From positions 61,504 to 125,503 of the IMG/VR virus record IMGVR_UViG_3300032237_000809: DNA of 64,000 nucleotides. The stretch is one strand, 5' to 3'. How positions within the stretch are numbered: the first letter of the stretch is position 1; each line of letters begins with the position of its first letter. Made by a program: the position numbers and the translations under genes. Positions 1 to 64,000 of this stretch are shown here, piece after piece. This stretch comes from a virus (lineage: Duplodnaviria; Caudoviricetes). The notes beneath the pieces are model-generated. The model did no database searches. It saw nothing but the letters and a program-made list of their open reading frames with translations, and was not told the origin of the DNA.

Positions 1-2
1 GA

Positions 3-722
3 ACACTAGAAAAACAGATGTTGAATATCTATCGTATTGCCAGATATTTTGGTGATAGGAATTATTCTCCGTATAGCATTCCGATTGGTTGGACCCTTTC
101 CGGAACACCTTTGAATGAAACTTTGGTTGCTCTTCATGAAATTCTTCCTATCTTTCAAAGGAACAATAAAGCTCAAAAAGTTCAGTGTGTAATTCTCACA
201 GATGGTGATGCACCACATTTGAAATATCACAAACAATTTAATAATCGAACGTATGGTGGGGATAGTATCCCATATCTGGGTATTGGATCTCTTGGTCAAA
301 ATTCTTATTTGCGTGATCGTAAGACTGGATATACATATTCTCTGAATTGTGGATATAAGGATTTTTCAAATCTTCTTCTTCGCAATCTTCGGGATAAATT
401 TCCATCCGTTAATTTTATTGGTATGAGAATTATAGAATCTCATGATTGTAGTAATTTTATTCGTCATTATACTGGATATAATTATGATTCTGATTATGGA
501 AAAATTATGAGTCAATGGAAAAAAGAAAAATCTTTTTCTATTAAAAATTCTGGATACCATACTTATTTTGGTATTTCTGCAAGTTCTCTTTCAAGTATTG
601 CAGAATTTCAAGTTATTGAAGATGCTACAAAATCTCAAATTAAAAATGCTTTTATGAAAAGTTTAAAGAGTAAAAAAATGAATAAAAAAGTTCTCAATGA
701 ATTTATTGATTTAATTGTTTAA
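3..722 (+). CDS. C-terminal part of CobT-like vWA-domain protein (5' end outside window)
   Basis: Frame open from window start; MIDAS-like GTPL and ILTDG motifs; lies upstream of cobS as in T4-like cyanophages. Confidence 0.7.
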   Translation, partial: TLEKQMLNIYRIARYFGDRNYSPYSIPIGWTLSGTPLNETLVALHEILPIFQRNNKAQKVQCVILTDGDAPHLKYHKQFNNRTYGGDSIPYLGIGSLGQNSYLRDRKTGYTYSLNCGYKDFSNLLLRNLRDKFPSVNFIGMRIIESHDCSNFIRHYTGYNYDSDYGKIMSQWKKEKSFSIKNSGYHTYFGISASSLSSIAEFQVIEDATKSQIKNAFMKSLKSKKMNKKVLNEFIDLIV

Positions 723-724
723 TT

Positions 725-732
725 TATAAATA
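725..732 (+). promoter_or_regulatory. T4-type late promoter
   Basis: TATAAATA ~30 nt upstream of ATG 762. Confidence 0.75.
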
Positions 733-761
733 AGAATAGTAAAAGTAAAGTAAATAAGAAA

Positions 762-1844
762 ATGAACTCTGAACAAATTAAAGATCTTCATCTACTCTAT
801 ACCGCAGTCTATGATGAAGATCTCAGAAAACAGTTTGATGAATATAACAATACCATCTATGACGAAGATATTGTAGAAGTTGCCACAGAGTACTTCTATG
901 CATATGGTCTGAATGATGATGGTATTGATATTCTGATTGAAAACATTGGTCTCGATTCTTTTGTGGAATTTGTTTATGATTTATCAGAAGATCTTTATGA
1001 TCTTACGGAAGCAAGAGCAGCAAGAAAAGCAAGGCCTGGTGGCAAAACTATTGAGCAAGTAAAAGCAGATATTGACGCCAAAGAAAAAAAAGCAGCAGCA
1101 AAGAAGGAAGCAAAGAAAAAAGTTACTACAGCAGCTACTGAGAAAACAGAAACAGAGAGAGTAAAACCAGAAACTCGTGGTCCTGAGAGTCAGGCAAAAG
1201 CACAACAACCAAAGGGAAAAAAACCTGTAAGAGATGCCATAGCAAGAACCATTCTTCAAGGTATTGAGCGTCATAATAAGGCAACAGCGACTGCAGGGCG
1301 CCTTGCTGGTGAAACTGGAGCAACTCTTGGTAGAATCGGTTCACTCGCTGCAGAGGCAGGTAGAAGGGCAGGTGAGCATATTAAAAAGCATGGATTGAAA
1401 TCTCTTGCACATGAAGAAGTTGAACTTTTGGCGAATCAACTTATTGAGGAAGGTTATGATCTGAGTGATTATACTTGGGATGATATGATTGAGATTTATG
1501 AAAAAACTGAGTCTAAGTATAAACCAAAAACCAAAGAAGAACTTGCAAGATATGTCTCTGCTCTTGATAGACTGCATCGTATGGCTACAGAAGTACGTGG
1601 ACCAGAACCATCATCAACTCCAGAGAAAAAAAGAAAACCAAAAACGGATATGAGAAATGTCCAAGTTCATGAAGATCTTTATGATGTAATTCTCTCACAT
1701 CTTATCGATGAAGGTTATGCTGATTCTGTAGAACGGGCAGAAGTTATTATGGTGAATATGAGTGAAGAGTGGAGAGATGGAATTCTTGATGAAGCAAATA
1801 GAGCAGACGATCATGTAACATCGAGTATGTATATGAGTAGTTAA
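762..1844 (+). CDS. Late modular protein, family member 1 (probable internal head protein)
   Basis: Shares EEGYDLxDYxW and HLIDEGYA...NMSEEWRD modules with ORFs 17774, 30838/30917 and 32318; Lys/Ala/Arg-rich middle. Confidence 0.7.
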   Translation: MNSEQIKDLHLLYTAVYDEDLRKQFDEYNNTIYDEDIVEVATEYFYAYGLNDDGIDILIENIGLDSFVEFVYDLSEDLYDLTEARAARKARPGGKTIEQVKADIDAKEKKAAAKKEAKKKVTTAATEKTETERVKPETRGPESQAKAQQPKGKKPVRDAIARTILQGIERHNKATATAGRLAGETGATLGRIGSLAAEAGRRAGEHIKKHGLKSLAHEEVELLANQLIEEGYDLSDYTWDDMIEIYEKTESKYKPKTKEELARYVSALDRLHRMATEVRGPEPSSTPEKKRKPKTDMRNVQVHEDLYDVILSHLIDEGYADSVERAEVIMVNMSEEWRDGILDEANRADDHVTSSMYMSS

Positions 1845-2005
1845 CCATCTACCACAAATGCAAAAAAAATATCGTAGGCAAGGTAGAGACTTTAAGGGAG
1901 TTTTGCATCGTGATGATTGGGAAACCCAAGGAGAACCAATAAGACAAAAGGCACATAAAGATAGAAGAGGTGTAAAATCATAAAACCACTTTCCAAACCG
2001 TCACA

Positions 2006-2030
2006 AGGGGCACTTACCTGCCCCTTTTTT
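2006..2030 (+). terminator. Rho-independent terminator overlapping the cobS promoter
   Basis: AGGGGCA-6nt-TGCCCCT followed by T-run; TATAAT at 2036-2041. Confidence 0.65.
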
Positions 2031-2075
2031 GTGTGTATAATAAGAGAGTTCAAATGAAACACACCTAACTACATT

Positions 2076-3215
2076 ATGTCTCGTAAAAATTCTGTGACCG
2101 ACGATCAACTGTTTACTGAACTCAAAGAACTGTTTGGTTCTGAATTTAGTGCTGGTGATATCCGTGGATATTGTGCTTTTAACAATCTTAATTATCAGAC
2201 CGTGACTCGCCGTCTGGAACCATTTAAAACTGATCGTGGTCGTTGGAATCTTGAAGTGACTCAAGAAAAAATTGACCAAATTGAGCATACCTTCCAATCC
2301 CCCGCCGCTCTTCCAAGTCTTCCAGTTGTGCAACAAAATCTTATTCCTGAAAAAGACAATACTTTTGTTAAATTTGGAAATTTTAACGATATTAAAAAAA
2401 TTATCTCTTCAAATCTTTTTTATCCGACGTTTATTACTGGTCTTTCTGGCAACGGAAAAACTTTCGGTATTGAGCAGGCATGTGCTCAACTGAAACGTGA
2501 AATGATCCGTGTCAATATTACAATTGAGACTGATGAAGACGATTTGATTGGTGGGTTCCGTCTTGTTAATGGTGAAACTGCCTGGCATAATGGTCCAGTC
2601 ATCGAAGCACTTCAACGTGGTGCAATTCTTCTTCTCGATGAGATTGATCTTGCATCGAATAAAATCATGTGTCTTCAATCCGTTCTTGAAGGTAAAGGAG
2701 TCTTTCTCAAAAAAATTGGTAAGTTTGTAAATCCTACTGAAGGATTCAACATTTTTGCCACTGCAAATACTAAAGGTAAGGGTTCTGATGATGGTCGCTT
2801 CATCGGCACCAACGTGCTCAATGAAGCGTTCCTGGAGAGGTTCCCAGTGACCTTTGAGCAGTCTTATCCTGCTCCTTCCACCGAACAGAAGATCCTTGAA
2901 GGCATTGCTCTGGACCTTGGTGTGGAAGATCGTGATTTCTGCAAGCGTCTGGTTGATTGGGGTGATGTGATTCGCAAGACCTTCTACGATGGTGGTATTG
3001 AAGAAATCATCAGCACCCGTCGTCTGGTTCATATCATTCGTGCCTACAGCATTTTTAATGACAAGGCAAAGGCAATTCAAGTTTGTATCAATCGTTTTGA
3101 TGATGAAACTAAGACTGCTTTCCTGGAACTCTATGATAAAATCGACGCTGATTTTGTAATGCCTTCTGAAGGTGAGCAAGTGACTTATAATATTGACAAT
3201 ATGCCACAAGTCTGA
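2076..3215 (+). CDS. cobS: CobS / MoxR-like AAA+ ATPase
   Basis: Walker A GLSGNGKT, Walker B LLLDEID, ATANT, NEAFLERF. Confidence 0.9.
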   Translation: MSRKNSVTDDQLFTELKELFGSEFSAGDIRGYCAFNNLNYQTVTRRLEPFKTDRGRWNLEVTQEKIDQIEHTFQSPAALPSLPVVQQNLIPEKDNTFVKFGNFNDIKKIISSNLFYPTFITGLSGNGKTFGIEQACAQLKREMIRVNITIETDEDDLIGGFRLVNGETAWHNGPVIEALQRGAILLLDEIDLASNKIMCLQSVLEGKGVFLKKIGKFVNPTEGFNIFATANTKGKGSDDGRFIGTNVLNEAFLERFPVTFEQSYPAPSTEQKILEGIALDLGVEDRDFCKRLVDWGDVIRKTFYDGGIEEIISTRRLVHIIRAYSIFNDKAKAIQVCINRFDDETKTAFLELYDKIDADFVMPSEGEQVTYNIDNMPQV

Positions 3216-3257
3216 TATGATAGGGGGAGGTAAACTATAATTTCCTTCCCCTTTACT

Positions 3258-3659
3258 ATGGAAAATGATCTTCAATTGACGTTAGATTTATTTGAATTTA
3301 CTATGAATAAAAACGAAAATACTGATGTAATTAATTTTACTAAAATTCCTATTAATACTATGAATGAACAAACTAATAAAAACGGATTTTGGAAATACAA
3401 TGAAGAGAAAATCCTGAAACAACTTGAAGAGTATATTGCAGGTACTTATAATCAACACTATGTTGATAGGACTGGTGGTGGTACTGAGCAAACATTGGAT
3501 AAGATTAAGCACAATCGTCGTGAAGGGTTTTGTGCCGGTAATGTGACCAAGTATATTGATCGGTATGATACTAAAGGAACTCCCCGTGCTGATTTGTTCA
3601 AAGTATTGCACTATACTATTCTCTTGATTAATCATCTTAATCTTGTTGAAAACAAATGA
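3258..3659 (+). CDS. Conserved hypothetical phage protein
   Basis: HY...GFCAGNVTKYIDRY...KG...DLFKVLHY pattern; true start may be downstream. Confidence 0.65.
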   Translation: MENDLQLTLDLFEFTMNKNENTDVINFTKIPINTMNEQTNKNGFWKYNEEKILKQLEEYIAGTYNQHYVDRTGGGTEQTLDKIKHNRREGFCAGNVTKYIDRYDTKGTPRADLFKVLHYTILLINHLNLVENK

Positions 3660-4342
3660 AACTGAAACCTAAAATTATGAAACTCTCAGACAATACTTTA
3701 GTTATTCTTAAAAACTTTGCTGGAATTAATAATTCCATTTTGGTAAAAGAAGGTAATCGCCTTCGCACTATTTCCGTAGCAAAAAATATTCTTGCCGAAG
3801 CGGATATTAGTGAAGAGTTTCCTCGTGAATTTGCCATTTATGATCTGAATCAATTTCTGAATGGACTTGGACTTCATCAAGATCCTGATTTGGATTTTGG
3901 TGAAACATCTCATATTACTATCCGTGAAGGTAAGCGTAGAGTAAAGTATTTCTATGCAGATCCTAATGTGATTATTTCTCCTCCTGATAAAGAAATTCAA
4001 CTTCCTTCTAGAGATGTTTGTTTTCATCTGGAAAGTGCTTCTCTTGAAAAACTTGTAAAAGCTGCAGCAGTTTATCAACTTCCGGATTTGTCTGCTGTTG
4101 GTGAAGCAGGTGTAATTCGTCTGGTTGTCCGTGACAAGAAAAACGATACTTCTAATGAATACTCTATTGTAGTTGGTGAAACTGATCAGGAATTCGTTTT
4201 CAATTTTAAAGTTGAAAATATTAAAATTATTCCTGGAGCATACGATGTGGTTGTGTCAAAAAAACTTCTGTCACAGTTCAGCAATAGCAAGTACAATTTG
4301 AAGTATTATATTGCTTTGGAACCTGATTCTACTTTTACTTGA
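3656..4342 (+). CDS. gp45: Sliding clamp
   Basis: MKLSDNT..LKNFAGINNSI, FAIYDLNQFL, C-terminal YYIALEPDS; start may be 3677. Confidence 0.95.
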   Translation: MKLKPKIMKLSDNTLVILKNFAGINNSILVKEGNRLRTISVAKNILAEADISEEFPREFAIYDLNQFLNGLGLHQDPDLDFGETSHITIREGKRRVKYFYADPNVIISPPDKEIQLPSRDVCFHLESASLEKLVKAAAVYQLPDLSAVGEAGVIRLVVRDKKNDTSNEYSIVVGETDQEFVFNFKVENIKIIPGAYDVVVSKKLLSQFSNSKYNLKYYIALEPDSTFT

Positions 4343-4767
4343 TGATATTTCCTTATTATTTGACACCTGAAGGAACAGAAATTCTACAATTAATTGTAAA
4401 AGCGCATTTTAAGATACAAGAAAATATTTCTTGGTGCTCCAATAAAGGTTATGCCGGAGCAATTATACGAGATAGTAAAACTTTCTTTATTTGTACAAAA
4501 AATATTTTTAAAGAAGATAACCCAAATAGTTTTTTAAATGAAACTGTTTATCACGAAGCAGTTCACGCAGCTCAAATATGTAAAGGTATGAAACCAATTG
4601 GGATTCCAATTGATGAAATGCCATTATCTTCAAATAAAATGGAAAATATCAATAAATCTATTGCTCTAACAAAAGATAAATCTACAAGAAGATTGGAGCA
4701 TGAAGCATATTGGTTAGAAGATAAACCAAAAGAAACTATTAAGTACCTTCGCAAATTTTGCTTTTAA
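4339..4767 (+). CDS. Putative zinc metallopeptidase-like protein
   Basis: HEAVH (HExxH) and downstream EHEA. Confidence 0.55.
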   Translation: MMIFPYYLTPEGTEILQLIVKAHFKIQENISWCSNKGYAGAIIRDSKTFFICTKNIFKEDNPNSFLNETVYHEAVHAAQICKGMKPIGIPIDEMPLSSNKMENINKSIALTKDKSTRRLEHEAYWLEDKPKETIKYLRKFCF

Positions 4768-4831
4768 TTATAAATATTTACGTTTGTAAGTATTCTTTTT
4801 ATAAATAGTTATGTAGTCAGAAGACAATCAA

Positions 4832-5413
4832 ATGTATTGTTTGGAATGCAATTTCACTCTTGGAAAAAGACAAAAAAAATTCTGTTCTCGCAAATGTATG
4901 AACGTATACAATGCAAGAGAATTTGGTATGAAAAATCGAGAGGAAAATCCAAATAGGTACAAAATTTGTAAAGAATGTAATCAATCTTTAAATCTTAATA
5001 AGTTTAGTTTAATTGAAAAATGGAATCCAAATTCTGACACTAAAAATACTTGCAAAAAATGTTCCATAAAAATAAAACAAACTGAAAAATTAAACAGAGA
5101 TTGGAAAGTTGATGCTGCCAAACTCCTTTATAAAAATATCAAATCACGATGCAAAAGAATAGGAAGAGAATTCTCTATTGAGTTAGAAGATATTATCATT
5201 CCAGAAAAATGTCCTGTGTTTGGATTTGATTTAAAAAGAGAAGATAGGCAAACTTGGATGTGCGCTCCAAGTGTCGATAGAATAGACAGTTCCAAAGGGT
5301 ATATAAAGGGAAATGTTACAGTTGTCAGCAGAAGAGCAAACATCCTTAAAAAAGATGCTACATTAGAAGAGTTAGAACAATTATTTAATTATTACAAAAC
5401 TTTGAGGAACTAA
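4832..5413 (+). CDS. Free-standing HNH-type homing endonuclease with Zn fingers
   Basis: CxxC pairs; CPVFG...PSVDRIDSSKGYIKGNV...RAN..K; TATAAATA at 4800-4807. Confidence 0.8.
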   Translation: MYCLECNFTLGKRQKKFCSRKCMNVYNAREFGMKNREENPNRYKICKECNQSLNLNKFSLIEKWNPNSDTKNTCKKCSIKIKQTEKLNRDWKVDAAKLLYKNIKSRCKRIGREFSIELEDIIIPEKCPVFGFDLKREDRQTWMCAPSVDRIDSSKGYIKGNVTVVSRRANILKKDATLEELEQLFNYYKTLRN

Positions 5414-5415
5414 CT

Positions 5416-5925
5416 TTGAATATATTCGCAACATCGCCGTGGCCTGCTGAAAGTGCAATTGTACTTCCTGACCGTCACGTAACAAAAATGTCTTTAGAGG
5501 CATGTCAAATGCTGTCCATCGTTGCCTCCAAGTGGTATCATGGGTATGGAACCCTCCCTAAGGCAGATGGATCCACCTATAGCACCGAGAAGGGTGCTTT
5601 CCGTAATCATCCATGTACCAAGTGGGCAGCAGAATCCATTCATAATGCTTACTGGTTGATCAAACATGGAATGAACCTCTGTGATGAATATACGGTTCGT
5701 TATAGTAAGGTTCATTCATGCTATAATACTCTTCTGTCTGCTTACTATCTTTTTCCTAAAGGAAAAATTACTGAAGTAACAGATTTTGTTCGTGCTATGC
5801 CAGATGAATATAAACTTGACGAAAGCATTGACACTTTTACTGCTTACAAGATGTATATTGCATCCAAACCTTGGGTTGCATCTAATTATCTTCGTATGCC
5901 AGAACGCAAACCTGAATGGATCTAA
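5416..5925 (+). CDS. Pyrimidine-dimer DNA glycosylase / endonuclease V-like protein
   Basis: MNIF...DRHVTKM.LE..QML, NHPCTKW, EYTVRYSKVH; TTG start. Confidence 0.75.
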   Translation: MNIFATSPWPAESAIVLPDRHVTKMSLEACQMLSIVASKWYHGYGTLPKADGSTYSTEKGAFRNHPCTKWAAESIHNAYWLIKHGMNLCDEYTVRYSKVHSCYNTLLSAYYLFPKGKITEVTDFVRAMPDEYKLDESIDTFTAYKMYIASKPWVASNYLRMPERKPEWI

Positions 5926-5928
5926 ATT

Positions 5929-6873
5929 ATGACAAGTGATTTTATTTGGACAGAACGATATCGTCCAAGAACTATTGAAGATTGTATCCTTCCAGAGGAT
6001 ATTAAAAGAACATTTAGTGATTTTCTAAATAAAGGTGAAATTTCAAATATGCTTCTTTGTGGTCCTCCTGGTGTTGGAAAGACTACAGTTGCAAAGGCAT
6101 TATGTAATGAATTGGGAGTAGATGTTTATGTCATTAACGGATCCGACGAGGGTAGATTCCTTGATACTGTCAGAAACAATGCGAAAAACTTCGCTTCGAC
6201 CGTCTCACTTTCGTCAGATGCTAAACATAAAGTCATCATCATTGATGAAGCAGATAACACGGGAAACGACGTTCAACTCCTCTTACGGGCGTTTATTGAG
6301 GAATTTGCTGGTAACTGCAGATTCATCTTTACCTGCAACTACAAGAACAAAATCATCGAACCACTCCACTCCAGATGTGCGGTTATCGAGTTTGGAATCA
6401 ATGGAAAAGACAAACCAAAACTCGCGTCAAGATTCTTTAAGCGAGTATGCGAAATCTTGGTTAAAGAGAACATTAGATTCGATGAAAAAGTAATTGCTGA
6501 ATTGGTCAATAAGCATTTTCCCGACTGGAGAAGAGTTCTCAATGAATGTCAAAGATATTCTGTCAGTGGAGAAATAGATAGTGGAATTCTTGCTTGTTTT
6601 TCTGATGTTGTAGTAAATAATCTTATTATTCATCTTAAAGATAAAAATTTTTCCGAAGTTAGAAAATGGGTAGTATCAAATTTGGATAATGATTCTTCTG
6701 TCATTCTCCGTAGAATTTATGAAGCATGTTACAGTTGTCTTTCACCTCAAACTATTCCTGCTGCAGTTTTGATTATTGCTAAGTATCAATATCAAATTGC
6801 ATTTGTTGCTGATCAAGAAATTAATCTGTTAGCAGCATTGACTGAAATTATGTGTGAGTGTGAGTTTTTATGA
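5929..6873 (+). CDS. gp44: Clamp loader large subunit
   Basis: WTERYRP, GPPGVGKTT, IIIDEAD, SRC motif. Confidence 0.95.
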   Translation: MTSDFIWTERYRPRTIEDCILPEDIKRTFSDFLNKGEISNMLLCGPPGVGKTTVAKALCNELGVDVYVINGSDEGRFLDTVRNNAKNFASTVSLSSDAKHKVIIIDEADNTGNDVQLLLRAFIEEFAGNCRFIFTCNYKNKIIEPLHSRCAVIEFGINGKDKPKLASRFFKRVCEILVKENIRFDEKVIAELVNKHFPDWRRVLNECQRYSVSGEIDSGILACFSDVVVNNLIIHLKDKNFSEVRKWVVSNLDNDSSVILRRIYEACYSCLSPQTIPAAVLIIAKYQYQIAFVADQEINLLAALTEIMCECEFL

Positions 6874-7079
6874 ATTTTTATGAAATACATTATAACTTTT
6901 TAAGAGAACCAAGAGTTAAATCCAATCCAGAAAATGTAAGAGAAGCAAATGAAGGACTTTTTCGTGCTAAAATGACGCTTCCTGCCGCAGCGAAACACTG
7001 TGGTATGACTCAAAAAGAAATGAAACTTATCTTTTGGGAATTTTTAAAATATAATAATCCTGATTATGAAGAGAATTGA
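6870..7079 (+). CDS. Hypothetical cyanophage protein
   Basis: Overlaps gp44 stop; possible HTH (LPAAAKHCGMT). Confidence 0.6.
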   Translation: MNFYEIHYNFLREPRVKSNPENVREANEGLFRAKMTLPAAAKHCGMTQKEMKLIFWEFLKYNNPDYEEN

Positions 7080-7653
7080 AGTAGTTACAAATGAATCACG
7101 TTTAGAAGTTTATTGTTATAGAACTTTTCTTGATTTTGAAAATTTAAAAGTTCTTGATTTGTGGGAAAAAAATAGAAATAATACGGATGTAGTTCGATCA
7201 ATTACAAGACCTTTTTATGACCTAGTTCATTCTTTATCAGTTCCTTCAGGATTTATTACCGAAAGAGCATTAGAAAAAAAGCGAATGGATAATACATGGG
7301 TAATATGTAAAGATCATTGCTATTCTCCACAATTCATTTATCAAATGCTTATGGATAAGCATGAATTGTATATAAATGATTATGATAAGTATTTTAAAAT
7401 ATTTAAAGTTGCCTGTACTACAATTGATATTTTGTCTGAACAGAATAAAAGTTTGTCGCTGTTGACTTCCAATAGAAAGGGTAAATATAAAGTTTATGTT
7501 CCAACCGATAAAAAATATCAATATTTGGACATCAAACTTGTATCAAGAAATTATGGAAGGCAATGGTATAATAAACCAATAAATCCTGTTGATAATTATA
7601 TCGTAACTCCACAGGAACTTTTGGATTATGAAAAAGGATTTTTGGTAAATTAA
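7066..7653 (+). CDS. Hypothetical protein
   Basis: 195-aa ORF in operon; weak DH...N pattern only. Confidence 0.55.
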   Translation: MKRIEVVTNESRLEVYCYRTFLDFENLKVLDLWEKNRNNTDVVRSITRPFYDLVHSLSVPSGFITERALEKKRMDNTWVICKDHCYSPQFIYQMLMDKHELYINDYDKYFKIFKVACTTIDILSEQNKSLSLLTSNRKGKYKVYVPTDKKYQYLDIKLVSRNYGRQWYNKPINPVDNYIVTPQELLDYEKGFLVN

Positions 7654-7654
7654 T

Positions 7655-8713
7655 ATGTTATCTATTGAAAATGCAGTTTGGGCAGCAGACCAATTTATAC
7701 AATATTATTCTAAGTTTAATCGTATAGATGATTATCTTAGATATGTCAAACAGAGTAGAATGGGAAATGCTTCTGGTAAATTATTTGGTCCAGAGGATGA
7801 TATTTTTTCAAACTTTGATATTCATCCTAGGGATATGTCATTTTCAATTCATATCGTAGATACTAATCCAAAAACAACATCAAAATATAATCAAGATCTT
7901 TATTCTGAAATTTTAACCGATACTGCTTCAAATCCTATTGAGGAGGCAATTCCTGGTAGAACGTTGAAATGGATTGTAACTGAAGATACCTCAAATAAAA
8001 TAATTGGAGTAGTTCGATTTGGATCTCCAACTATAAATTCAAAACCAAGAAATGATTATTTTGGAGAAGTTATTTCACTTTCCCGAATTAATAGTGAATT
8101 TGTAATGGGATTTAATATTGTCCCCGTTCAACCTTTTGGTTACAATTATCTTGGTGGAAAACTCTTAGCTCTTTTAGCATCTTCTAATGAATTCAAGCGA
8201 CAATTTGATGGAAAATATGGAGTTAATCTTCAATACTTTGAAACAACTTCATTATACGGTACAACGAAAGGGGTATCCATGTATGATGGCCTTAAACCTT
8301 ATATTCGACACATAGGAGATACTGAAAGTAATTTCCTTCCACTCTTTCATGATGACTATTTTAAAGAGATGTTCTGGTGGTTTAATAATACTGCTAATGG
8401 TGGGGAAAGACTCATTTCAGCAGATAAATCATCAAAAAAATTAAAGATTCAAACTAAGATGATTTCCATCATCAAAAATTCTTTGAAGAATCATTCAAAG
8501 TTGGATGAATTTAATTCATGTATTGAACATGCAAAAACATTGACAGAAAAAAAGAGATATTATCTTTCTAAATTTGGATATGAACCTGAAGAAGTTATTC
8601 AGTGGTGGAAAAATAAAGCATCCAAAAGATATGAAAAACTTAAATCTGATGGTCGTTTAAGAACGGAACTTGAACTGTGGAAACATGATAATGATTTGGA
8701 GATTATTCGATGA
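7655..8713 (+). CDS. DUF4338 (DruA-like) domain protein
   Basis: PGR...IIG...GSP....PR, PFGYNYLGGKLLALL, ETTSLYG motifs. Confidence 0.65.
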   Translation: MLSIENAVWAADQFIQYYSKFNRIDDYLRYVKQSRMGNASGKLFGPEDDIFSNFDIHPRDMSFSIHIVDTNPKTTSKYNQDLYSEILTDTASNPIEEAIPGRTLKWIVTEDTSNKIIGVVRFGSPTINSKPRNDYFGEVISLSRINSEFVMGFNIVPVQPFGYNYLGGKLLALLASSNEFKRQFDGKYGVNLQYFETTSLYGTTKGVSMYDGLKPYIRHIGDTESNFLPLFHDDYFKEMFWWFNNTANGGERLISADKSSKKLKIQTKMISIIKNSLKNHSKLDEFNSCIEHAKTLTEKKRYYLSKFGYEPEEVIQWWKNKASKRYEKLKSDGRLRTELELWKHDNDLEIIR

Positions 8714-9096
8714 CTTATGAATTAAAAGATTGGTTAAATTCTATAAATCAAACAAAGAAAAATATTATGGATGAAGATCCTTCATCTGAAAAGGAGTATG
8801 CTCCATACATCATTAATAGGTGCTTTTCAGGACATATTGATTCTTTGATGTTTGCAAATGAAATGAATAAGTATCATTTTCTATCTAAAAAGATGCAATA
8901 TGATTTTTATATAAATATTTTGAGAACTAAGAAGAGATTTTCTCCTTGGCTTCGTAAAGATACGATCAAAGATCTTGATTATGTCAAACGATATTATAAT
9001 TATAGTAATGAAAAGGCAAAACAGGCTTTGAAAATTCTTAGTAAAGAACAATTAGAATTTATTAAATCAAAATTTGAGACTGGAGGAAAAAAATGA
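8710..9096 (+). CDS. gp62: Clamp loader small subunit
   Basis: LNSINQTK, YIINRCFS, ANEMN, KRFSPW; precedes regA. Confidence 0.9.
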   Translation: MTYELKDWLNSINQTKKNIMDEDPSSEKEYAPYIINRCFSGHIDSLMFANEMNKYHFLSKKMQYDFYINILRTKKRFSPWLRKDTIKDLDYVKRYYNYSNEKAKQALKILSKEQLEFIKSKFETGGKK

Positions 9097-9536
9097 GCGT
9101 CGTTCAAGAACCTGTTGTGAATTGGACACCTGACCAAATGGTAGAAGTGATCCTGAATGAACCAGATGACTTTTTGAAAGTTCGTGAGACTTTGACACGT
9201 ATTGGAGTTGCTTCACGCAAGGAAAAGAAAATTTATCAATCTTGCCATATTCTTCACAAACAAGGTAGATACTATCTTGTACACTTTAAAGAATTGTTTG
9301 CTCTTGATGGTAAACATGCTAATCTTACTGTAAATGATGTTCAACGTCGTAATCGTATTGCTCAATTGATTGCAGATTGGGGTCTTGTAGAAATAGTTGA
9401 TGTTTCTAAGATTTCTGATATTGCCCCTCTGAATCAGATTAAAGTTCTTTCTTATAAGGATAAGGGTGATTGGATTTTGGAAACCAAGTACAATATTGGT
9501 GCCAAAAAAAAGCGTACTGAAGAGGAAACCGAATAA
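9093..9536 (+). CDS. regA: Translational repressor RegA
   Basis: DDFLKVRETLTRIG, QSCHILHKQGRYYLVHFKELF. Confidence 0.97.
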   Translation: MSVVQEPVVNWTPDQMVEVILNEPDDFLKVRETLTRIGVASRKEKKIYQSCHILHKQGRYYLVHFKELFALDGKHANLTVNDVQRRNRIAQLIADWGLVEIVDVSKISDIAPLNQIKVLSYKDKGDWILETKYNIGAKKKRTEEETE

Positions 9537-9641
9537 AAAAGTAGAGAGTTCAACACTCTTCATTTTTTATGTTCTTGATATATAATAATGATGTTGCCTT
9601 CGGGGACATCATTAACTTACAGACGCTTTAGGAGGTCTATT

Positions 9642-10148
9642 ATGTTCGGAACAAGTTCGCTTACACTTTCAGTGCCAGAAACTGCAAAGTATCTGACGGA
9701 GATTCAGAGAAATAGTATTGGATTAGATGAGTGGTTCAAAAGGTTTGATACTGCATTTGAGACGCATACTAACTATCCACCATATAATTTAGTTAAAGAA
9801 AGTAGTGTTGATTTTAGGTTAGAAATTGCACTTGCTGGATACAAAAGAGAAGATATTAGAGTATCTACAGAATGGAATAAACTCTATGTAGAATCGGGGA
9901 AAATTCGTAAATCCGATGATGAGTATCTACACCAAGGAGTAGCAAAGAGGGCATTTACTCGCACCTGGACTCTTTCTGATGATGTAGAAATTAAGAATGT
10001 TTGTTTTGAAGATGGATTACTCACTATTAAACTAAATAGAGTTATTCCCGAGCATCAGAAGAGAAAGGTATATGAAATCGTTTCAGAAGTTCGTGCAAGA
10101 GACCAAAACGATTCGCTATCCAATGGCTCAGGTACACACAGTGATTGA
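9642..10148 (+). CDS. hsp20: Small heat-shock protein (Hsp20/IbpA family)
   Basis: NYPPYNL, LEIALAG, F.R.W.L, DGLL; SD AGGAGG before ATG 9642. Confidence 0.9.
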   Translation: MFGTSSLTLSVPETAKYLTEIQRNSIGLDEWFKRFDTAFETHTNYPPYNLVKESSVDFRLEIALAGYKREDIRVSTEWNKLYVESGKIRKSDDEYLHQGVAKRAFTRTWTLSDDVEIKNVCFEDGLLTIKLNRVIPEHQKRKVYEIVSEVRARDQNDSLSNGSGTHSD

Positions 10149-10242
10149 TCCCGTGACAAAAAAACCCCAAAGAATTCCAAAGGGAAAGGCAGTTCCTTTT
10201 AATCCTGGCGGCGGTGGAAGGGGTGGATGTGAAGAGGAATAA
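10072..10242 (+). CDS. 56-aa protein with T4 capsid-targeting-like N-terminus, overlapping hsp20 3' end
   Basis: MKSFQKFVQETKTIRYPMAQVHTVIDPVTKKPQRIPKGKAVPFNPGGGGRGGCEEE*; below ORF-track cutoff. Confidence 0.6.
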   Translation: MKSFQKFVQETKTIRYPMAQVHTVIDPVTKKPQRIPKGKAVPFNPGGGGRGGCEEE

Positions 10243-10340
10243 ATAGTAATAACTATCGTCGCCGCAGGGGAGCAACTGGCAAAATCCAGTTGACACTCCC
10301 CCATTTTTTTGCTATAATACCTTGAGAGGAGAAATTTAAA

Positions 10341-10676
10341 ATGTCCGTAAAAATTGCTCTATTAAAATCTGGAGAATCAGTAATTGCTGATATAAAGGAA
10401 TTAATTTCTGAAGATAAAATATGTGGATATCTATTTACTGATCCGCATAAAATGCAGATCAGTAACTCTATCTTCTTGACAGAAGAATCACTCAAACCAG
10501 AAGATGGAACAGTTAGTGTTACATTTTCTTCTTGGATTCTTTTTACAAGTGATAATGAGATTCCAGTTCGACCAGATTGGGTTGTAACTATTGTTGAACC
10601 AGTTAAATCTATTAAAGAAATGTATGAGGAAAAAGTAAATGGAACGAAATGTGAAGTGTCTTCTATTGAAGGTTGA
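10341..10676 (+). CDS. Conserved cyanophage hypothetical protein
   Basis: LLKSGE.VIADI; downstream of TTGACA...TATAAT promoter. Confidence 0.75.
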   Translation: MSVKIALLKSGESVIADIKELISEDKICGYLFTDPHKMQISNSIFLTEESLKPEDGTVSVTFSSWILFTSDNEIPVRPDWVVTIVEPVKSIKEMYEEKVNGTKCEVSSIEG

Positions 10677-10893
10677 TACTGTATTAATTACAGAAATTGT
10701 TGAGGTTGGTTCTGAACTTGGAGAACCTGATTGTAAATTGATTAATCCTTATCAATTTTTTAATATGGATGATCTTAGACCTTGGCCAGAAATTACCAAT
10801 CAAACCGAATTGATGATTCATTCAGATAGTATTCTGACTATTGCAGAACCAAAACCAGAAATTACTAAAAAATATCTTGAATTAACTTCATAA
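10639..10893 (+). CDS. Conserved cyanophage hypothetical protein
   Basis: GEPDCKLINPY; stop overlaps gp43 start. Confidence 0.75.
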   Translation: MERNVKCLLLKVDTVLITEIVEVGSELGEPDCKLINPYQFFNMDDLRPWPEITNQTELMIHSDSILTIAEPKPEITKKYLELTS

Positions 10894-13400
10894 TGTCATA
10901 TCGTTTTTACACAAACATCCAAATGGTCGGAGATCACTTTTTGGTACGTGGTTATGAAAATGGAAAACATTTCATGACTCGTGAAAATTTTTATCCGACT
11001 CTTTTTATTCCTTCAAAAAAAGATACTAAATATCAAACATTAAATGGTGAATATGTTGAAGAAGTGCAACCCGGTTCGGTAAGAGATTGTAGGGAATTTG
11101 TTAAAAAATATGATGATATAGAGGGATTTAAAATATATGGAAATACTGGATATATCTATCAATATATCAGTGAAAAATATCCAGAAGAAGAAGTTAAATT
11201 TGATATTACTAAAATTAAAGTAGCAACAATTGATATTGAGGTTGCATCAGAAAATGGATTTCCTGACGTTGAAAGTGCTGCCGAAAAAGTATTGTTGATT
11301 ACTATTCAAGATTATAGTACAAAACAAATTCGTACCTGGGGTCTTGGTAAGTTTAATAATCAGCAGAGTAATATAAAGTATCTTTCTTTTTCAAATGAGC
11401 ATGATTTATTGAATGACTTTATTAACTGGTGGATGATTGAAGAGAACACTCCAGAAGTCATTACTGGTTGGAATAGTGAATTGTATGATATTCCATACTT
11501 GGTTCGTCGTATAGATCGTATTCTTGGTGAAAAACTTATGAAGCGTATGTCTCCATGGGGATTAGTAACTGAAACTGAGAAATATATTTCTGGTCGCAAG
11601 CATATTGCTTATGATATTGGGGGAGTAAGTCAACTCGATTATTTAAATCTTTATAAAAAATTCACTTATAAAGTTCGGGAATCTTATCGTTTGGATTATA
11701 TTTCAGAAGTTGAACTTGATCAAAAGAAGTTGGATCACAGTGAGTTTGATACATTCAAAGATTTCTATACAAAAGGTTGGCAAAAATTTGTAGAATATAA
11801 CATCAAAGACGTTGAACTTGTTGACCGCTTGGAAGACAAAATGAAACTGATTGAACTTGCCTTGACCATGGCATATGATGCTAAGGTAAACTATTCCGAT
11901 GTTTTTTCTCAGGTTAGGATGTGGGATACGATTATTTACAATTATCTTAAAAAGAGAAATATTGTTATTCCACCAAAAGAGACTAGTGATAAAGATTCCA
12001 AGTATGCTGGTGCATATGTAAAAGAACCAATTTCTGGTGTTTATGATTGGGTAGTCAATTTTGACTTAAACTCTCTATATCCTCACCTGATTATGCAATA
12101 CAATATAAGTCCCGAAACTTTAGTAGAAGAACGGCATCCTTATGTAACTGTAGATAAAATTCTAAATCAAGAGATTGATTTTGAACCTTATAAGAATTAT
12201 GCAGTTTGTGCGAATGGTGCAATGTACCGGAAAGATGTTCGTGGATTTCTCCCAGAATTGATGGAGAAAATCTATAAAGACCGAACCATCTATAAGAAGA
12301 AAATGATTGCTGCGAAGCAGGAATATGAGAAGAAGAAAACTAAAGAACTTGAAAAGGAAATTTCAAGATGTAATAACATCCAAATGGCAAGAAAAATTCA
12401 ACTTAATAGTGCTTATGGTGCCATTGGTAATCAGTACTTTCGTTATTTTAAATTAGCGAATGCTGAGGCAATTACTCTTTCAGGACAAGTTTCAATTCGT
12501 TGGATTGAAGAAAAACTCAATAAGTATCTAAATAAACTTCTTAAAACTAAAGATGTAGACTATGTTATTGCTTCTGATACTGACTCCATTTATCTTAATA
12601 TGGGTCCTTTGGTGGAAACTATATACAAGGGAAGAGAGAAAACTACTGAAGGCATTGTTTCGTTCCTTGATAAGGTCGCTAAGGTGGAACTTGAAAAATA
12701 TATTGAAAGTTGTTACCAAGAACTGGCCGACTATGTAAAGGCATATGATCAAAAGATGCAGATGAAGCGTGAGAATATTGCTGATCGTGGAATCTGGACG
12801 GCCAAGAAACGTTATATTTTAAATGTCTGGGATAGCGAAGGTGTTCGTTATGAAGAACCTGAACTTAAAATGATGGGGATTGAGGCAGTTAAATCTTCTA
12901 CTCCCGCTCCTTGTCGCCAAATGATTAAAAATGGATTAAAATTGATGATGAGTGGGACTGAAGAACAGGTGATTGCATTTATTAATAAATGTCGATCTGA
13001 GTTTAGAAAACTTCCTCCAGAACAGATTGCCTTTCCAAGAACTGCATCTGATGTCCGTAAATATCATTCCCACTCTGACATTTATATAAAAGGAACTCCA
13101 ATTCATATTCGTGGAGCACTTCTTTTTAATCATTACATTAAAGAAAAAAATCTTACTAATAAATATTCTCTTATTGGTAATGGTGAAAAGATTAAATTTA
13201 TCTATCTAAAAAAACCAAATATTATTCAGGAAAATATCGTTTCATTTATTCAAGATTTTCCTAAGGAACTTGGTCTTGACAAATACATAGATTATGAACT
13301 ACAATTTGAAAAAAGTTTTCTTGAACCACTTAAATCTATTCTTGATGCAATTGGATGGAAAATAGAAAAAACTGTTAATTTGGAATCATTTTTTACTTAA
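10893..13400 (+). CDS. gp43: Family B DNA polymerase
   Basis: Exo I DIE, DLNSLYP, KIQLNSAYG, SDTDS, KKRY; uninterrupted. Confidence 0.98.
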   Translation: MSYRFYTNIQMVGDHFLVRGYENGKHFMTRENFYPTLFIPSKKDTKYQTLNGEYVEEVQPGSVRDCREFVKKYDDIEGFKIYGNTGYIYQYISEKYPEEEVKFDITKIKVATIDIEVASENGFPDVESAAEKVLLITIQDYSTKQIRTWGLGKFNNQQSNIKYLSFSNEHDLLNDFINWWMIEENTPEVITGWNSELYDIPYLVRRIDRILGEKLMKRMSPWGLVTETEKYISGRKHIAYDIGGVSQLDYLNLYKKFTYKVRESYRLDYISEVELDQKKLDHSEFDTFKDFYTKGWQKFVEYNIKDVELVDRLEDKMKLIELALTMAYDAKVNYSDVFSQVRMWDTIIYNYLKKRNIVIPPKETSDKDSKYAGAYVKEPISGVYDWVVNFDLNSLYPHLIMQYNISPETLVEERHPYVTVDKILNQEIDFEPYKNYAVCANGAMYRKDVRGFLPELMEKIYKDRTIYKKKMIAAKQEYEKKKTKELEKEISRCNNIQMARKIQLNSAYGAIGNQYFRYFKLANAEAITLSGQVSIRWIEEKLNKYLNKLLKTKDVDYVIASDTDSIYLNMGPLVETIYKGREKTTEGIVSFLDKVAKVELEKYIESCYQELADYVKAYDQKMQMKRENIADRGIWTAKKRYILNVWDSEGVRYEEPELKMMGIEAVKSSTPAPCRQMIKNGLKLMMSGTEEQVIAFINKCRSEFRKLPPEQIAFPRTASDVRKYHSHSDIYIKGTPIHIRGALLFNHYIKEKNLTNKYSLIGNGEKIKFIYLKKPNIIQENIVSFIQDFPKELGLDKYIDYELQFEKSFLEPLKSILDAIGWKIEKTVNLESFFT

Positions 13401-13407
13401 AATTTAA

Positions 13408-13557
13408 ATGAACTTGCCTATCAATGAAAAAAAATTGAACATTATTATTAATGCTATGCTTCTCGGCGGTGATACTGCTTTATATCAAAAACTTTGTACT
13501 TTTAGAATTAATTACATAAACAAAAAAAAGAGGATAATAAATGATGGATTTTCTTAA
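13408..13557 (+). CDS. Small hypothetical protein
   Basis: MNLPINEKKLNIIINAMLLGGDTALYQKL...; fills gp43-uvsX gap. Confidence 0.55.
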   Translation: MNLPINEKKLNIIINAMLLGGDTALYQKLCTFRINYINKKKRIINDGFS

Positions 13558-14548
13558 AGATATTGTAAAAGAGATTGGTGGTGAATACACCCAACTTGCT
13601 TCAGAAATTAATGAAACCGAAACTTTTGTGGATACAGGTTCGTACATTTTTAACGCTCTTGTATCTGGGTCTATCTTTGGTGGGGTATCTGGGAATAAAA
13701 TTACTGCAATCGCGGGTGAAACTTCTACTGGTAAAACTTTCTTTAGTTTGGCTGTGGTTAAGAATTTTCTTGATAATAATCCTACTGGATATTGTCTATA
13801 TTTTGATACTGAAGCAGCAATCACAAGATCCCTTTTGGAAAGTAGGGGAATTGACACAACTCGTGTGGTGGTTGTCAATGTAGTAACTGTTGAAGAGTTT
13901 CGTGGAAAGGCACTCAAAGCAGTTGACATGTATATGAAGAAACCTGAAGAAGAACGCAATCCTTGCATGTTTGTGTTAGACTCATTAGGAATGCTTTCAA
14001 CTAGTAAAGAGATTAATGATGCTCTGAATGATAAAGAAGTTAGAGATATGACCAAATCCCAACTGATTAAGGGTGCATTTCGTATGCTTACTTTGAAACT
14101 TGGTCAAGCAAATATTCCAATGATTGTAACAAATCACTTATATTCTGTTGTGGGATCTTATGTTCCAACACAAGAACAATCTGGCGGAAGTGGATTGAAG
14201 TATGCAGCATCTTCTATCATCTATCTTTCTAAAAAGAAAGATAAAGATGGAACCGAAGTTATTGGAAATATTATTAAATCAAAATTAGTCAAATCTCGTT
14301 TAAGTAAAGAAAATCAAGAAGTAGAAATACGACTTTATTATGATGAAAGAGGTCTTGATAAGTATTATGGTCTGTTGGAACTTGGAGAACTTGGAGGATT
14401 GTGGAAAAATACTGCTGGTAGATATGAAATGGATGGGAAAAAAATATATGGGAAGGAGATATTAAAAAATCCAGAACAATATTTTACATCTCAAGTATTA
14501 CAAGCACTTGATGAAATTGCCAGACAAAAATTTTCTTATGGAAAATAA
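13541..14548 (+). CDS. uvsX: RecA-like recombinase UvsX
   Basis: GETSTGKT, YFDTEAA, VLDSLG, GGSGLKYAAS. Confidence 0.95.
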   Translation: MMDFLKDIVKEIGGEYTQLASEINETETFVDTGSYIFNALVSGSIFGGVSGNKITAIAGETSTGKTFFSLAVVKNFLDNNPTGYCLYFDTEAAITRSLLESRGIDTTRVVVVNVVTVEEFRGKALKAVDMYMKKPEEERNPCMFVLDSLGMLSTSKEINDALNDKEVRDMTKSQLIKGAFRMLTLKLGQANIPMIVTNHLYSVVGSYVPTQEQSGGSGLKYAASSIIYLSKKKDKDGTEVIGNIIKSKLVKSRLSKENQEVEIRLYYDERGLDKYYGLLELGELGGLWKNTAGRYEMDGKKIYGKEILKNPEQYFTSQVLQALDEIARQKFSYGK

Positions 14549-14559
14549 TATAAATAAGT

Positions 14560-15129
14560 ATGGTTAATAACCATACACAAATGTTTATAGATACGCATCA
14601 CATAATACCAAGATCTGAAGGTGGAACTGACGATCCAAAAAATCTTGTTAAACTTCCAAGAAAATTACATCAAGAAGTTCATCATCGTAGGTGGTTAGTT
14701 AGTAAATCTATTAATGATTTGTATGCTTTTCAAATATTAGGAGGACATTTATCTGATGATGAACTGGATAAAATTTATGAAGATCAAGTTTATAGGTGTA
14801 AAAGAGATCAAACTAAATTGATTGAGTCTAGATTAAATTCTGAAAAATGGAAGCAATCACATCAAAATAATGAATATAAACAGAAAAAAAGAGAACAGAG
14901 TATTTTATTAAATAAACTTGGAAAAATTAATTCTAAAAAATCAGCAATGCTTATAAGTGAAAAGAAAAAATCTGTAAAAAATTATAATTCAAAAGCAATT
15001 TCAGTTTATGGTAAAATATGGGAAGATGCTTCCAAATGTGTAAGAGATGGTGGTTCTAATGGATTAAGTTTAAGACAATTGAGATATAGAGCAAATAAAA
15101 TTAATTATCCCGATGTATTTTATGTGTAA
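14560..15129 (+). CDS. Free-standing HNH homing endonuclease
   Basis: HHIIPRSEGGTDDPKNLVKL...H...H; TATAAATA at 14549-14556. Confidence 0.85.
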   Translation: MVNNHTQMFIDTHHIIPRSEGGTDDPKNLVKLPRKLHQEVHHRRWLVSKSINDLYAFQILGGHLSDDELDKIYEDQVYRCKRDQTKLIESRLNSEKWKQSHQNNEYKQKKREQSILLNKLGKINSKKSAMLISEKKKSVKNYNSKAISVYGKIWEDASKCVRDGGSNGLSLRQLRYRANKINYPDVFYV

Positions 15130-15150
15130 AAAACAATTTAATTATGGAGC

Positions 15151-15696
15151 ATGAAAAATATCAGAATTATAGAAACCAATATTGATGTTTCTGATATATT
15201 AGAACAACTTAAGAAATATCCTGAAGATTGGGGATCTCAAAAAAACATTGAAAATACTAAACAACAGGATCCAACAAAATATACTACAACTGTAGATGTT
15301 TTACAACTAATCATGGGTGGAGTAAAAAATGAAGGTGAATATGTTGGCAACACTGAAATTTGCATCAAAACTTTAGCATATGAACATCATACTGAAATTC
15401 TTAAATTCTTATCTAATAGATTTAAAAAAATAAGAAGATGTGCATTTTTATCTCTTCCAATTGGAGATAAAGTAGGTCTTCATATTGATGAAGGAACCTA
15501 TTATCTAACAAAAGATAGATATCATCTTTCTATTCAAGGAAAATATGAATATGCCGTAGGAGATGAAGTAGTTATTATTGAACCAGGAACATTTTTTTGG
15601 TTTAATAACAAATTACCACACTCTGCGGTTAATATTGGCAATGATGTTAGAATTACTTTTGTATTTGATGTACCCCATCATAAAAAAAATCCTTAA
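15151..15696 (+). CDS. Asp/Asn beta-hydroxylase-like 2OG-Fe(II) oxygenase
   Basis: HID (HxD), RYHL, WFNNKLPHSAVN, RITFVFD. Confidence 0.75.
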   Translation: MKNIRIIETNIDVSDILEQLKKYPEDWGSQKNIENTKQQDPTKYTTTVDVLQLIMGGVKNEGEYVGNTEICIKTLAYEHHTEILKFLSNRFKKIRRCAFLSLPIGDKVGLHIDEGTYYLTKDRYHLSIQGKYEYAVGDEVVIIEPGTFFWFNNKLPHSAVNIGNDVRITFVFDVPHHKKNP

Positions 15697-15704
15697 TTGA
15701 AATA

Positions 15705-17036
15705 ATGGAAAGACTTGAACTTACAATTTTACGAAACTTGGTATATAATGAAGATTACTCTAGAAAAGTTATACCTTTTATACAACCAGACTATTTTGAA
15801 GAAAGGACTGAAAAAATTATATTTGAAGAAATTGTTAAGTTTATTGTAAAATATGGGTCAGCAATTACAATAGAGGCACTTGGAATCGAGATTCAAAATA
15901 GAACTGATTTAACAGAATCTGAAATCAAACAAATTCATGAACTTATTTCTAGTTTTCATAATGGTGTAGTAGAAAAACAATGGATTCTTGATACTACTGA
16001 AAAATGGTGTAGAGACCGAGCGATTTATCTTGCATTGATGGAATCTATTCATATTGCCGATGGTAATAATGAAAAGAAAAATCGTGATGCAATTCCTAGT
16101 ATTTTATCTGATGCTCTTGCAGTATCTTTTGATAATAATATAGGACATGATTATCTTGAAAATTATGAAGATAGGTATGAATTTTATCATCGTAAAGAAG
16201 ATAAAATTGAGTTTGATTTAGACTATTTTAATAAAATTACAAAAGGAGGTTTACCTAATAAAACTCTCAACATTGCTCTTGCTGGAACTGGTGTTGGAAA
16301 ATCTCTTTTCATGTGTCATGTTGCTAGTTCTGCTTTATTACAGGGTAGAAATGTTCTTTACATAACTCTTGAAATGGCAGAAGAAAGAATTGCTGAAAGA
16401 ATTGATGCAAATCTCTTCAATCTACCAATTCAACAACTGATTGATTTGCCAAAACATACGTTTGAAACTAAAGTAAATAGTATCTCTAAAAAGACTAGAG
16501 GTTCTTTAGTGATCAAAGAATATCCAACTGCTTCTGCACATTCTGGACATTTTAAAGCACTTCTTAATGAACTTGCTCTTAAAAAATCATTTAGACCTGA
16601 TATTATTTTTATTGACTATCTTAATATTTGTGCTTCTTCTAGGCATAAAGCAAATACCTCAGTCAATTCTTATACTTATATCAAGGCAATTGCTGAGGAA
16701 CTTCGTGGTCTTGCAGTTGAGTTTAATGTTCCCATTGTCTCTGCTACTCAGACCACTCGTTCAGGGTATTGCTTGGACTTGAAAACACAAGTTCAAACAC
16801 CGCAAGGACTGAAAGAACTTTCAAATATTCAAGTTGGAGATTTGGTGCTTTCAAATACTGGTTATAATGAAGTCCTAAATGTTTTTCCAAAATCCAAAAA
16901 GAAATCTTATAAGATTACTTTGGAAGATGGTAAAGAAATTATTTGTAGTGAAGAACACTTGTTCCCAACTCAAAATGGTGAAGTGAATATCAAAGGGGGT
17001 TTGAAAGAAGGTATGTCTCTTTATGTAAAAGAATAG
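15705..17036 (+). CDS. gp41: Replicative helicase N-terminal half fused to split-intein N fragment
   Basis: GTGVGKS, ITLEM, FIDYL, ATQTTRSGY then CLDLKT... intein and stop. Confidence 0.95.
   Translation: MERLELTILRNLVYNEDYSRKVIPFIQPDYFEERTEKIIFEEIVKFIVKYGSAITIEALGIEIQNRTDLTESEIKQIHELISSFHNGVVEKQWILDTTEKWCRDRAIYLALMESIHIADGNNEKKNRDAIPSILSDALAVSFDNNIGHDYLENYEDRYEFYHRKEDKIEFDLDYFNKITKGGLPNKTLNIALAGTGVGKSLFMCHVASSALLQGRNVLYITLEMAEERIAERIDANLFNLPIQQLIDLPKHTFETKVNSISKKTRGSLVIKEYPTASAHSGHFKALLNELALKKSFRPDIIFIDYLNICASSRHKANTSVNSYTYIKAIAEELRGLAVEFNVPIVSATQTTRSGYCLDLKTQVQTPQGLKELSNIQVGDLVLSNTGYNEVLNVFPKSKKKSYKITLEDGKEIICSEEHLFPTQNGEVNIKGGLKEGMSLYVKE
16770..17033 (+). mobile_element. Split intein IntN (88 aa), gp41-1 type
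   Basis: Cys1 CLDLKTQVQTPQG; block B CSEEHLFPT. Confidence 0.95.
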
Positions 17037-17085
17037 TATGTGTAAGTTTTACTTCTTATAAATAATAGTAGTATAACTTACTGAT

Positions 17086-17751
17086 ATGAAAGTAAAGATT
17101 TATCTAATTACCAACACAGCAGTCAATCCGCATATGTATTATGTTGGATTGACTAAAAATGAATTGGATAGAAGATTACAAGAACATATCACTCTTGGAA
17201 GGCATGAAGGAAATAAACTTCTGTCTGATGCTATTATTGAATATGGTAAAAGAAACTTTACTATTGAAGTGATAGAAGAAGTTGATGAAAGTGAAGCAAG
17301 AATAAAAGAAGATTATTATATTCGCAAATATAAATCTCATTATAGAGATGGATGTGGATATAATATGAAATATGAAACTTCTAATTATGAGAAACACTAT
17401 CACGGAGCAAATCAAGAACTAATAGAAGAGAATATTAGAAATGGTAGGGCGTGGAACTATGGAATAAGTTTTTCTACACAATCAAAAGAAAAAATGAGAA
17501 AAACTAAAAAGCATAGATATTCTCTTGGTGTTTATAAAAAGTTCAATACAAATCATTCACAAGAAACTAAAAATAAAATCGCAGAAAGTAAAAAAGGACA
17601 AAAACTTACAGAGGAACATAGAAAAAATATTTCTAAATCTTCTGTTGGTAGAACTTGGATTTATAATCCAGAGTTGAATGAAAGAAAGTTTGTAAAACAA
17701 GATGAGTTGGAAATGTTCTTGGAAAGTGGTTGGAGGAAAGGTAGATTATAA
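17086..17751 (+). CDS. GIY-YIG homing endonuclease with NUMOD3-like repeats
   Basis: KIYLITN...YVGLT...R..EH, E...I, GYN; HSQETKNKI..SKKG; TATAAATA at 17057-17064. Confidence 0.9.
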   Translation: MKVKIYLITNTAVNPHMYYVGLTKNELDRRLQEHITLGRHEGNKLLSDAIIEYGKRNFTIEVIEEVDESEARIKEDYYIRKYKSHYRDGCGYNMKYETSNYEKHYHGANQELIEENIRNGRAWNYGISFSTQSKEKMRKTKKHRYSLGVYKKFNTNHSQETKNKIAESKKGQKLTEEHRKNISKSSVGRTWIYNPELNERKFVKQDELEMFLESGWRKGRL

Positions 17752-17773
17752 ATAAACTTATAGTGTAAAAAAA

Positions 17774-18370
17774 ATGGACTCACAAGAATTACGCAATCTT
17801 CAAGAAGCATATTTGAAAGTTTGTGAACTTGATGAAGCAAATAGAGTTGAAAGACATTTAGGAATACATTCAAATACTCCAGAAAATGAATTGTCTAGAA
17901 TGAAACGCAGAGCGTCTGTTAGTGGCGTTGGAAGTGGAAAAAGTGATATAAATCCCGGAACCTTACGCATGAATAGAGGTGTCGCTAGAATGGTAACAAA
18001 AAGAAATAGAGGAAAATCACCTTCCGATCCAACATATACAAAAAGAAGAGGAATAGATCCACATGCCGATGTAAAATCTTGGAGAGATTCACCTTTAGGA
18101 TTACCAAAAGGGTATAAAGATCCACTTAATCCAAGAACTTCTAAAAATATTGGAAATAAAGTACAGGTTAAAACTAAACCCGCAAGTAAGTTATGGAGTA
18201 ATCCACATCAAGCATCCAGTAAAATAGTTAAATTTAGAAGAGAAGATTTTGACATCTACGATATCATCCTCTCACATCTTTTAGATGAAGGTTATGCCGA
18301 AACACCAGAAGCAGCAGAAGCAATTATGGTGAATATGAGTGAAGAATGGAGAGATAGTATTATTGGTTGA
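17774..18370 (+). CDS. Late modular protein, family member 2
   Basis: MDSQELRNLQEAY leader, basic middle, DIYDIILSHLLDEGYA...NMSEEWRD end; TATAAATA at 17747-17754. Confidence 0.75.
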   Translation: MDSQELRNLQEAYLKVCELDEANRVERHLGIHSNTPENELSRMKRRASVSGVGSGKSDINPGTLRMNRGVARMVTKRNRGKSPSDPTYTKRRGIDPHADVKSWRDSPLGLPKGYKDPLNPRTSKNIGNKVQVKTKPASKLWSNPHQASSKIVKFRREDFDIYDIILSHLLDEGYAETPEAAEAIMVNMSEEWRDSIIG

Positions 18371-18402
18371 TAAAATCATAAAATCTTTCTCAACCACTCA
18401 CC

Positions 18403-18431
18403 TTGCTTTTGGTGTGTGGTTTTGTTATAAT
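18403..18431 (+). promoter_or_regulatory. Sigma70-type promoter for the IntC-gp41C half
   Basis: TTGCTT-17 nt-TATAAT, 20 nt before ATG 18451; overlaps a hairpin terminator. Confidence 0.6.
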
Positions 18432-18450
18432 GTGAATAGGTAAGAACTCT

Positions 18451-18561
18451 ATGATGCTGAAAAAAATTCTAAAAATTGAAGAACTTGATGAAAGAGAACT
18501 TATAGATATTGAAGTGTCTGGAAATCATTTGTTTTATGCGAATGCTATTCTCACACATAAT
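18451..18561 (+). mobile_element. Split intein IntC (37 aa)
   Basis: Block F DIEV..NHLFYAN, terminal HN followed by Ser+1. Confidence 0.95.
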
Positions 18562-18876
18562 AGTAGCTCTGATGTTGAACTTACTGATACTTCAGAATCC
18601 TTCGGTCTTCCTGCTACTGCTGATCTTATGTTTGCTCTTATAAGTACAGAAGAGTTGGAAGAATTGGGACAAATTATGGTAAAACAACTTAAAAATAGAT
18701 ATAATGATCCGACAATTTATAAACGTTTTGTTGTTGGCATTGATCGTGCAAAAATGAGACTTTATGATGTAGAACAGTCCGCTCAAAAAGACATACTTGA
18801 CAGTGGACAAAAAGAGGAGTATAATTGCGAAGAAAAGACACCAAAAAAATTATTTGAGGGATTTAAATTTTCATGA
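18451..18876 (+). CDS. gp41: Split-intein C fragment fused to helicase C-terminal half
   Basis: MMLKKILKIEELDERELIDIEVSGNHLFYANAILTHN|SSSDV..TSESFGLPATAD..KQLKNRY. Confidence 0.95.
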   Translation: MMLKKILKIEELDERELIDIEVSGNHLFYANAILTHNSSSDVELTDTSESFGLPATADLMFALISTEELEELGQIMVKQLKNRYNDPTIYKRFVVGIDRAKMRLYDVEQSAQKDILDSGQKEEYNCEEKTPKKLFEGFKFS

Positions 18877-19283
18877 CACAAAAAATTGATTTTGATAGGT
18901 ATAAGAATTTTGTGGATGCAGTAACTTCTGATGCATCTAAAGATTTTCTTGCTCTGTCTGACCGTATGGTTCAGTTGGATGAGAAAGGTGCAAATATTGA
19001 ACGTCTTCTAACTGCTGCTGTTGGTATTAATGCTGAAGGTGGTGAGTTTATGGAAATTGTGAAAAAGATGCTATTTCAAGGTAAATCTTGGAATGATGAA
19101 ACTCGCACTCACCTGATTAAGGAACTTGGAGATACTATTTGGTATGTTGCTCAAGCATGTATTGCTCTTGAAATTTCTTTTGATGAAGTTCTTCAAACTA
19201 ATATTGATAAATTGATGAAGCGTTATCCAGATGGATTCTTTGATGTGTATTATAGTGAAAATCGTGAAACAGGTGACATTTGA
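18873..19283 (+). CDS. mazG: MazG-like nucleotide pyrophosphohydrolase
   Basis: AEGGEFMEIVKK, KELGDTIWY, NIDKLMKRYP. Confidence 0.9.
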   Translation: MTQKIDFDRYKNFVDAVTSDASKDFLALSDRMVQLDEKGANIERLLTAAVGINAEGGEFMEIVKKMLFQGKSWNDETRTHLIKELGDTIWYVAQACIALEISFDEVLQTNIDKLMKRYPDGFFDVYYSENRETGDI

Positions 19284-19436
19284 TGAATTATAATTCTAAT
19301 TGGTCTTATGAACATAGGCATTCGTCCGAACTGTGGGATATTGCCGCTCAAATTTTAAGTGAACTCTCTCATAGAGATCAAGTTAATTTTAGGATAATCG
19401 CAACACCAGAATCTGTAAATACAAAAATTAAAAATT

Positions 19437-19622
19437 ATGAATAAAGAAAATCTAGTAAATATCAAAATGGATGTTCGTTCTGCTGCTGCAGTTCGTCAAA
19501 TTCTTTTTGAATCGCAAAGGGGATATACATATGATAGCATGTGTGTTCCTGTACGTATATCTAATATACGTACAGTAATATTAGATATTGATGAAAAAAT
19601 CAGTGCTATTGTAGATAGATAA
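19437..19622 (+). CDS. Hypothetical protein
   Basis: 61-aa ORF in gene direction. Confidence 0.5.
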   Translation: MNKENLVNIKMDVRSAAAVRQILFESQRGYTYDSMCVPVRISNIRTVILDIDEKISAIVDR

Positions 19623-19638
19623 TAAATATTTTAAAAAT

Positions 19639-20046
19639 ATGTCAATTCTCGGAAAAAGAAAAGGTAGACCAACTACCAAAATACAACTTGATTCTATTCT
19701 GAAGCAATTTAAACTTTTTCTTAAACGAGAACTTCGTCTTAATTATGATATTCCAGTTATTCTGGTCGATGATGTTGATTTTTCTAAAAAAATGAAAGCA
19801 TTTGGAGAAATCTCACATGAAAATATTATTCATGTGAGTATTATTAATCGTCATCCTATTGATATTTTAAGAACTCTTGCTCATGAATATGTTCATTATA
19901 AACAATTCATGGAAAAGGGTATTCATCATAGATCTTCCCGTGCTGGTAGTCCTGCTGAAAATGAAGCAAATGCTAAGGCAGGTGAAATTATGAGAAAATA
20001 TGGACAACTTCATCCAGAATTATTTGATTTAATGCCTATTAGATAA
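19639..20046 (+). CDS. Putative zinc metallopeptidase-like protein
   Basis: RTLAHEYVHYKQ...ENEANA. Confidence 0.65.
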   Translation: MSILGKRKGRPTTKIQLDSILKQFKLFLKRELRLNYDIPVILVDDVDFSKKMKAFGEISHENIIHVSIINRHPIDILRTLAHEYVHYKQFMEKGIHHRSSRAGSPAENEANAKAGEIMRKYGQLHPELFDLMPIR

Positions 20047-20061
20047 TATAATTCTTTTTTT

Positions 20062-20134
20062 GGGGAATTAGCTCAGTTGGTAGAGCGCGGTCTTTGCAAG
20101 GCCGATGTCAGGAGTTCGAGCCTCCTATTCTCCA
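20062..20134 (+). tRNA. tRNA-Ala(UGC)
   Basis: GGGGAAT/ATTCTCC acceptor, loop TTTGCAA, GTTCGAG. Confidence 0.92.
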
Positions 20135-20172
20135 CTTTTTAAAGTGGCACATATCATCTTGTCAAACCTAGT

Positions 20173-21099
20173 ATGATGTCTTATCATACATGCATGACAA
20201 AAAAATCCCAAATGAAAAACGTCCACATTGAACATCCTGAAGATTCAATTTTGACTGGCGATTTGACAGTATTGGATTGGTTTATTAATCCGGGGCATCT
20301 TTCTGTAAAAATTGATGGTTCTCCTGCAATTGTCTGGGGAACAAATCCTGCTACTGGTAAGTTCTTTGTAGGAACTAAAAATGTTTTCAACAAAGTTAAA
20401 ATCAAAATCAATCATTCTCATGATGAAATTAATAAAAATCATGAAGGTAATGTTGCAGATATTCTTCATTCTTGTTTTGATTATTTGCCCAAAGTAGAAA
20501 CAATTTATCAAGGCGATTTTCTTGGTTTTGGCGGAATTTCTGAATATACACCCAACACAATCACTTATAAGTTTCCGGAATTAGTTTCTCAGAAGATTAT
20601 TATTGCACCTCATACTTGCTATTATGCTGAGAATGATCTTCGTGATGCTGTGTCTATGCCTGACCGTTCCATCTGGAAGGATACTGACATGGTGAAGTTT
20701 GTGAAACCTAATGCACATATTCTCTACAATCAGGATTCCTTCTCTGATGTTGATGAAATTGTAAGTTTTGCTCGTCAAATATCACAAACTTGTAATTTTG
20801 TTTCTGGTAAGAAACTGGCAGAACTTAAAAAAAATCTGAATGCCTGTATTCGTGAGAAGCGTGAGATTGAAGATGATGCTTTTGATTGTGATAATAATTT
20901 GATTCGTTTTTGGAAGTTGGTAAAGTCGATCAAAGAGGATTGTCTTTTCCTTTGTCGTAATGATGGTCCGGATGCTTATATTGGTTATGATCGAATTGAT
21001 GTTGAAGGTTACGTAATGACAAATGATTTTGGTATGTTTAAACTAGTCAATCGTGAAGTGTTTTCTCATGCCAATTTCACAATGCAAAAGAATTGGTAG
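20173..21099 (+). CDS. Conserved T4-like protein with ligase/nucleotidyltransferase-like KxDG motif
   Basis: HIEHPED, SVKIDGSPAIVWG, QGD, EGYV, KLVNR; real start probably 20194-20212. Confidence 0.65.
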   Translation: MMSYHTCMTKKSQMKNVHIEHPEDSILTGDLTVLDWFINPGHLSVKIDGSPAIVWGTNPATGKFFVGTKNVFNKVKIKINHSHDEINKNHEGNVADILHSCFDYLPKVETIYQGDFLGFGGISEYTPNTITYKFPELVSQKIIIAPHTCYYAENDLRDAVSMPDRSIWKDTDMVKFVKPNAHILYNQDSFSDVDEIVSFARQISQTCNFVSGKKLAELKKNLNACIREKREIEDDAFDCDNNLIRFWKLVKSIKEDCLFLCRNDGPDAYIGYDRIDVEGYVMTNDFGMFKLVNREVFSHANFTMQKNW

Positions 21100-21162
21100 T
21101 CATAAATATAAGTATATTTTATTGTTTATAATTATTTTTATAACAAAAACCTGTAATAGTAA

Positions 21163-22518
21163 ATGAAAAGTTTTTTAAAATTTATAACCGAAGCAAATAG
21201 TAAAGCAGTTCAACAGGCAACTCGTATGGGACTTGTTACTGATGGGCATGGTGGATGGTATAATAAAGCAACAGGAGAATTTACCGCAAAAACTTTTCAA
21301 GGTGCATTAAAATTTTATAATAAAAGACAAATAATTGGTGGAAAAGATCCTGCACAAACTGAACAGGAAAAAAATCTTTCTCAAACATCTTATGCACCTC
21401 AACAACCAATCCCACAAGATCAAGTTCCTGTAGATCAGCAGCAACCAATCCCACAAGATCAAGTTCCTGTAGATCAGCAGCAGATGCAAGAACCAGTTCC
21501 ACAGGAACCATTTTCTCCACCACCAGTCGAAAAAACTTTAGGAACTTTGACGATTGCTTTTGGTCGCTTTAATCCACCAACCATAGGTCATCTTCAGTTA
21601 ATGGATACTGCTGCTGCATCTGCAGAACAAGATCAGAGTGACTATATTATTGTTCCTTCTCGTACTCAAGATGCAAAGAAAAATCCTTTGGATGCTGATA
21701 CAAAAATCTATTATATAAGAAAAATGTTTCCTCAACATAGTGAGAGGATTTATAATGATGTAAATTTAAGAACTATTTTTGATGTTCTCAAAAAGGCTCA
21801 TAATGATGGATATTCAAGCGTAAGAATTGTTGGTGGATCTGATAGGGTAAAAGAATTTGATAAATTGGCAAATAATTATAATGGAAATCTTTATCAATTT
21901 GATAATATTGACGTAATTTCTTCTGGAGATAGAGATCCTGATTCTGAAGGAGTTGAAGGAGTTTCTGCATCAAGAATGAGACTTGCAGCTGCTGAAGGAG
22001 ATTTTAAAACTTTTCGTATGGGACTTCCTCCTGAAGTTTCTAGAAAGGATGCAATAGAACTTTTTGATGTTCTTCGTCAATCTATGGGAATTGAGCAAAT
22101 ACAAGAAGAAGGTTATTATGTTTGGGAAATTGCTCCTAAATTTGATCTAAATTCTCTTCGTGAAAATTATATTTCAGAGAAAATTTTCCAGATTGGACAA
22201 TTAGTTGAGAATATGAATACGGGTCTTGTTGGGCGCATTATTCGTAGGGGAACTAATTATTTGATTTGTGTGACTGAAGGTGGAATGATGTTTAAATCCT
22301 GGATTAAGGATATGATGGAAACAAAGAAATATACAGAAGTTATGATGGATAGTGAAATGAGAGAACCAGGAAAACCAAATACGTTAGTTGGAACTCTTGG
22401 TGCATTTAAGAATTATGCGAGCAAAACTCCAGGTGCTATTGGAACTGGCGCAGAGAATTTACAACCGGGTGGAAATGCTTATGGTATTAATTTCATAAAT
22501 AGATTTAGAAAAAAGTAA
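21163..22518 (+). CDS. Cytidyltransferase-like protein with capsid-targeting-like N-terminus
   Basis: FGRFNPPTIGH (HxGH-type), VGGSDR, SASRMR; MKSFLKFITEA. Confidence 0.8.
   Translation: MKSFLKFITEANSKAVQQATRMGLVTDGHGGWYNKATGEFTAKTFQGALKFYNKRQIIGGKDPAQTEQEKNLSQTSYAPQQPIPQDQVPVDQQQPIPQDQVPVDQQQMQEPVPQEPFSPPPVEKTLGTLTIAFGRFNPPTIGHLQLMDTAAASAEQDQSDYIIVPSRTQDAKKNPLDADTKIYYIRKMFPQHSERIYNDVNLRTIFDVLKKAHNDGYSSVRIVGGSDRVKEFDKLANNYNGNLYQFDNIDVISSGDRDPDSEGVEGVSASRMRLAAAEGDFKTFRMGLPPEVSRKDAIELFDVLRQSMGIEQIQEEGYYVWEIAPKFDLNSLRENYISEKIFQIGQLVENMNTGLVGRIIRRGTNYLICVTEGGMMFKSWIKDMMETKKYTEVMMDSEMREPGKPNTLVGTLGAFKNYASKTPGAIGTGAENLQPGGNAYGINFINRFRKK
21403..21480 (+). repeat. Perfect 39-bp tandem duplication (QPIPQDQVPVDQQ x2)
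   Basis: 21403-21441 = 21442-21480, in frame. Confidence 0.9.
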
Positions 22519-22533
22519 GCATTAAATTTTCCG

Positions 22534-23913
22534 ATGACTAATAAAATTTTTGAAGAACTTCCTTCTAGAGATAAAAATCCAAGATCTTCTGGTGGAGAAA
22601 GACCAGCAGGACCTACAAGTATGCAGGAAAAAATTGAAAAAAAGGTTCGTCAAGCAGTTTATGATATTCGTTATCGTGCAAGAAGAGAAGGTATTGACGT
22701 TAAGCAAGCATATTCGCAATATATGCAAAATAGTAGTCTGAATGGACAAGAAAGAAATTTAGTTAAAGCAAAAATTTTTGGTAGACCTATGGCAGAAGAT
22801 TATAATATTGAAGAATTTGCATCAAATTCTGTAGCAGAAGCACTTTTTAAAGTATTTGTTGAAGGTGTGGAAAACGAAGAATCTACTATTTACCTTCAAG
22901 AACTTAGAAAAGGTTATATTAAAAAAGAAATTGGAAGAGTTGATAGTCAAGCAGGTATTGGAAAATATAAAGTCCGAGTGACTGATAAAAATGGAACTTC
23001 TTATGTAAGATATGCTACTCGTGAAAAAATTAGCGATCTTCGTGCAAATCCAAATATTGAATCAGTTGAAATGACTGGATATGGCGAACCTTATGAGGGT
23101 GAAAAAAATAGGGGTGAACAGACTGCCGCAGCAAAAGCAGGTAAAGATTATGATGGTGATGGTAAAGTTGAATCTGGTGCTAAGGAACATGCTGGTGTAG
23201 TTCATAATGCAATTCAGCGTAAAAAAGGTGGAGTTCCTGATGGTAAGGATACTTCCAGTGTAAAAGAAGATGTTGATTATCTGGAAGAAAAAAGAAAATC
23301 TAAGAAAGATAAACAATTTAATGTAATGCGTGGAACAAATAATGTAAAATTATTTCCAGAAACAAGCAAACCCCAATTTGAAGAATTCGTTCCCGAATCT
23401 GCGGTGAGCACTGCTCAACAAAAATTTATGGGAATGGTTCATGCATTTAAAAAAGGTAAAATGAGAGATGCATCACCTGAAGTTAAAAAGGCTGCGAAGG
23501 GAATGAGTGATACTGAAGCAACAAAATTCGCTTCTACTAGTCATGAAGGACTTCCAAAGCATGTTCAAAAAGAAGATGCATCTTGTGGTTGTTCAGATTC
23601 GCAAAGTGATACTAGAGGTGATTATGCTAAAAAAGAAGTTCTTAAAAACAAATTAAGATCTGCATTGGGAGTTAAAAATCCTATGATAATGACTGCGGAA
23701 GGTATGGGATTAAGTGTTGGTGCTTCAAAATTTGCTGGAAAAGTTCTGTCAAATCCAAGAACTTCTGCAGAACAGGGAGCAAAAAACTTACAAAAGAATC
23801 TTACAGATCCAGTTGGTCGTGCCGTAAAGGGTGCTGTTCGTGCAATTGTTCAACCTGCAAATATGTCTCCTGAAGCACAAAAAGCAAGAAATGATAAGTA
23901 TAGACCTAAATAA
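22534..23913 (+). CDS. Probable virion/internal protein
   Basis: RQAVYDIRYRARRE; KDYDGDGKVES; AVSTAQQKFMGMV...FAST.HEGLP module. Confidence 0.6.
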   Translation: MTNKIFEELPSRDKNPRSSGGERPAGPTSMQEKIEKKVRQAVYDIRYRARREGIDVKQAYSQYMQNSSLNGQERNLVKAKIFGRPMAEDYNIEEFASNSVAEALFKVFVEGVENEESTIYLQELRKGYIKKEIGRVDSQAGIGKYKVRVTDKNGTSYVRYATREKISDLRANPNIESVEMTGYGEPYEGEKNRGEQTAAAKAGKDYDGDGKVESGAKEHAGVVHNAIQRKKGGVPDGKDTSSVKEDVDYLEEKRKSKKDKQFNVMRGTNNVKLFPETSKPQFEEFVPESAVSTAQQKFMGMVHAFKKGKMRDASPEVKKAAKGMSDTEATKFASTSHEGLPKHVQKEDASCGCSDSQSDTRGDYAKKEVLKNKLRSALGVKNPMIMTAEGMGLSVGASKFAGKVLSNPRTSAEQGAKNLQKNLTDPVGRAVKGAVRAIVQPANMSPEAQKARNDKYRPK

Positions 23914-24009
23914 ATTAAATCCAATAATCAAATAATTAAAAAGAGACCAAAATCTAAGGTCTCTTTTTTTTATAAATATCAATAGAAAAAGAATTTATAG
24001 GTAAAGCAC

Positions 24010-25038
24010 ATGGCTCTTTGGGGCATTTCAACAAACGCTGAGACTGCAGCAAACAATTATGCAATTCCAAAATTCCAGCATGAGACTGTTCGTGAGAGAA
24101 GTCCATGGAATACCTTTGCAGATGTTCGTGGTTGGATTCAGAGAAGATATAAAACTAAAGAAAATTCTGGAATTTCTACTCGTTACTTTGACGAAGTTTT
24201 AATTCCAGTTGTTGGATTGAATAGTACTGGTAATGTTGGAGGAACCACTGGTATTGGTACTGCTGGTCCAGTTGCAGTTTTCTTTGAAGATCCTAATCAG
24301 GCATCGCCAATTTCTGTTGGTGGTGGTGCAACTAGTGGAATTGCAACTAATACTAGCGGTTATGTTCATGTAGTATTTAATGAACTTGTATTTGCTGGTG
24401 CTGGATCAACAGTTCGTATTCGCACCTTTGATGCAAATAATGCTAATGAATCGACAGCAATTATTGGATATGCTGCATCAAACACTGGTACTCAATATGC
24501 TTGGGCAGGTCCTGCTGCTACTCACGGATCTCCAAATGTCTATACAAGTTTCAACGGTCAGATTACAAATAGAGTAGCATTTGCATTTACTTCACCAAGT
24601 TCAGTTCTTACTGCACAAGTAAACTTCTTAACTACTTCAACAAGCACAGGTCAAACTGTTGCGATTGGTGGAACACAAATTTGGGTCGATTCGGTAACTG
24701 GTGTATCTGCTGGAAGTTCGATATCAGTTAGCGGAAAACTTACAACTGTTCCTGTTGTTTCTGTTGGAAATACTTTTGTATACATTGGAGCAGCATCTAC
24801 AATTGCATCCACAATTCTTGCAGGTACTGCAACTACATTTAGTACATTTACAAGAGCAACAAAATTATTTATTGATATTCCTAGAGGATTTGTTGGTGTA
24901 ATTACTGATGGATCAAATGCTGTTGGAGTAATTAGTTCATTTACATCACAATTTGGAGACATTCTTATCCGCAATGTTGGTGGTGCAGGGACAACCTCTA
25001 GTGTCGGAATTGGTACAACTACATTAACAGTTAGATAA
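24010..25038 (+). CDS. Virion structural protein
   Basis: MALWG start, G/T/S-rich; terminator and TATAAATA (23971-23978) upstream. Confidence 0.65.
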   Translation: MALWGISTNAETAANNYAIPKFQHETVRERSPWNTFADVRGWIQRRYKTKENSGISTRYFDEVLIPVVGLNSTGNVGGTTGIGTAGPVAVFFEDPNQASPISVGGGATSGIATNTSGYVHVVFNELVFAGAGSTVRIRTFDANNANESTAIIGYAASNTGTQYAWAGPAATHGSPNVYTSFNGQITNRVAFAFTSPSSVLTAQVNFLTTSTSTGQTVAIGGTQIWVDSVTGVSAGSSISVSGKLTTVPVVSVGNTFVYIGAASTIASTILAGTATTFSTFTRATKLFIDIPRGFVGVITDGSNAVGVISSFTSQFGDILIRNVGGAGTTSSVGIGTTTLTVR

Positions 25039-25046
25039 AATATAAT

Positions 25047-25418
25047 ATGAGATTTGATGAATTGAATGAGAGTAATTATTTACTCTTTGCTATAAAATTC
25101 TATGATAATCCACAATCTCTCACCAGAGAAGATTTTGAAGATGATTTGAAAAGAATTAAATATATTAAAAGATTATTAAAAAGATATAAAAATACAGGTG
25201 AACTTAAGACGCATTTAATCTTAAATCATTTGACTGTTTTGTTTAATGTTTTTAATGATGCTGCAGTCCCATTACTCTTTTATAATTTAGATAAGGAACT
25301 TTGGCCTTCTATAAAAAGTTTTTTAATCTTTTTAAATAGATTGCCAGAATATCCTAAAACTGAAATTAATAATATAAAAAAAGATGATGAATGCTCAGAA
25401 CATTTGGAGTCAATTTAA
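25047..25418 (+). CDS. Conserved T4-like hypothetical protein
   Basis: FAIKFYDNP...DLKRIKYIKRLL...LILNH. Confidence 0.75.
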   Translation: MRFDELNESNYLLFAIKFYDNPQSLTREDFEDDLKRIKYIKRLLKRYKNTGELKTHLILNHLTVLFNVFNDAAVPLLFYNLDKELWPSIKSFLIFLNRLPEYPKTEINNIKKDDECSEHLESI

Positions 25419-25645
25419 TGGATAAAGTAGATAAAATTATTAATATAATTCGTAAACTTCATGAAGATGGTATAGTAAGCGGAGCACCAACTAATTCAGT
25501 TGGGAGTAGTGGATTGACAAATGCATCAACTCCTCCAGGAAGACTTGATGGATATGATAAAGTAATGGGACTTACAAGAAGAGTAAAAATAATTGGCAAA
25601 GGTAAGTTTCCAGGTGCCAGAACACGCTGGAAAAAATCATCATAA
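25418..25645 (+). CDS. Hypothetical protein
   Basis: APTNSVG...GYD; coupled to previous stop. Confidence 0.55.
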   Translation: MDKVDKIINIIRKLHEDGIVSGAPTNSVGSSGLTNASTPPGRLDGYDKVMGLTRRVKIIGKGKFPGARTRWKKSS

Positions 25646-25723
25646 ATTTAACTTAAATAAATAATAGTATGATTTATTAAATTCGTTTCGTGAGTTAGAA
25701 ACGTAAATCAATCCTAATCTAAA

Positions 25724-26179
25724 ATGTTTAACAACAATAATACTACAGCAGATACCAAAATTGCCGTGTTAGAAGAAAGACTATCATCATATGAACTTAT
25801 GATGAGAAAAATAGACGAAGCAATTCAATTGATGGGTAAAACTAGTCAAAATATCAGTAAAATGCTTGCTGTACATGATGAAAGAATAGAGCAGGGTGTT
25901 AAAACTGATAGTATGATTACATCTTTAATTAATGAATTAAAAGAAGAAAATAAACAACAGCATGATATAGTAACAGAAAGAATTGATCAAATTGAGGAAG
26001 AAGTTAAAGAAATTAGTAAAATTAAATGGATGACAATTGGGTGTGGCGTTTTATTGGCGGTTTTAACAGCAGCATTCTCAACTTTAGCATCTGGTTGGTG
26101 GACTCCATCAGAAATGCAAATGCAGCATGAGGGTCATATTCACCATCAAAGCGTCAACGACCAAAATGTTCCCAATTGA
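25724..26179 (+). CDS. Coiled-coil membrane protein
   Basis: Heptad-rich N-terminus and one hydrophobic segment (WMTIGCGVLLAVLTAAF). Confidence 0.6.
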   Translation: MFNNNNTTADTKIAVLEERLSSYELMMRKIDEAIQLMGKTSQNISKMLAVHDERIEQGVKTDSMITSLINELKEENKQQHDIVTERIDQIEEEVKEISKIKWMTIGCGVLLAVLTAAFSTLASGWWTPSEMQMQHEGHIHHQSVNDQNVPN

Positions 26180-26227
26180 CGATTTCATAATCTTGTGTTA
26201 AACTAGAAGTCCTGAAAGTTTTTGCGA

Positions 26228-27202
26228 ATGGACCTTATTGATTTAAAATATATTGGACTAGTTTCGTCAAGATTGCAAAAGTTTAAACGTATTAAGGCAG
26301 ATCTATACAACTTTCGTTGCCCTATTTGTGGAGATTCGCAAAAAAATAAAAGTAAAGCAAGAGGTTATTTATATGCGGTAAAAACAAATACCAACTTTAA
26401 ATGTCATAATTGTGGAGCAAGTTTATCCTTTAATAATTTTCTTAAAGAAGTGGATTCAACACTCCATAAGCAGTATACTATGGAGAAATTTAAAGAAGGA
26501 TTTACTGGAAAAAACTTTGTAGTTGAAACACCATCATTTGATTTTACAAAACCAATATTTAAACAAAAATTAGATCTACCTAAAGCATCGGAGATTTTAG
26601 TTGCTAAGCAATATCTTGAAAAAAGACTTTTAAATCCAAATAAATTTTATTTTGCGGAAAAATTTCAGGAATGGACTAATACGCAAAAATTTACATTCAA
26701 TAAAATTGGTAAAGATGAAAGTAGAATAGTAATACCATTACATACTAGAGAAGGTGAAATATTTGGTTTTCAAGGAAGATCGCTGGGTTCTAACAATGTT
26801 AAATATATTACAGTGATTTTGAATGAAAGTATTCCAAAAGTATATGGTTTGAATGAAGTGCAAAACAATAAAACAATCTATGTTACAGAAGGTCCATTTG
26901 ATTCAACTTTTGTTGAAAATGCAATAGCAATGTGTGGATCTGATATTGCACTCGATAGTCTTAATTTGGGTAATGATATTGTTTATGTACTTGATAATGA
27001 ACCCCGAAATAGGGAAATTTGTAATAGGATTTCTAAACTTATAGATGGAGGTAAACAAGTCGTCATCTGGCCAAGATCTATAAATTATAAAGACATCAAT
27101 GATATGAAAATTGCTGGACTTTCTATTATGGATGTGTTAAAATTAAATACATATAAAGCACTAGAAGCAAAAATCAAATTCAACGAATGGAAGAAAGTAT
27201 GA
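26228..27202 (+). CDS. gp61: DNA primase
   Basis: FRCPICGDS, CHNC, FQGR, TOPRIM EGPFDS, DNEPRN, KDIND. Confidence 0.95.
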   Translation: MDLIDLKYIGLVSSRLQKFKRIKADLYNFRCPICGDSQKNKSKARGYLYAVKTNTNFKCHNCGASLSFNNFLKEVDSTLHKQYTMEKFKEGFTGKNFVVETPSFDFTKPIFKQKLDLPKASEILVAKQYLEKRLLNPNKFYFAEKFQEWTNTQKFTFNKIGKDESRIVIPLHTREGEIFGFQGRSLGSNNVKYITVILNESIPKVYGLNEVQNNKTIYVTEGPFDSTFVENAIAMCGSDIALDSLNLGNDIVYVLDNEPRNREICNRISKLIDGGKQVVIWPRSINYKDINDMKIAGLSIMDVLKLNTYKALEAKIKFNEWKKV

Positions 27203-29499
27203 GTAACGGAACACGGGTAGTTAAGAGAAATGGATCTGTTGAAGGTTTAGATTTAAATAAACTTCATTTGATGGTAGAAGAAGCATGTAAGGATCTGGCA
27301 GGAGTATCAGCATCACAAGTTGAAATGCAATCTGGTATTCAATTTTATGATGGAATTTCTACAGTAGAAGTTCAGGAAATTTTGATTCGCTCTGCTTCTG
27401 ACCTAATTGATCTTGAACATCCTAATTATCAATTTGTTGCTGCTCGTTTGCTTTTATTCGCTCTTCGTAAACAATTGTTTGGTCGTATGTATGAATGTCC
27501 AAATGTTCTTGAGCATACTAAAAAATGTGTAGAACTTGGTGTTTATGATGAAGAGATTCTTTCTCTATATAATGAGGAAGAGTTTGAAAAACTTCAATCA
27601 TTTGTTGATCATGATCGTGATTATCTTTTTACTTATGCAGGTCTTCGTCAGGTAGTTGATAAGTATTTGGTACAAGATCGTAGTAGTGGACAACTTTATG
27701 AAACTCCACAATTCATGTATCTTTTGATTGCTGCCACTATTTTTTCTAAATATCCAAAAGAAACACGTTTAGATTATGTTAAGAGGTATTATGATGCAAT
27801 CAGCAAACACAAGATCAACATCCCAACACCAATCATGGCAGGAGTCAGAACACCTCTTCGCCAATATGCTTCTTGTGTTCTCGTTGATGTTGATGATACC
27901 CTCAGGAGTATCGGTCACTCTGATTTGGCTATTTACGAATATGTTGCACAGAGAGCTGGTATCGGTATCAACGCAGGTAGAATCCGTGGCATCAACTCTA
28001 AAATCAGAGGTGGAGAGGTACAACACACAGGCATTATTCCCTTCCTTAAGAAGTTTGAAGCAACTGTCAGATCTTGCACACAAAACGGTATTAGAGGTGG
28101 TTCTGCTACAGTCTTTTTTCCTATCTGGCATCAAGAAATAAGTGATATTCTGGTCTTAAAAAATAATAAAGGAACTGAAGATAATCGTGTTCGTAAGTTA
28201 GACTATGGAATTCAACTCAGCAAAATCTTCTATGAACGATTCATTCAAAACGGAGAAATCACACTTTTCTCACCACACGATGTTCCTGGTCTTTATGATG
28301 CTTTTGGCACTGATAGATTTGACGACCTTTACGTGGGTTATGAACGAGATGCATCTGTTCCAAGAAAAACTATCGGTGCTCAAGAACTCTTTTTGGACCT
28401 TCTGAAGGAAAGAGCAGAAACTGGTCGTATTTACATTATGAATATTGACCATTGTAATTCTCATAGTCCTTTCCTTGATAAGATTTCAATGAGCAATCTT
28501 TGTATGGAAATACTTTTGCCGACTAAACCAATTCAACACATTGATGATCCAAATGGTGAAATTGCTCTTTGCATTCTTAGTGCTATCAATATTGGAAAGA
28601 TTAAAACCAATGAAGATCTTGAAGTTCTTTGTGATCTTGCCATTAGAAGTCTTGATGAACTTATTGATTTTCAAGGATATCCCGTTAAAGCAGCAGAAAT
28701 CGCAACCAAAGCGCGACGTTCACTTGGAGTAGGTTATATTGGTCTTGCACACTATCTTGCCAAGAATAATGTCAAATATGATGATCAGAATGCTTGGCAA
28801 TTGGTTCATGATTTAACTGAGGCATTCCAATATTATCTAATCAAGGCAACCGTAAATCTTGCAAAAGAAAAAGGGGCATGTGCATATTCTCATCGTACCA
28901 AGTACGGTCAAGGAATTCTGCCAATTGATACCTATAAAAAGGATGTTGATGAATTGGTTGAAAATGTGCTAAAATATGATTGGGAAGCACTTCGGGAAGA
29001 GGTAAAAATTTATGGAGTCAGAAACTCCACTCTCTCAGCACAAATGCCCTCCGAGAGCAGTTCAGTCGTCTCCAATGCCACAAATGGAATTGAACCACCT
29101 CGCGGATATCTATCCATTAAGAAGTCCAAGAAAGGTCCTCTTAAGCAAATTGTCCCACAGTTTGGAACACTCAAAAACAATTATACGTTGCTTTGGGATA
29201 TGCCTAGCAATCGTGGTTATATTAGTATTGTTGCAGTTATGCAGAAGTTCTTCGATCAAGCGATTTCTGGAAACTGGTCCTATAATCCGGGCAATTATCC
29301 GAATAATGAAGTTCCTGTTAGCGTGATGGCACAAGATATGCTTACGTGCTTTAAGTATGGGCATAAAACTGCATATTATCAAAACACTTATGATAATAAA
29401 ACTGATGAAGTGGTAGATGAACCAAAGCAAGAACTCAATTCACTTCTTGATGATATTATGAGTTCTGATGAAACTAGTTGCGATAGTTGCTCAATTTAA
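27199..29499 (+). CDS. nrdA: Ribonucleotide reductase class Ia alpha subunit
   Basis: ATP cone VVKRNG, SCVL, SNLCMEI, MPSESSS, YY, C-terminal CDSC. Confidence 0.97.
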   Translation: MSNGTRVVKRNGSVEGLDLNKLHLMVEEACKDLAGVSASQVEMQSGIQFYDGISTVEVQEILIRSASDLIDLEHPNYQFVAARLLLFALRKQLFGRMYECPNVLEHTKKCVELGVYDEEILSLYNEEEFEKLQSFVDHDRDYLFTYAGLRQVVDKYLVQDRSSGQLYETPQFMYLLIAATIFSKYPKETRLDYVKRYYDAISKHKINIPTPIMAGVRTPLRQYASCVLVDVDDTLRSIGHSDLAIYEYVAQRAGIGINAGRIRGINSKIRGGEVQHTGIIPFLKKFEATVRSCTQNGIRGGSATVFFPIWHQEISDILVLKNNKGTEDNRVRKLDYGIQLSKIFYERFIQNGEITLFSPHDVPGLYDAFGTDRFDDLYVGYERDASVPRKTIGAQELFLDLLKERAETGRIYIMNIDHCNSHSPFLDKISMSNLCMEILLPTKPIQHIDDPNGEIALCILSAINIGKIKTNEDLEVLCDLAIRSLDELIDFQGYPVKAAEIATKARRSLGVGYIGLAHYLAKNNVKYDDQNAWQLVHDLTEAFQYYLIKATVNLAKEKGACAYSHRTKYGQGILPIDTYKKDVDELVENVLKYDWEALREEVKIYGVRNSTLSAQMPSESSSVVSNATNGIEPPRGYLSIKKSKKGPLKQIVPQFGTLKNNYTLLWDMPSNRGYISIVAVMQKFFDQAISGNWSYNPGNYPNNEVPVSVMAQDMLTCFKYGHKTAYYQNTYDNKTDEVVDEPKQELNSLLDDIMSSDETSCDSCSI

Positions 29500-29518
29500 A
29501 AATAAATAAGGAAAAAGT

Positions 29519-30661
29519 ATGATTGATAATATGACAGTTTTCAATTCCCATGAAGTTGATACCAAAAAGCAACCAATGTTTTTTGGACAACCTCTTGGCA
29601 TTCAACGATATGATACTTACAAGTATCCTATTTTTGATAAATTGACTCAACAACAATTAAGTTATTTTTGGCGTCCTGAAGAAATATCACTTCAAAAAGA
29701 CCGTGGTGATTATCAAACACTTCGACCCGAACAGAAACATATTTTTACTTCTAATCTAAAATATCAAATTATGTTAGATTCCATTCAAGGTCGTGGACCA
29801 GGAATGGCATTTGCTCCCTACTGCTCACTTCCAGAATTAGAAGCGTGTATGAAGGTTTGGGAATTTATGGAAATGATTCACTCACGATCTTATACATATA
29901 TTATCAAAAATATATATTCAGATCCTTCGGATGTGTTTGATACTATTCTTAGAGATGAAAAAATTCTTGAACGCGCATATAGTGTAACCGAAGCATATGA
30001 TGATTTTATCAATAGTGCTCAACATTATGGAACTTCTGAACTTTGGAAACACGCTCAAGAACAAGTTCCCTATGCACAGGATCAAAGATATGAACTCAAA
30101 AGAAAGCTCTTTAGAGCAGTTGCAAATGTTAATATTCTTGAAGGTATTCGTTTTTACGTCAGTTTTGCTTGCAGTTTTGCATTTGGCGAACTCAAACTTA
30201 TGGAAGGAAGTGCAAAAATCATCAGTCTGATTGCGCGTGACGAGAATCAACATCTAGTCATTACTCAAAATATTTTGAACAAATGGAAAGAAAGTGATGA
30301 TCCTGATATGAAGAAAATCATGGATGAAGAAGAACCATGGGTATATAAGACCTTTGAAAAAGCAGTCAATCAAGAGAAACTTTGGGCAGAATATCTGTTC
30401 AAAGATGGTTCTATGATTGGTCTGAATGATAAACTTCTTCAGCAATATGTTGAATGGATTGCAAATCGTCGTATGAGGGCGATTGGTTTGAAACCTCTTT
30501 ATGATATTCCAGCAAAAAATAATCCACTTCCTTGGACGGAGCATTGGATTTCTTCCAAAGGATTGCAAGTAGCTCCACAAGAAGTGGAAGCGGAACAATA
30601 TTTAATTGGAGGAATTAAACAAGATGTTACCAAAGATACTTTCTCAGGATTCCAATTATGA
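29519..30661 (+). CDS. nrdB: Ribonucleotide reductase class Ia beta subunit
   Basis: FWRPEE, EMIHSRSY, LEGIRFY, RDENQH. Confidence 0.97.
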   Translation: MIDNMTVFNSHEVDTKKQPMFFGQPLGIQRYDTYKYPIFDKLTQQQLSYFWRPEEISLQKDRGDYQTLRPEQKHIFTSNLKYQIMLDSIQGRGPGMAFAPYCSLPELEACMKVWEFMEMIHSRSYTYIIKNIYSDPSDVFDTILRDEKILERAYSVTEAYDDFINSAQHYGTSELWKHAQEQVPYAQDQRYELKRKLFRAVANVNILEGIRFYVSFACSFAFGELKLMEGSAKIISLIARDENQHLVITQNILNKWKESDDPDMKKIMDEEEPWVYKTFEKAVNQEKLWAEYLFKDGSMIGLNDKLLQQYVEWIANRRMRAIGLKPLYDIPAKNNPLPWTEHWISSKGLQVAPQEVEAEQYLIGGIKQDVTKDTFSGFQL

Positions 30662-30785
30662 TGAATGGGTAGAACAGGAAATTTTGAATGCCTTTAAAGA
30701 TGCTGCAGAAGTAGATGAATTTATTTTTGGTGATTATAATTATGAAGAAGACTGGTTAGGTAAAATGAATAATGATATCAATTGA
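30624..30785 (+). CDS. Small acidic hypothetical protein overlapping nrdB end
   Basis: GGAGG upstream; MLPKILSQDSNYDEWVEQEILNAFKDAAEVDEFIFGDY...*; followed by terminator. Confidence 0.5.
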   Translation: MLPKILSQDSNYDEWVEQEILNAFKDAAEVDEFIFGDYNYEEDWLGKMNNDIN

Positions 30786-30899
30786 GAGTCCTTTGGGACT
30801 CTTTTTTTATAAATAAAATTATAAAAAGGTATATTAAATGGAAAGAATTACATCGAATCAAGTAGTTGATTTAATGGAGGCATATCAGGCAGTATATGT

Positions 30900-31003
30900 T
30901 CCTCAAGAAAATTTAAATGAAGAATTGGTCTGGGAAGAAGTTGAAAATTGGTCCTCAAGAAAATTTAAATGAAGAATTGGTCTGGGAAGAAGTTGAAAAT
31001 TGG
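30900..31003 (+). repeat. Perfect 52-bp tandem duplication
   Basis: 30900-30951 identical to 30952-31003. Confidence 0.92.
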
Positions 31004-31514
31004 GTAAATTCTCTTTTAGAAGAAGGATATGACTTGGGAGATTATGCTTGGGAAGAAATGTATGAGGAATATTTGAGTGAAGTTCCCATGACTGGTAGCA
31101 ATCGTCCCACTAAATTAAGTGACCCGTTAGCAAATACAGGACGCGCTATAGGAAGTGCAGCACGTTCTTTTGTTACGGGTTCCTCTAGACCAGGCAATAC
31201 TGGATCTCAATCTACGAGGGCAACACAACCTTCACCAGGAACTTCGACTGGTGGGGGAGGATATGCTGCCGGCCGTACTACAAGTTCACCGGTAACACCA
31301 TATCGTGCAAATGATCCTAGAAGAACTGATACTAGTACAAGATCAAGATTTGCTCGTCCAATGAATGCAGGAACTCCAAGTACAGTTGCCGTCAGAGGAA
31401 CTGGTGGATCTTCTACACAAAGACCACCAATTGGATCTTTACCTGCAAGTGCAAGACAACCAACACAATATCCAGCAGGAGTTTCTACTGGTGTTGGTGG
31501 TGGAAATGCTGGTG

Positions 31515-31712
31515 CCTCTAGACCCGCTCCTGCTGCCCCTGCTAGACCAGTTGCTAGACCCTCTGCTGCCGCTCCTAGACCCGCTGCTAGTGCCCCTGCT
31601 GCCGCTCCTAGACCAGTTGCTAGACCGTCTGCTGCTCCTGCTCCTAGTGTCCCTAGATCCGCTACTAGTGCCCCTGCTGCCGCTCCTAGACCCGCTGCTA
31701 GTGCTCCTAGTA
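31515..31712 (+). repeat. Imperfect coding repeats (Pro/Ala/Arg/Ser-rich)
   Basis: Recurrent gctcctagacc / gctagtgcccctgctgcc units encoding PAAAPRP.. Confidence 0.75.
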
Positions 31713-32317
31713 TATCAAAATCTACATCTCAAGCACCTAGTACATCCCCTGCTGCAACAACTGGTAATCCACCATTAGCACCAAAACCATTACCCCCAAT
31801 CATGGGTAAACCAAGTCTTTCATCGCAAGCAGCAGAAATTCGTGCCATGAGACAAAGATCTCAACAACGTATTATCTCACAAGGTGGAACTCCAGCAACT
31901 GCATTGGTTCAAAGTTTTGATCCATTTGATGTTGTATTGGGACATCTAATTGATGAAGGTTATGCTGATACTGAAGAATCAGCACTCCAAATTATGGCAA
32001 ATATGAGTGAAGAGTGGAGAGATGGAATTCTTGATGAAGCAAAAACTGTTATGAGTGTGACATCACCTTCTGAAAAATCCAGAAGATTAAATATATCCAA
32101 AGCTAAACCTTCAGAAAATTTGGAAGGTTAAAGAAGACTGTCTGCTGCCAGAGATATGAAACAACAGGATGTTGATCGTAGGGCTCCTCAAATTGAAAAA
32201 AAAAAAATTAAAAGAAGACATAATATTAATTGAAGACTACTTTCCAAACTGTTCATATAGAGGTCTTCGGACCTCTTTTTTTTATAAATAAGTTTATACA
32301 GAAAATATTTTATTAAA

Positions 32318-33853
32318 ATGTCTAACCTATCAACAGAAGTTTTTGGAGATATGAATTTTCTTTATGAGCATATTGCAACTAAAGAAAATGAAAAACTTAA
32401 TGAAAACTCTGAATACTATGACGAAGAATTTGCAGAACTTGTAGAGAATATTATTTCTACTATTTCTTTATCAATGGTCTATGAAGGTTATAGTGCAGAA
32501 GGAATTTTATCATTTCTTGCAGATTTTTCAGAAGAAGATATCGTTGAAAGATATTTAAATTTTGATGAAAATATTCTTACGGAAAGTGTAGTTCCTGAAG
32601 AGTATATTGTTGAACAATTAGATATTTTTGATAACGCCATTTCTGAAGGTTTAGGAACAGTAATTGGAAGAGTTGCTAAAGGTGCAGCTTCCCTGGCAGG
32701 AAGAATTGTTTCAAAACCTGCAAGAATGAAGGTTGCACAAAAACTCATGACTAGCACAAATCCTGCTAGAACAGGAAAGGCAGTTGATAGATTGGCAAGA
32801 ATGAAGTTGAACAAGGCAGGAGCTCCTGCGGATGTGACTAAAGGTTTAGTAGATGCTGCACCAAATATTTCAACAAAAGCTAGATTAATAGCAACTGCTC
32901 CTGTAATGGGTAAGGTCGTTAAGGGTGTACAAAAAGTAAAAGATATTGCCAGAGGTGCAAAAGCAGCATTAACGGGTTCAACTGCTAAAAAAATTGGTTT
33001 GGGTGCTGCAGCATTAGGTGCTGCTACTGGAGCAGGTTATATTGGTGGTAAGATGTCGGGAGCAGGTGGTGGTCAAGGATCTTCACCAGCAATTGCAAAA
33101 TCAACAGGTAAACCCTCTGACAATTTTATGCAAGGTAGTTCTCTTGCTAAACTTGGTGGAAGAGAAGGTAGAGTTAAAGGTGGAGAATTTAGAAGTATTA
33201 ATTGGACGCAACAATCTAGAGATAGGTATAACGCAGCAAATCCATCTACAAAACCTACAGCATCTGCTGCATCTACACCTTCTGCTCCTAGTGGCAGTGG
33301 TGGTGGTTCTGCTGCATCTTCTGGTGGCGGTGGCGGTGGTGCTGGAACAAGAGCACCTTCTGCTGCAAGAGCATCTTCTCCATCAAAAGCATCCTCTGCT
33401 ACAAAGGCAAAAGAAACGGGTAAAACTCCAGCAGGAGAGACACCAATGCAGACTTGGGCAAGAACTAATCCAAAACTTGCTGCTAAAGTAAAACTTGGTC
33501 AGTCTGGATACGATGAAATTTCTGCAAAAAGAACTGTACCTGGACCTTATGAAAAACAGGATCAAACTCCAACAACTGGACCAGAACCAACAGAAGCACA
33601 AAAGACTCAAGCAGGATCAGATGTTGCTGCATATCAGGCAGCAGAAAAGGAAAGATTTAATAAAAAGCAAAAAGAAGTAGCAGCATTAACACAGAAAGAA
33701 TCTTATGATGCATATGATTTGGTAATTGAATATTTACTTCATACTGGACATGCAGATACAATCTCTGAAGCAGAATATGTAATATCAAATTTTGATTCTG
33801 ATATGCTTGATACTCTTATTGAATCTACAGCAATCTGGATTGAAAATCTTTGA
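32318..33853 (+). CDS. Late modular protein, family member 4
   Basis: Acidic N-terminus, basic Gly/Ala/Ser-rich middle, degenerate end module YDAYDLVIEYLLHTGHADT..EAEY; TATAAATA at 32283-32290. Confidence 0.7.
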   Translation: MSNLSTEVFGDMNFLYEHIATKENEKLNENSEYYDEEFAELVENIISTISLSMVYEGYSAEGILSFLADFSEEDIVERYLNFDENILTESVVPEEYIVEQLDIFDNAISEGLGTVIGRVAKGAASLAGRIVSKPARMKVAQKLMTSTNPARTGKAVDRLARMKLNKAGAPADVTKGLVDAAPNISTKARLIATAPVMGKVVKGVQKVKDIARGAKAALTGSTAKKIGLGAAALGAATGAGYIGGKMSGAGGGQGSSPAIAKSTGKPSDNFMQGSSLAKLGGREGRVKGGEFRSINWTQQSRDRYNAANPSTKPTASAASTPSAPSGSGGGSAASSGGGGGGAGTRAPSAARASSPSKASSATKAKETGKTPAGETPMQTWARTNPKLAAKVKLGQSGYDEISAKRTVPGPYEKQDQTPTTGPEPTEAQKTQAGSDVAAYQAAEKERFNKKQKEVAALTQKESYDAYDLVIEYLLHTGHADTISEAEYVISNFDSDMLDTLIESTAIWIENL

Positions 33854-33961
33854 TTACTGAGATTATAACATAATCTAAGGGGGCTTGACAAGTCCTCTTT
33901 TTTTATGTAGACTAGGTTTGTCCCGGTTGAAGATAAATAATAACTCATAAGATTACTTAAA

Positions 33962-34411
33962 ATGAGTTATGAAAATCCTTGGATATATCAAGGAGAAATA
34001 TTTGAATCAAATCATATAGGAAATTATTTTGGTTTTGTTTATCTTATATCCTGTAAGACCACCGGTAGAAAATATATTGGACGTAAGTATCTATGGTCAT
34101 TCAGAACTCCACCTGGAAAAAAAAGAAAAGTAAAATCGGAGTCTGATTGGAAAAAATATTATGGATCTTGTCCAGAATTAAAAGAAGATGTGAATAAGTA
34201 CGGTAAAGAGTTTTTCAGTAGAGAAATAATAAGTCTTCATAAAACCAAGGGTAAATGTAATTTTGAAGAAACACGGCAATTATTCCTAAATAATGTGCTG
34301 ACCGAAGCACTTGACACTGGAGAACCTGCATACTACAATTCGCAAATTTTAAGTCGTTATTTTAGGAAAGATTACTTTCATAAAGGATATGTTGCTAAAA
34401 TTATTGATTAA
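33962..34411 (+). CDS. GIY-YIG nuclease (endonuclease II/Seg-like)
   Basis: GFVY...KYIGRK, YYGS, E...L, YN. Confidence 0.8.
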   Translation: MSYENPWIYQGEIFESNHIGNYFGFVYLISCKTTGRKYIGRKYLWSFRTPPGKKRKVKSESDWKKYYGSCPELKEDVNKYGKEFFSREIISLHKTKGKCNFEETRQLFLNNVLTEALDTGEPAYYNSQILSRYFRKDYFHKGYVAKIID

Positions 34412-34447
34412 TGCTAAGATAGAAGCATCAATACTTCTCTAAATACT

Positions 34448-34633
34448 ATGGTTACACTTGAAACCACGCTTCGTAAATCACATGATTGGGCAATCGATAG
34501 AATTCACTTTCTAAGTGAACAAGAAGAATATGAAGATGCTCATGCAATTCAATCTGAATTTAATGAATGGTTGAATCCATATATTTCAGAACATGATATT
34601 TTTTCATTAACATATCTAGGAGAAAAAAAATGA
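34448..34633 (+). CDS. Hypothetical protein
   Basis: 61-aa ORF overlapping next start. Confidence 0.55.
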   Translation: MVTLETTLRKSHDWAIDRIHFLSEQEEYEDAHAIQSEFNEWLNPYISEHDIFSLTYLGEKK

Positions 34634-35334
34634 AAATTGATTTACTAAACTTTTTTGAATATTTTGATTCAAGAAATCCAAAACATGTTGCTGCAGTAGA
34701 GCAATTTGAACAGGACTTGGAGCAAAAACAACCAGATTTAATTCAAGATGAATCTAATTGGGTAAGAATATTCAGACAAAAATTACCAGTTCCACAACAA
34801 TTTGGAGTTCTGTCTGTTCCGTACTATCCTCAAACAGATAACTATCGGGATGCAAGTAGAACTTGCAATTCATCATCTTGTGCAATGTGCCTTGAGTTTT
34901 TTAAACCAGGCACATTAAAAGGAGAAAAAGGTGATGATGATTATATCCGAAAAGTATTTTCAATCGGTGATACAACGGATCATGCAGTTCAAACTAAAGT
35001 TCTTGCTTCTTATGGCGTTGAATCCGAATTTAGTTACACTTTGGGATTTTCTGATTTAGATAATAGTTTATCTGCCGGAAAACCAGTTGTAATTGGTATA
35101 CTTCACAGAGGACCATTATCTGCTCCTACTGGTGGTCATATGATAGTAGTAATTGGTAAAAAAGGTGAGGATTATGTTGTAAATGATCCTTATGGAAGTT
35201 TAAATGATGGATATACCGGTGCCGTATCTAATGGTAAAGGTGCTGTATATAAAAAATCTGAACTTACTCAAAGATGGTTAGATCACGGTAAAGATAAGAC
35301 TGGTTGGGGGAGAATCTTTCAATCAAAAAAGTAG
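34630..35334 (+). CDS. C39-like cysteine peptidase (lysin); N-terminal part of predicted frameshift fusion
   Basis: VPYYPQ...TCNSSSCAM, GGHMIVVIG, VNDPYG. Confidence 0.85.
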   Translation: MKIDLLNFFEYFDSRNPKHVAAVEQFEQDLEQKQPDLIQDESNWVRIFRQKLPVPQQFGVLSVPYYPQTDNYRDASRTCNSSSCAMCLEFFKPGTLKGEKGDDDYIRKVFSIGDTTDHAVQTKVLASYGVESEFSYTLGFSDLDNSLSAGKPVVIGILHRGPLSAPTGGHMIVVIGKKGEDYVVNDPYGSLNDGYTGAVSNGKGAVYKKSELTQRWLDHGKDKTGWGRIFQSKK

Positions 35335-35825
35335 AAAGTTCTATTCCTATTGAAAGAGTCTCTAAAGGAATAGAACTGATTAAACAATTTGAGGGATGTA
35401 GTTTATATGCCTATAATGATCCTCTTACAGGAGGATTACCAATTACTATTGGTTGGGGAAGCACTAAAAGTTTGACTGGAAAACCTCTTAAACTTGGTGA
35501 CAAATTGACTCAGAATGAAGCAGATTTATTATTGTTACAACATATAAAAACTGAATTTCTTCCTTCTTTAAAAAATATTCCTTATTGGAATGAGATGAAT
35601 GAAGAAATGCAGTCTGCACTTTTAAGTTTTAGTTATAATTTAGGAGCAGTATTTTATGGCAGTAGTGGATTTAATACCATTACAAAACTATTAGCGGAAA
35701 AGAAATGGAATGAAATTCCAGAAGCACTCAAAATGTATAGAAATCCTGGAACTTCGGTTGAACTTGGATTGCTTCGCAGAAGAACTGCTGAAGGTAAATT
35801 GTGGGAAGACGGTTTAAAAAAATAA
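35304..35825 (+). CDS. GH24 lysozyme domain in the -1 frame
   Basis: LIKQFEG..AYND...TIGWG, ALLSFSYNLG, GLLRRRTAE..LW; no ATG before the catalytic Glu. Confidence 0.85.
   Translation: MGENLSIKKVESSIPIERVSKGIELIKQFEGCSLYAYNDPLTGGLPITIGWGSTKSLTGKPLKLGDKLTQNEADLLLLQHIKTEFLPSLKNIPYWNEMNEEMQSALLSFSYNLGAVFYGSSGFNTITKLLAEKKWNEIPEALKMYRNPGTSVELGLLRRRTAEGKLWEDGLKK
35307..35377 (+). promoter_or_regulatory. Programmed -1 ribosomal frameshift signal
   Basis: GGGGAG 35307-12; A_AAA_AAG 35325-31 before TAG; stem AGTTCTATTCCT (35337-48) / AGGAATAGAACT (35366-77). Confidence 0.8.
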
Positions 35826-35859
35826 TTAAATAAATAATAGTAGATTTACCGAGGATATT

Positions 35860-36048
35860 ATGACTACTCTCACTCTCGCCACACTTGCAGTAAAAGGACT
35901 TAGCGCAGCAAATTTTCAACTTTTTCTTGCTGCTCTTTTAGCAGTATCTGAGGTTCTTGGAGCAGATCCAAGAATTAAGGCAAATGGAATTGTATCATTT
36001 GTTCTTATTCAAGTTCAAAACTTTCTCAAGTCCAAAGAAACCAAGTGA
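35860..36048 (+). CDS. Small membrane protein, holin candidate
   Basis: Hydrophobic segments, basic C-tail, directly after lysin. Confidence 0.45.
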   Translation: MTTLTLATLAVKGLSAANFQLFLAALLAVSEVLGADPRIKANGIVSFVLIQVQNFLKSKETK

Positions 36049-36093
36049 TCTTTAAATAGGTTCAATTTTAAGAGGGGAGAAATCCCCTCTTTT

Positions 36094-36210
36094 TTAATGG
36101 TCAATTTTATCCTCTATTGAATCGATACAAAGAATATAAACAATAAAACCTAAAGTTGCAAAAAGAACTATTCCCAATCCTATTGTTATATCCAAAGGAA
36201 AATCATTCAT
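36094..36210 (-). CDS. Small single-TM protein
   Basis: MNDFPLDITIGLGIVLFATLGFIVYILCIDSIEDKIDH*. Confidence 0.5.
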   Translation of the reverse strand: MNDFPLDITIGLGIVLFATLGFIVYILCIDSIEDKIDH

Positions 36211-36403
36211 TCCAAAATCCCTCTTGTTTATGTATCCAAATTTTTAGATCTTTTACGTATTGTCTTAAAATTTGTGCTTGTTGTTCATGCCAAGGATCTC
36301 CTGTTTCCAATCCGATCCTAATATGATTATCTATCGCTTGTAATATTTGATGAATTGGTTTATTCCAATGCTCACGATGTGGAGTATTCCATTCTCTTCC
36401 CAT
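36203..36403 (-). CDS. Hypothetical protein
   Basis: 66-aa ORF in short minus-strand operon. Confidence 0.6.
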   Translation of the reverse strand: MGREWNTPHREHWNKPIHQILQAIDNHIRIGLETGDPWHEQQAQILRQYVKDLKIWIHKQEGFWNE

Positions 36404-36409
36404 ATATCT

Positions 36410-36523
36410 TTACCTTTTTTTTCCACCGTTTTTTGCTTTTTTAGCAGAAGCATTTCCTTGATTCTGTTTAGATTGCTTTCCGCCAGCAGAACCTTTTTTT
36501 CCTTTATTTGCTGATTTAGCCAT
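36410..36523 (-). CDS. Very basic 37-aa peptide
   Basis: MAKSANKGKKGSAGGKQSKQNQGNASAKKAKNGGKKR*; CATAAATA upstream on - strand. Confidence 0.55.
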   Translation of the reverse strand: MAKSANKGKKGSAGGKQSKQNQGNASAKKAKNGGKKR

Positions 36524-36593
36524 GATTCGGCATACCACATATCAATATATTTATGTTATAATATAAATATTCCACATTTAATTTTGAAAAAAA

Positions 36594-36815
36594 ATGGCTG
36601 AAATGACTCAAATTACTGAACAGCAACAACATCTTGTAAATTTGATTAATCAAAGACAAACTCTGTCACAAGAAATTGAAACTCTTGGAGGACAGATTGG
36701 TAGTAAAAAAGAACTTTTTTTTAAAGTCCAGGGTGTGATTGAATATTTGACTCAAATTGGAGTGGTGCTTCCCGAACCAGAAGAGACAGATGGTGAAGTG
36801 TCTGATGAGTATTGA
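36594..36815 (+). CDS. Hypothetical coiled-coil protein
   Basis: 73-aa ORF after TATAAATA. Confidence 0.6.
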   Translation: MAEMTQITEQQQHLVNLINQRQTLSQEIETLGGQIGSKKELFFKVQGVIEYLTQIGVVLPEPEETDGEVSDEY

Positions 36816-36970
36816 CAAATTCTAAATACTAGATTATTATTTGCAAATCCCTGTTATGAGCAGGGTACTCGTTATGAGTCTTTGATTTGAAACCTAGAGC
36901 CGTGGAAGGTGCCTCCCGAGAGGATTGGTGTACCCCCCTTTTATACGGATGTCGAATTCTATTAAAACTA

Positions 36971-37627
36971 ATGCAAAAATGCTTTACAACTGTAGCCGTT
37001 TCTCTTATTGGAGCGGTTGCAACTTCAGTGGCAACGATGCCAACACCGAGTCTCGCAAGTTCTTCTAATCTACAACCGCCATTTGCGATTGTTCCAGAAG
37101 TGCCCGTAACTCAGGAGACAGCGACCAGACTGGTTGTTCCCGAAAAACCAAAAGAAACCCGGTATATTTGTAAGGGATGTAATGAAACAGAATCCCGTGC
37201 TCTTGCTTTTATGCAGGACAAGGGAATCAAAGATAAAAATGCCCTTGCCACTATCATGGGTAATATTAAACAAGAGTCTACTTTTGTTTCTAATATCTGT
37301 GAAGGTGGTGCTAGAACCTCTTACCGAGGTTGTAGAAGTGGTGGTTATGGAATCATTCAATGGACTTCTATCGATCGATATGAAGGTCTTGGTGAACATG
37401 CTGCCCGTATTAAAGGTGATCCTTCTACCATTGAAACCCAATTAGATTACATGCTTCATGAATATGATTGGAAAATGATTGAGGATGGAATGAAAACCCC
37501 AGGAAAATCAATTACTGATTATATGCGTCTTGCTCAAAAATGGATCCGATGGGGACACCATGGAGCAAGAACTAACTTTGCTTATAACTACTCTAAAAAG
37601 TTAGTTTTGAGTGAGATTAATTCTTGA
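36971..37627 (+). CDS. Secreted phage tail-lysozyme-family muramidase
   Basis: Signal-peptide-like N-terminus; IMGNIKQES, GYGIIQWT...R, QLDY. Confidence 0.75.
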   Translation: MQKCFTTVAVSLIGAVATSVATMPTPSLASSSNLQPPFAIVPEVPVTQETATRLVVPEKPKETRYICKGCNETESRALAFMQDKGIKDKNALATIMGNIKQESTFVSNICEGGARTSYRGCRSGGYGIIQWTSIDRYEGLGEHAARIKGDPSTIETQLDYMLHEYDWKMIEDGMKTPGKSITDYMRLAQKWIRWGHHGARTNFAYNYSKKLVLSEINS

Positions 37628-37743
37628 TTTTTCATTACTTTTAAATGAAATTGGAGTGCTTCGGTGCTCCTTTTTTTTATGCAATCAAATAATTTGTAAA
37701 ATATAAATTATATACATATTTCTGTAATATATTTAAATTTATC

Positions 37744-37941
37744 ATGTCAGAAACAGTAAAGCAAATTGCTGATGCATTTTTTATTTGGCAAACTGAAGAT
37801 GAAAAGTTTGTAAATGGGAATAGTGCTGCAGGAACTCGTGCTCGTAAAGCACTTCAAGAAGTTGTTAAACTTGCAAAAACAAGAAGATCTGAAATCTCAG
37901 ATGAAAAGACTTCTCGCAAAGAATCTAAGCAAGCAGGTTGA
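37744..37941 (+). CDS. Small basic Hc1-like protein
   Basis: KF..GNSAAGTRARKAL...K..R.EI. Confidence 0.55.
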   Translation: MSETVKQIADAFFIWQTEDEKFVNGNSAAGTRARKALQEVVKLAKTRRSEISDEKTSRKESKQAG

Positions 37942-37958
37942 ACTCATAAAATTTTTCT

Positions 37959-38408
37959 ATGTCTTTTAATTTTAATTTTGGAAATAAAAAACCAACTATA
38001 AAACAATATGCAATTGTAGCAATTGTATTGAGTTCTATCATTGGATTACTTTCTCAATGTACTAAAATTAAAGAAGATACAATTTGGGATACACTTGATG
38101 AAATTCAAAGAAAATATTATCCACAAACTATTATCAATGATTTTATAATTAAAGATCCTGAAAAGTTAAATAGGCGAGTTCATAGAGATGTTGATAGAGC
38201 AATAAATCAGGTTACTCCAGAGTATGATCGCATCATTAAAGAATCAGATAAGAAGTATCAACCAAGATACGTGGAAGAAAAGAATGATGAAAGTGTATGC
38301 TACACTGATGATTGTAAGGCACTTGCCCCTCCTATGAGGATCTGTGCCTCATGGGTTTCAGATTGCCCCTTGACAGACCAAGAGGATCCTGGTATTCTTA
38401 GGAAGTGA
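37959..38408 (+). CDS. Membrane-anchored hypothetical protein
   Basis: N-terminal hydrophobic segment, Cys-rich C-terminus. Confidence 0.6.
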   Translation: MSFNFNFGNKKPTIKQYAIVAIVLSSIIGLLSQCTKIKEDTIWDTLDEIQRKYYPQTIINDFIIKDPEKLNRRVHRDVDRAINQVTPEYDRIIKESDKKYQPRYVEEKNDESVCYTDDCKALAPPMRICASWVSDCPLTDQEDPGILRK

Positions 38409-38477
38409 GAGTGATGCCAAAAACACGGCACCCCGACAAGGGATACAGTAGAAGAATGCAAAGTCTTCCACTCTCAT
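38405..38477 (+). ncRNA. Candidate structured small RNA (four-helix junction)
   Basis: GTGAGAGTG/CACTCTCAT closing stem with three inner hairpins, at predicted TSS of TTGACA-17-TATTCT (38370-38398). Confidence 0.45.
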
Positions 38478-38480
38478 ACT

Positions 38481-38553
38481 GGGTCAATAACTCAGATGGT
38501 AGAGTAGCGGGCTTTTAACCTGTAAGTCGTGAGTTCGATCCTCACTTGACCCA
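38481..38553 (+). tRNA. tRNA-Lys(UUU)
   Basis: GGGTCAA/TTGACCC, loop CTTTTAA. Confidence 0.92.
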
Positions 38554-38676
38554 CTTGCCGTGGTTCAAAACTTTATATAAGATCCAGTGGGGCACTTATT
38601 TAAAGGTTTGATTTAGATTCACACTCACGCGGTAACCCATTGACAATCAGATCCAGAAATGATATGATTGTCTCAT

Positions 38677-38750
38677 GTCTTGGTAGCTCAGATGGATAGA
38701 GCCACTCACTTCTAATGAGTTGGTCGGGGGTTCAAGTCCCTCCCAAGACG
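38677..38750 (+). tRNA. tRNA-Arg(UCU)
   Basis: GTCTTGG/CCAAGAC, loop CTTCTAA. Confidence 0.92.
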
Positions 38751-38950
38751 TTGAAGTAGTCGTTATGCTCATAGCATAGAAAGACGCTTCATATATACTA
38801 TGATAGAGGTTAAGTCCCTGTTATATCCTTATGAGATATCTCACACTTAATCCATCAAAATGTAGGTGCCAAAACCTCTCCTTGGTCCAATTGTGGCTAA
38901 GTGAATGTGAAGAGTGATAACATAGGTAAAGTTATCTCCACCTACCACAT

Positions 38951-39023
38951 TCCCTCTTAGCACAGCGGTAGTTGCGTCTGACTGTTAATCAGAATGTCCC
39001 TGGTTCGATCCCAGGAGGGGGAG
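38951..39023 (+). tRNA. tRNA-Asn(GUU)
   Basis: TCCCTCT/AGGGGGA, loop CTGTTAA. Confidence 0.92.
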
Positions 39024-39101
39024 TTGAAAGGTCTGGAAATATTCGGATCTTTCACTAAATCCTAAATTTTTTAGGTTGGGGATTTGATCACCCCCATTAA
39101 T

Positions 39102-39173
39102 GCCTCTGTAGCTCAGTGGTAGAGCAGGGCTTTTGTAAAGCTCAGGTCGCAAGTTCAAATCTTGTCGGGGGCT
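39102..39173 (+). tRNA. tRNA-Thr(UGU)
   Basis: GCCTCTG/CGGGGGC, loop TTTGTAA. Confidence 0.9.
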
Positions 39174-39258
39174 TGACATAATAAGTATTATGTCTTATAC
39201 TTTAGTTGCAAATCCACAAAAAATACATAAGGGAATTTCTGCTCAATATAAAAATATT

Positions 39259-39329
39259 GCGTGATTGATGTAGTGGTAACATTCCTCCCTTCCAAGGAGA
39301 TCTCCTCGGTTCAAATCCGTGATCACGCT
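39259..39329 (+). tRNA. tRNA-Gly(UCC)
   Basis: GCGTGAT/ATCACGC, loop CTTCCAA; one mismatch each in T and anticodon stems. Confidence 0.8.
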
Positions 39330-39384
39330 TTCCCAATTTTTTGGGAGTCTAAATAACCTTCGTAGTTGTAAATCTTAACAAAAT

Positions 39385-40269
39385 ATGACTTTTAAAAATA
39401 TTATTGCTGCTAGTGTGGTTGTTGCAACTTCGGTTGCTGCTCCTGCAATGGCACAAGTTACGAGCATCACTCAACTTCGTGATGTTCAACCTACCGAATG
39501 GTCTTATCAAGCAATTTCTAATCTCATCACTACTTATGGTTGTGTTGCTGGTTATCCTGATAGAACTTTCCGTCCCGGACAACCTGCTACTCGTGCAGAA
39601 CTTGCTGCATTGACTAATGCTTGTCTCGATAGCATCACTCAATTCTATACTGAAGCAGATGCTCGTTCTGCTGCTGCTCTTCGTGCAGAATTCTCCCGTG
39701 AGATTGCTGCTACCAATACCCGTGTAACTGCTCTTGAACTTGCTGCTGCTCGTAAGGCACAAGGAGTTGGTAACTATCTGGGTGCAGGCGTCCTCCTGAA
39801 CCAGCAAGGTGTTGATGGTAATGGTTATGATGCTGAGCGTACTATTGCTGGCGGAACTATTCAGGGTCGTTATGCCGTAAAGACTTTCAGTAATCAAAAC
39901 GCTGTTTCGGTTCGTCCTTATGTGAATTTCGTCGGTACTCCTGCTGGTGAGATTGGTGCTGGTGGTGGTGCTCTTCTGTCCTATGATTGGAGTGTTGCCC
40001 GTGCTAAGAGTGGCGTGAGTAAAGTGAATATTTACACTGGAGTTGGTTATCAAGTTCCTTTCGTAAATAACACAGATGCTAACTTCCAATCTGCTGTTGG
40101 TAATAAGGGTCAAGTTGTTCTTGCACTTGGTCTTGAGGGTCGTCTGACCAATTCTTTGGTTGGTTTTGCTGATCTAAAGTTCCCAACCACCAATGCTGCT
40201 AACAGTTATGGTGTCACGGATGGAACTTATTCTCCCGTTCTTACTGCTGGACTCGGATTCAAGTTCTGA
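39385..40269 (+). CDS. SLH-domain outer-membrane (porin-like) protein
   Basis: Signal peptide, DVQPTEWSYQAI..L...YGCVAGYPDRTFRP...TRAE, coiled coil, beta strands ending GLGFKF. Confidence 0.85.
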   Translation: MTFKNIIAASVVVATSVAAPAMAQVTSITQLRDVQPTEWSYQAISNLITTYGCVAGYPDRTFRPGQPATRAELAALTNACLDSITQFYTEADARSAAALRAEFSREIAATNTRVTALELAAARKAQGVGNYLGAGVLLNQQGVDGNGYDAERTIAGGTIQGRYAVKTFSNQNAVSVRPYVNFVGTPAGEIGAGGGALLSYDWSVARAKSGVSKVNIYTGVGYQVPFVNNTDANFQSAVGNKGQVVLALGLEGRLTNSLVGFADLKFPTTNAANSYGVTDGTYSPVLTAGLGFKF

Positions 40270-40433
40270 TAGTATAATCGGATAAAAACCGTTTATCCTT
40301 CCTTCATTAGGAAGGATTTTTTTGTATTAACCAAATGAACTATTTTCTGTGAACCGCATCGGTAAGTGATAAATATTGGGGGAGTTGACAAAATATCCCT
40401 TTTAATGTAATATTATAAAGTTGTTAAAATTTA

Positions 40434-40595
40434 ATGAACATTAAACTTTGGTATTGCGAAGGTATGAAACAATGGCGTTGGATATTGACGGATGATCATC
40501 GTCCAGTAATTAAACAAGAATCTGGTCAAAAGGAAAATCTTCGTGATGCCATGAATGATATTGCAAATACTGTTGAGTATATGCTAAAATCATAA
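40434..40595 (+). CDS. Small hypothetical protein
   Basis: MNIKLWYCEGMKQWRWILTD...; sigma70-like promoter upstream. Confidence 0.55.
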   Translation: MNIKLWYCEGMKQWRWILTDDHRPVIKQESGQKENLRDAMNDIANTVEYMLKS

Positions 40596-40601
40596 GTTAT
40601 T

Positions 40602-40674
40602 GGGCGAATAGCTCAGCGGTAGTAGCGTCTTTTTTACACGGAGAATGTCGGGGGTTCAAATCCCTCTTCGCCCA
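40602..40674 (+). tRNA. tRNA-Val(UAC)
   Basis: GGGCGAA/TTCGCCC, loop TTTACAC. Confidence 0.88.
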
Positions 40675-40706
40675 TTTATTATAAATACCTAAAAAGTATT
40701 GGTGTA

Positions 40707-41297
40707 ATGGAAAAATTATACAAATTAACTAGTGATGTACAGGCAAATCTTTTTGTTCTTTTTCATAAAACATGGGTTTTTCATTGGAATGTAGTAGGAC
40801 CTGATTTTCAACAACTTCATACTCTTTTTGGTGGGCAGTATGAGACAATGTTTGAAGAAATTGATCGTATTAGTGAACACATGCGTTATATGAATGTTCG
40901 TCCAATTGGTACTCTTACAAGAATGGTAGAAGTTGCTACTATTGGTGAAGGATCCAATATTTCTCAAATTGATGAAATGGGGCAGAAACAAATTATACCC
41001 GGTAAACCAATTACCAAATCTGATGAAATGATTAAACGTTTGATGGTTGACAATCTTACTTTAATTGATTTACTTACTGCTTTATCTGAAGAAGCAGAGA
41101 TGCAAAAGCAATATGCAACTGCCAATATTGCTCAAGATATCCTGGAATCACATGGCAAATTTGTTTGGCAATTAAGATCATTTACTGAAAAAACCGCAAA
41201 ACTTTCAATTGAAGATTCTGAAATAACACCAATTCAAGTTCCAGAAGAGCAACCAATTGATCCATATCAAGTACAACCATTTGTACAACAACAATAA
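40707..41297 (+). CDS. dps: Dps family ferritin-like protein
   Basis: FHWNVVGPDFQQLHTLF..QY...IDRISEH, HGKFVWQL; TATAAATA at 40680-40687. Confidence 0.85.
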   Translation: MEKLYKLTSDVQANLFVLFHKTWVFHWNVVGPDFQQLHTLFGGQYETMFEEIDRISEHMRYMNVRPIGTLTRMVEVATIGEGSNISQIDEMGQKQIIPGKPITKSDEMIKRLMVDNLTLIDLLTALSEEAEMQKQYATANIAQDILESHGKFVWQLRSFTEKTAKLSIEDSEITPIQVPEEQPIDPYQVQPFVQQQ

Positions 41298-41324
41298 ATT
41301 TTATTAATCAAATAATGATAAAAA

Positions 41325-41582
41325 ATGGAAAATTTACGCATTCGTTGCAAGTCTTGTAACGTGGAAATTGAAGGACATCATACTAAAACAATTAGTTGCA
41401 AATGTTCAAATATGACAACTATTTGTGGAGATAAGATTACAGCACTTGACTTATCAAAGGTTGTTATGTTAAACTATAATAGTGTTAAAAAAAAATCTAA
41501 TATTCTTACAAATGAAGACATTGCCTGGCAAGAAGCAAGGCGTCAACGTAAAGTAAAAAGATTAGATTTTGAAGTTCGGTGA
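41325..41582 (+). CDS. Zn-ribbon hypothetical protein
   Basis: CKSC...CKC; C-terminal RKVKRLDFEVR. Confidence 0.6.
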   Translation: MENLRIRCKSCNVEIEGHHTKTISCKCSNMTTICGDKITALDLSKVVMLNYNSVKKKSNILTNEDIAWQEARRQRKVKRLDFEVR

Positions 41583-41667
41583 GGGTTTATACTTTTTTAG
41601 ATATTATATTCTGAATAATATTTAAAACTTTTTATATTTTTTAGTTCCTTAATACTCCGTAAATATT

Positions 41668-41754
41668 GGTAGCGTGGCAGAGTCCGGTTTATTGCGCTTG
41701 TCTTGAAAACAAGTGAGGGTAACACCTCCGTTAGTTCAAATCTAACCACTACCG
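41668..41754 (+). tRNA. tRNA-Ser(UGA)
   Basis: Loop CTTGAAA, long variable arm, GTTCAAAT. Confidence 0.88.
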
Positions 41755-41858
41755 TTACATAAGATACAGAATCTAGCAATATATTCAAATATCAACACAA
41801 ATTTGACATACTCAAAATAATAACTAATATAAATTAGTAGTACATTGATACATAAAAA

Positions 41859-42017
41859 ATGGATTCTCACACCTATAGTAACTGGGTGAAAATTAAAGAA
41901 ACATTTGAAAAGTCTGGAAATACTGATAATATGTTTTATAAAAGAGCATGTCATATTATAATTAATAAAAAAGATCCAATGTCAAAGTTTTTTGGCGAAA
42001 ACAATAATACAAAATAG
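41859..42017 (+). CDS. Small hypothetical protein
   Basis: MDSHTYSNWVKIKETFEKSGNTDNMFYKRAC... Confidence 0.55.
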   Translation: MDSHTYSNWVKIKETFEKSGNTDNMFYKRACHIIINKKDPMSKFFGENNNTK

Positions 42018-42229
42018 GAGATAATGACCTATCAAGTTATGCTAGCAACTTTTATAATGATGATTTTTATGTTTATTTTATATGTTGGATACGGAGAGAA
42101 TTGAGAATGTTTCATTTTGTAGAAATCATGTTAAATAATCAAGTGGTACTCTTTATAATTGGATGCCTCTTGACAATAGTACCCACTATGGGTATAATGT
42201 ATGTACACCGTAATAAATAGTGGTATATC

Positions 42230-42303
42230 CGGGCATTAGCGCAGTTTGGTAGCGCGTTCCGTTTGGGGCGGAAAGGTCAGAGGTTCAAATCCTCTATGCC
42301 CGA
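42230..42303 (+). tRNA. tRNA-Pro(UGG)
   Basis: CGGGCAT/ATGCCCG, loop TTTGGGG. Confidence 0.92.
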
Positions 42304-42304
42304 T

Positions 42305-42356
42305 TGCCAGTTTATAAACTGGCATACTTGACAAACAACACTTGAAGTCCTATAAT
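42305..42356 (+). promoter_or_regulatory. Early promoter with upstream 20-bp perfect palindrome
   Basis: TGCCAGTTTATAAACTGGCA then TTGACA-17-TATAAT. Confidence 0.8.
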
Positions 42357-42378
42357 AACAAGGTCAACATTCAAATCA

Positions 42379-42591
42379 ATGACTCTCACTTCCAAATTCA
42401 AAAAAGATATCAGTGCTCTTCGTGGTGCCGCAAATGGTGATTTTCTTCTTGATGTAAAGAATCCGAAACTCTACAAAAAAGTTCGTCGCTACTATCAAAA
42501 CGAAGGAGTAATTTTCTCTGATGATCCTCTTGATAACTATGATATTTTGATTGAATGTATTGCTCAAGATCTTGAAACTGTTGAAGCATGA
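42379..42591 (+). CDS. Conserved cyanophage hypothetical protein
   Basis: LDVKNPKLYKKVRRYY; follows strong promoter. Confidence 0.7.
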   Translation: MTLTSKFKKDISALRGAANGDFLLDVKNPKLYKKVRRYYQNEGVIFSDDPLDNYDILIECIAQDLETVEA

Positions 42592-42818
42592 CAAAAGTTA
42601 TTCTTGAACGAGAAGGATACCGTTTCGTTGAGAAAGGTATCATTGAACTAAATGGTAAACCTGATTACCGTATGCAAAAACAAAACGAGTACACTAAACA
42701 CTGGAATGACATTTATTTGTTTGATAATCAAATACAATGTTTGATTGCTATGGAAGACTTTAATTATGCTCTCTGGTTAGATGATCAACCATGTTACAGA
42801 GAGATGAGGAGAGGATAG
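42588..42818 (+). CDS. Conserved cyanophage hypothetical protein
   Basis: GIIELNGKPDYRMQK; ATGA overlap. Confidence 0.65.
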   Translation: MTKVILEREGYRFVEKGIIELNGKPDYRMQKQNEYTKHWNDIYLFDNQIQCLIAMEDFNYALWLDDQPCYREMRRG

Positions 42819-42859
42819 AGTAGTATTTCAGTATAAATAACCAGAGATACTCCAATAAA

Positions 42860-43375
42860 ATGCCATACAAAAATAAAGAAGATGCCGCAGATCAAAAGAG
42901 ACGATGGAAATTATCTAATCCTGAAAAAGTATCTGAATATCAACGAAGATATAGGGAGAACAACCCATACAAATATGCTGATAAAAGAACAAAAAAACAG
43001 CATAAAATAAAAAATGATCTTCAAAGAGAAAAAAGAAAGTGCATTCTTTTTGAGCATCTTGACAATAAATGCTGTAAATGTGGATTAACAACAAATTTAG
43101 AATTAGATCACATTAATCCCCTTCTCAAAACCTCAAGACAATCTATTTTATCTATGGGTCTTGAAAGGGCACTTAAAGAATGTGACAATATTCAACTTCT
43201 ATGTAAAGAATGCCACAATAAAAGAAGTCAAGCACAAAGAAAAGCAGCATATCATTTATTTTATAATATGCCTCTTGATGAGCAAGAAAAATGGATAAGT
43301 AGATTTATATCTCATACTGGATTTGTTGACAGAACACTATCTTTTGAGAACGATAAAGACACGGAGAGTATCTAA
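42860..43375 (+). CDS. Free-standing HNH homing endonuclease
   Basis: CCKCG...LELDHINP...NIQLLCKECH; TATAAATA at 42832-42839. Confidence 0.85.
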   Translation: MPYKNKEDAADQKRRWKLSNPEKVSEYQRRYRENNPYKYADKRTKKQHKIKNDLQREKRKCILFEHLDNKCCKCGLTTNLELDHINPLLKTSRQSILSMGLERALKECDNIQLLCKECHNKRSQAQRKAAYHLFYNMPLDEQEKWISRFISHTGFVDRTLSFENDKDTESI

Positions 43376-43490
43376 AAGTACTGGTCGGGAGCAACCCCTT
43401 TAGTCGCGGAGAGACTTTAAAAGTACTGGTGGAGTCAAATTTGACCCTATTGTTTTATTGCTTTTCTTAAAAGTAAGTGGTGTGGAATGA
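43358..43490 (+). ncRNA. manA-like cyanophage structured RNA (tentative)
   Basis: Two tandem units containing CGGAGAG...TAAAAGTACTGGT each followed by a small hairpin; upstream of sugar genes. Confidence 0.4.
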
Positions 43491-43610
43491 TGAAAAGAAA
43501 ACCATCCAAGATATTGGTAATCATTTTGCTGATAATTTTGGGAGATTTTATAGATTGTTATTTACTCATGGAATAGATCATAATTTTTTTAAAATACAGC
43601 AATATTTTTA

Positions 43611-44438
43611 ATGTTAGATTTTTCTGTAGGGTTATCTGGATGTAAACTTGAATTAATCGATAGTAGAGTACTTAGAAAGTATTCTTCATCAATTAGTTAT
43701 AACTCAAGACTTTCTTTGCAAGTTAACAAACAAGTTTTATTTTCTTGTAGAATTTTAAAGAATGTGGATACTCCTAAAGTTCATAATATTCAGAATGAGT
43801 ATTTTGATATGGAATACATTCCTGGAAAATCTTTTATGGAATTTTTTTCTACATCTTCTATTAAGGACATAGAATTTGTCATTGATACTTTATTTGAATA
43901 TTTCGATTCTCTTATTTCAAATTATCGATTAATTAATGTTAAATCAAATATTGATGAAAAAATTAAACTTTTAAAAAATAAAACTTGTTATAAAAATTAT
44001 TTAGAATACATTGAACTTTTAATTAAAAAGCAAAATGTCTATGTTCCCAAAACCTTTTGTCATGGTGATTTAACCTTTAATAATATTATTTTCCATAAAA
44101 ATAGATTATTTTTTATTGATTTTCTTGATTGTTATGTTGATAGTTTTATTTCTGATCTTGTCAAATTGAAACAAGATCTTTACCATCTCTGGAGTATCAA
44201 AACTCAAAACATACAGTCAAATAGACTAGAGCAAATTTATAAACATATCTGGAATCAACTTTATTGTAGATACTCTAAGTTTATTGATACTGGTGAGTTT
44301 GATATTTTGGAAGCAATGAATAGTCTTAGAATCGAGCCCTACTTGACTTTTTCTCACCAAAGAAGTATACTTGATATAATAGTAAAATCATCAAAGTTAT
44401 ATGCGAACTTTAATAATTCCTATGGCGGGACGGTCTAG
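43611..44438 (+). CDS. APH/choline-kinase-like phosphotransferase
   Basis: MEYIPG, HGDLTFNN, FIDFL. Confidence 0.75.
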   Translation: MLDFSVGLSGCKLELIDSRVLRKYSSSISYNSRLSLQVNKQVLFSCRILKNVDTPKVHNIQNEYFDMEYIPGKSFMEFFSTSSIKDIEFVIDTLFEYFDSLISNYRLINVKSNIDEKIKLLKNKTCYKNYLEYIELLIKKQNVYVPKTFCHGDLTFNNIIFHKNRLFFIDFLDCYVDSFISDLVKLKQDLYHLWSIKTQNIQSNRLEQIYKHIWNQLYCRYSKFIDTGEFDILEAMNSLRIEPYLTFSHQRSILDIIVKSSKLYANFNNSYGGTV

Positions 44439-45459
44439 TCGTTTCCCAAATATGCGACCTAAATGGATGTTGACACATCCAATGACCAATCGATTCATGG
44501 TGACAGAATCTATTTTGGGATTGAACTTAAACTTTTTTGATAACATATATTTTATTTGTTTACAAGAACATGAGAATCAATATAAATTTGTAAAAGGTTT
44601 TATTGAAGAACTTGAGCAACTTGAGTTAAAACAAAAGTCAAATATTGTTTTACTTTCAGATCAAACCAAGTCTCAATCGGAAACCGTTTATAATTTTTTG
44701 AGTAACAATCCAGTAGATGGATTTATTTTTATTAAAGACTCTGATGGATATTATGAATGTAAACTGGTAGAAGAAAAAAACCAGATTGCATATTTTGACT
44801 TAAATGATATGGATGATATTAATGCTCGAACTAAAAGTTATGTTGAACTTGATATCAATCGAATGGTAACTAATATTGTAGAAAAACATGTCATTAGTTC
44901 CACCTTTTCCAGTGGTGGTTATGGATTTGCAGATTCAAAGGAGTTTTGTACTACCTATGAGAAACTCCAGGACATGGAGGGAGAGTGTTATATTAGTCAT
45001 ATTATTTTTGAGATGATGTTATCTGGTTCAACATTTTATGGAATCAAAACATCAAATTTTAAAGATTGGGGAACTATTGATGCCTGGAACAAATATAAGT
45101 CGCAATATAAATGTTTGTTTGTTGATATTGATGGGACCTTAGTTATAAATTCTTCAATTCATTTTCCACCATATGTTGGAAATGCATCATCATTGCAAAA
45201 TAATATTGATCACTTAAATTCGTTGCATGAATCTGGTAAAGTAAAAATAATTTTGACGACGAGTAGACCCAAACATATGAAAGACATAACAATTTCTGAA
45301 CTGGAGAAAAAAAATATTTCATATGATGAGTTGATTATGGGTTTGCCACACTGTAAACGAGTTATTATTAATGATTTTGCAAAAAGTAATCCATATCCTT
45401 CTTGTGAAGCAATTAACCTACCAAGAAATAGTGATAATTTGAATGAGTTCTTAAGATGA
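44401..45459 (+). CDS. Sugar nucleotidyltransferase fused to HAD phosphatase
   Basis: IIPMAGRSSRFP..PK, DWGT; FVDIDGTL, TTSR. Confidence 0.8.
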   Translation: MRTLIIPMAGRSSRFPNMRPKWMLTHPMTNRFMVTESILGLNLNFFDNIYFICLQEHENQYKFVKGFIEELEQLELKQKSNIVLLSDQTKSQSETVYNFLSNNPVDGFIFIKDSDGYYECKLVEEKNQIAYFDLNDMDDINARTKSYVELDINRMVTNIVEKHVISSTFSSGGYGFADSKEFCTTYEKLQDMEGECYISHIIFEMMLSGSTFYGIKTSNFKDWGTIDAWNKYKSQYKCLFVDIDGTLVINSSIHFPPYVGNASSLQNNIDHLNSLHESGKVKIILTTSRPKHMKDITISELEKKNISYDELIMGLPHCKRVIINDFAKSNPYPSCEAINLPRNSDNLNEFLR

Positions 45460-46445
45460 AAATACTTTTAACTGGTGCCGCTGGAGGAATAGGATCTACT
45501 CTAGGATATTATCTTTATAAGAAGGGGCATACACTTACACTCGTTGATAATCTGAGAAATGGTTATAATGAAAATTTAACAATTAATGGTGAAAGTTTTG
45601 GTAAGTTTTATAACCTTAGTATTTGTAATCGAGATCTTATTGAATTAGTTAGAGATAATTATGATTGCATCATACATTTTGCTGCAATCACTGCTCTTCC
45701 TGATTGTGAATCCAATCCAGTTGAAACTATCAATGTAAATGTTTCTGGTACAATGAATATTCTAGAGTGTGTTAGAATGTGGAATGTTCCACATGTAATC
45801 TTTTCAAGTACTAGTGCAGTATATGAAAGTAACAAAGAAAAGATTTTTACTGAAGATTTGGATATTACTCCTCACCTTTGGTATTCTTTATCTAAAAAGA
45901 TGGCAGAAGAAATATGTGAATCATATCGTATTAACTATGATATGGTAATTACCACTCTTAGATTTTTTAATGTATTTGGTCCAAGACAAGATATCCATAG
46001 AAAAACTCCACCTTTAATTAATTACATTGTTCGTGAACTTAAAAATAATGATACTCCTATTTTACATTCTAATGGGGAACAGAGGAGAGATTATATTCAT
46101 GTTGATGATGTAGTTAAATTGATTGATATTTGTTTGGAAAAAAAACCTAACGATACTTTTAATGTATGTACAGGAACTCTCATTTCTGTAAATGAAATAG
46201 TAAATTACATTTGCCAAATTTTTAATAGTAATATTGAACCAACTTATAGGGATGCATCTAAACTTTGGGACAATTATCCACAATTATTTGATGGTCCTCG
46301 TCCTTTGAGTAAAGAAATTGTTGCTAAAGAGACTAATAAATATTCTAGAGGTTCCTATGAAAAGGCAAAACAGATCCTTAACTGGGAACCAAATACAGAT
46401 ATTAAATCTCTTATTAAAAAAGTTGTTGAGGAAATTTCGTTATGA
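45456..46445 (+). CDS. NAD-dependent epimerase/dehydratase
   Basis: TGAAGGIG, YSLSK, RFFNVFGP, RDYIHV. Confidence 0.9.
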   Translation: MKILLTGAAGGIGSTLGYYLYKKGHTLTLVDNLRNGYNENLTINGESFGKFYNLSICNRDLIELVRDNYDCIIHFAAITALPDCESNPVETINVNVSGTMNILECVRMWNVPHVIFSSTSAVYESNKEKIFTEDLDITPHLWYSLSKKMAEEICESYRINYDMVITTLRFFNVFGPRQDIHRKTPPLINYIVRELKNNDTPILHSNGEQRRDYIHVDDVVKLIDICLEKKPNDTFNVCTGTLISVNEIVNYICQIFNSNIEPTYRDASKLWDNYPQLFDGPRPLSKEIVAKETNKYSRGSYEKAKQILNWEPNTDIKSLIKKVVEEISL

Positions 46446-47185
46446 AAATAGCATTATGTTTATCTGGTCAACCACGAAATGCCATTCAAACAGCACAAAG
46501 AATAAATGAATCAATCATTAGTGGTAATGATGTTGATGTTTTTTTACACTGTTGGCATGATCCAGAAAACTTAAACTTTGGAAAAAGAGCGCCAGGTCAT
46601 TGGGGAATATCTTCTGATCATGATATTGATAAAAAACTGTTAGAAGTTTATAAACCCAAGTCATATCTTTTTGAAAAACCAAAACATTGGAAAAATTCAA
46701 ATATGAAAATTAGTGAAGAAAATATAAAAAGATGTTTTGATTATGGATTAAATGATCCAAATGGTATTGAATCATTTGGTGAATATATAGTTGACATTTG
46801 CTACAGTCAGTGGTATAGTAAAATGATGGTGAATTATTTGAGGGATAAGTATTCCACTGAAAACAATATAACTTATGATGTTATTACTGCATTAAGATAT
46901 GATGTAAGTCCATCTGTTAAAATAGATTTTTCAAATAGTAAAATTGATTTAGATACTTTTTATTATCAAGATCTAAATCATCCATCAAATATGGTTAGTG
47001 ATTGGTTTGGAATGGGATCACCTAAAGTAATGAATGTTTGGGGAGGAGTTTATAACCATATTGAACCAGTATACCATCAAGTTATTTCTGAGGAGAACAT
47101 TTTTTGTAATGAACTTTTACTTAGAAATCATTTAAAAAACAATCAAGTAAAAACACAATCAATTGATTTGGGAGTATCATTTTGA
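46442..47185 (+). CDS. Putative glycan-related protein
   Basis: KIALCLSGQPR, RYD, DWFG; paralogous to 51750. Confidence 0.55.
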   Translation: MKIALCLSGQPRNAIQTAQRINESIISGNDVDVFLHCWHDPENLNFGKRAPGHWGISSDHDIDKKLLEVYKPKSYLFEKPKHWKNSNMKISEENIKRCFDYGLNDPNGIESFGEYIVDICYSQWYSKMMVNYLRDKYSTENNITYDVITALRYDVSPSVKIDFSNSKIDLDTFYYQDLNHPSNMVSDWFGMGSPKVMNVWGGVYNHIEPVYHQVISEENIFCNELLLRNHLKNNQVKTQSIDLGVSF

Positions 47186-48180
47186 AACATCAAAGAGTTA
47201 TTATATGGGGATATAAACTTCATTCTCATACGCATTCATATATTCATGCCGGGTATTATAATGCCTTTAAGAATCTTGGGTATGAAACTTATTGGTTAGA
47301 TGGTAGAGATAATTTTGACCCACAATTGTTTAATGATGCTTTAATTTTTACTGAACAATGGGCAGTTATTGGAAACCCAAATATTCCACTGTTTAGTAAC
47401 TCTACTTATGCAGTTCATTATATTGGAAACAAAGATAATCGTGTAGAAGGTAATCCTGGAGAAAGTGCTTATCTTGGTAAGGTTGGACGATTGATTGATG
47501 TTAGATATAATGCCGACAAATGGGTTGATAAAAATTACAACTATTCTTTAGACCGCAGTAAAGCAGCAAAGATTGGTTCTGGTTGTTATTTTGAGAAAGG
47601 TTCGGAATATGATTATTTTTATACAACTTGGGCAACTGACTTATTGCCCGATGAAATAAATTTAGAAGATATGTATATTCCCAAAGAAAATTATGTCTTC
47701 TTTGCTGGAACAATTGGCGGCGGGCAGGGTGGTCCAAAAGATTGTAAAACTGCACCACCCGAGTATGATAACTTAGTTTATTTAAATCCTTTTATTCAAG
47801 CTTGTGAAGAGGGTGGTATTGAATTTAAGTATAACTGCCCTTGGATTAGTCCTCAATCTTTTGAAGAACAGAGGAAAATAATTCAAAAATCTTATCTTGC
47901 ACCCGATGTAAGGCACAAAGCATTTAAAGAGTGGGGTTATATTCCTTGTAGGAATTTTAAAAACATTAGTTATGGTCAACTAGGAATTACTAACTCAAAA
48001 CCAGTATATGAATTTTTTGATGGTAATATCATTTATAATGAGGATACATATCAATTATTCTTTGATGCTCAAAAAGAAAAAGAGAACTATGACTTAATTA
48101 AATCTCAAATGCTTTTTGTTAAAGAAAATCATACTTATATAAACAGAGTTAAAGAACTTATTGAAGTAGTTAATTATTGA
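47182..48180 (+). CDS. Putative GT-B glycosyltransferase
   Basis: YIPCRNF, C-terminal HTYINR. Confidence 0.6.
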   Translation: MKHQRVIIWGYKLHSHTHSYIHAGYYNAFKNLGYETYWLDGRDNFDPQLFNDALIFTEQWAVIGNPNIPLFSNSTYAVHYIGNKDNRVEGNPGESAYLGKVGRLIDVRYNADKWVDKNYNYSLDRSKAAKIGSGCYFEKGSEYDYFYTTWATDLLPDEINLEDMYIPKENYVFFAGTIGGGQGGPKDCKTAPPEYDNLVYLNPFIQACEEGGIEFKYNCPWISPQSFEEQRKIIQKSYLAPDVRHKAFKEWGYIPCRNFKNISYGQLGITNSKPVYEFFDGNIIYNEDTYQLFFDAQKEKENYDLIKSQMLFVKENHTYINRVKELIEVVNY

Positions 48181-48185
48181 TTATT

Positions 48186-49667
48186 ATGTATCTATTATCT
48201 TTTTGCTCCGAAGGTCCACCACACGATGAAGGATTTTCTTTACTAGAAACATCGAATCAAATTAAAGAAAAACTGTCACCATTTTTTGAAGAAATTATTT
48301 TTTATACAAAAAGAACATTAAAACTTCTTCCTGGTAGTGAAGATATTTGCAATTGTTATGATGAACCTTTAGACCAAAACACTCACGTTCATAATTTTGG
48401 TTATTTTGACTTTAAACCATTTCTGATTGACTATACATTAAAGAACATTCCAGAGGGTTCTTTACTTTTATATCACGATGGTAATTTTGTTAAGAACGAA
48501 CAGTATTGGCAAACTGATTGGGAGAACATTACATCCATTTCTGAAACTATGTTGAGTGAGAACTCAAGTGATGTTTGGTTTCAGATGGAAAGGGAAGGTT
48601 GTTATGTAAATTCATTTGTTAAAGAATATACATTAGATTATTTCTTCAGTGAATATGAAAAACGAGCAGTGAAAAATTCACATCTCATCAATGCTGCAAG
48701 AGTCTTAGTAAAAAATAATGATTTTGGAAGACAATTTATTTCTGAGTATCTTAATTTATGTAAGAATAAAGATTTAATCGCAAAGAGTCCTAATCATAAT
48801 CCAGACCCAGAGTTTCAATGGTCTTGTGGAGATCAAGATGTTTTGAACTGTTTGGTGTACCGATATATACTAGATGGAAAATTACCCAGAACTTTTCCAA
48901 GATTTTCTTTTTTATACCGAATTTTAAGATACGAAAACAATCCATTTCTTTGGAGTGGTGTAAATAATGATAACTACCACTTTACGGGTATTAGTGAATT
49001 AAAAAATACTGAATTATTAAATTATATGGAAAATATCTCACTTGAAATTACTGAAAATGAAATAATTTCATTTTTAGATTTAAATCGACTGACACAAAGA
49101 ACGGATCTTTGTAATATTCTTGAAAAGTATGGATCGGACAAATGTTCAAATTGGCATAATTATTCTGCTCTTTATGATTATTTCTTTAAGCATTTTAGAG
49201 ATGAAGAAATCAACTTTTTTGAAGTGGGAATTTATCATGGGTCTTCGGTAAAGAGTTGGAGAGAATATTTTTCGAAGGCAAAAATTTATACTGCAGATGT
49301 CGATAAAGAAACTTTTTTATCTATTTCAAATCTTGATGTTGAATATTTTTATTGTGATCAAGACAATCCACAGTCAATTCAAAGTATGTGGAAAAGTAAT
49401 TCTTTGAATGATACTGAATTTGATGTCATTATCGATGATGGAAAACATGAATTTATTTCCAATCTAAACTTTTTTAAAGAGTCAATTTATAAACTTAAAT
49501 CAGGTGGCATTTTTATTGTTGAGGATTTAACTGTTTCAACTTATAATTCATTTGAACAAATACTTTTTAACTTGCAAAATGAGTATTCTTTAGATTATAT
49601 CAAACTAATGAAACTTCCGAATCCAAATAATAACATTGATAATAATATTCTTTTGGTGATCAAATAA
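48186..49667 (+). CDS. Glycosyltransferase-like domain fused to SAM methyltransferase
   Basis: FKP..I, HDG, DQDVLN; GSDK, FEVGI..GSS, DVIIDDGKH, GGIFIVED. Confidence 0.7.
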   Translation: MYLLSFCSEGPPHDEGFSLLETSNQIKEKLSPFFEEIIFYTKRTLKLLPGSEDICNCYDEPLDQNTHVHNFGYFDFKPFLIDYTLKNIPEGSLLLYHDGNFVKNEQYWQTDWENITSISETMLSENSSDVWFQMEREGCYVNSFVKEYTLDYFFSEYEKRAVKNSHLINAARVLVKNNDFGRQFISEYLNLCKNKDLIAKSPNHNPDPEFQWSCGDQDVLNCLVYRYILDGKLPRTFPRFSFLYRILRYENNPFLWSGVNNDNYHFTGISELKNTELLNYMENISLEITENEIISFLDLNRLTQRTDLCNILEKYGSDKCSNWHNYSALYDYFFKHFRDEEINFFEVGIYHGSSVKSWREYFSKAKIYTADVDKETFLSISNLDVEYFYCDQDNPQSIQSMWKSNSLNDTEFDVIIDDGKHEFISNLNFFKESIYKLKSGGIFIVEDLTVSTYNSFEQILFNLQNEYSLDYIKLMKLPNPNNNIDNNILLVIK

Positions 49668-49668
49668 T

Positions 49669-50415
49669 ATGGACTTAGGTGTATTTTATATCTGCTACAA
49701 AGAGCAGGCGGCGATTGAGTATTCTTTAAAAAAATTCAGGCAGTTTTATTCAGAAAATCCAATCTATCTTGTTTCTGATAATGGTTTAGATTTTTCTTAT
49801 TTGAAAGAAGAATTTGGAAATATTGAGACTATAAAAGAAACTACAGAGGTTGTTGGTATCGCAAGAGACGTAGATCAATACATTAGAGAAAACTCAGGCA
49901 ATATGAATCTTTTTATGGGCATCTGTTTAGAATTTTTAAGAAGATTAAAAAATGGATGTGATTTTTGCAATACCGAATATATGGTTTTGATGGAACCTGA
50001 TGTTTTGGTGAGAGGAGAGTTACACCCATTTGAATCTGATCTTGTGGGACCAACAGTTAATATTATGCCCCAAACCATTCAGAAATATGTTATAATGAAT
50101 GGGGGTAAAAATAATGGAACTTGGGGACCCGCTGGCGGTGTGATGAAAACATCTTCATTTTATGGAATGCATGATAAGTTGATGAATGATCTTGATAAAC
50201 TTTCTGGTGGTTTGGAATTAGATCCAAGAATGATTTGTTATGATTACTTGCTTGCCTTTTTATTTTCTTTGTTTGGTTACACTTATACAGATAATCCGGA
50301 CCAGACTGAGTGCCTTAGAAATCCAAACTGGAGAAATTCTGGGCACCCATTACTACATCAACATAGAGAACTTTATTCAATTAATTACGGAGGAAAATGG
50401 CAAAATACAAAATAG
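49669..50415 (+). CDS. Putative GT-A glycosyltransferase
   Basis: LVSDNG, MEPDVLV. Confidence 0.55.
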   Translation: MDLGVFYICYKEQAAIEYSLKKFRQFYSENPIYLVSDNGLDFSYLKEEFGNIETIKETTEVVGIARDVDQYIRENSGNMNLFMGICLEFLRRLKNGCDFCNTEYMVLMEPDVLVRGELHPFESDLVGPTVNIMPQTIQKYVIMNGGKNNGTWGPAGGVMKTSSFYGMHDKLMNDLDKLSGGLELDPRMICYDYLLAFLFSLFGYTYTDNPDQTECLRNPNWRNSGHPLLHQHRELYSINYGGKWQNTK

Positions 50416-51086
50416 CCAACTTTAGCAAAGATCCTGCAGGTTGGGAACATGGTAATCCCTTTCATGGAGACACTTACATTATTGATACTGTTTATGAGTG
50501 TATGAAAGATTCGGATATTTTTATTGAAACTGGAACTGCTTATGCTGAAAGTTCCTATTTTATTGCTGATAATTTTTCAGACAAAAAGGTATATACCTGT
50601 GAGATTGATGACTACAGATATTCGGTGTCTTATAATATCTTAAAGGATTTTAAGAATGTTGATATGCAAAAAATGCCATCACCAGAAATTCTTCATTATG
50701 TCTTTGCTGAAGAACCAGATCTAAAAGATAAGAAAACCGTTTTTTGGTTCGATGCACATGGGGAGTGGATGGAAAATGAACAGCATATGTATTCCTGGCC
50801 CTTGTTTGATGAAGTTAATTTTGTAACTACTAATCTTAAAAATTATACAATTTTTATTGATGATTTTCAGAATCCATATGTTCCTCAGGCTAAATTTGAT
50901 ATTTGCAATAATTGGACAAAAATTTGTGGACCGTCCGAAGTTATGGGAGCATTGAATGGGGCTAAATTATATGTTCCAACATATACTGATGTTACCTCAG
51001 AGTATCACGAAGATATTGTTGGAGTTGGATTGATTACTGATATGGAGGTTATTGAAAATTCAGCACAGTGGAAAGAGGTTGTTTGA
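50397..51086 (+). CDS. Putative SAM methyltransferase
   Basis: FIETGT, FWFDAH, IFIDD. Confidence 0.6.
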   Translation: MAKYKIANFSKDPAGWEHGNPFHGDTYIIDTVYECMKDSDIFIETGTAYAESSYFIADNFSDKKVYTCEIDDYRYSVSYNILKDFKNVDMQKMPSPEILHYVFAEEPDLKDKKTVFWFDAHGEWMENEQHMYSWPLFDEVNFVTTNLKNYTIFIDDFQNPYVPQAKFDICNNWTKICGPSEVMGALNGAKLYVPTYTDVTSEYHEDIVGVGLITDMEVIENSAQWKEVV

Positions 51087-51087
51087 A

Positions 51088-51753
51088 ATGAATTTTGATA
51101 GTAAATTACTGAATAGAACTGACTTGGAGTTCTGTAGTAATAAAGTTAAAGAATATGGGTATCTTGATAAATTTCCTCACATAAATTGGTCTAGTGATGA
51201 TGCAATTATGAAGTGGGGATTGATTGCTAATTATTTTAAAGAACTTAGTGAAACTGAAAAGAATGTTGTAGATCTCGGATGTTCTAATTCTCCCTTACCC
51301 CATATAATCTCTTCTTTGGGGTATGATGTTACAGCTATTGATATTAGTGATGTCAGTCATTCATTTTCTGGAAGTTTAGTTCGCATGGTTTTGAATGATG
51401 CTCTTGCTGAAGTTAAGGATATGGGAGATAATTCAGTAGATTATTTTTTAGATTCTTGTGCCGTAACACATTTTAATGGATCTCACACTAATAAAATTAA
51501 TAATCAGGGATGGAAAGATATTGCAGAACAAGTTTGTAGAGTTCTGAAACCTGGTGGTAAATTTATTATTGTTTCTGATGTTGACATTAATAATGAATTT
51601 GGTGAGTTTATTAAACCAGAATTGGTTATTAAACTGATTGAATCATCTGGATTAAATCTGATTGGAACTTGTGATTATTCTGAACCAGATCCTTTTACAA
51701 TTCATTGTGGGGAATATACTCTCCAAGTTTCAAATTTTATTTTCGAAAAATGA
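51088..51753 (+). CDS. Class I SAM methyltransferase
   Basis: VVDLGC, VTAIDI, RVLKPGG. Confidence 0.8.
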   Translation: MNFDSKLLNRTDLEFCSNKVKEYGYLDKFPHINWSSDDAIMKWGLIANYFKELSETEKNVVDLGCSNSPLPHIISSLGYDVTAIDISDVSHSFSGSLVRMVLNDALAEVKDMGDNSVDYFLDSCAVTHFNGSHTNKINNQGWKDIAEQVCRVLKPGGKFIIVSDVDINNEFGEFIKPELVIKLIESSGLNLIGTCDYSEPDPFTIHCGEYTLQVSNFIFEK

Positions 51754-52628
51754 ATTTTGCATACTTATTTTCTGGTCAACCAATTTTTTATCAAACAACC
51801 CTTGATTGTTTTTCCAACTATCAGATAGATAAAAATGATAAGGTTTGCTCTCATCTTTGGTGGGACAAATCTTATCATGAAAAAGTTTATAAGTTGTGGT
51901 TTACAGACACCTTTAATAATGAAAATTTAGATGAAGAGTTTATAGAAAGATATATGGTAACTGATTGTATCGTTGAAAAGCACAAAGATTTTGATATTAC
52001 TTTTTTTAAAAAATTTAATTTTGATGTTTGGAAAGGTGAAAGTATAGAGCATTATAAAGTTATTACTCCAATAATTTTATATGGAATATTGAGTCAAACT
52101 TATTCCAACTATCAAACATTTTTGCAAACTAAAAAATATCAAGATATTGATGTTGTTATCAAATCTAGACCAGATGTTATTTTAACTAAACCAATTAAAG
52201 ATATATTATCCCAGGTTACTCTAGAGTCAGATACAATATATTTTCAAAGTTCAATGAATGGTGGTCATTTGTATGCTGGAGAGTTTCCTAATAATCCTTG
52301 CGATTGGTTTTTCTTGGGAAAATCAGAATCTATGGAAAAGTTTTTATCTGGATGGTATGAATTTATTCCAAGTGTTTATGAAAATGGCGTAATTCATGTA
52401 AGAGACTATTGCATAGAAGTTTGCTCTAGGAAAAATTTAAAAATCGGATTGGGCGACTTTGGAGCGATCATATATAAACAAGCAACAGATTGGTATGAGA
52501 AATATAAAATTGATTCCAAATTTTATATTCATAATTTTGACTACGAATCTTGCAAACCTTTACAAGTTAATATGTGGCCAAATTGGGTTGAGCATGTTAA
52601 CTTTGAACATTTTAAAAATATGAAATAA
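51750..52628 (+). CDS. Putative glycan-related protein
   Basis: FSGQP, SRPD, DWFF; paralogous to 46442. Confidence 0.55.
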   Translation: MNFAYLFSGQPIFYQTTLDCFSNYQIDKNDKVCSHLWWDKSYHEKVYKLWFTDTFNNENLDEEFIERYMVTDCIVEKHKDFDITFFKKFNFDVWKGESIEHYKVITPIILYGILSQTYSNYQTFLQTKKYQDIDVVIKSRPDVILTKPIKDILSQVTLESDTIYFQSSMNGGHLYAGEFPNNPCDWFFLGKSESMEKFLSGWYEFIPSVYENGVIHVRDYCIEVCSRKNLKIGLGDFGAIIYKQATDWYEKYKIDSKFYIHNFDYESCKPLQVNMWPNWVEHVNFEHFKNMK

Positions 52629-52629
52629 A

Positions 52630-53202
52630 ATGGCAAAATCATTCAAACAAAAAGCAAAAGAAATCATCCAACATTACAGTTCTACCCCTTGGACTGGTTG
52701 TAGTGATAAAGGATCAGATCATTCTTACGAACTTTTTTATCCGGAAGTATTTGAAAAAATCAAAGATAATAAAGATCTTTGTATCTTGGAAGTGGGAGTA
52801 TCTTCTGGATATAGTCTGAGAATGTGGAGAGATATTTTTTCAGATAAAACTAAAATCTATGGATTTGATAAAGAATATTCGAATCTCCAACTTACAGAAG
52901 AAGAAAGAGGAAGATTTATTTTATTACCAGAAGGATCACAAGATGATTCAAGTTTATTTGAAAACTGCCCACAATTTGATTTAATCATTGATGATGCTTC
53001 TCATGATCCAGGTCTTACACTAAAAACTTGGAACATTCTTAAATCAAAACTTAAACCAGGTGGTTATTATATTATTGAAGATGTTGATGCCAATCCAGGT
53101 TGGCAGAATCAAGAATTTCTTAATACTTTTGAAGTCATTGATTTAAGAGCAAATAAAAATAAATATGACGACATTATCTACCTCTATAAAAATGAAAACT
53201 GA
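52630..53202 (+). CDS. SAM methyltransferase
   Basis: SDK..H.Y, LEVGV..G.SL, DLIIDDASH, GGYYIIED. Confidence 0.8.
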   Translation: MAKSFKQKAKEIIQHYSSTPWTGCSDKGSDHSYELFYPEVFEKIKDNKDLCILEVGVSSGYSLRMWRDIFSDKTKIYGFDKEYSNLQLTEEERGRFILLPEGSQDDSSLFENCPQFDLIIDDASHDPGLTLKTWNILKSKLKPGGYYIIEDVDANPGWQNQEFLNTFEVIDLRANKNKYDDIIYLYKNEN

Positions 53203-53998
53203 TTTTGCAATTGTTACTTCTCTGTATAATGTCCAAGAACTGCAAAGAGATGATAATAGAAGTTGGAAAGATTATCTTGAATGGTTTTCAAAGACACTAC
53301 AAATAAAATGTCCTTTTATTATTTTTACAGAAGAGTCTTTGATTGAAACTATTAAAGAAATTAGACAAGATCTGCCAACTGAAATTATTGTTGAACCTTT
53401 AGAACAAATCCCATATTTTCATTTAAAAGATTCAATTCAAGAAATTATTGATTCTGAATTTTATAAAGAAAATATGGCAGACACGAATAGGGTTGAGTGC
53501 AACTATTCAATGTACCCTATCATTCAATATTCTAAATTTAAGTGGTTGAAAAAAGCATCAGAGATTAATTCCTTCGAATCAAAGTTTTTCTTTTGGTTGG
53601 ATGCTGGTGCAAGTAGATTCTTGTATGATTGTAATCTCGAAAATGATTATCCCAGTGAGGATGCGCTTTTGGAATTGGATCAACTTGACAATACCTTCTT
53701 AATCCAGTATAATACTGAATGTTATCCTGATCTTGTAAATTCTGAAACATTATCTGAAAGTTATTTTTGGGATAATCGTTCTTTTATCTGCGGAAGCATG
53801 TTTGGTGGAAATAAAATTGCCATTGAAAATGTCAGCAATGAAATAGATCATATTTTGGGTTATATGATTGAAAATGAAAATGTAAATAATGAACAGATAG
53901 CAATTGGATATCTCTGCAAAACAAAAGAGAATCTTTTTACTAGGTTTCATCGAGTTAATGGTAAAAATCATCTTTGTTTATTTCAAGAAATGGTATGA
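53192..53998 (+). CDS. HtrL/YibB-like glycosyltransferase
   Basis: YL.WF, Y...QYSK, FWLDAG, GSMFGG, NNEQ. Confidence 0.7.
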   Translation: MKTDFAIVTSLYNVQELQRDDNRSWKDYLEWFSKTLQIKCPFIIFTEESLIETIKEIRQDLPTEIIVEPLEQIPYFHLKDSIQEIIDSEFYKENMADTNRVECNYSMYPIIQYSKFKWLKKASEINSFESKFFFWLDAGASRFLYDCNLENDYPSEDALLELDQLDNTFLIQYNTECYPDLVNSETLSESYFWDNRSFICGSMFGGNKIAIENVSNEIDHILGYMIENENVNNEQIAIGYLCKTKENLFTRFHRVNGKNHLCLFQEMV

Positions 53999-54942
53999 AA
54001 ATATCTTTAATCGGTCCCGGAATTATGCCCATTCCACCTCTTGGTTGGGGTGCAGTAGAAATTCTTATATGGGATACCAAAATTGCTTTGGAATCATTGG
54101 GGCATCAAGTTCAAATTGTGAATACAAAAGATTATAATCAGATTATAGAAGATGTTAATTCCTTTGGATCTGATTTTGTCCATATTCACTATGATGAATT
54201 TATTCCTCTGTATCCTTATATTCAACAACCAAAGGCAATCACGAGTCACTATGGTTACTTAGAAAGACCTGAACTTTTTGGTGGATATGTAAATATTGCT
54301 AATGAGTTCGCTTGTCTTAGACCAAATACTTTTTGTCTATCTGAGGGAATTCGAAATATGTATAAGGTACTATTCAACATTCCTGAAGATAAATTATTTT
54401 TAACCCCAAATGGAGTCAATAGGCAACAATTTAAATTTGTAGATATACCAGAGCATCCAGATCGTTCAATTTATCTTGCAAAGATAGATTACAGGAAGCG
54501 CCAGTTTATGTTTCAGTCAATTTCTAGTCTTTGGTATGCTGGAAATATTGCTGATCCTAGATTTGATACTTCTAAAAATTATTTGGGTGAGTGGGGAAAA
54601 GATACATTATATAATGACTTAACTCAATACGGAAACCTTGTTTTACTCTCAGACGGTGAAGCACATCCACTTGTTTGTATGGAGGCACTCTCTGCTGGAC
54701 TTGGTGTGGTTGTTTGTGAATGGGGAAGAGCAAACTTAGATGTTAATAAAGAATTCATTACAATCATTCCTGAAAACAAAATCTCCGATTTAGAGTATGT
54801 TGAGAATGAAATTATTAAGAATAGAGAATACGCCGTAAATAATAGAAAAGAAATTGTAGAATATTCAAAGAAGTTTGATTGGAAAGAGATACTTCAAAAG
54901 TATTATATTCCTTCGGTTGAAAAAATCATTGCCAATAGTTAA
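53995..54942 (+). CDS. GT4-like glycosyltransferase
   Basis: PIPPLGWGAVE, PNGV, EAHPLVCMEALSAG. Confidence 0.8.
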   Translation: MKISLIGPGIMPIPPLGWGAVEILIWDTKIALESLGHQVQIVNTKDYNQIIEDVNSFGSDFVHIHYDEFIPLYPYIQQPKAITSHYGYLERPELFGGYVNIANEFACLRPNTFCLSEGIRNMYKVLFNIPEDKLFLTPNGVNRQQFKFVDIPEHPDRSIYLAKIDYRKRQFMFQSISSLWYAGNIADPRFDTSKNYLGEWGKDTLYNDLTQYGNLVLLSDGEAHPLVCMEALSAGLGVVVCEWGRANLDVNKEFITIIPENKISDLEYVENEIIKNREYAVNNRKEIVEYSKKFDWKEILQKYYIPSVEKIIANS

Positions 54943-54943
54943 T

Positions 54944-55732
54944 ATGAATAGAAAGATAGCAATCAATTTTATTGGAACTGGAAATTATCTCAAGTTTTTT
55001 CCAAGATATTATGAGACATTGATGGAATATTTTGTTCCAGAATGTCAGAAAGATTTTTTTGTTTTTACTGATGGTGAGTTGGGTGATGATATTCTAGATA
55101 ATATCAAAGTCATATCAGCATCTGAAAATATTGAAATTACTACATCAGATTATTCTTCTGACAATTGGTATAATTTGATGTATAATAGTATTGGCGGATT
55201 GCGAAGATTTGGAGAGATTAAAAAAATTGAAGATCAATTGAAGGATTATGATTGGTACATCTATTTTGATGCTGATATGCATTGCTGTGATCAACTCATT
55301 ACCTATGAGGAATTTTTTAATGATGACAAATCATTCTTTGGAGTTCAGCACCCAACTTACAGTACTCACTGGAGTAAATTTGGTGGACATTTACCTTTTG
55401 AAAGAGATGAAAAATCTTTATCATGTGTGAAAGAAAAGGATGAGATAGATGGTATATATCTTCAGGGATGTATTTGGGGAGGTAAAATTCCAGAGATTTT
55501 TGAATTAATTCATGAACTTGATGAAAGAATTAAAAAAGATTTGGAGAACAATGTTCTCGCAAAAGCCCACGATGAAAGTCATTTAAATAGATATAGAATT
55601 GATAATTTTGAAGATTTTCATATATTACATTCTTGTTTTGCAAAACCTGGGGATTATCCTGATAATGAGTTTGATTTTTCTGCAAGAATGATACACTCTC
55701 CCGCTGATAAAAAAATTATTCTTTATTCTTAG
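54944..55732 (+). CDS. GT6 family glycosyltransferase
   Basis: IGTGNY, FVFTD, FDADM, QHP, QGCIWGG, HDESHLN. Confidence 0.85.
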   Translation: MNRKIAINFIGTGNYLKFFPRYYETLMEYFVPECQKDFFVFTDGELGDDILDNIKVISASENIEITTSDYSSDNWYNLMYNSIGGLRRFGEIKKIEDQLKDYDWYIYFDADMHCCDQLITYEEFFNDDKSFFGVQHPTYSTHWSKFGGHLPFERDEKSLSCVKEKDEIDGIYLQGCIWGGKIPEIFELIHELDERIKKDLENNVLAKAHDESHLNRYRIDNFEDFHILHSCFAKPGDYPDNEFDFSARMIHSPADKKIILYS

Positions 55733-55737
55733 TAAAA

Positions 55738-56520
55738 ATGATTGGATTTAATTATCTTGGACAAAATGGACGTTTAGCGAATCAGATGTTTCAGTATGCT
55801 TCGCTAAGGGGCATTGCTGCGACAAAGGGATATGATTTTTGTATTCCCAAAACGGACTATGGCGATAATTGGAAAGATAATAAACTGTTTGATGTCTTTG
55901 AGATGGGGAGTGTAAAAAATGTTGAATTTATACCGGCAGAATTTTATTCAGAAAAACAATTTCATTATGACCAAGAGTATGTTGATGATTGTCCAGATAA
56001 TGTGAATTTGCATGGATATTTTCAAAGTGAGAAATACTTTAAGCATATTGAAGACAGTATTAGAAAAGATTTTAAATTTAAAGATTATATTCTAGAACCA
56101 TGTGTAAATAATTTTGATTTTGATGATATTATTGCTTTGCATGTAAGAAGAACTGATTATGTTTCTAATTCTGTAAATCATCCCCCATGTGATCTTTCTT
56201 ATTATGAAAAAGCATTAGAGCAATTTGATTCCAATATTCCTGTAATGATTTTTTCTGATGATGTTGGATGGTGTCAATCTCAATCTTTATTTGATTCTGA
56301 TAGATTTATGATTTCTGAATCTCATAATGGATTCATCGATCTATGTCTTATGAGTATGTGTCATTATCATATTATTGCAAATTCTTCATTTTCTTGGTGG
56401 GGTGCGTGGTTGGCAAGGAGTAAAAAAGTTATTGCTCCTTCAAAATGGTTTGGTGTAGAGGGTAACACTGCTAAAAATCAAACACAAGATTTGTATTTGG
56501 ATGGATGGATTAAAATATGA
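55738..56520 (+). CDS. GT11 alpha-1,2-fucosyltransferase-like
   Basis: GRLANQMFQYA, GYFQSEKYF, HVRRTDY, FSDD, NSSFSWWGA. Confidence 0.9.
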   Translation: MIGFNYLGQNGRLANQMFQYASLRGIAATKGYDFCIPKTDYGDNWKDNKLFDVFEMGSVKNVEFIPAEFYSEKQFHYDQEYVDDCPDNVNLHGYFQSEKYFKHIEDSIRKDFKFKDYILEPCVNNFDFDDIIALHVRRTDYVSNSVNHPPCDLSYYEKALEQFDSNIPVMIFSDDVGWCQSQSLFDSDRFMISESHNGFIDLCLMSMCHYHIIANSSFSWWGAWLARSKKVIAPSKWFGVEGNTAKNQTQDLYLDGWIKI

Positions 56521-57362
56521 AAAAAATAGATTTATTAAATTGTACTTTTATAATTCCTATTAGGATTGATTCTAAGGATAGAACAAGAAATATTACTACA
56601 GTTCTTTGTTATCTTCTTAAAACTTTTAATACTAGAGTAATACTAAAAGAAGTTGATGTTAAACCACTTATCGAAGAATGTGTCCTAGGACAAATTAGAG
56701 AATTTCTAGATGAAGATGAAATTAATAACATAACATATGTGTTTGAGCAATCTGACAATCTTGAATTTCATCGAATGAAAATTCTAAATGAAATGTTAAA
56801 TCAGGTAGTTACTGATGTTGTTGTCAATTATGATTGTGATGTTTTATTGAAACCAGAAACATGTGTTGAAGCAATAAATCTTATTTTAAATCAAAATTAT
56901 GATTTAGTTTATCCGTATGGATTTGGGGATTGGCAATATCAAATTTTTACAACTGATGAGATTGTAAGTGATTTTATTAATCATGATTTTGATTTTTCAA
57001 TTTTGGAGAAAAGTTCTGATATTTATAGGTCTGAGTTTGGTCATGTTCAATTCTTTAAAACAAAATCCTATATTAATGGTGGAATGGAAAATGAGAACTT
57101 TATTTCTTGGTCTCCAGAAGATAAGGAAAGATATTTTCGTTTCAAAACTCTTGGATATAATGTTGGGAGGATTGATCAGTCGTATGTATATCATCTAGAA
57201 CATTTTAGAGGATATAATTCTGGTTTTGGTAATCCATATATTGAAAAAAATAATGAATTGTGGAATTATCTTCAAACATTAAATCAAAAACAATTAGAAA
57301 GATATTATCAGTCACAGAAATATCTAAAGAAATATGAATTTTATAATTTAAATAACATGTAA
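56517..57362 (+). CDS. GT2/GT7-like glycosyltransferase
   Basis: IIP, YDCD, GG.NENF..W..ED, HLEH. Confidence 0.75.
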   Translation: MKKIDLLNCTFIIPIRIDSKDRTRNITTVLCYLLKTFNTRVILKEVDVKPLIEECVLGQIREFLDEDEINNITYVFEQSDNLEFHRMKILNEMLNQVVTDVVVNYDCDVLLKPETCVEAINLILNQNYDLVYPYGFGDWQYQIFTTDEIVSDFINHDFDFSILEKSSDIYRSEFGHVQFFKTKSYINGGMENENFISWSPEDKERYFRFKTLGYNVGRIDQSYVYHLEHFRGYNSGFGNPYIEKNNELWNYLQTLNQKQLERYYQSQKYLKKYEFYNLNNM

Positions 57363-57368
57363 TTTGTT

Positions 57369-58163
57369 ATGGACAAAAACAAAGCAATATATAAACTTAA
57401 AGGACTTCCTCCCATCTATTATCTCAATCTGGATGAACAACCAGAAAGAGCACAATATATGGAAGAGCAATTTAAGTATTGGGAGATTGAAGATTATACT
57501 CGTATCTCTGCTTATGATGGTAGGGATGATAGAGACCTTGGAGACATTCTCAAAGGACGTTATCCTGATATGATGTCTTCTGGTGAGGTGGGATGTGTAA
57601 CAACGCACCTGAAGGCACTCAAGCACTTCTTAGAGACTTCTGATTCTCCTTGTGCTTTAATTATGGAAGATGATTGTGATATTTCTACAGTATCGCACTG
57701 GCCTTTTAAATGGAAGGATTTCTTTTGTAAGGTCCCTTATGATTATGATGTAGTTCAACTTGCTATTATCAATCCTGCCCAGGTTCATGTGAAAATGCAT
57801 CGCCGTTTTGTGAATGACTTTTCAACCGCATGTTATTTGATTACAAGACATCACGCAAAGAAACTTATCAATCTTCATGTTCGTGGTGATAAGTATAAGT
57901 TGGATAATGGAGTCAAACCTCGTGCTGTTGCAGATGACCTGATTTATAACTCCGGTAATACTTTTTCAATTCCTTTATTTCTTTATAAGATTGAATTGGG
58001 ATCTTCTATTCACAATGACCATGTAGATGTATTTCATAAGTCTAGTTATGATGGTTTGTGGAATTTCTGGAAAGTCGATGCAACGAATGTAAGTGACTGG
58101 AATTCTATATTTGACTATGATCCATACTTTGGAACTTTACCTCCAGGGTTTGAGGGAAAATAA
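57369..58163 (+). CDS. GT25 family glycosyltransferase
   Basis: YLNLD...R, RISAYDG, GEVGC..H, IMEDD. Confidence 0.8.
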   Translation: MDKNKAIYKLKGLPPIYYLNLDEQPERAQYMEEQFKYWEIEDYTRISAYDGRDDRDLGDILKGRYPDMMSSGEVGCVTTHLKALKHFLETSDSPCALIMEDDCDISTVSHWPFKWKDFFCKVPYDYDVVQLAIINPAQVHVKMHRRFVNDFSTACYLITRHHAKKLINLHVRGDKYKLDNGVKPRAVADDLIYNSGNTFSIPLFLYKIELGSSIHNDHVDVFHKSSYDGLWNFWKVDATNVSDWNSIFDYDPYFGTLPPGFEGK

Positions 58164-58241
58164 AACAGAAAATCCTGACAAGACCCCTTGACAAGGCGGG
58201 TTCTCTCATATATACTGCTATAGTTCTTAATAAAAATTGCA

Positions 58242-58451
58242 ATGACGATTACGACCAATGAGCACGGGCAACAAAACCTGTTTGCTAAGGAACCTGAAAT
58301 GTATGTGTCTCAAACTGATGCTGAACGTTATGCACTTGAGACTCATGCTGAGAGAGCAGAAAAATTGAACGGAAGATTGAGTATGGTCTCTATTATTCTT
58401 GCTTTTATTTCATACTCTACTACAGGAACTCTTGCTTTTGGTATTTTTTAA
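58242..58451 (+). CDS. hli: High-light-inducible protein
   Basis: AEKLNGRLSM; TTNEHGQQNLFAKEP leader. Confidence 0.85.
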   Translation: MTITTNEHGQQNLFAKEPEMYVSQTDAERYALETHAERAEKLNGRLSMVSIILAFISYSTTGTLAFGIF

Positions 58452-58537
58452 ATTATTCCTAACATCTTATATGAATAAATAAAGATGTTATGAATGTTAT
58501 GAAATCTACTTAAAAAATTTTTACAGGAAAAACTATT

Positions 58538-58660
58538 ATGAAAAACTTTGGATTTACTGAATTTAGTGAAAAATTAAATGGAAGATTTGCCATGATTGGA
58601 TTTGTTGCTGCTGTTGGTGCTTATGCACTTACCGGACAAATTATTCCTGGAATTTGGTGA
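58538..58660 (+). CDS. hli: High-light-inducible protein (40 aa)
   Basis: MKNFGFTEFSEKLNGRFAMIGFVAAVGAYALTGQIIPGIW*; missed by ORF track. Confidence 0.9.
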   Translation: MKNFGFTEFSEKLNGRFAMIGFVAAVGAYALTGQIIPGIW

Positions 58661-58673
58661 ATTTTTTAATATA

Positions 58674-58835
58674 ATGCCCAGAGGAAGACTTACTAAAGAT
58701 GAAATGATAGTTCATGTTTTAAAGTTAAAAAACAAACTTAATAATGAACATATTGGATATACTTCAGATCCAAAATCATTAACAAATCAATATTTAAATA
58801 TGATACTGGACAAGATTGGTGAATATTCAAATTGA
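58674..58835 (+). CDS. Hypothetical protein
   Basis: MPRGRLTKDEM... Confidence 0.55.
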   Translation: MPRGRLTKDEMIVHVLKLKNKLNNEHIGYTSDPKSLTNQYLNMILDKIGEYSN

Positions 58836-58941
58836 TTATTTTATGATTCTCTTGTCACTTATAGACAATTTATAAACTGCCCATTAACCCTTGACAAATT
58901 TGTTCAAGGGTTTTATAGTATTTGTGTACGAATAATCCTGT

Positions 58942-59172
58942 ATGAAACTTTTTGATTTTGAGAAAAGAGACGACTGGGGAACTGATCTTTATTTCAGTTT
59001 CCTAAAGACACAAAAATATACTTTTCTACAAGTATGTTTGAGTTTATGTGAGTATCCTGCTTGGCCTTATTTGCAGATTACGATGGGGGAGAATAAACTC
59101 TTTGGAATTTTCTTTTATGTTTGGCGCATAGGTTTTGATGTGGATTTAGTTTCAAAAACTTGGAGGAATTGA
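58942..59172 (+). CDS. Hypothetical protein
   Basis: Follows TTGACA-17-TATAGT promoter. Confidence 0.55.
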   Translation: MKLFDFEKRDDWGTDLYFSFLKTQKYTFLQVCLSLCEYPAWPYLQITMGENKLFGIFFYVWRIGFDVDLVSKTWRN

Positions 59173-59173
59173 G

Positions 59174-59368
59174 ATGAAAATTGAAATAACAGAAGATTTT
59201 ATAACAGGAATGTATACTTGGGTCTTATGTGACGGCCCTGATGGGATTGATGAGTTTCGTGGTTCTGAAAATACTCTTGGAGAAGTCTTTGAACAAATTA
59301 TTCTTCACCGAACACGAAATGCTTTGAGTTATATGGAAGACACTTCCGAGACCGTCACAGACTCTTGA
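59174..59368 (+). CDS. Hypothetical protein
   Basis: 64-aa ORF. Confidence 0.5.
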   Translation: MKIEITEDFITGMYTWVLCDGPDGIDEFRGSENTLGEVFEQIILHRTRNALSYMEDTSETVTDS

Positions 59369-59393
59369 CAGTCTTGGTATCCTGTGCTACTAT
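59365..59393 (+). promoter_or_regulatory. psbA sigma70-type promoter
   Basis: TTGACA-17-TACTAT. Confidence 0.7.
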
Positions 59394-59427
59394 ATACATA
59401 TGGAAGTCAGGAAATCCGGACATTCAG

Positions 59428-59500
59428 GTGCTTACCGAGACTTTGCACTATAAATACGTCTCTCATATCTTCTCTAGGGGTGAGAAGAAATACTAAACAC
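59428..59500 (+). ncRNA. PhotoRC-II-like psbA leader RNA (tentative)
   Basis: GTGC/GCAC hairpin whose loop GAGAC can pair with downstream GTCTC; second hairpin; position in psbA 5' UTR. Confidence 0.55.
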
Positions 59501-59539
59501 GTTCGTCCCTACGAACTTTTTCTACCCTTTTTTTCAAAT

Positions 59540-60095
59540 ATGACTGCTACAATTGCTACACGTTCACAAAGTAATGTCTGGAATGACTTTTGTTCCTGGG
59601 TTACTTCTACGAACAATCGTTTATATGTGGGATGGTTTGGAGTATTACTTATTCCAACAGTTTTAACCGCCACTATTTGTTTTATTCTTGCTTTTATTGC
59701 TGCACCACCAACAGACCTAGACGGAATTAGGGAGGCGGTATCTGGTTCCTTAATGTATGGAAATAACATAATTTCCGGTTCAGTGATTCCGAGTTCAAAT
59801 GCTATAGGTTTGCATCTGTACCCGATTTGGGAAGCACAAACTCTAGAAGAATGGTTATACAATGGAGGTGAATATCAACTCATTGTTTTCCATTTTATGA
59901 TTGCCATCTATGCATATATGGGTCGTGAATGGGAACTTTCATATAGGTTATCAATGCGTCCTTGGATTTGTGTTGCCTACAGTGCTCCTGTTGCTGCTGC
60001 TACTGCTATTTTCCTCGCTTATCCAATTTCACAAGGTTCATTTTCTGATGGATTTCCTTTGGGAATTTCGGGTCAATTTAATTTTATGTTAGTGT
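59540..60095 (+). CDS. psbA: Photosystem II D1, exon 1 (aa 1-185 + 1 nt)
   Basis: [23 protein letters not shown]; exons 556+436+16+72 = 1080 nt = 359 aa + stop. Confidence 0.95.
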
Positions 60096-60976
60096 CAGTT
60101 TGAGGCACTCCTGGAAAGTAATTTCCTTGGCTAAACAGGGTGAACTGCTGGAACCCTAAGTTATATTGCATTCCTTCAATATTGTGCTAGTATAAATAAA
60201 AATAAGTTAGCATAATGTTAAATGAGTAAACCACTTTCTTTTGAACATATTCAAAATATTGCCGAATCTAGAAATCATAAATTAATTTCTATGGACGGAT
60301 ATACTTGCGTTAAAAGTAAAATAAAGTTTTTTTGTTTTACTTGCAATAATGAATTTGAAACATCTTTAGCGTCTTATAAAAACTCACCTAAAACAGGTTG
60401 CCCACATTGCAAAAAGAAAAGAATTTCTGAATTGCATACTAATAAACTGGTTTCTTCGCAAACTAGACAAAAATTAAGTAAAAAGGCAACTGGACGAAAA
60501 GGTTCTTTAAAGGGTGTATATGGAAAAAACCATCCATCCTTCAAAGGAACACCAAGTAGAGATTTTCATAATCCCTCAACGGATTATTATATTTGGATAA
60601 ACGCCGTTAGGGAAAGAGTTGGGCGTTATTGTTGCGTCACCGGGTCTAAAAAAGATTTAGTAGTCCACCATTTATATGGTTGGAACGCATATCCAGATTT
60701 AAGATATAATATTACTAATGGAATTGTTTTAACAAAGCAAATTCATAAAGAATTTCACGATAAATATGGGTACGGTAATAATACAAAAGAACAATTTATT
60801 CAATTTTTGAAAGATCAGTATAATATGGAAATCAGCATCCAAGTTGGAGGTACACCTCCAAAAGGTTCAGAGACTACTGGAGAGGTTTAGTCCTCTTAAT
60901 AACCAGAATAAGCGCCCTGCCCCCATTATGGGGTGATGATATAGTCCACTCCCTTACGAAAGTCTGGGGTAAAGTG
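60096..60976 (+). mobile_element. Group I intron 1 (881 nt) with HNH ORF
   Basis: P1 AGUGU/GCACU with U.G at splice site; P GAACTGCTGGAA, Q AATCAGCATCC, R GTTCAGAGACTA, S ATGATATAGTCC; terminal G; splicing restores V-F186-Q. Confidence 0.92.
60222..60890 (+). CDS. Intron-encoded HNH homing endonuclease
   Basis: CxxC pairs; VHHL...NGIVL...H..FH..YG; TATAAATA at 60191-60198. Confidence 0.88.
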   Translation: MSKPLSFEHIQNIAESRNHKLISMDGYTCVKSKIKFFCFTCNNEFETSLASYKNSPKTGCPHCKKKRISELHTNKLVSSQTRQKLSKKATGRKGSLKGVYGKNHPSFKGTPSRDFHNPSTDYYIWINAVRERVGRYCCVTGSKKDLVVHHLYGWNAYPDLRYNITNGIVLTKQIHKEFHDKYGYGNNTKEQFIQFLKDQYNMEISIQVGGTPPKGSETTGEV

Positions 60977-61412
60977 TTCAGGCTGAACATAATATTCTAA
61001 TGAATCCGTTTCATATGTTGGGAGTTGCTGGCGTATTTGGTGGTGCATTAATCAGTGCAACTCATGGCTCACTTGTAACATCTTCAATTGTTCGTGAAAC
61101 AACGGAAAATGAATCTCAAAATTATGGATATAAATTTGGACAAGAAGAAGAGACCTATTCGTTGGTAGCCGCACACGGGTATCTGGGCCGTCTTCTGTTC
61201 CAATACGCATCCTTTAACAATAGCCGTTCATTACACTTTGTAATGGCTGCACTACCTGTTATTGGTATTTGGTTTGCCGCTTGTGGTATCTTTATGTCTG
61301 GTTTTAATTTGAATGGATTTAATTTCGTTCAGAGTGTTCAAGACTCACAGGGGCATCCTATTCCCACTTGGGCGGACGTATTGAACCGTGCTGGACTGGG
61401 AATGGAAGTGAT
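60977..61412 (+). CDS. psbA: D1 exon 2 (aa 186-331)
   Basis: [31 protein letters not shown]. Confidence 0.95.
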
Positions 61413-61666
61413 TTCCTAAATGTAGTCACCCTGGAATAGGAATATTCCTTGACGAAACTGGGTTAAACGGGGAAACTCTCAAGTAGACAATCCCGTACCA
61501 ATCCGAAGAGGACATAGGTTCTTCGGCAGGTCTAACGACTAGGTAGTGAGTTCCAACAATAATCTACCCACGAATGCCCAGCATCCAGAACGGATGAAGA
61601 GATAGTCTGGACTTACTAGCGATAGTAAGAAGTAAGAAATAAAGAGTTCTTACGATAACAACAACG
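61413..61666 (+). mobile_element. Group I intron 2 (254 nt, no ORF)
   Basis: P1 GUGAU/GUCAC; R-like AACGACTA, S GAAGAGATAGTC; terminal G; restores AT|G (M331). Confidence 0.92.
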
Positions 61667-61682
61667 GCATGAACGCAACGCT
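61667..61682 (+). CDS. psbA: D1 exon 3, 16-nt micro-exon ((M)HERNA)
   Basis: G CAT GAA CGC AAC GCT. Confidence 0.92.
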
Positions 61683-61940
61683 AGATTTGTTGGTGTTGGT
61701 ATTCAGTAATGAATATAAGTAAAATCGGGTTAAACGGGGAAACTCTCAAGTAGACAATCCCGTACCAAGTCAGAAAGGGTTAAAGTTTTCTGAAAGGTCT
61801 AACGACTAGGTAGTGAGTCCCAACAATAATCTACCCACGAATGCCCGACTCCTTAATAAACTTTAAGGATGAAGAGATAGTCTGAACTTATTGGCGACAG
61901 TAAGAAGTAAGAAATAAAGAGTTCTTACGATAACATATTG
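61683..61940 (+). mobile_element. Group I intron 3 (258 nt, no ORF)
   Basis: P1 CAACGCU/GGUGUUG; core near-identical to intron 2; terminal G. Confidence 0.92.
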
Positions 61941-62012
61941 CACAATTTCCCTCTTGACCTTGCTAGCGTAGAAGCAACTCCTGTTGCTCTAACAGCACCG
62001 TCAATCGGTTGA
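61941..62012 (+). CDS. psbA: D1 exon 4
   Basis: HNFPLDLA SVEATPVALTAPSIG*. Confidence 0.95.
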   Translation, partial: HNFPLDLASVEATPVALTAPSIG

Positions 62013-62040
62013 TATAACAACTAAATAATGATATAATGTT

Positions 62041-62069
62041 AAGGAAACTCTCACGAGTTTCCTTTTTTT
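62041..62069 (+). terminator. psbA terminator
   Basis: AAGGAAACTC-TCAC-GAGTTTCCTT followed by T-run. Confidence 0.8.
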
Positions 62070-62079
62070 ATAAATAGTA

Positions 62080-62772
62080 ATGGAAACTTATGAGAGTTTT
62101 ATGAAGGGAACTTATACCGCTAATGACCTAAAAGAACTCTGTGAAAATAGAGGTTTGGAATATATTGGAGAAATAAGAACACATACTAAAAGAGAAAAAA
62201 TAAAGGTATATTGTGAATGTTCTGGAGAACGAGAAGTATTAGTTTCTGGATTGAAGCATAGTAATTATTGTTGTCGTAGGAGAGCGAAACTTGGAGAAAA
62301 TAATCCTGCCCATCAAAAAGCACCCTGGAATAAAGGTAAAAAGTGTCCTGGAATTGGTGGGAGACCTGAAGGAGTGAAAAACTCCAAACCATATAGTCAA
62401 GAAACATTAGAAAAGTATTCCCAAGCAAGAAAAAGAATAACTAAAAACGGACAATCTTGGTCTGGATTTCAAAGACCTCAAGATGAAAATAGACCTGATA
62501 AACTTTATTTTATAAAACTCTATAATGGTAAGTATAAGGTCGGTAGGTCTTATAAAGGTTGGTTATATCGCAAGAAAGAAACTGCCGAACTTCTTGGTGA
62601 GTGGTCTGGAAAATCTATAGATATTTGGAACTTGGAAAGGAAAGTTCTAAATGAGTTTTCTTCTTATAAAGCACAACTAACCGAAATGAGTATGGGTCGT
62701 GGAATGACCGAACATTTTATAGATACTTTACCAATTCAAGAAGTAATTTCCTTTATAGAAAAATGCTCATAA
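62080..62772 (+). CDS. Free-standing GIY-YIG-superfamily (T5orf172-like) endonuclease
   Basis: Cys cluster, GENNP..PWNKG; KLYFI...YKVGRS...R...LE...GMTEHF; TATAAATA at 62069-62076; start may be 62101. Confidence 0.65.
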   Translation: METYESFMKGTYTANDLKELCENRGLEYIGEIRTHTKREKIKVYCECSGEREVLVSGLKHSNYCCRRRAKLGENNPAHQKAPWNKGKKCPGIGGRPEGVKNSKPYSQETLEKYSQARKRITKNGQSWSGFQRPQDENRPDKLYFIKLYNGKYKVGRSYKGWLYRKKETAELLGEWSGKSIDIWNLERKVLNEFSSYKAQLTEMSMGRGMTEHFIDTLPIQEVISFIEKCS

Positions 62773-62856
62773 TCCTCTCACAATCTCCCAATCCTCATAA
62801 TGTCTTCATTCCCTCAAACGTTATTTTCCTACATATAGAGGTGTTGCTTTTTACCG

Positions 62857-63018
62857 ATGAAAACCCTAACACTTACAGAACAAGAAATTAAACTCCTTGC
62901 AGATGCTATATGGTTGCGTCAGCGTCGTTTTATTGCAGGAGACAGAAGGTTTAAAGAATATGGTGTAATATTAAATACTCTTCTTGATGGCATGAACTAT
63001 ACTCCTTCTAGTTTTTGA
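62857..63018 (+). CDS. Small hypothetical protein
   Basis: MKTLTLTEQEIKLLADAIWLRQRRFIAGD... Confidence 0.55.
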   Translation: MKTLTLTEQEIKLLADAIWLRQRRFIAGDRRFKEYGVILNTLLDGMNYTPSSF

Positions 63019-63020
63019 TT

Positions 63021-63725
63021 ATGACTTATGACTCAATTTTTATTTCGGATCTTCACATTGGAACTCCGAGATGTAATACAAAGAAGTTATTAGAATTCTT
63101 AAAAAACATTAAGACCAAAAAACTGGTTTTAGTTGGTGATATTATTGATATTTACTGTATGGAAAAATATAATACTCGTTGGACTAAAGAACATACAGAA
63201 TGCGTTCATCAACTTTTAAATCTCGCAAAGAAAGGAACAGAAGTTATTTACATTCTTGGAAATCACGAAGGACAAATTCGTAGATACTGTGATTTCTCTC
63301 ATGAAAACTTTAGAATGGTGGATGAGTATGTGCATAAGGACTCAAAGGGAAATAAGTTTCTTTGTGTTCACGGAGATAAGTATTCTGAATATTCTTCTGG
63401 TTCTTGGAAACAGTTGATTTTTAATAAAGGATATGAGTTCATCACACCATTAAGTTTATTCTTTGAGAGATTTATTAACTTCTCTTTGGTTTATGCTCTG
63501 AAGAATACAATTCGTGGAAAGAAATACATCAGTCAATATGAGACCGATATTGCATCATATTGTGTTCAGAGAGATAAAAAATATGACGGAATTATAGTGG
63601 GTCACATACATCACGGAAACATTAGAACTTTTGGTAAAATTACTTATATGTGTTGCGGCGATTTCGTGGACTCGTGTTCTGCGATTGTGGAGAAGAATGG
63701 AATCTATTGTTTAGAAACTTATTGA
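63021..63725 (+). CDS. Metallophosphoesterase (LpxH-like)
   Basis: SDLHIG, GDIID, GNHE, HGD, GHIH. Confidence 0.85.
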   Translation: MTYDSIFISDLHIGTPRCNTKKLLEFLKNIKTKKLVLVGDIIDIYCMEKYNTRWTKEHTECVHQLLNLAKKGTEVIYILGNHEGQIRRYCDFSHENFRMVDEYVHKDSKGNKFLCVHGDKYSEYSSGSWKQLIFNKGYEFITPLSLFFERFINFSLVYALKNTIRGKKYISQYETDIASYCVQRDKKYDGIIVGHIHHGNIRTFGKITYMCCGDFVDSCSAIVEKNGIYCLETY

Positions 63726-64000
63726 ACTCTTATGATTCAAATTCTTATATTCTTTGAACTCTTCGCAGTGTTCCTCTTCATAATGTCTCTGCTCCCTTGA
63801 CGCCATTCAATAAGACTGCTATAATACTCACAAAATCTCAAAACATTATGAATCTAAAAGAATCATTTGCAAAATACGAACATCCTTTTGATTTTGTAAT
63901 AGAAACCGTAAAAAAAATAAGACAGTTAAAATCTGAATATAATCTTTCATCTAAACCAATTGATAATACATCCATCTATATAAAAAATAATGAAGCAAAG

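What the first reader, a model, noticed from the sequence alone, without database searches (positions are those of the whole stretch)
61413..61940. Twin ORF-less group I introns flanking a 16-nt micro-exon that encodes Mn-cluster ligands
Seen: introns 2 and 3 share identical blocks (61460-61501 = 61727-61768, 42 nt; 61624-61660 = 61899-61935, 37 nt) but have different P1 guides matched to their own exon ends. Compensatory changes occur in P3 (CTGGG/CCCAG versus TCGGG/CCCGA) and P9 (CTA-GCGA-TAG versus TTG-GCGA-CAG). The exon between them supplies H332 and E333. Inference: an intron duplicated or transposed 16 nt away and was retargeted, or the twins are homogenised by gene conversion. Skipping the exon would frameshift the D1 C-terminus, so splicing order could gate active D1.
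Basis: partly seen in the sequence, partly recalled or inferred. Interest (0 to 1): 0.85.

Follow-up and report, generated by a model that had tools for sequence, protein, structure and literature searches.

The report
Travelling twin-intron cassette in phage psbA
A freshwater cyanobacterial virus carries a photosystem II gene whose 3' end holds two related self-splicing-type introns only 16 bases apart; they are two widespread intron lineages that most likely ride, as one block, with the DNA-cutting gene next door, a new variant of known phage "collaborative homing" rather than a fresh duplication or a proven regulatory switch.

Summary
Observation confirmed: two ORF-less group I (IA2-like) introns, 61413-61666 and 61683-61940, sit after psbA CDS nt 992 and 1008. 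The 16-nt exon between them encodes H332-A336; splicing restores a 359-aa D1. Independent assemblies show the same twin. The duplication/gene-conversion reading fails for this genome: each intron belongs to its own site-specific lineage (up to 99% and 93% identical to copies in other phages), the twins are no more alike than random cross-genome pairs, and the 42-nt block is conserved core, close even to the T4 td intron. Best explanation: collaborative homing. A free-standing T5orf172-type (GIY-YIG) nuclease gene follows psbA in 40/61 intron-bearing versus 0/59 intronless alleles; the one intronless neighbour has the site recoded (M331Q); and a recombination breakpoint about 12 nt before intron 2 shows the block was imported. 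Cleavage and splicing are inferred, not shown. Twin IA2 introns around a micro-exon are known (phage Twort orf142, with exon skipping); here distinct guides and P3 predict exon inclusion. Gating by splicing order is unsupported. The scan already noted 16-nt psbA micro-exons on other genomes.

The parts
59415..59501 (+). PhotoRC-II RNA motif in the psbA leader
   Evidence: Rfam RF01717, 51.7 bits, gathering 39
59540..60095 (+). psbA exon 1 (CDS 1-556)
60096..60976 (+). psbA intron 1, group I, site 556, 881 nt, different family, with an HNH ORF at 60222-60890
60977..61412 (+). psbA exon 2 (CDS 557-992)
61398..61402 (+). approximate recombination breakpoint (CDS 976-982): upstream matches this phage's own divergent D1 clade, downstream matches canonical-D1 phage L119
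   Evidence: 14/14, 11/11, 10/10 informative sites; permutation p 0.001-0.008
61413..61666 (+). intron 2: ORF-less group I intron, site-992 lineage; P10 guide 61420-61423, P1 guide 61425-61429
61667..61682 (+). 16-nt exon 3: last base of M331, H332, E333, R334, N335, A336; bases 1-4 pair in P10 of intron 2, bases 10-16 in P1 of intron 3; contains the S-PM2 intron site (CDS 1002)
61683..61940 (+). intron 3: ORF-less group I intron, site-1008 lineage; P10 guide 61687-61690, P1 guide 61692-61698; carries the P2 variant seen only in twin loci
61941..62013 (+). psbA exon 4 (H337 to stop; D342, A344)
62041..62100 (+). psbA terminator hairpin (62041-62064, then a U run), T4-type late promoter (62069-62076) and an alternative hairpin that would cover the nuclease start in read-through RNA
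   Evidence: sequence; inverted repeat I7; fold z = -4.1
62080..62772 (+). free-standing putative homing endonuclease, 230 aa: N-terminal Cys-rich (Zn-finger-like) module, C-terminal T5orf172-type GIY-YIG domain
   Evidence: PHROG 681 endonuclease, E 2.7e-7; alignment; model pLDDT 84; Foldseek hits to T5orf172/CapR-homology phage proteins

Best explanation
Two old, site-specific lineages of one IA2-like intron family (sites 992 and 1008) have been stacked in the most conserved stretch of cyanophage psbA and now travel together by collaborative homing. The nuclease gene behind psbA is made late in infection, cuts the uninterrupted M331-N338 coding stretch of a co-infecting phage's psbA, and repair copies the donor block (end of exon 2, both introns, micro-exon, exon 4, terminator, nuclease gene). 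The introns break up the target in the donor and so protect it; they need no ORF of their own. On the RNA each intron folds and splices on its own: its guide fits only its own exon ends, the 16-nt exon holds P10 of intron 2 and P1 of intron 3 without overlap, and the P3 swap penalises a hybrid ribozyme, so the main product is exon-included, full-length D1 mRNA, with skipping a minor by-product at most. SHOWN: anatomy, conserved structure, lineage identity, recurrence of the twin, nuclease association, recombination breakpoint. INFERRED: self-splicing, nuclease activity and its target, self-immunity, splicing outcome.
For: Spliced D1 is intact with all Mn ligands. 98.6% of cells pair and 25 of 51 pairs show two-sided changes across 38 family members, against at most 4 in slid controls. 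Guides co-vary with synonymous exon codons. Separate lineages. Nuclease of this type downstream in 40/61 alleles with an intron at CDS 989-1021 and 0/59 without (not corrected for relatedness). Picked by the nuclease instead, about 15 distinct loci all have an intron at 992, 1002, 1008 or 1011, from several intron families, against 11/80 in a psbA-picked sample; the one intronless neighbour, L190, has M331 recoded to Q exactly at site 992. Breakpoint 10-16 nt before intron 2; this window and L119 share micro-exon, intron-3 5' end, terminator and a 90% identical nuclease although their D1 proteins belong to different clades. Late promoter plus start-covering hairpin, as I recall from T4 homing endonuclease genes. 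T5orf172 genes are described as homing endonuclease genes, one in a collaborative arrangement at ICP1 terL (PMC10448857). Cognate versus cross duplexes: P1 of intron 3 -8.0 versus +1.4, P3 -10.3/-9.9 versus -6.9/-6.5 kcal/mol; differentiated cores and splice sites suppress skipping in engineered tandem introns (PMC10136302).
Against: The nuclease has no Pfam hit above threshold and only weak PDB matches (Slx1, Z 4.7). Association can arise from linkage, and the two samples were picked differently. 15 of 50 family alleles have F-CphI-type, other or no nuclease, so the partnership is not exclusive. One intron would suffice for protection, so the second is probably a passenger. In simple folding, P1 of intron 2 is out-competed by a local hairpin. 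P7 is identical in the two introns, so a hybrid ribozyme is not excluded.
Confidence: 0.75

Rival explanations
1. Local duplication or transposition in this phage lineage, or ongoing gene conversion between the two neighbours, made the twins alike.
For: Long exact blocks; summed exact blocks of 148 nt are reached by only 23/625 cross-genome pairs. Helix modules have been exchanged between the lineages somewhere in the population: L142 (1008) and L119 (992) share a P6/P6a variant; L123, L124, L134 (1008) carry the 992-type P8.
Against: Each twin is nearest to introns at its own site in other phages; twin identity is ordinary; the L119 twins are less alike than average (79.9%). The 42-nt block is in 16/19 site-992 and 8/33 site-1008 introns and matches the T4 td intron at 89-97% over 33-45 nt.
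Confidence: 0.08
2. The pair is a regulatory device: splicing order or exon skipping gates active D1, for example by light.
For: All unspliced, half-spliced and skipped RNAs lack Mn ligands. Light changes the spliced fraction of the single S-PM2 psbA intron (PMC5931967). A competing helix between the tail of intron 2 plus micro-exon and the guide of intron 3 lowers predicted P1 of intron 3 to 0.68, rising to 0.99 after intron 2 is removed, which hints at an order 2 then 3. Skipping occurs in Twort orf142 and phage SIOphi.
Against: The twin is rare; relatives have no intron, one, or unrelated pairs spaced 16, 19 or 29 nt, as expected from piling up at a nuclease target. Order does not change the final product. 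No expression data.
Confidence: 0.1
3. The introns spread without this nuclease (plain recombination, reverse splicing, or other enzymes such as F-CphI); the neighbour gene only hitchhikes.
For: Tight linkage; some family alleles sit by F-CphI-like, GIY-YIG or no nuclease genes; phage psbA recombines freely (known).
Against: The same nuclease domain occurs with four intron sites and several intron families but not with an intact target; the recoded allele L190; breakpoint hugging the intron site. Reverse-splicing mobility lacks direct evidence (PMC3984707).
Confidence: 0.15
4. Assembly artefact from a repeat.
For: Direct repeats 267-275 nt apart; no raw reads seen.
Against: Copies are only 79% alike with exact blocks of at most 42 nt; both junction sets are precise; independent assemblies and three other phages show the twin.
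Confidence: 0.01

Closest known systems
Cyanophage S-PM2 psbA group I intron with free-standing F-CphI (collaborative homing; described in PMC6083498 and PMC5931967)
   Same: ORF-less group I intron in the 3' end of phage psbA, free-standing nuclease gene directly behind psbA, intron expected to protect the donor.
   Different: S-PM2 has one 212-nt intron at CDS 1002, inside our micro-exon, only about 60% alike by global alignment; F-CphI is an Endo VII-type enzyme, ours is T5orf172-type GIY-YIG; here two introns move in one block.
Staphylococcus phage Twort orf142 introns 2 and 3 (Landthaler and Shub 1999, as described in PMC10136302 and PMC11878797)
   Same: Two highly similar IA2 introns around a very short exon (23 nt) in a phage gene.
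   Different: Skipping was observed there; here it is untested and predicted to be disfavoured. Exon is 16 nt, in a photosynthesis gene, and both lineages also occur alone in many phages.
ICP1 terL intron with adjacent T5orf172 homing endonuclease gene (PMC10448857)
   Same: T5orf172 nuclease with Zn-finger-like, swappable N-terminal modules, outside the intron it is thought to mobilise.
   Different: Vibrio phage terminase gene, single intron.
S-CBWM1 and S-SRM01 psbA
   Same: Cyanophage psbA with several group I introns; S-SRM01 has the same gene order psbA, nuclease, metallophosphoesterase.
   Different: Sites 649+1011 and 276+750+1002; other intron families; no micro-exon.
T4 td intron (group IA2)
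   Same: P3-P4-P5 segment 89-97% identical over 33-45 nt; extra helix between P7 and P3.
   Different: td encodes its own endonuclease, I-TevI (known); ours have no ORF.

Membership tests
Group I intron | U-G pair at the 5' splice site in P1 and terminal G | tested here: met
Group I intron | P3-P7 core with conserved G-binding pair, P4-P6 domain, supported by covariation | tested here: met
   98.6% paired, 25/51 pairs compensatory; first P7 pair G-C in 38/38
Group I intron | Rfam RF00028 above gathering score | tested here: met
   53.2 and 63.5 bits against 50
Group I intron | Precise removal restores the host reading frame | tested here: met
   359-aa D1 with all ligands
Group I intron | GTP-dependent self-splicing | not testable with these tools
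Subgroup IA2 | Extra helix P7.1 between P7 and P3, short P5, likeness to T4 td | tested here: met
   (helix 7)
Subgroup IA2 | Second helix P7.2 and assignment by subgroup-specific models | tested here: inconclusive
   only P7.1 is evident; no subgroup models on hand
Collaborative homing pair | ORF-less intron with a free-standing nuclease gene beside the host gene | tested here: met
Collaborative homing pair | Nuclease not found beside an intact target; co-inheritance and co-conversion tract | tested here: met
Collaborative homing pair | Nuclease cuts the intronless allele at or near the insertion site and spares the intron-containing one | not testable with these tools
   needs a cleavage assay
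T5orf172 / GIY-YIG nuclease | Fold and conserved Tyr, Lys-x-Gly, Arg and Glu of the catalytic domain | tested here: met
   invariant Y, K, G, R, E; Foldseek probability 1.0, TM 0.6-0.77 to T5orf172 phage proteins
T5orf172 / GIY-YIG nuclease | Pfam PF10544 at threshold | tested here: inconclusive
   no hit for this protein; one relative at E 0.058
S-PM2 psbA intron family | Site 1002, about 212 nt, F-CphI partner | tested here: not met
   sites 992 and 1008, 254 and 258 nt, about 60% identity
Twort orf142-type skipping twin | Two similar IA2 introns around a short exon | tested here: met
Twort orf142-type skipping twin | Exon-skipped RNA detected | not testable with these tools
   energies predict it is disfavoured
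Recent tandem duplicate / converted pair | The two copies are each other's closest relatives or more alike than cross-genome pairs | tested here: not met

The most novel reading that the evidence does not exclude
Selection has tuned the second intron for life in tandem, a natural version of engineered orthogonal ribozyme pairs. All five site-1008 introns found behind a same-family intron (window, L119, L004, L205, L233) carry an A/U-rich P2 absent from about 30 solo copies, and two (L004, L205) have P3, P4 and even P7 recoded by compensatory changes, a form seen only in twins. This would block hybrid ribozymes and skipping of the Mn-ligand exon, and might set an order of splicing. Shared descent explains the pattern equally well, and swap folding supported it in three of five cases only.
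Probability: 0.2. Interest if true: 0.7.

Novelty: new variant of a known kind. Interest (0 to 1): 0.45.

Why it matters
It extends collaborative homing from one tested cyanophage case to a whole freshwater system with a different nuclease family, several interchangeable protective introns and a recoded-target escape allele, and it gives a sharp, cheap test (cut intronless, intron-bearing and M331Q duplexes). The twin is also a natural test bed for exon inclusion versus skipping by tandem group I ribozymes, known so far from few examples. In practice, gene callers truncate these psbA genes before the Mn ligands, so freshwater viral D1 genes are mis-scored as broken. It does not reveal a new kind of element, and I found no sign that it regulates photosynthesis. 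I found no paper on these sites in the held library, which lacks most subscription journals (Millard 2004 and 2010, Landthaler 1999 could not be read).

Tried and rejected
No other group I intron copy in the 125.5-kb contig. No cultured phage in INPHARED holds either intron beyond short core matches. GTDB scan gave a single 1.3-kb contig in an unrelated MAG, not examined and probably stray phage DNA; no host psbA copy. Gene conversion tested by identity distribution, exact-block counts and tree: rejected as the cause. The idea that the nuclease N-terminal module dictates the intron site: not clean, since an HTH-type enzyme sits with a 1008-only allele (L195) and Zn-type with 992-only alleles. 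The idea that the twin-type P2 avoids mispairing with the micro-exon: helped in window, L119, L205, not in L233 or L004. Pfam blank for the nuclease; PDB fold search only weak (Z at most 4.7). No 992-type P3 joined to a 1008-type P6a (the deletion product of recombination between twins) among 53 introns. Searches for a paper on the atypical viral D1 gave none. PMC22036, PMC503734 and the Millard 2010 DOI were not held.

Full report
Setting. The window is the last 64 kb of a 125.5-kb, 32.5% GC contig of a T4-like cyanophage: high-light-inducible genes, a PhotoRC-II leader, psbA, a nuclease gene and a metallophosphoesterase, the order seen in the freshwater phage S-SRM01.

Observation. psbA has four exons (59540-60095, 60977-61412, 61667-61682, 61941-62013) and three introns after CDS nt 556, 992 and 1008. 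Joining them gives a 359-aa D1 with D61, Y161, D170, E189, H190, H332, E333, H337, D342 and A344; a profile-based spliced aligner found the same junctions and numbering matches solved D1 chains. Introns 2 and 3 have no ORF, pass the Rfam group I threshold, are about 79% identical and share the exact 42- and 37-nt blocks reported. Skipping the 16-nt exon frameshifts after V330; keeping either intron gives an early stop. The twin is real: an ENA scaffold differs at only 6 of 3832 positions, one in intron 2 that turns a C-G pair of P6a into U-G, and IMG/VR and JGI contigs L119, L205 and L233 have the same 992+1008 pair.

The introns are under selection as ribozymes. Across 38 family members 98.6% of cells pair and 25 of 51 pairs change on both sides, in P3, P4, P6, P6a, P7, P7.1, P9 and P9.1; slid controls give at most 4 (relatedness inflates the counts). 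P10 and P1 guides follow synonymous changes in the exons. A helix between P7 and P3 and 89-97% matches to the T4 td intron over the P3-P5 stretch place them with subgroup IA2.

Origin of the twin. Scans of IMG/VR gave 53 distinct family members: 19 at site 992, 33 at 1008, one at 989. Most are alone. Intron 2 is 99.2% identical to the 992 intron of L008, intron 3 93.4% to the solo L012. All 992 introns lie on one side of a 100/99 branch (unrooted, so direction is not shown). Twin core identity (84.7%; 79.9% in L119) is inside the spread of 627 pairs, 82.7 +/- 2.8%; 47 of 625 cross-genome pairs share blocks as long, though summed exact blocks are in the top 4%. So one ancestral retargeting made two lineages long ago, modules have since been swapped between them in the population, and this gene holds one of each. 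The region is a hot spot: sites 989, 992, 1002 (S-PM2, S-SRM01), 1008, 1011 (S-CBWM1) and 1021. About half of the metagenomic 992 carriers have a second intron 16-29 nt on, usually of another family, and L161 has nine psbA introns with a 14-nt exon. A 16-nt exon is therefore ordinary here; a same-family pair is the rarer case.

How ORF-less introns move. The ORF at 62080-62772 has a Cys-rich N-terminal module and a C-terminal domain that folds like phage T5orf172 proteins, a GIY-YIG subfamily described as homing endonucleases with swappable Zn-finger modules (PMC10448857). It has a late promoter and a hairpin that would hide its start in psbA read-through RNA. Such a gene follows 40 of 61 intron-bearing and 0 of 59 intronless alleles. 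Choosing loci by the nuclease, every one with a visible target has an intron at 992, 1002, 1008 or 1011 except L190, where M331 is recoded to Q at the 992 site; L167 has both an intron and a recoded site. Nuclease clades track intron content: 22 rows with 1008 alone, a 992 clade, and this window with L119 as a 90%-identical pair. Finally, this psbA is a mosaic: it belongs to a divergent D1 clade, but from CDS 976-982 on it matches canonical-D1 phage L119 at every informative site against three clade relatives (one comparison, with L011, put the best break elsewhere). The block from about 61400 to 62772 was thus exchanged as a unit, starting 10-16 nt before intron 2, as homing would leave it. 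This is the S-PM2 / F-CphI logic (PMC6083498, PMC5931967) with another enzyme family and two introns. Cleavage is inferred.

Splicing outcome. In the micro-exon, P10 of intron 2 uses bases 1-4 and P1 of intron 3 bases 10-16, so both can form. Engineered tandem introns skip the exon by a hybrid ribozyme or by the second intron using the upstream splice site, and differentiating cores and splice sites suppresses this (PMC10136302). Here cross-pairings are weaker: guide of intron 3 on exon 2, +1.4 versus -8.0 kcal/mol; hybrid P3, -6.9 versus -10.3. I expect exon inclusion to dominate. P7 is shared, so some skipping is possible, as in Twort orf142 (23-nt exon) and SIOphi. A competing helix lowers P1 of intron 3 to 0.68 until intron 2 is gone, a weak hint of order, not of regulation.

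Unexplained. Twin-resident 1008 introns have their own P2 (5 of 5, none of about 30 solo), and L004 and L205 have recoded P3, P4 and P7, found only in twins. Either descent from one haplotype or selection against cross-folding.

Verdict. Real, correctly described, and a new variant of two known things: collaborative homing at cyanophage psbA and twin IA2 introns around a micro-exon. The local duplication or conversion story is not supported; gating is unshown. Interest 0.45.

Noticed in passing
window 59540-62013: The D1 is about 80% identical to ordinary phage D1 and belongs to a small divergent clade (L011, L037, L170-L172, L004/L036) with changes at near-invariant positions: P66A, F93L, P111E, M172F, T179Q, H195N, M214T, F255L, F274V, L288C, S291F, T292M, while all Mn ligands are kept. 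No paper found.
   Followed up: partly
window 60096-60976: Group I intron at psbA site 556 with a 222-aa HNH ORF; seen mostly in the divergent D1 clade (L004, L170-L172) and as a 226-nt ORF-less form in L161.
   Followed up: partly
L161:6832-11191: psbA with nine group I-type introns (sites 179, 317, 499, 556, 570, 645, 890, 992, 1011), including 14-nt and 19-nt exons.
   Followed up: no
L190, psbA codon 331: Intronless psbA beside the nuclease, with M331Q (and other unusual residues): a likely recoded, nuclease-resistant target. L167 has V330I/M331I; L008 and L017 have M331I.
   Followed up: partly
L004:8409-8665 (-) and L205:234-455: Site-1008 introns with compensatory recoding of P3, P4, P6a and P7, G-binding pair kept; seen only behind a same-family intron.
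   Followed up: partly
L123, L124, L125, L134 site-1008 introns: Carry the 992-type short P8 together with the 992-type P2 tetraloop, suggesting co-variation of the L2-P8 tertiary contact.
   Followed up: no
all loci, psbA CDS: At least 18 intron sites in freshwater phage psbA (179, 230, 276, 317, 499, 548, 556, 570, 645, 649, 750, 890, 989, 992, 1002, 1008, 1011, 1021); from memory several match chloroplast psbA intron sites, not checked.
   Followed up: no
window 61403-61416: The end of exon 2 can pair with the first bases of intron 2, putting the 5' splice site in a hairpin loop that competes with P1 in simple folding; these first bases vary among 992 introns.
   Followed up: partly
L118 (S-SRM01, MW015081) 3440-4107: The GenBank record lacks the last two psbA exons; two further introns map to sites 750 and 1002.
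   Followed up: no
window 51705-58163: Run of glycosyltransferase- and methyltransferase-like genes upstream of the hli/psbA cluster.
   Followed up: no
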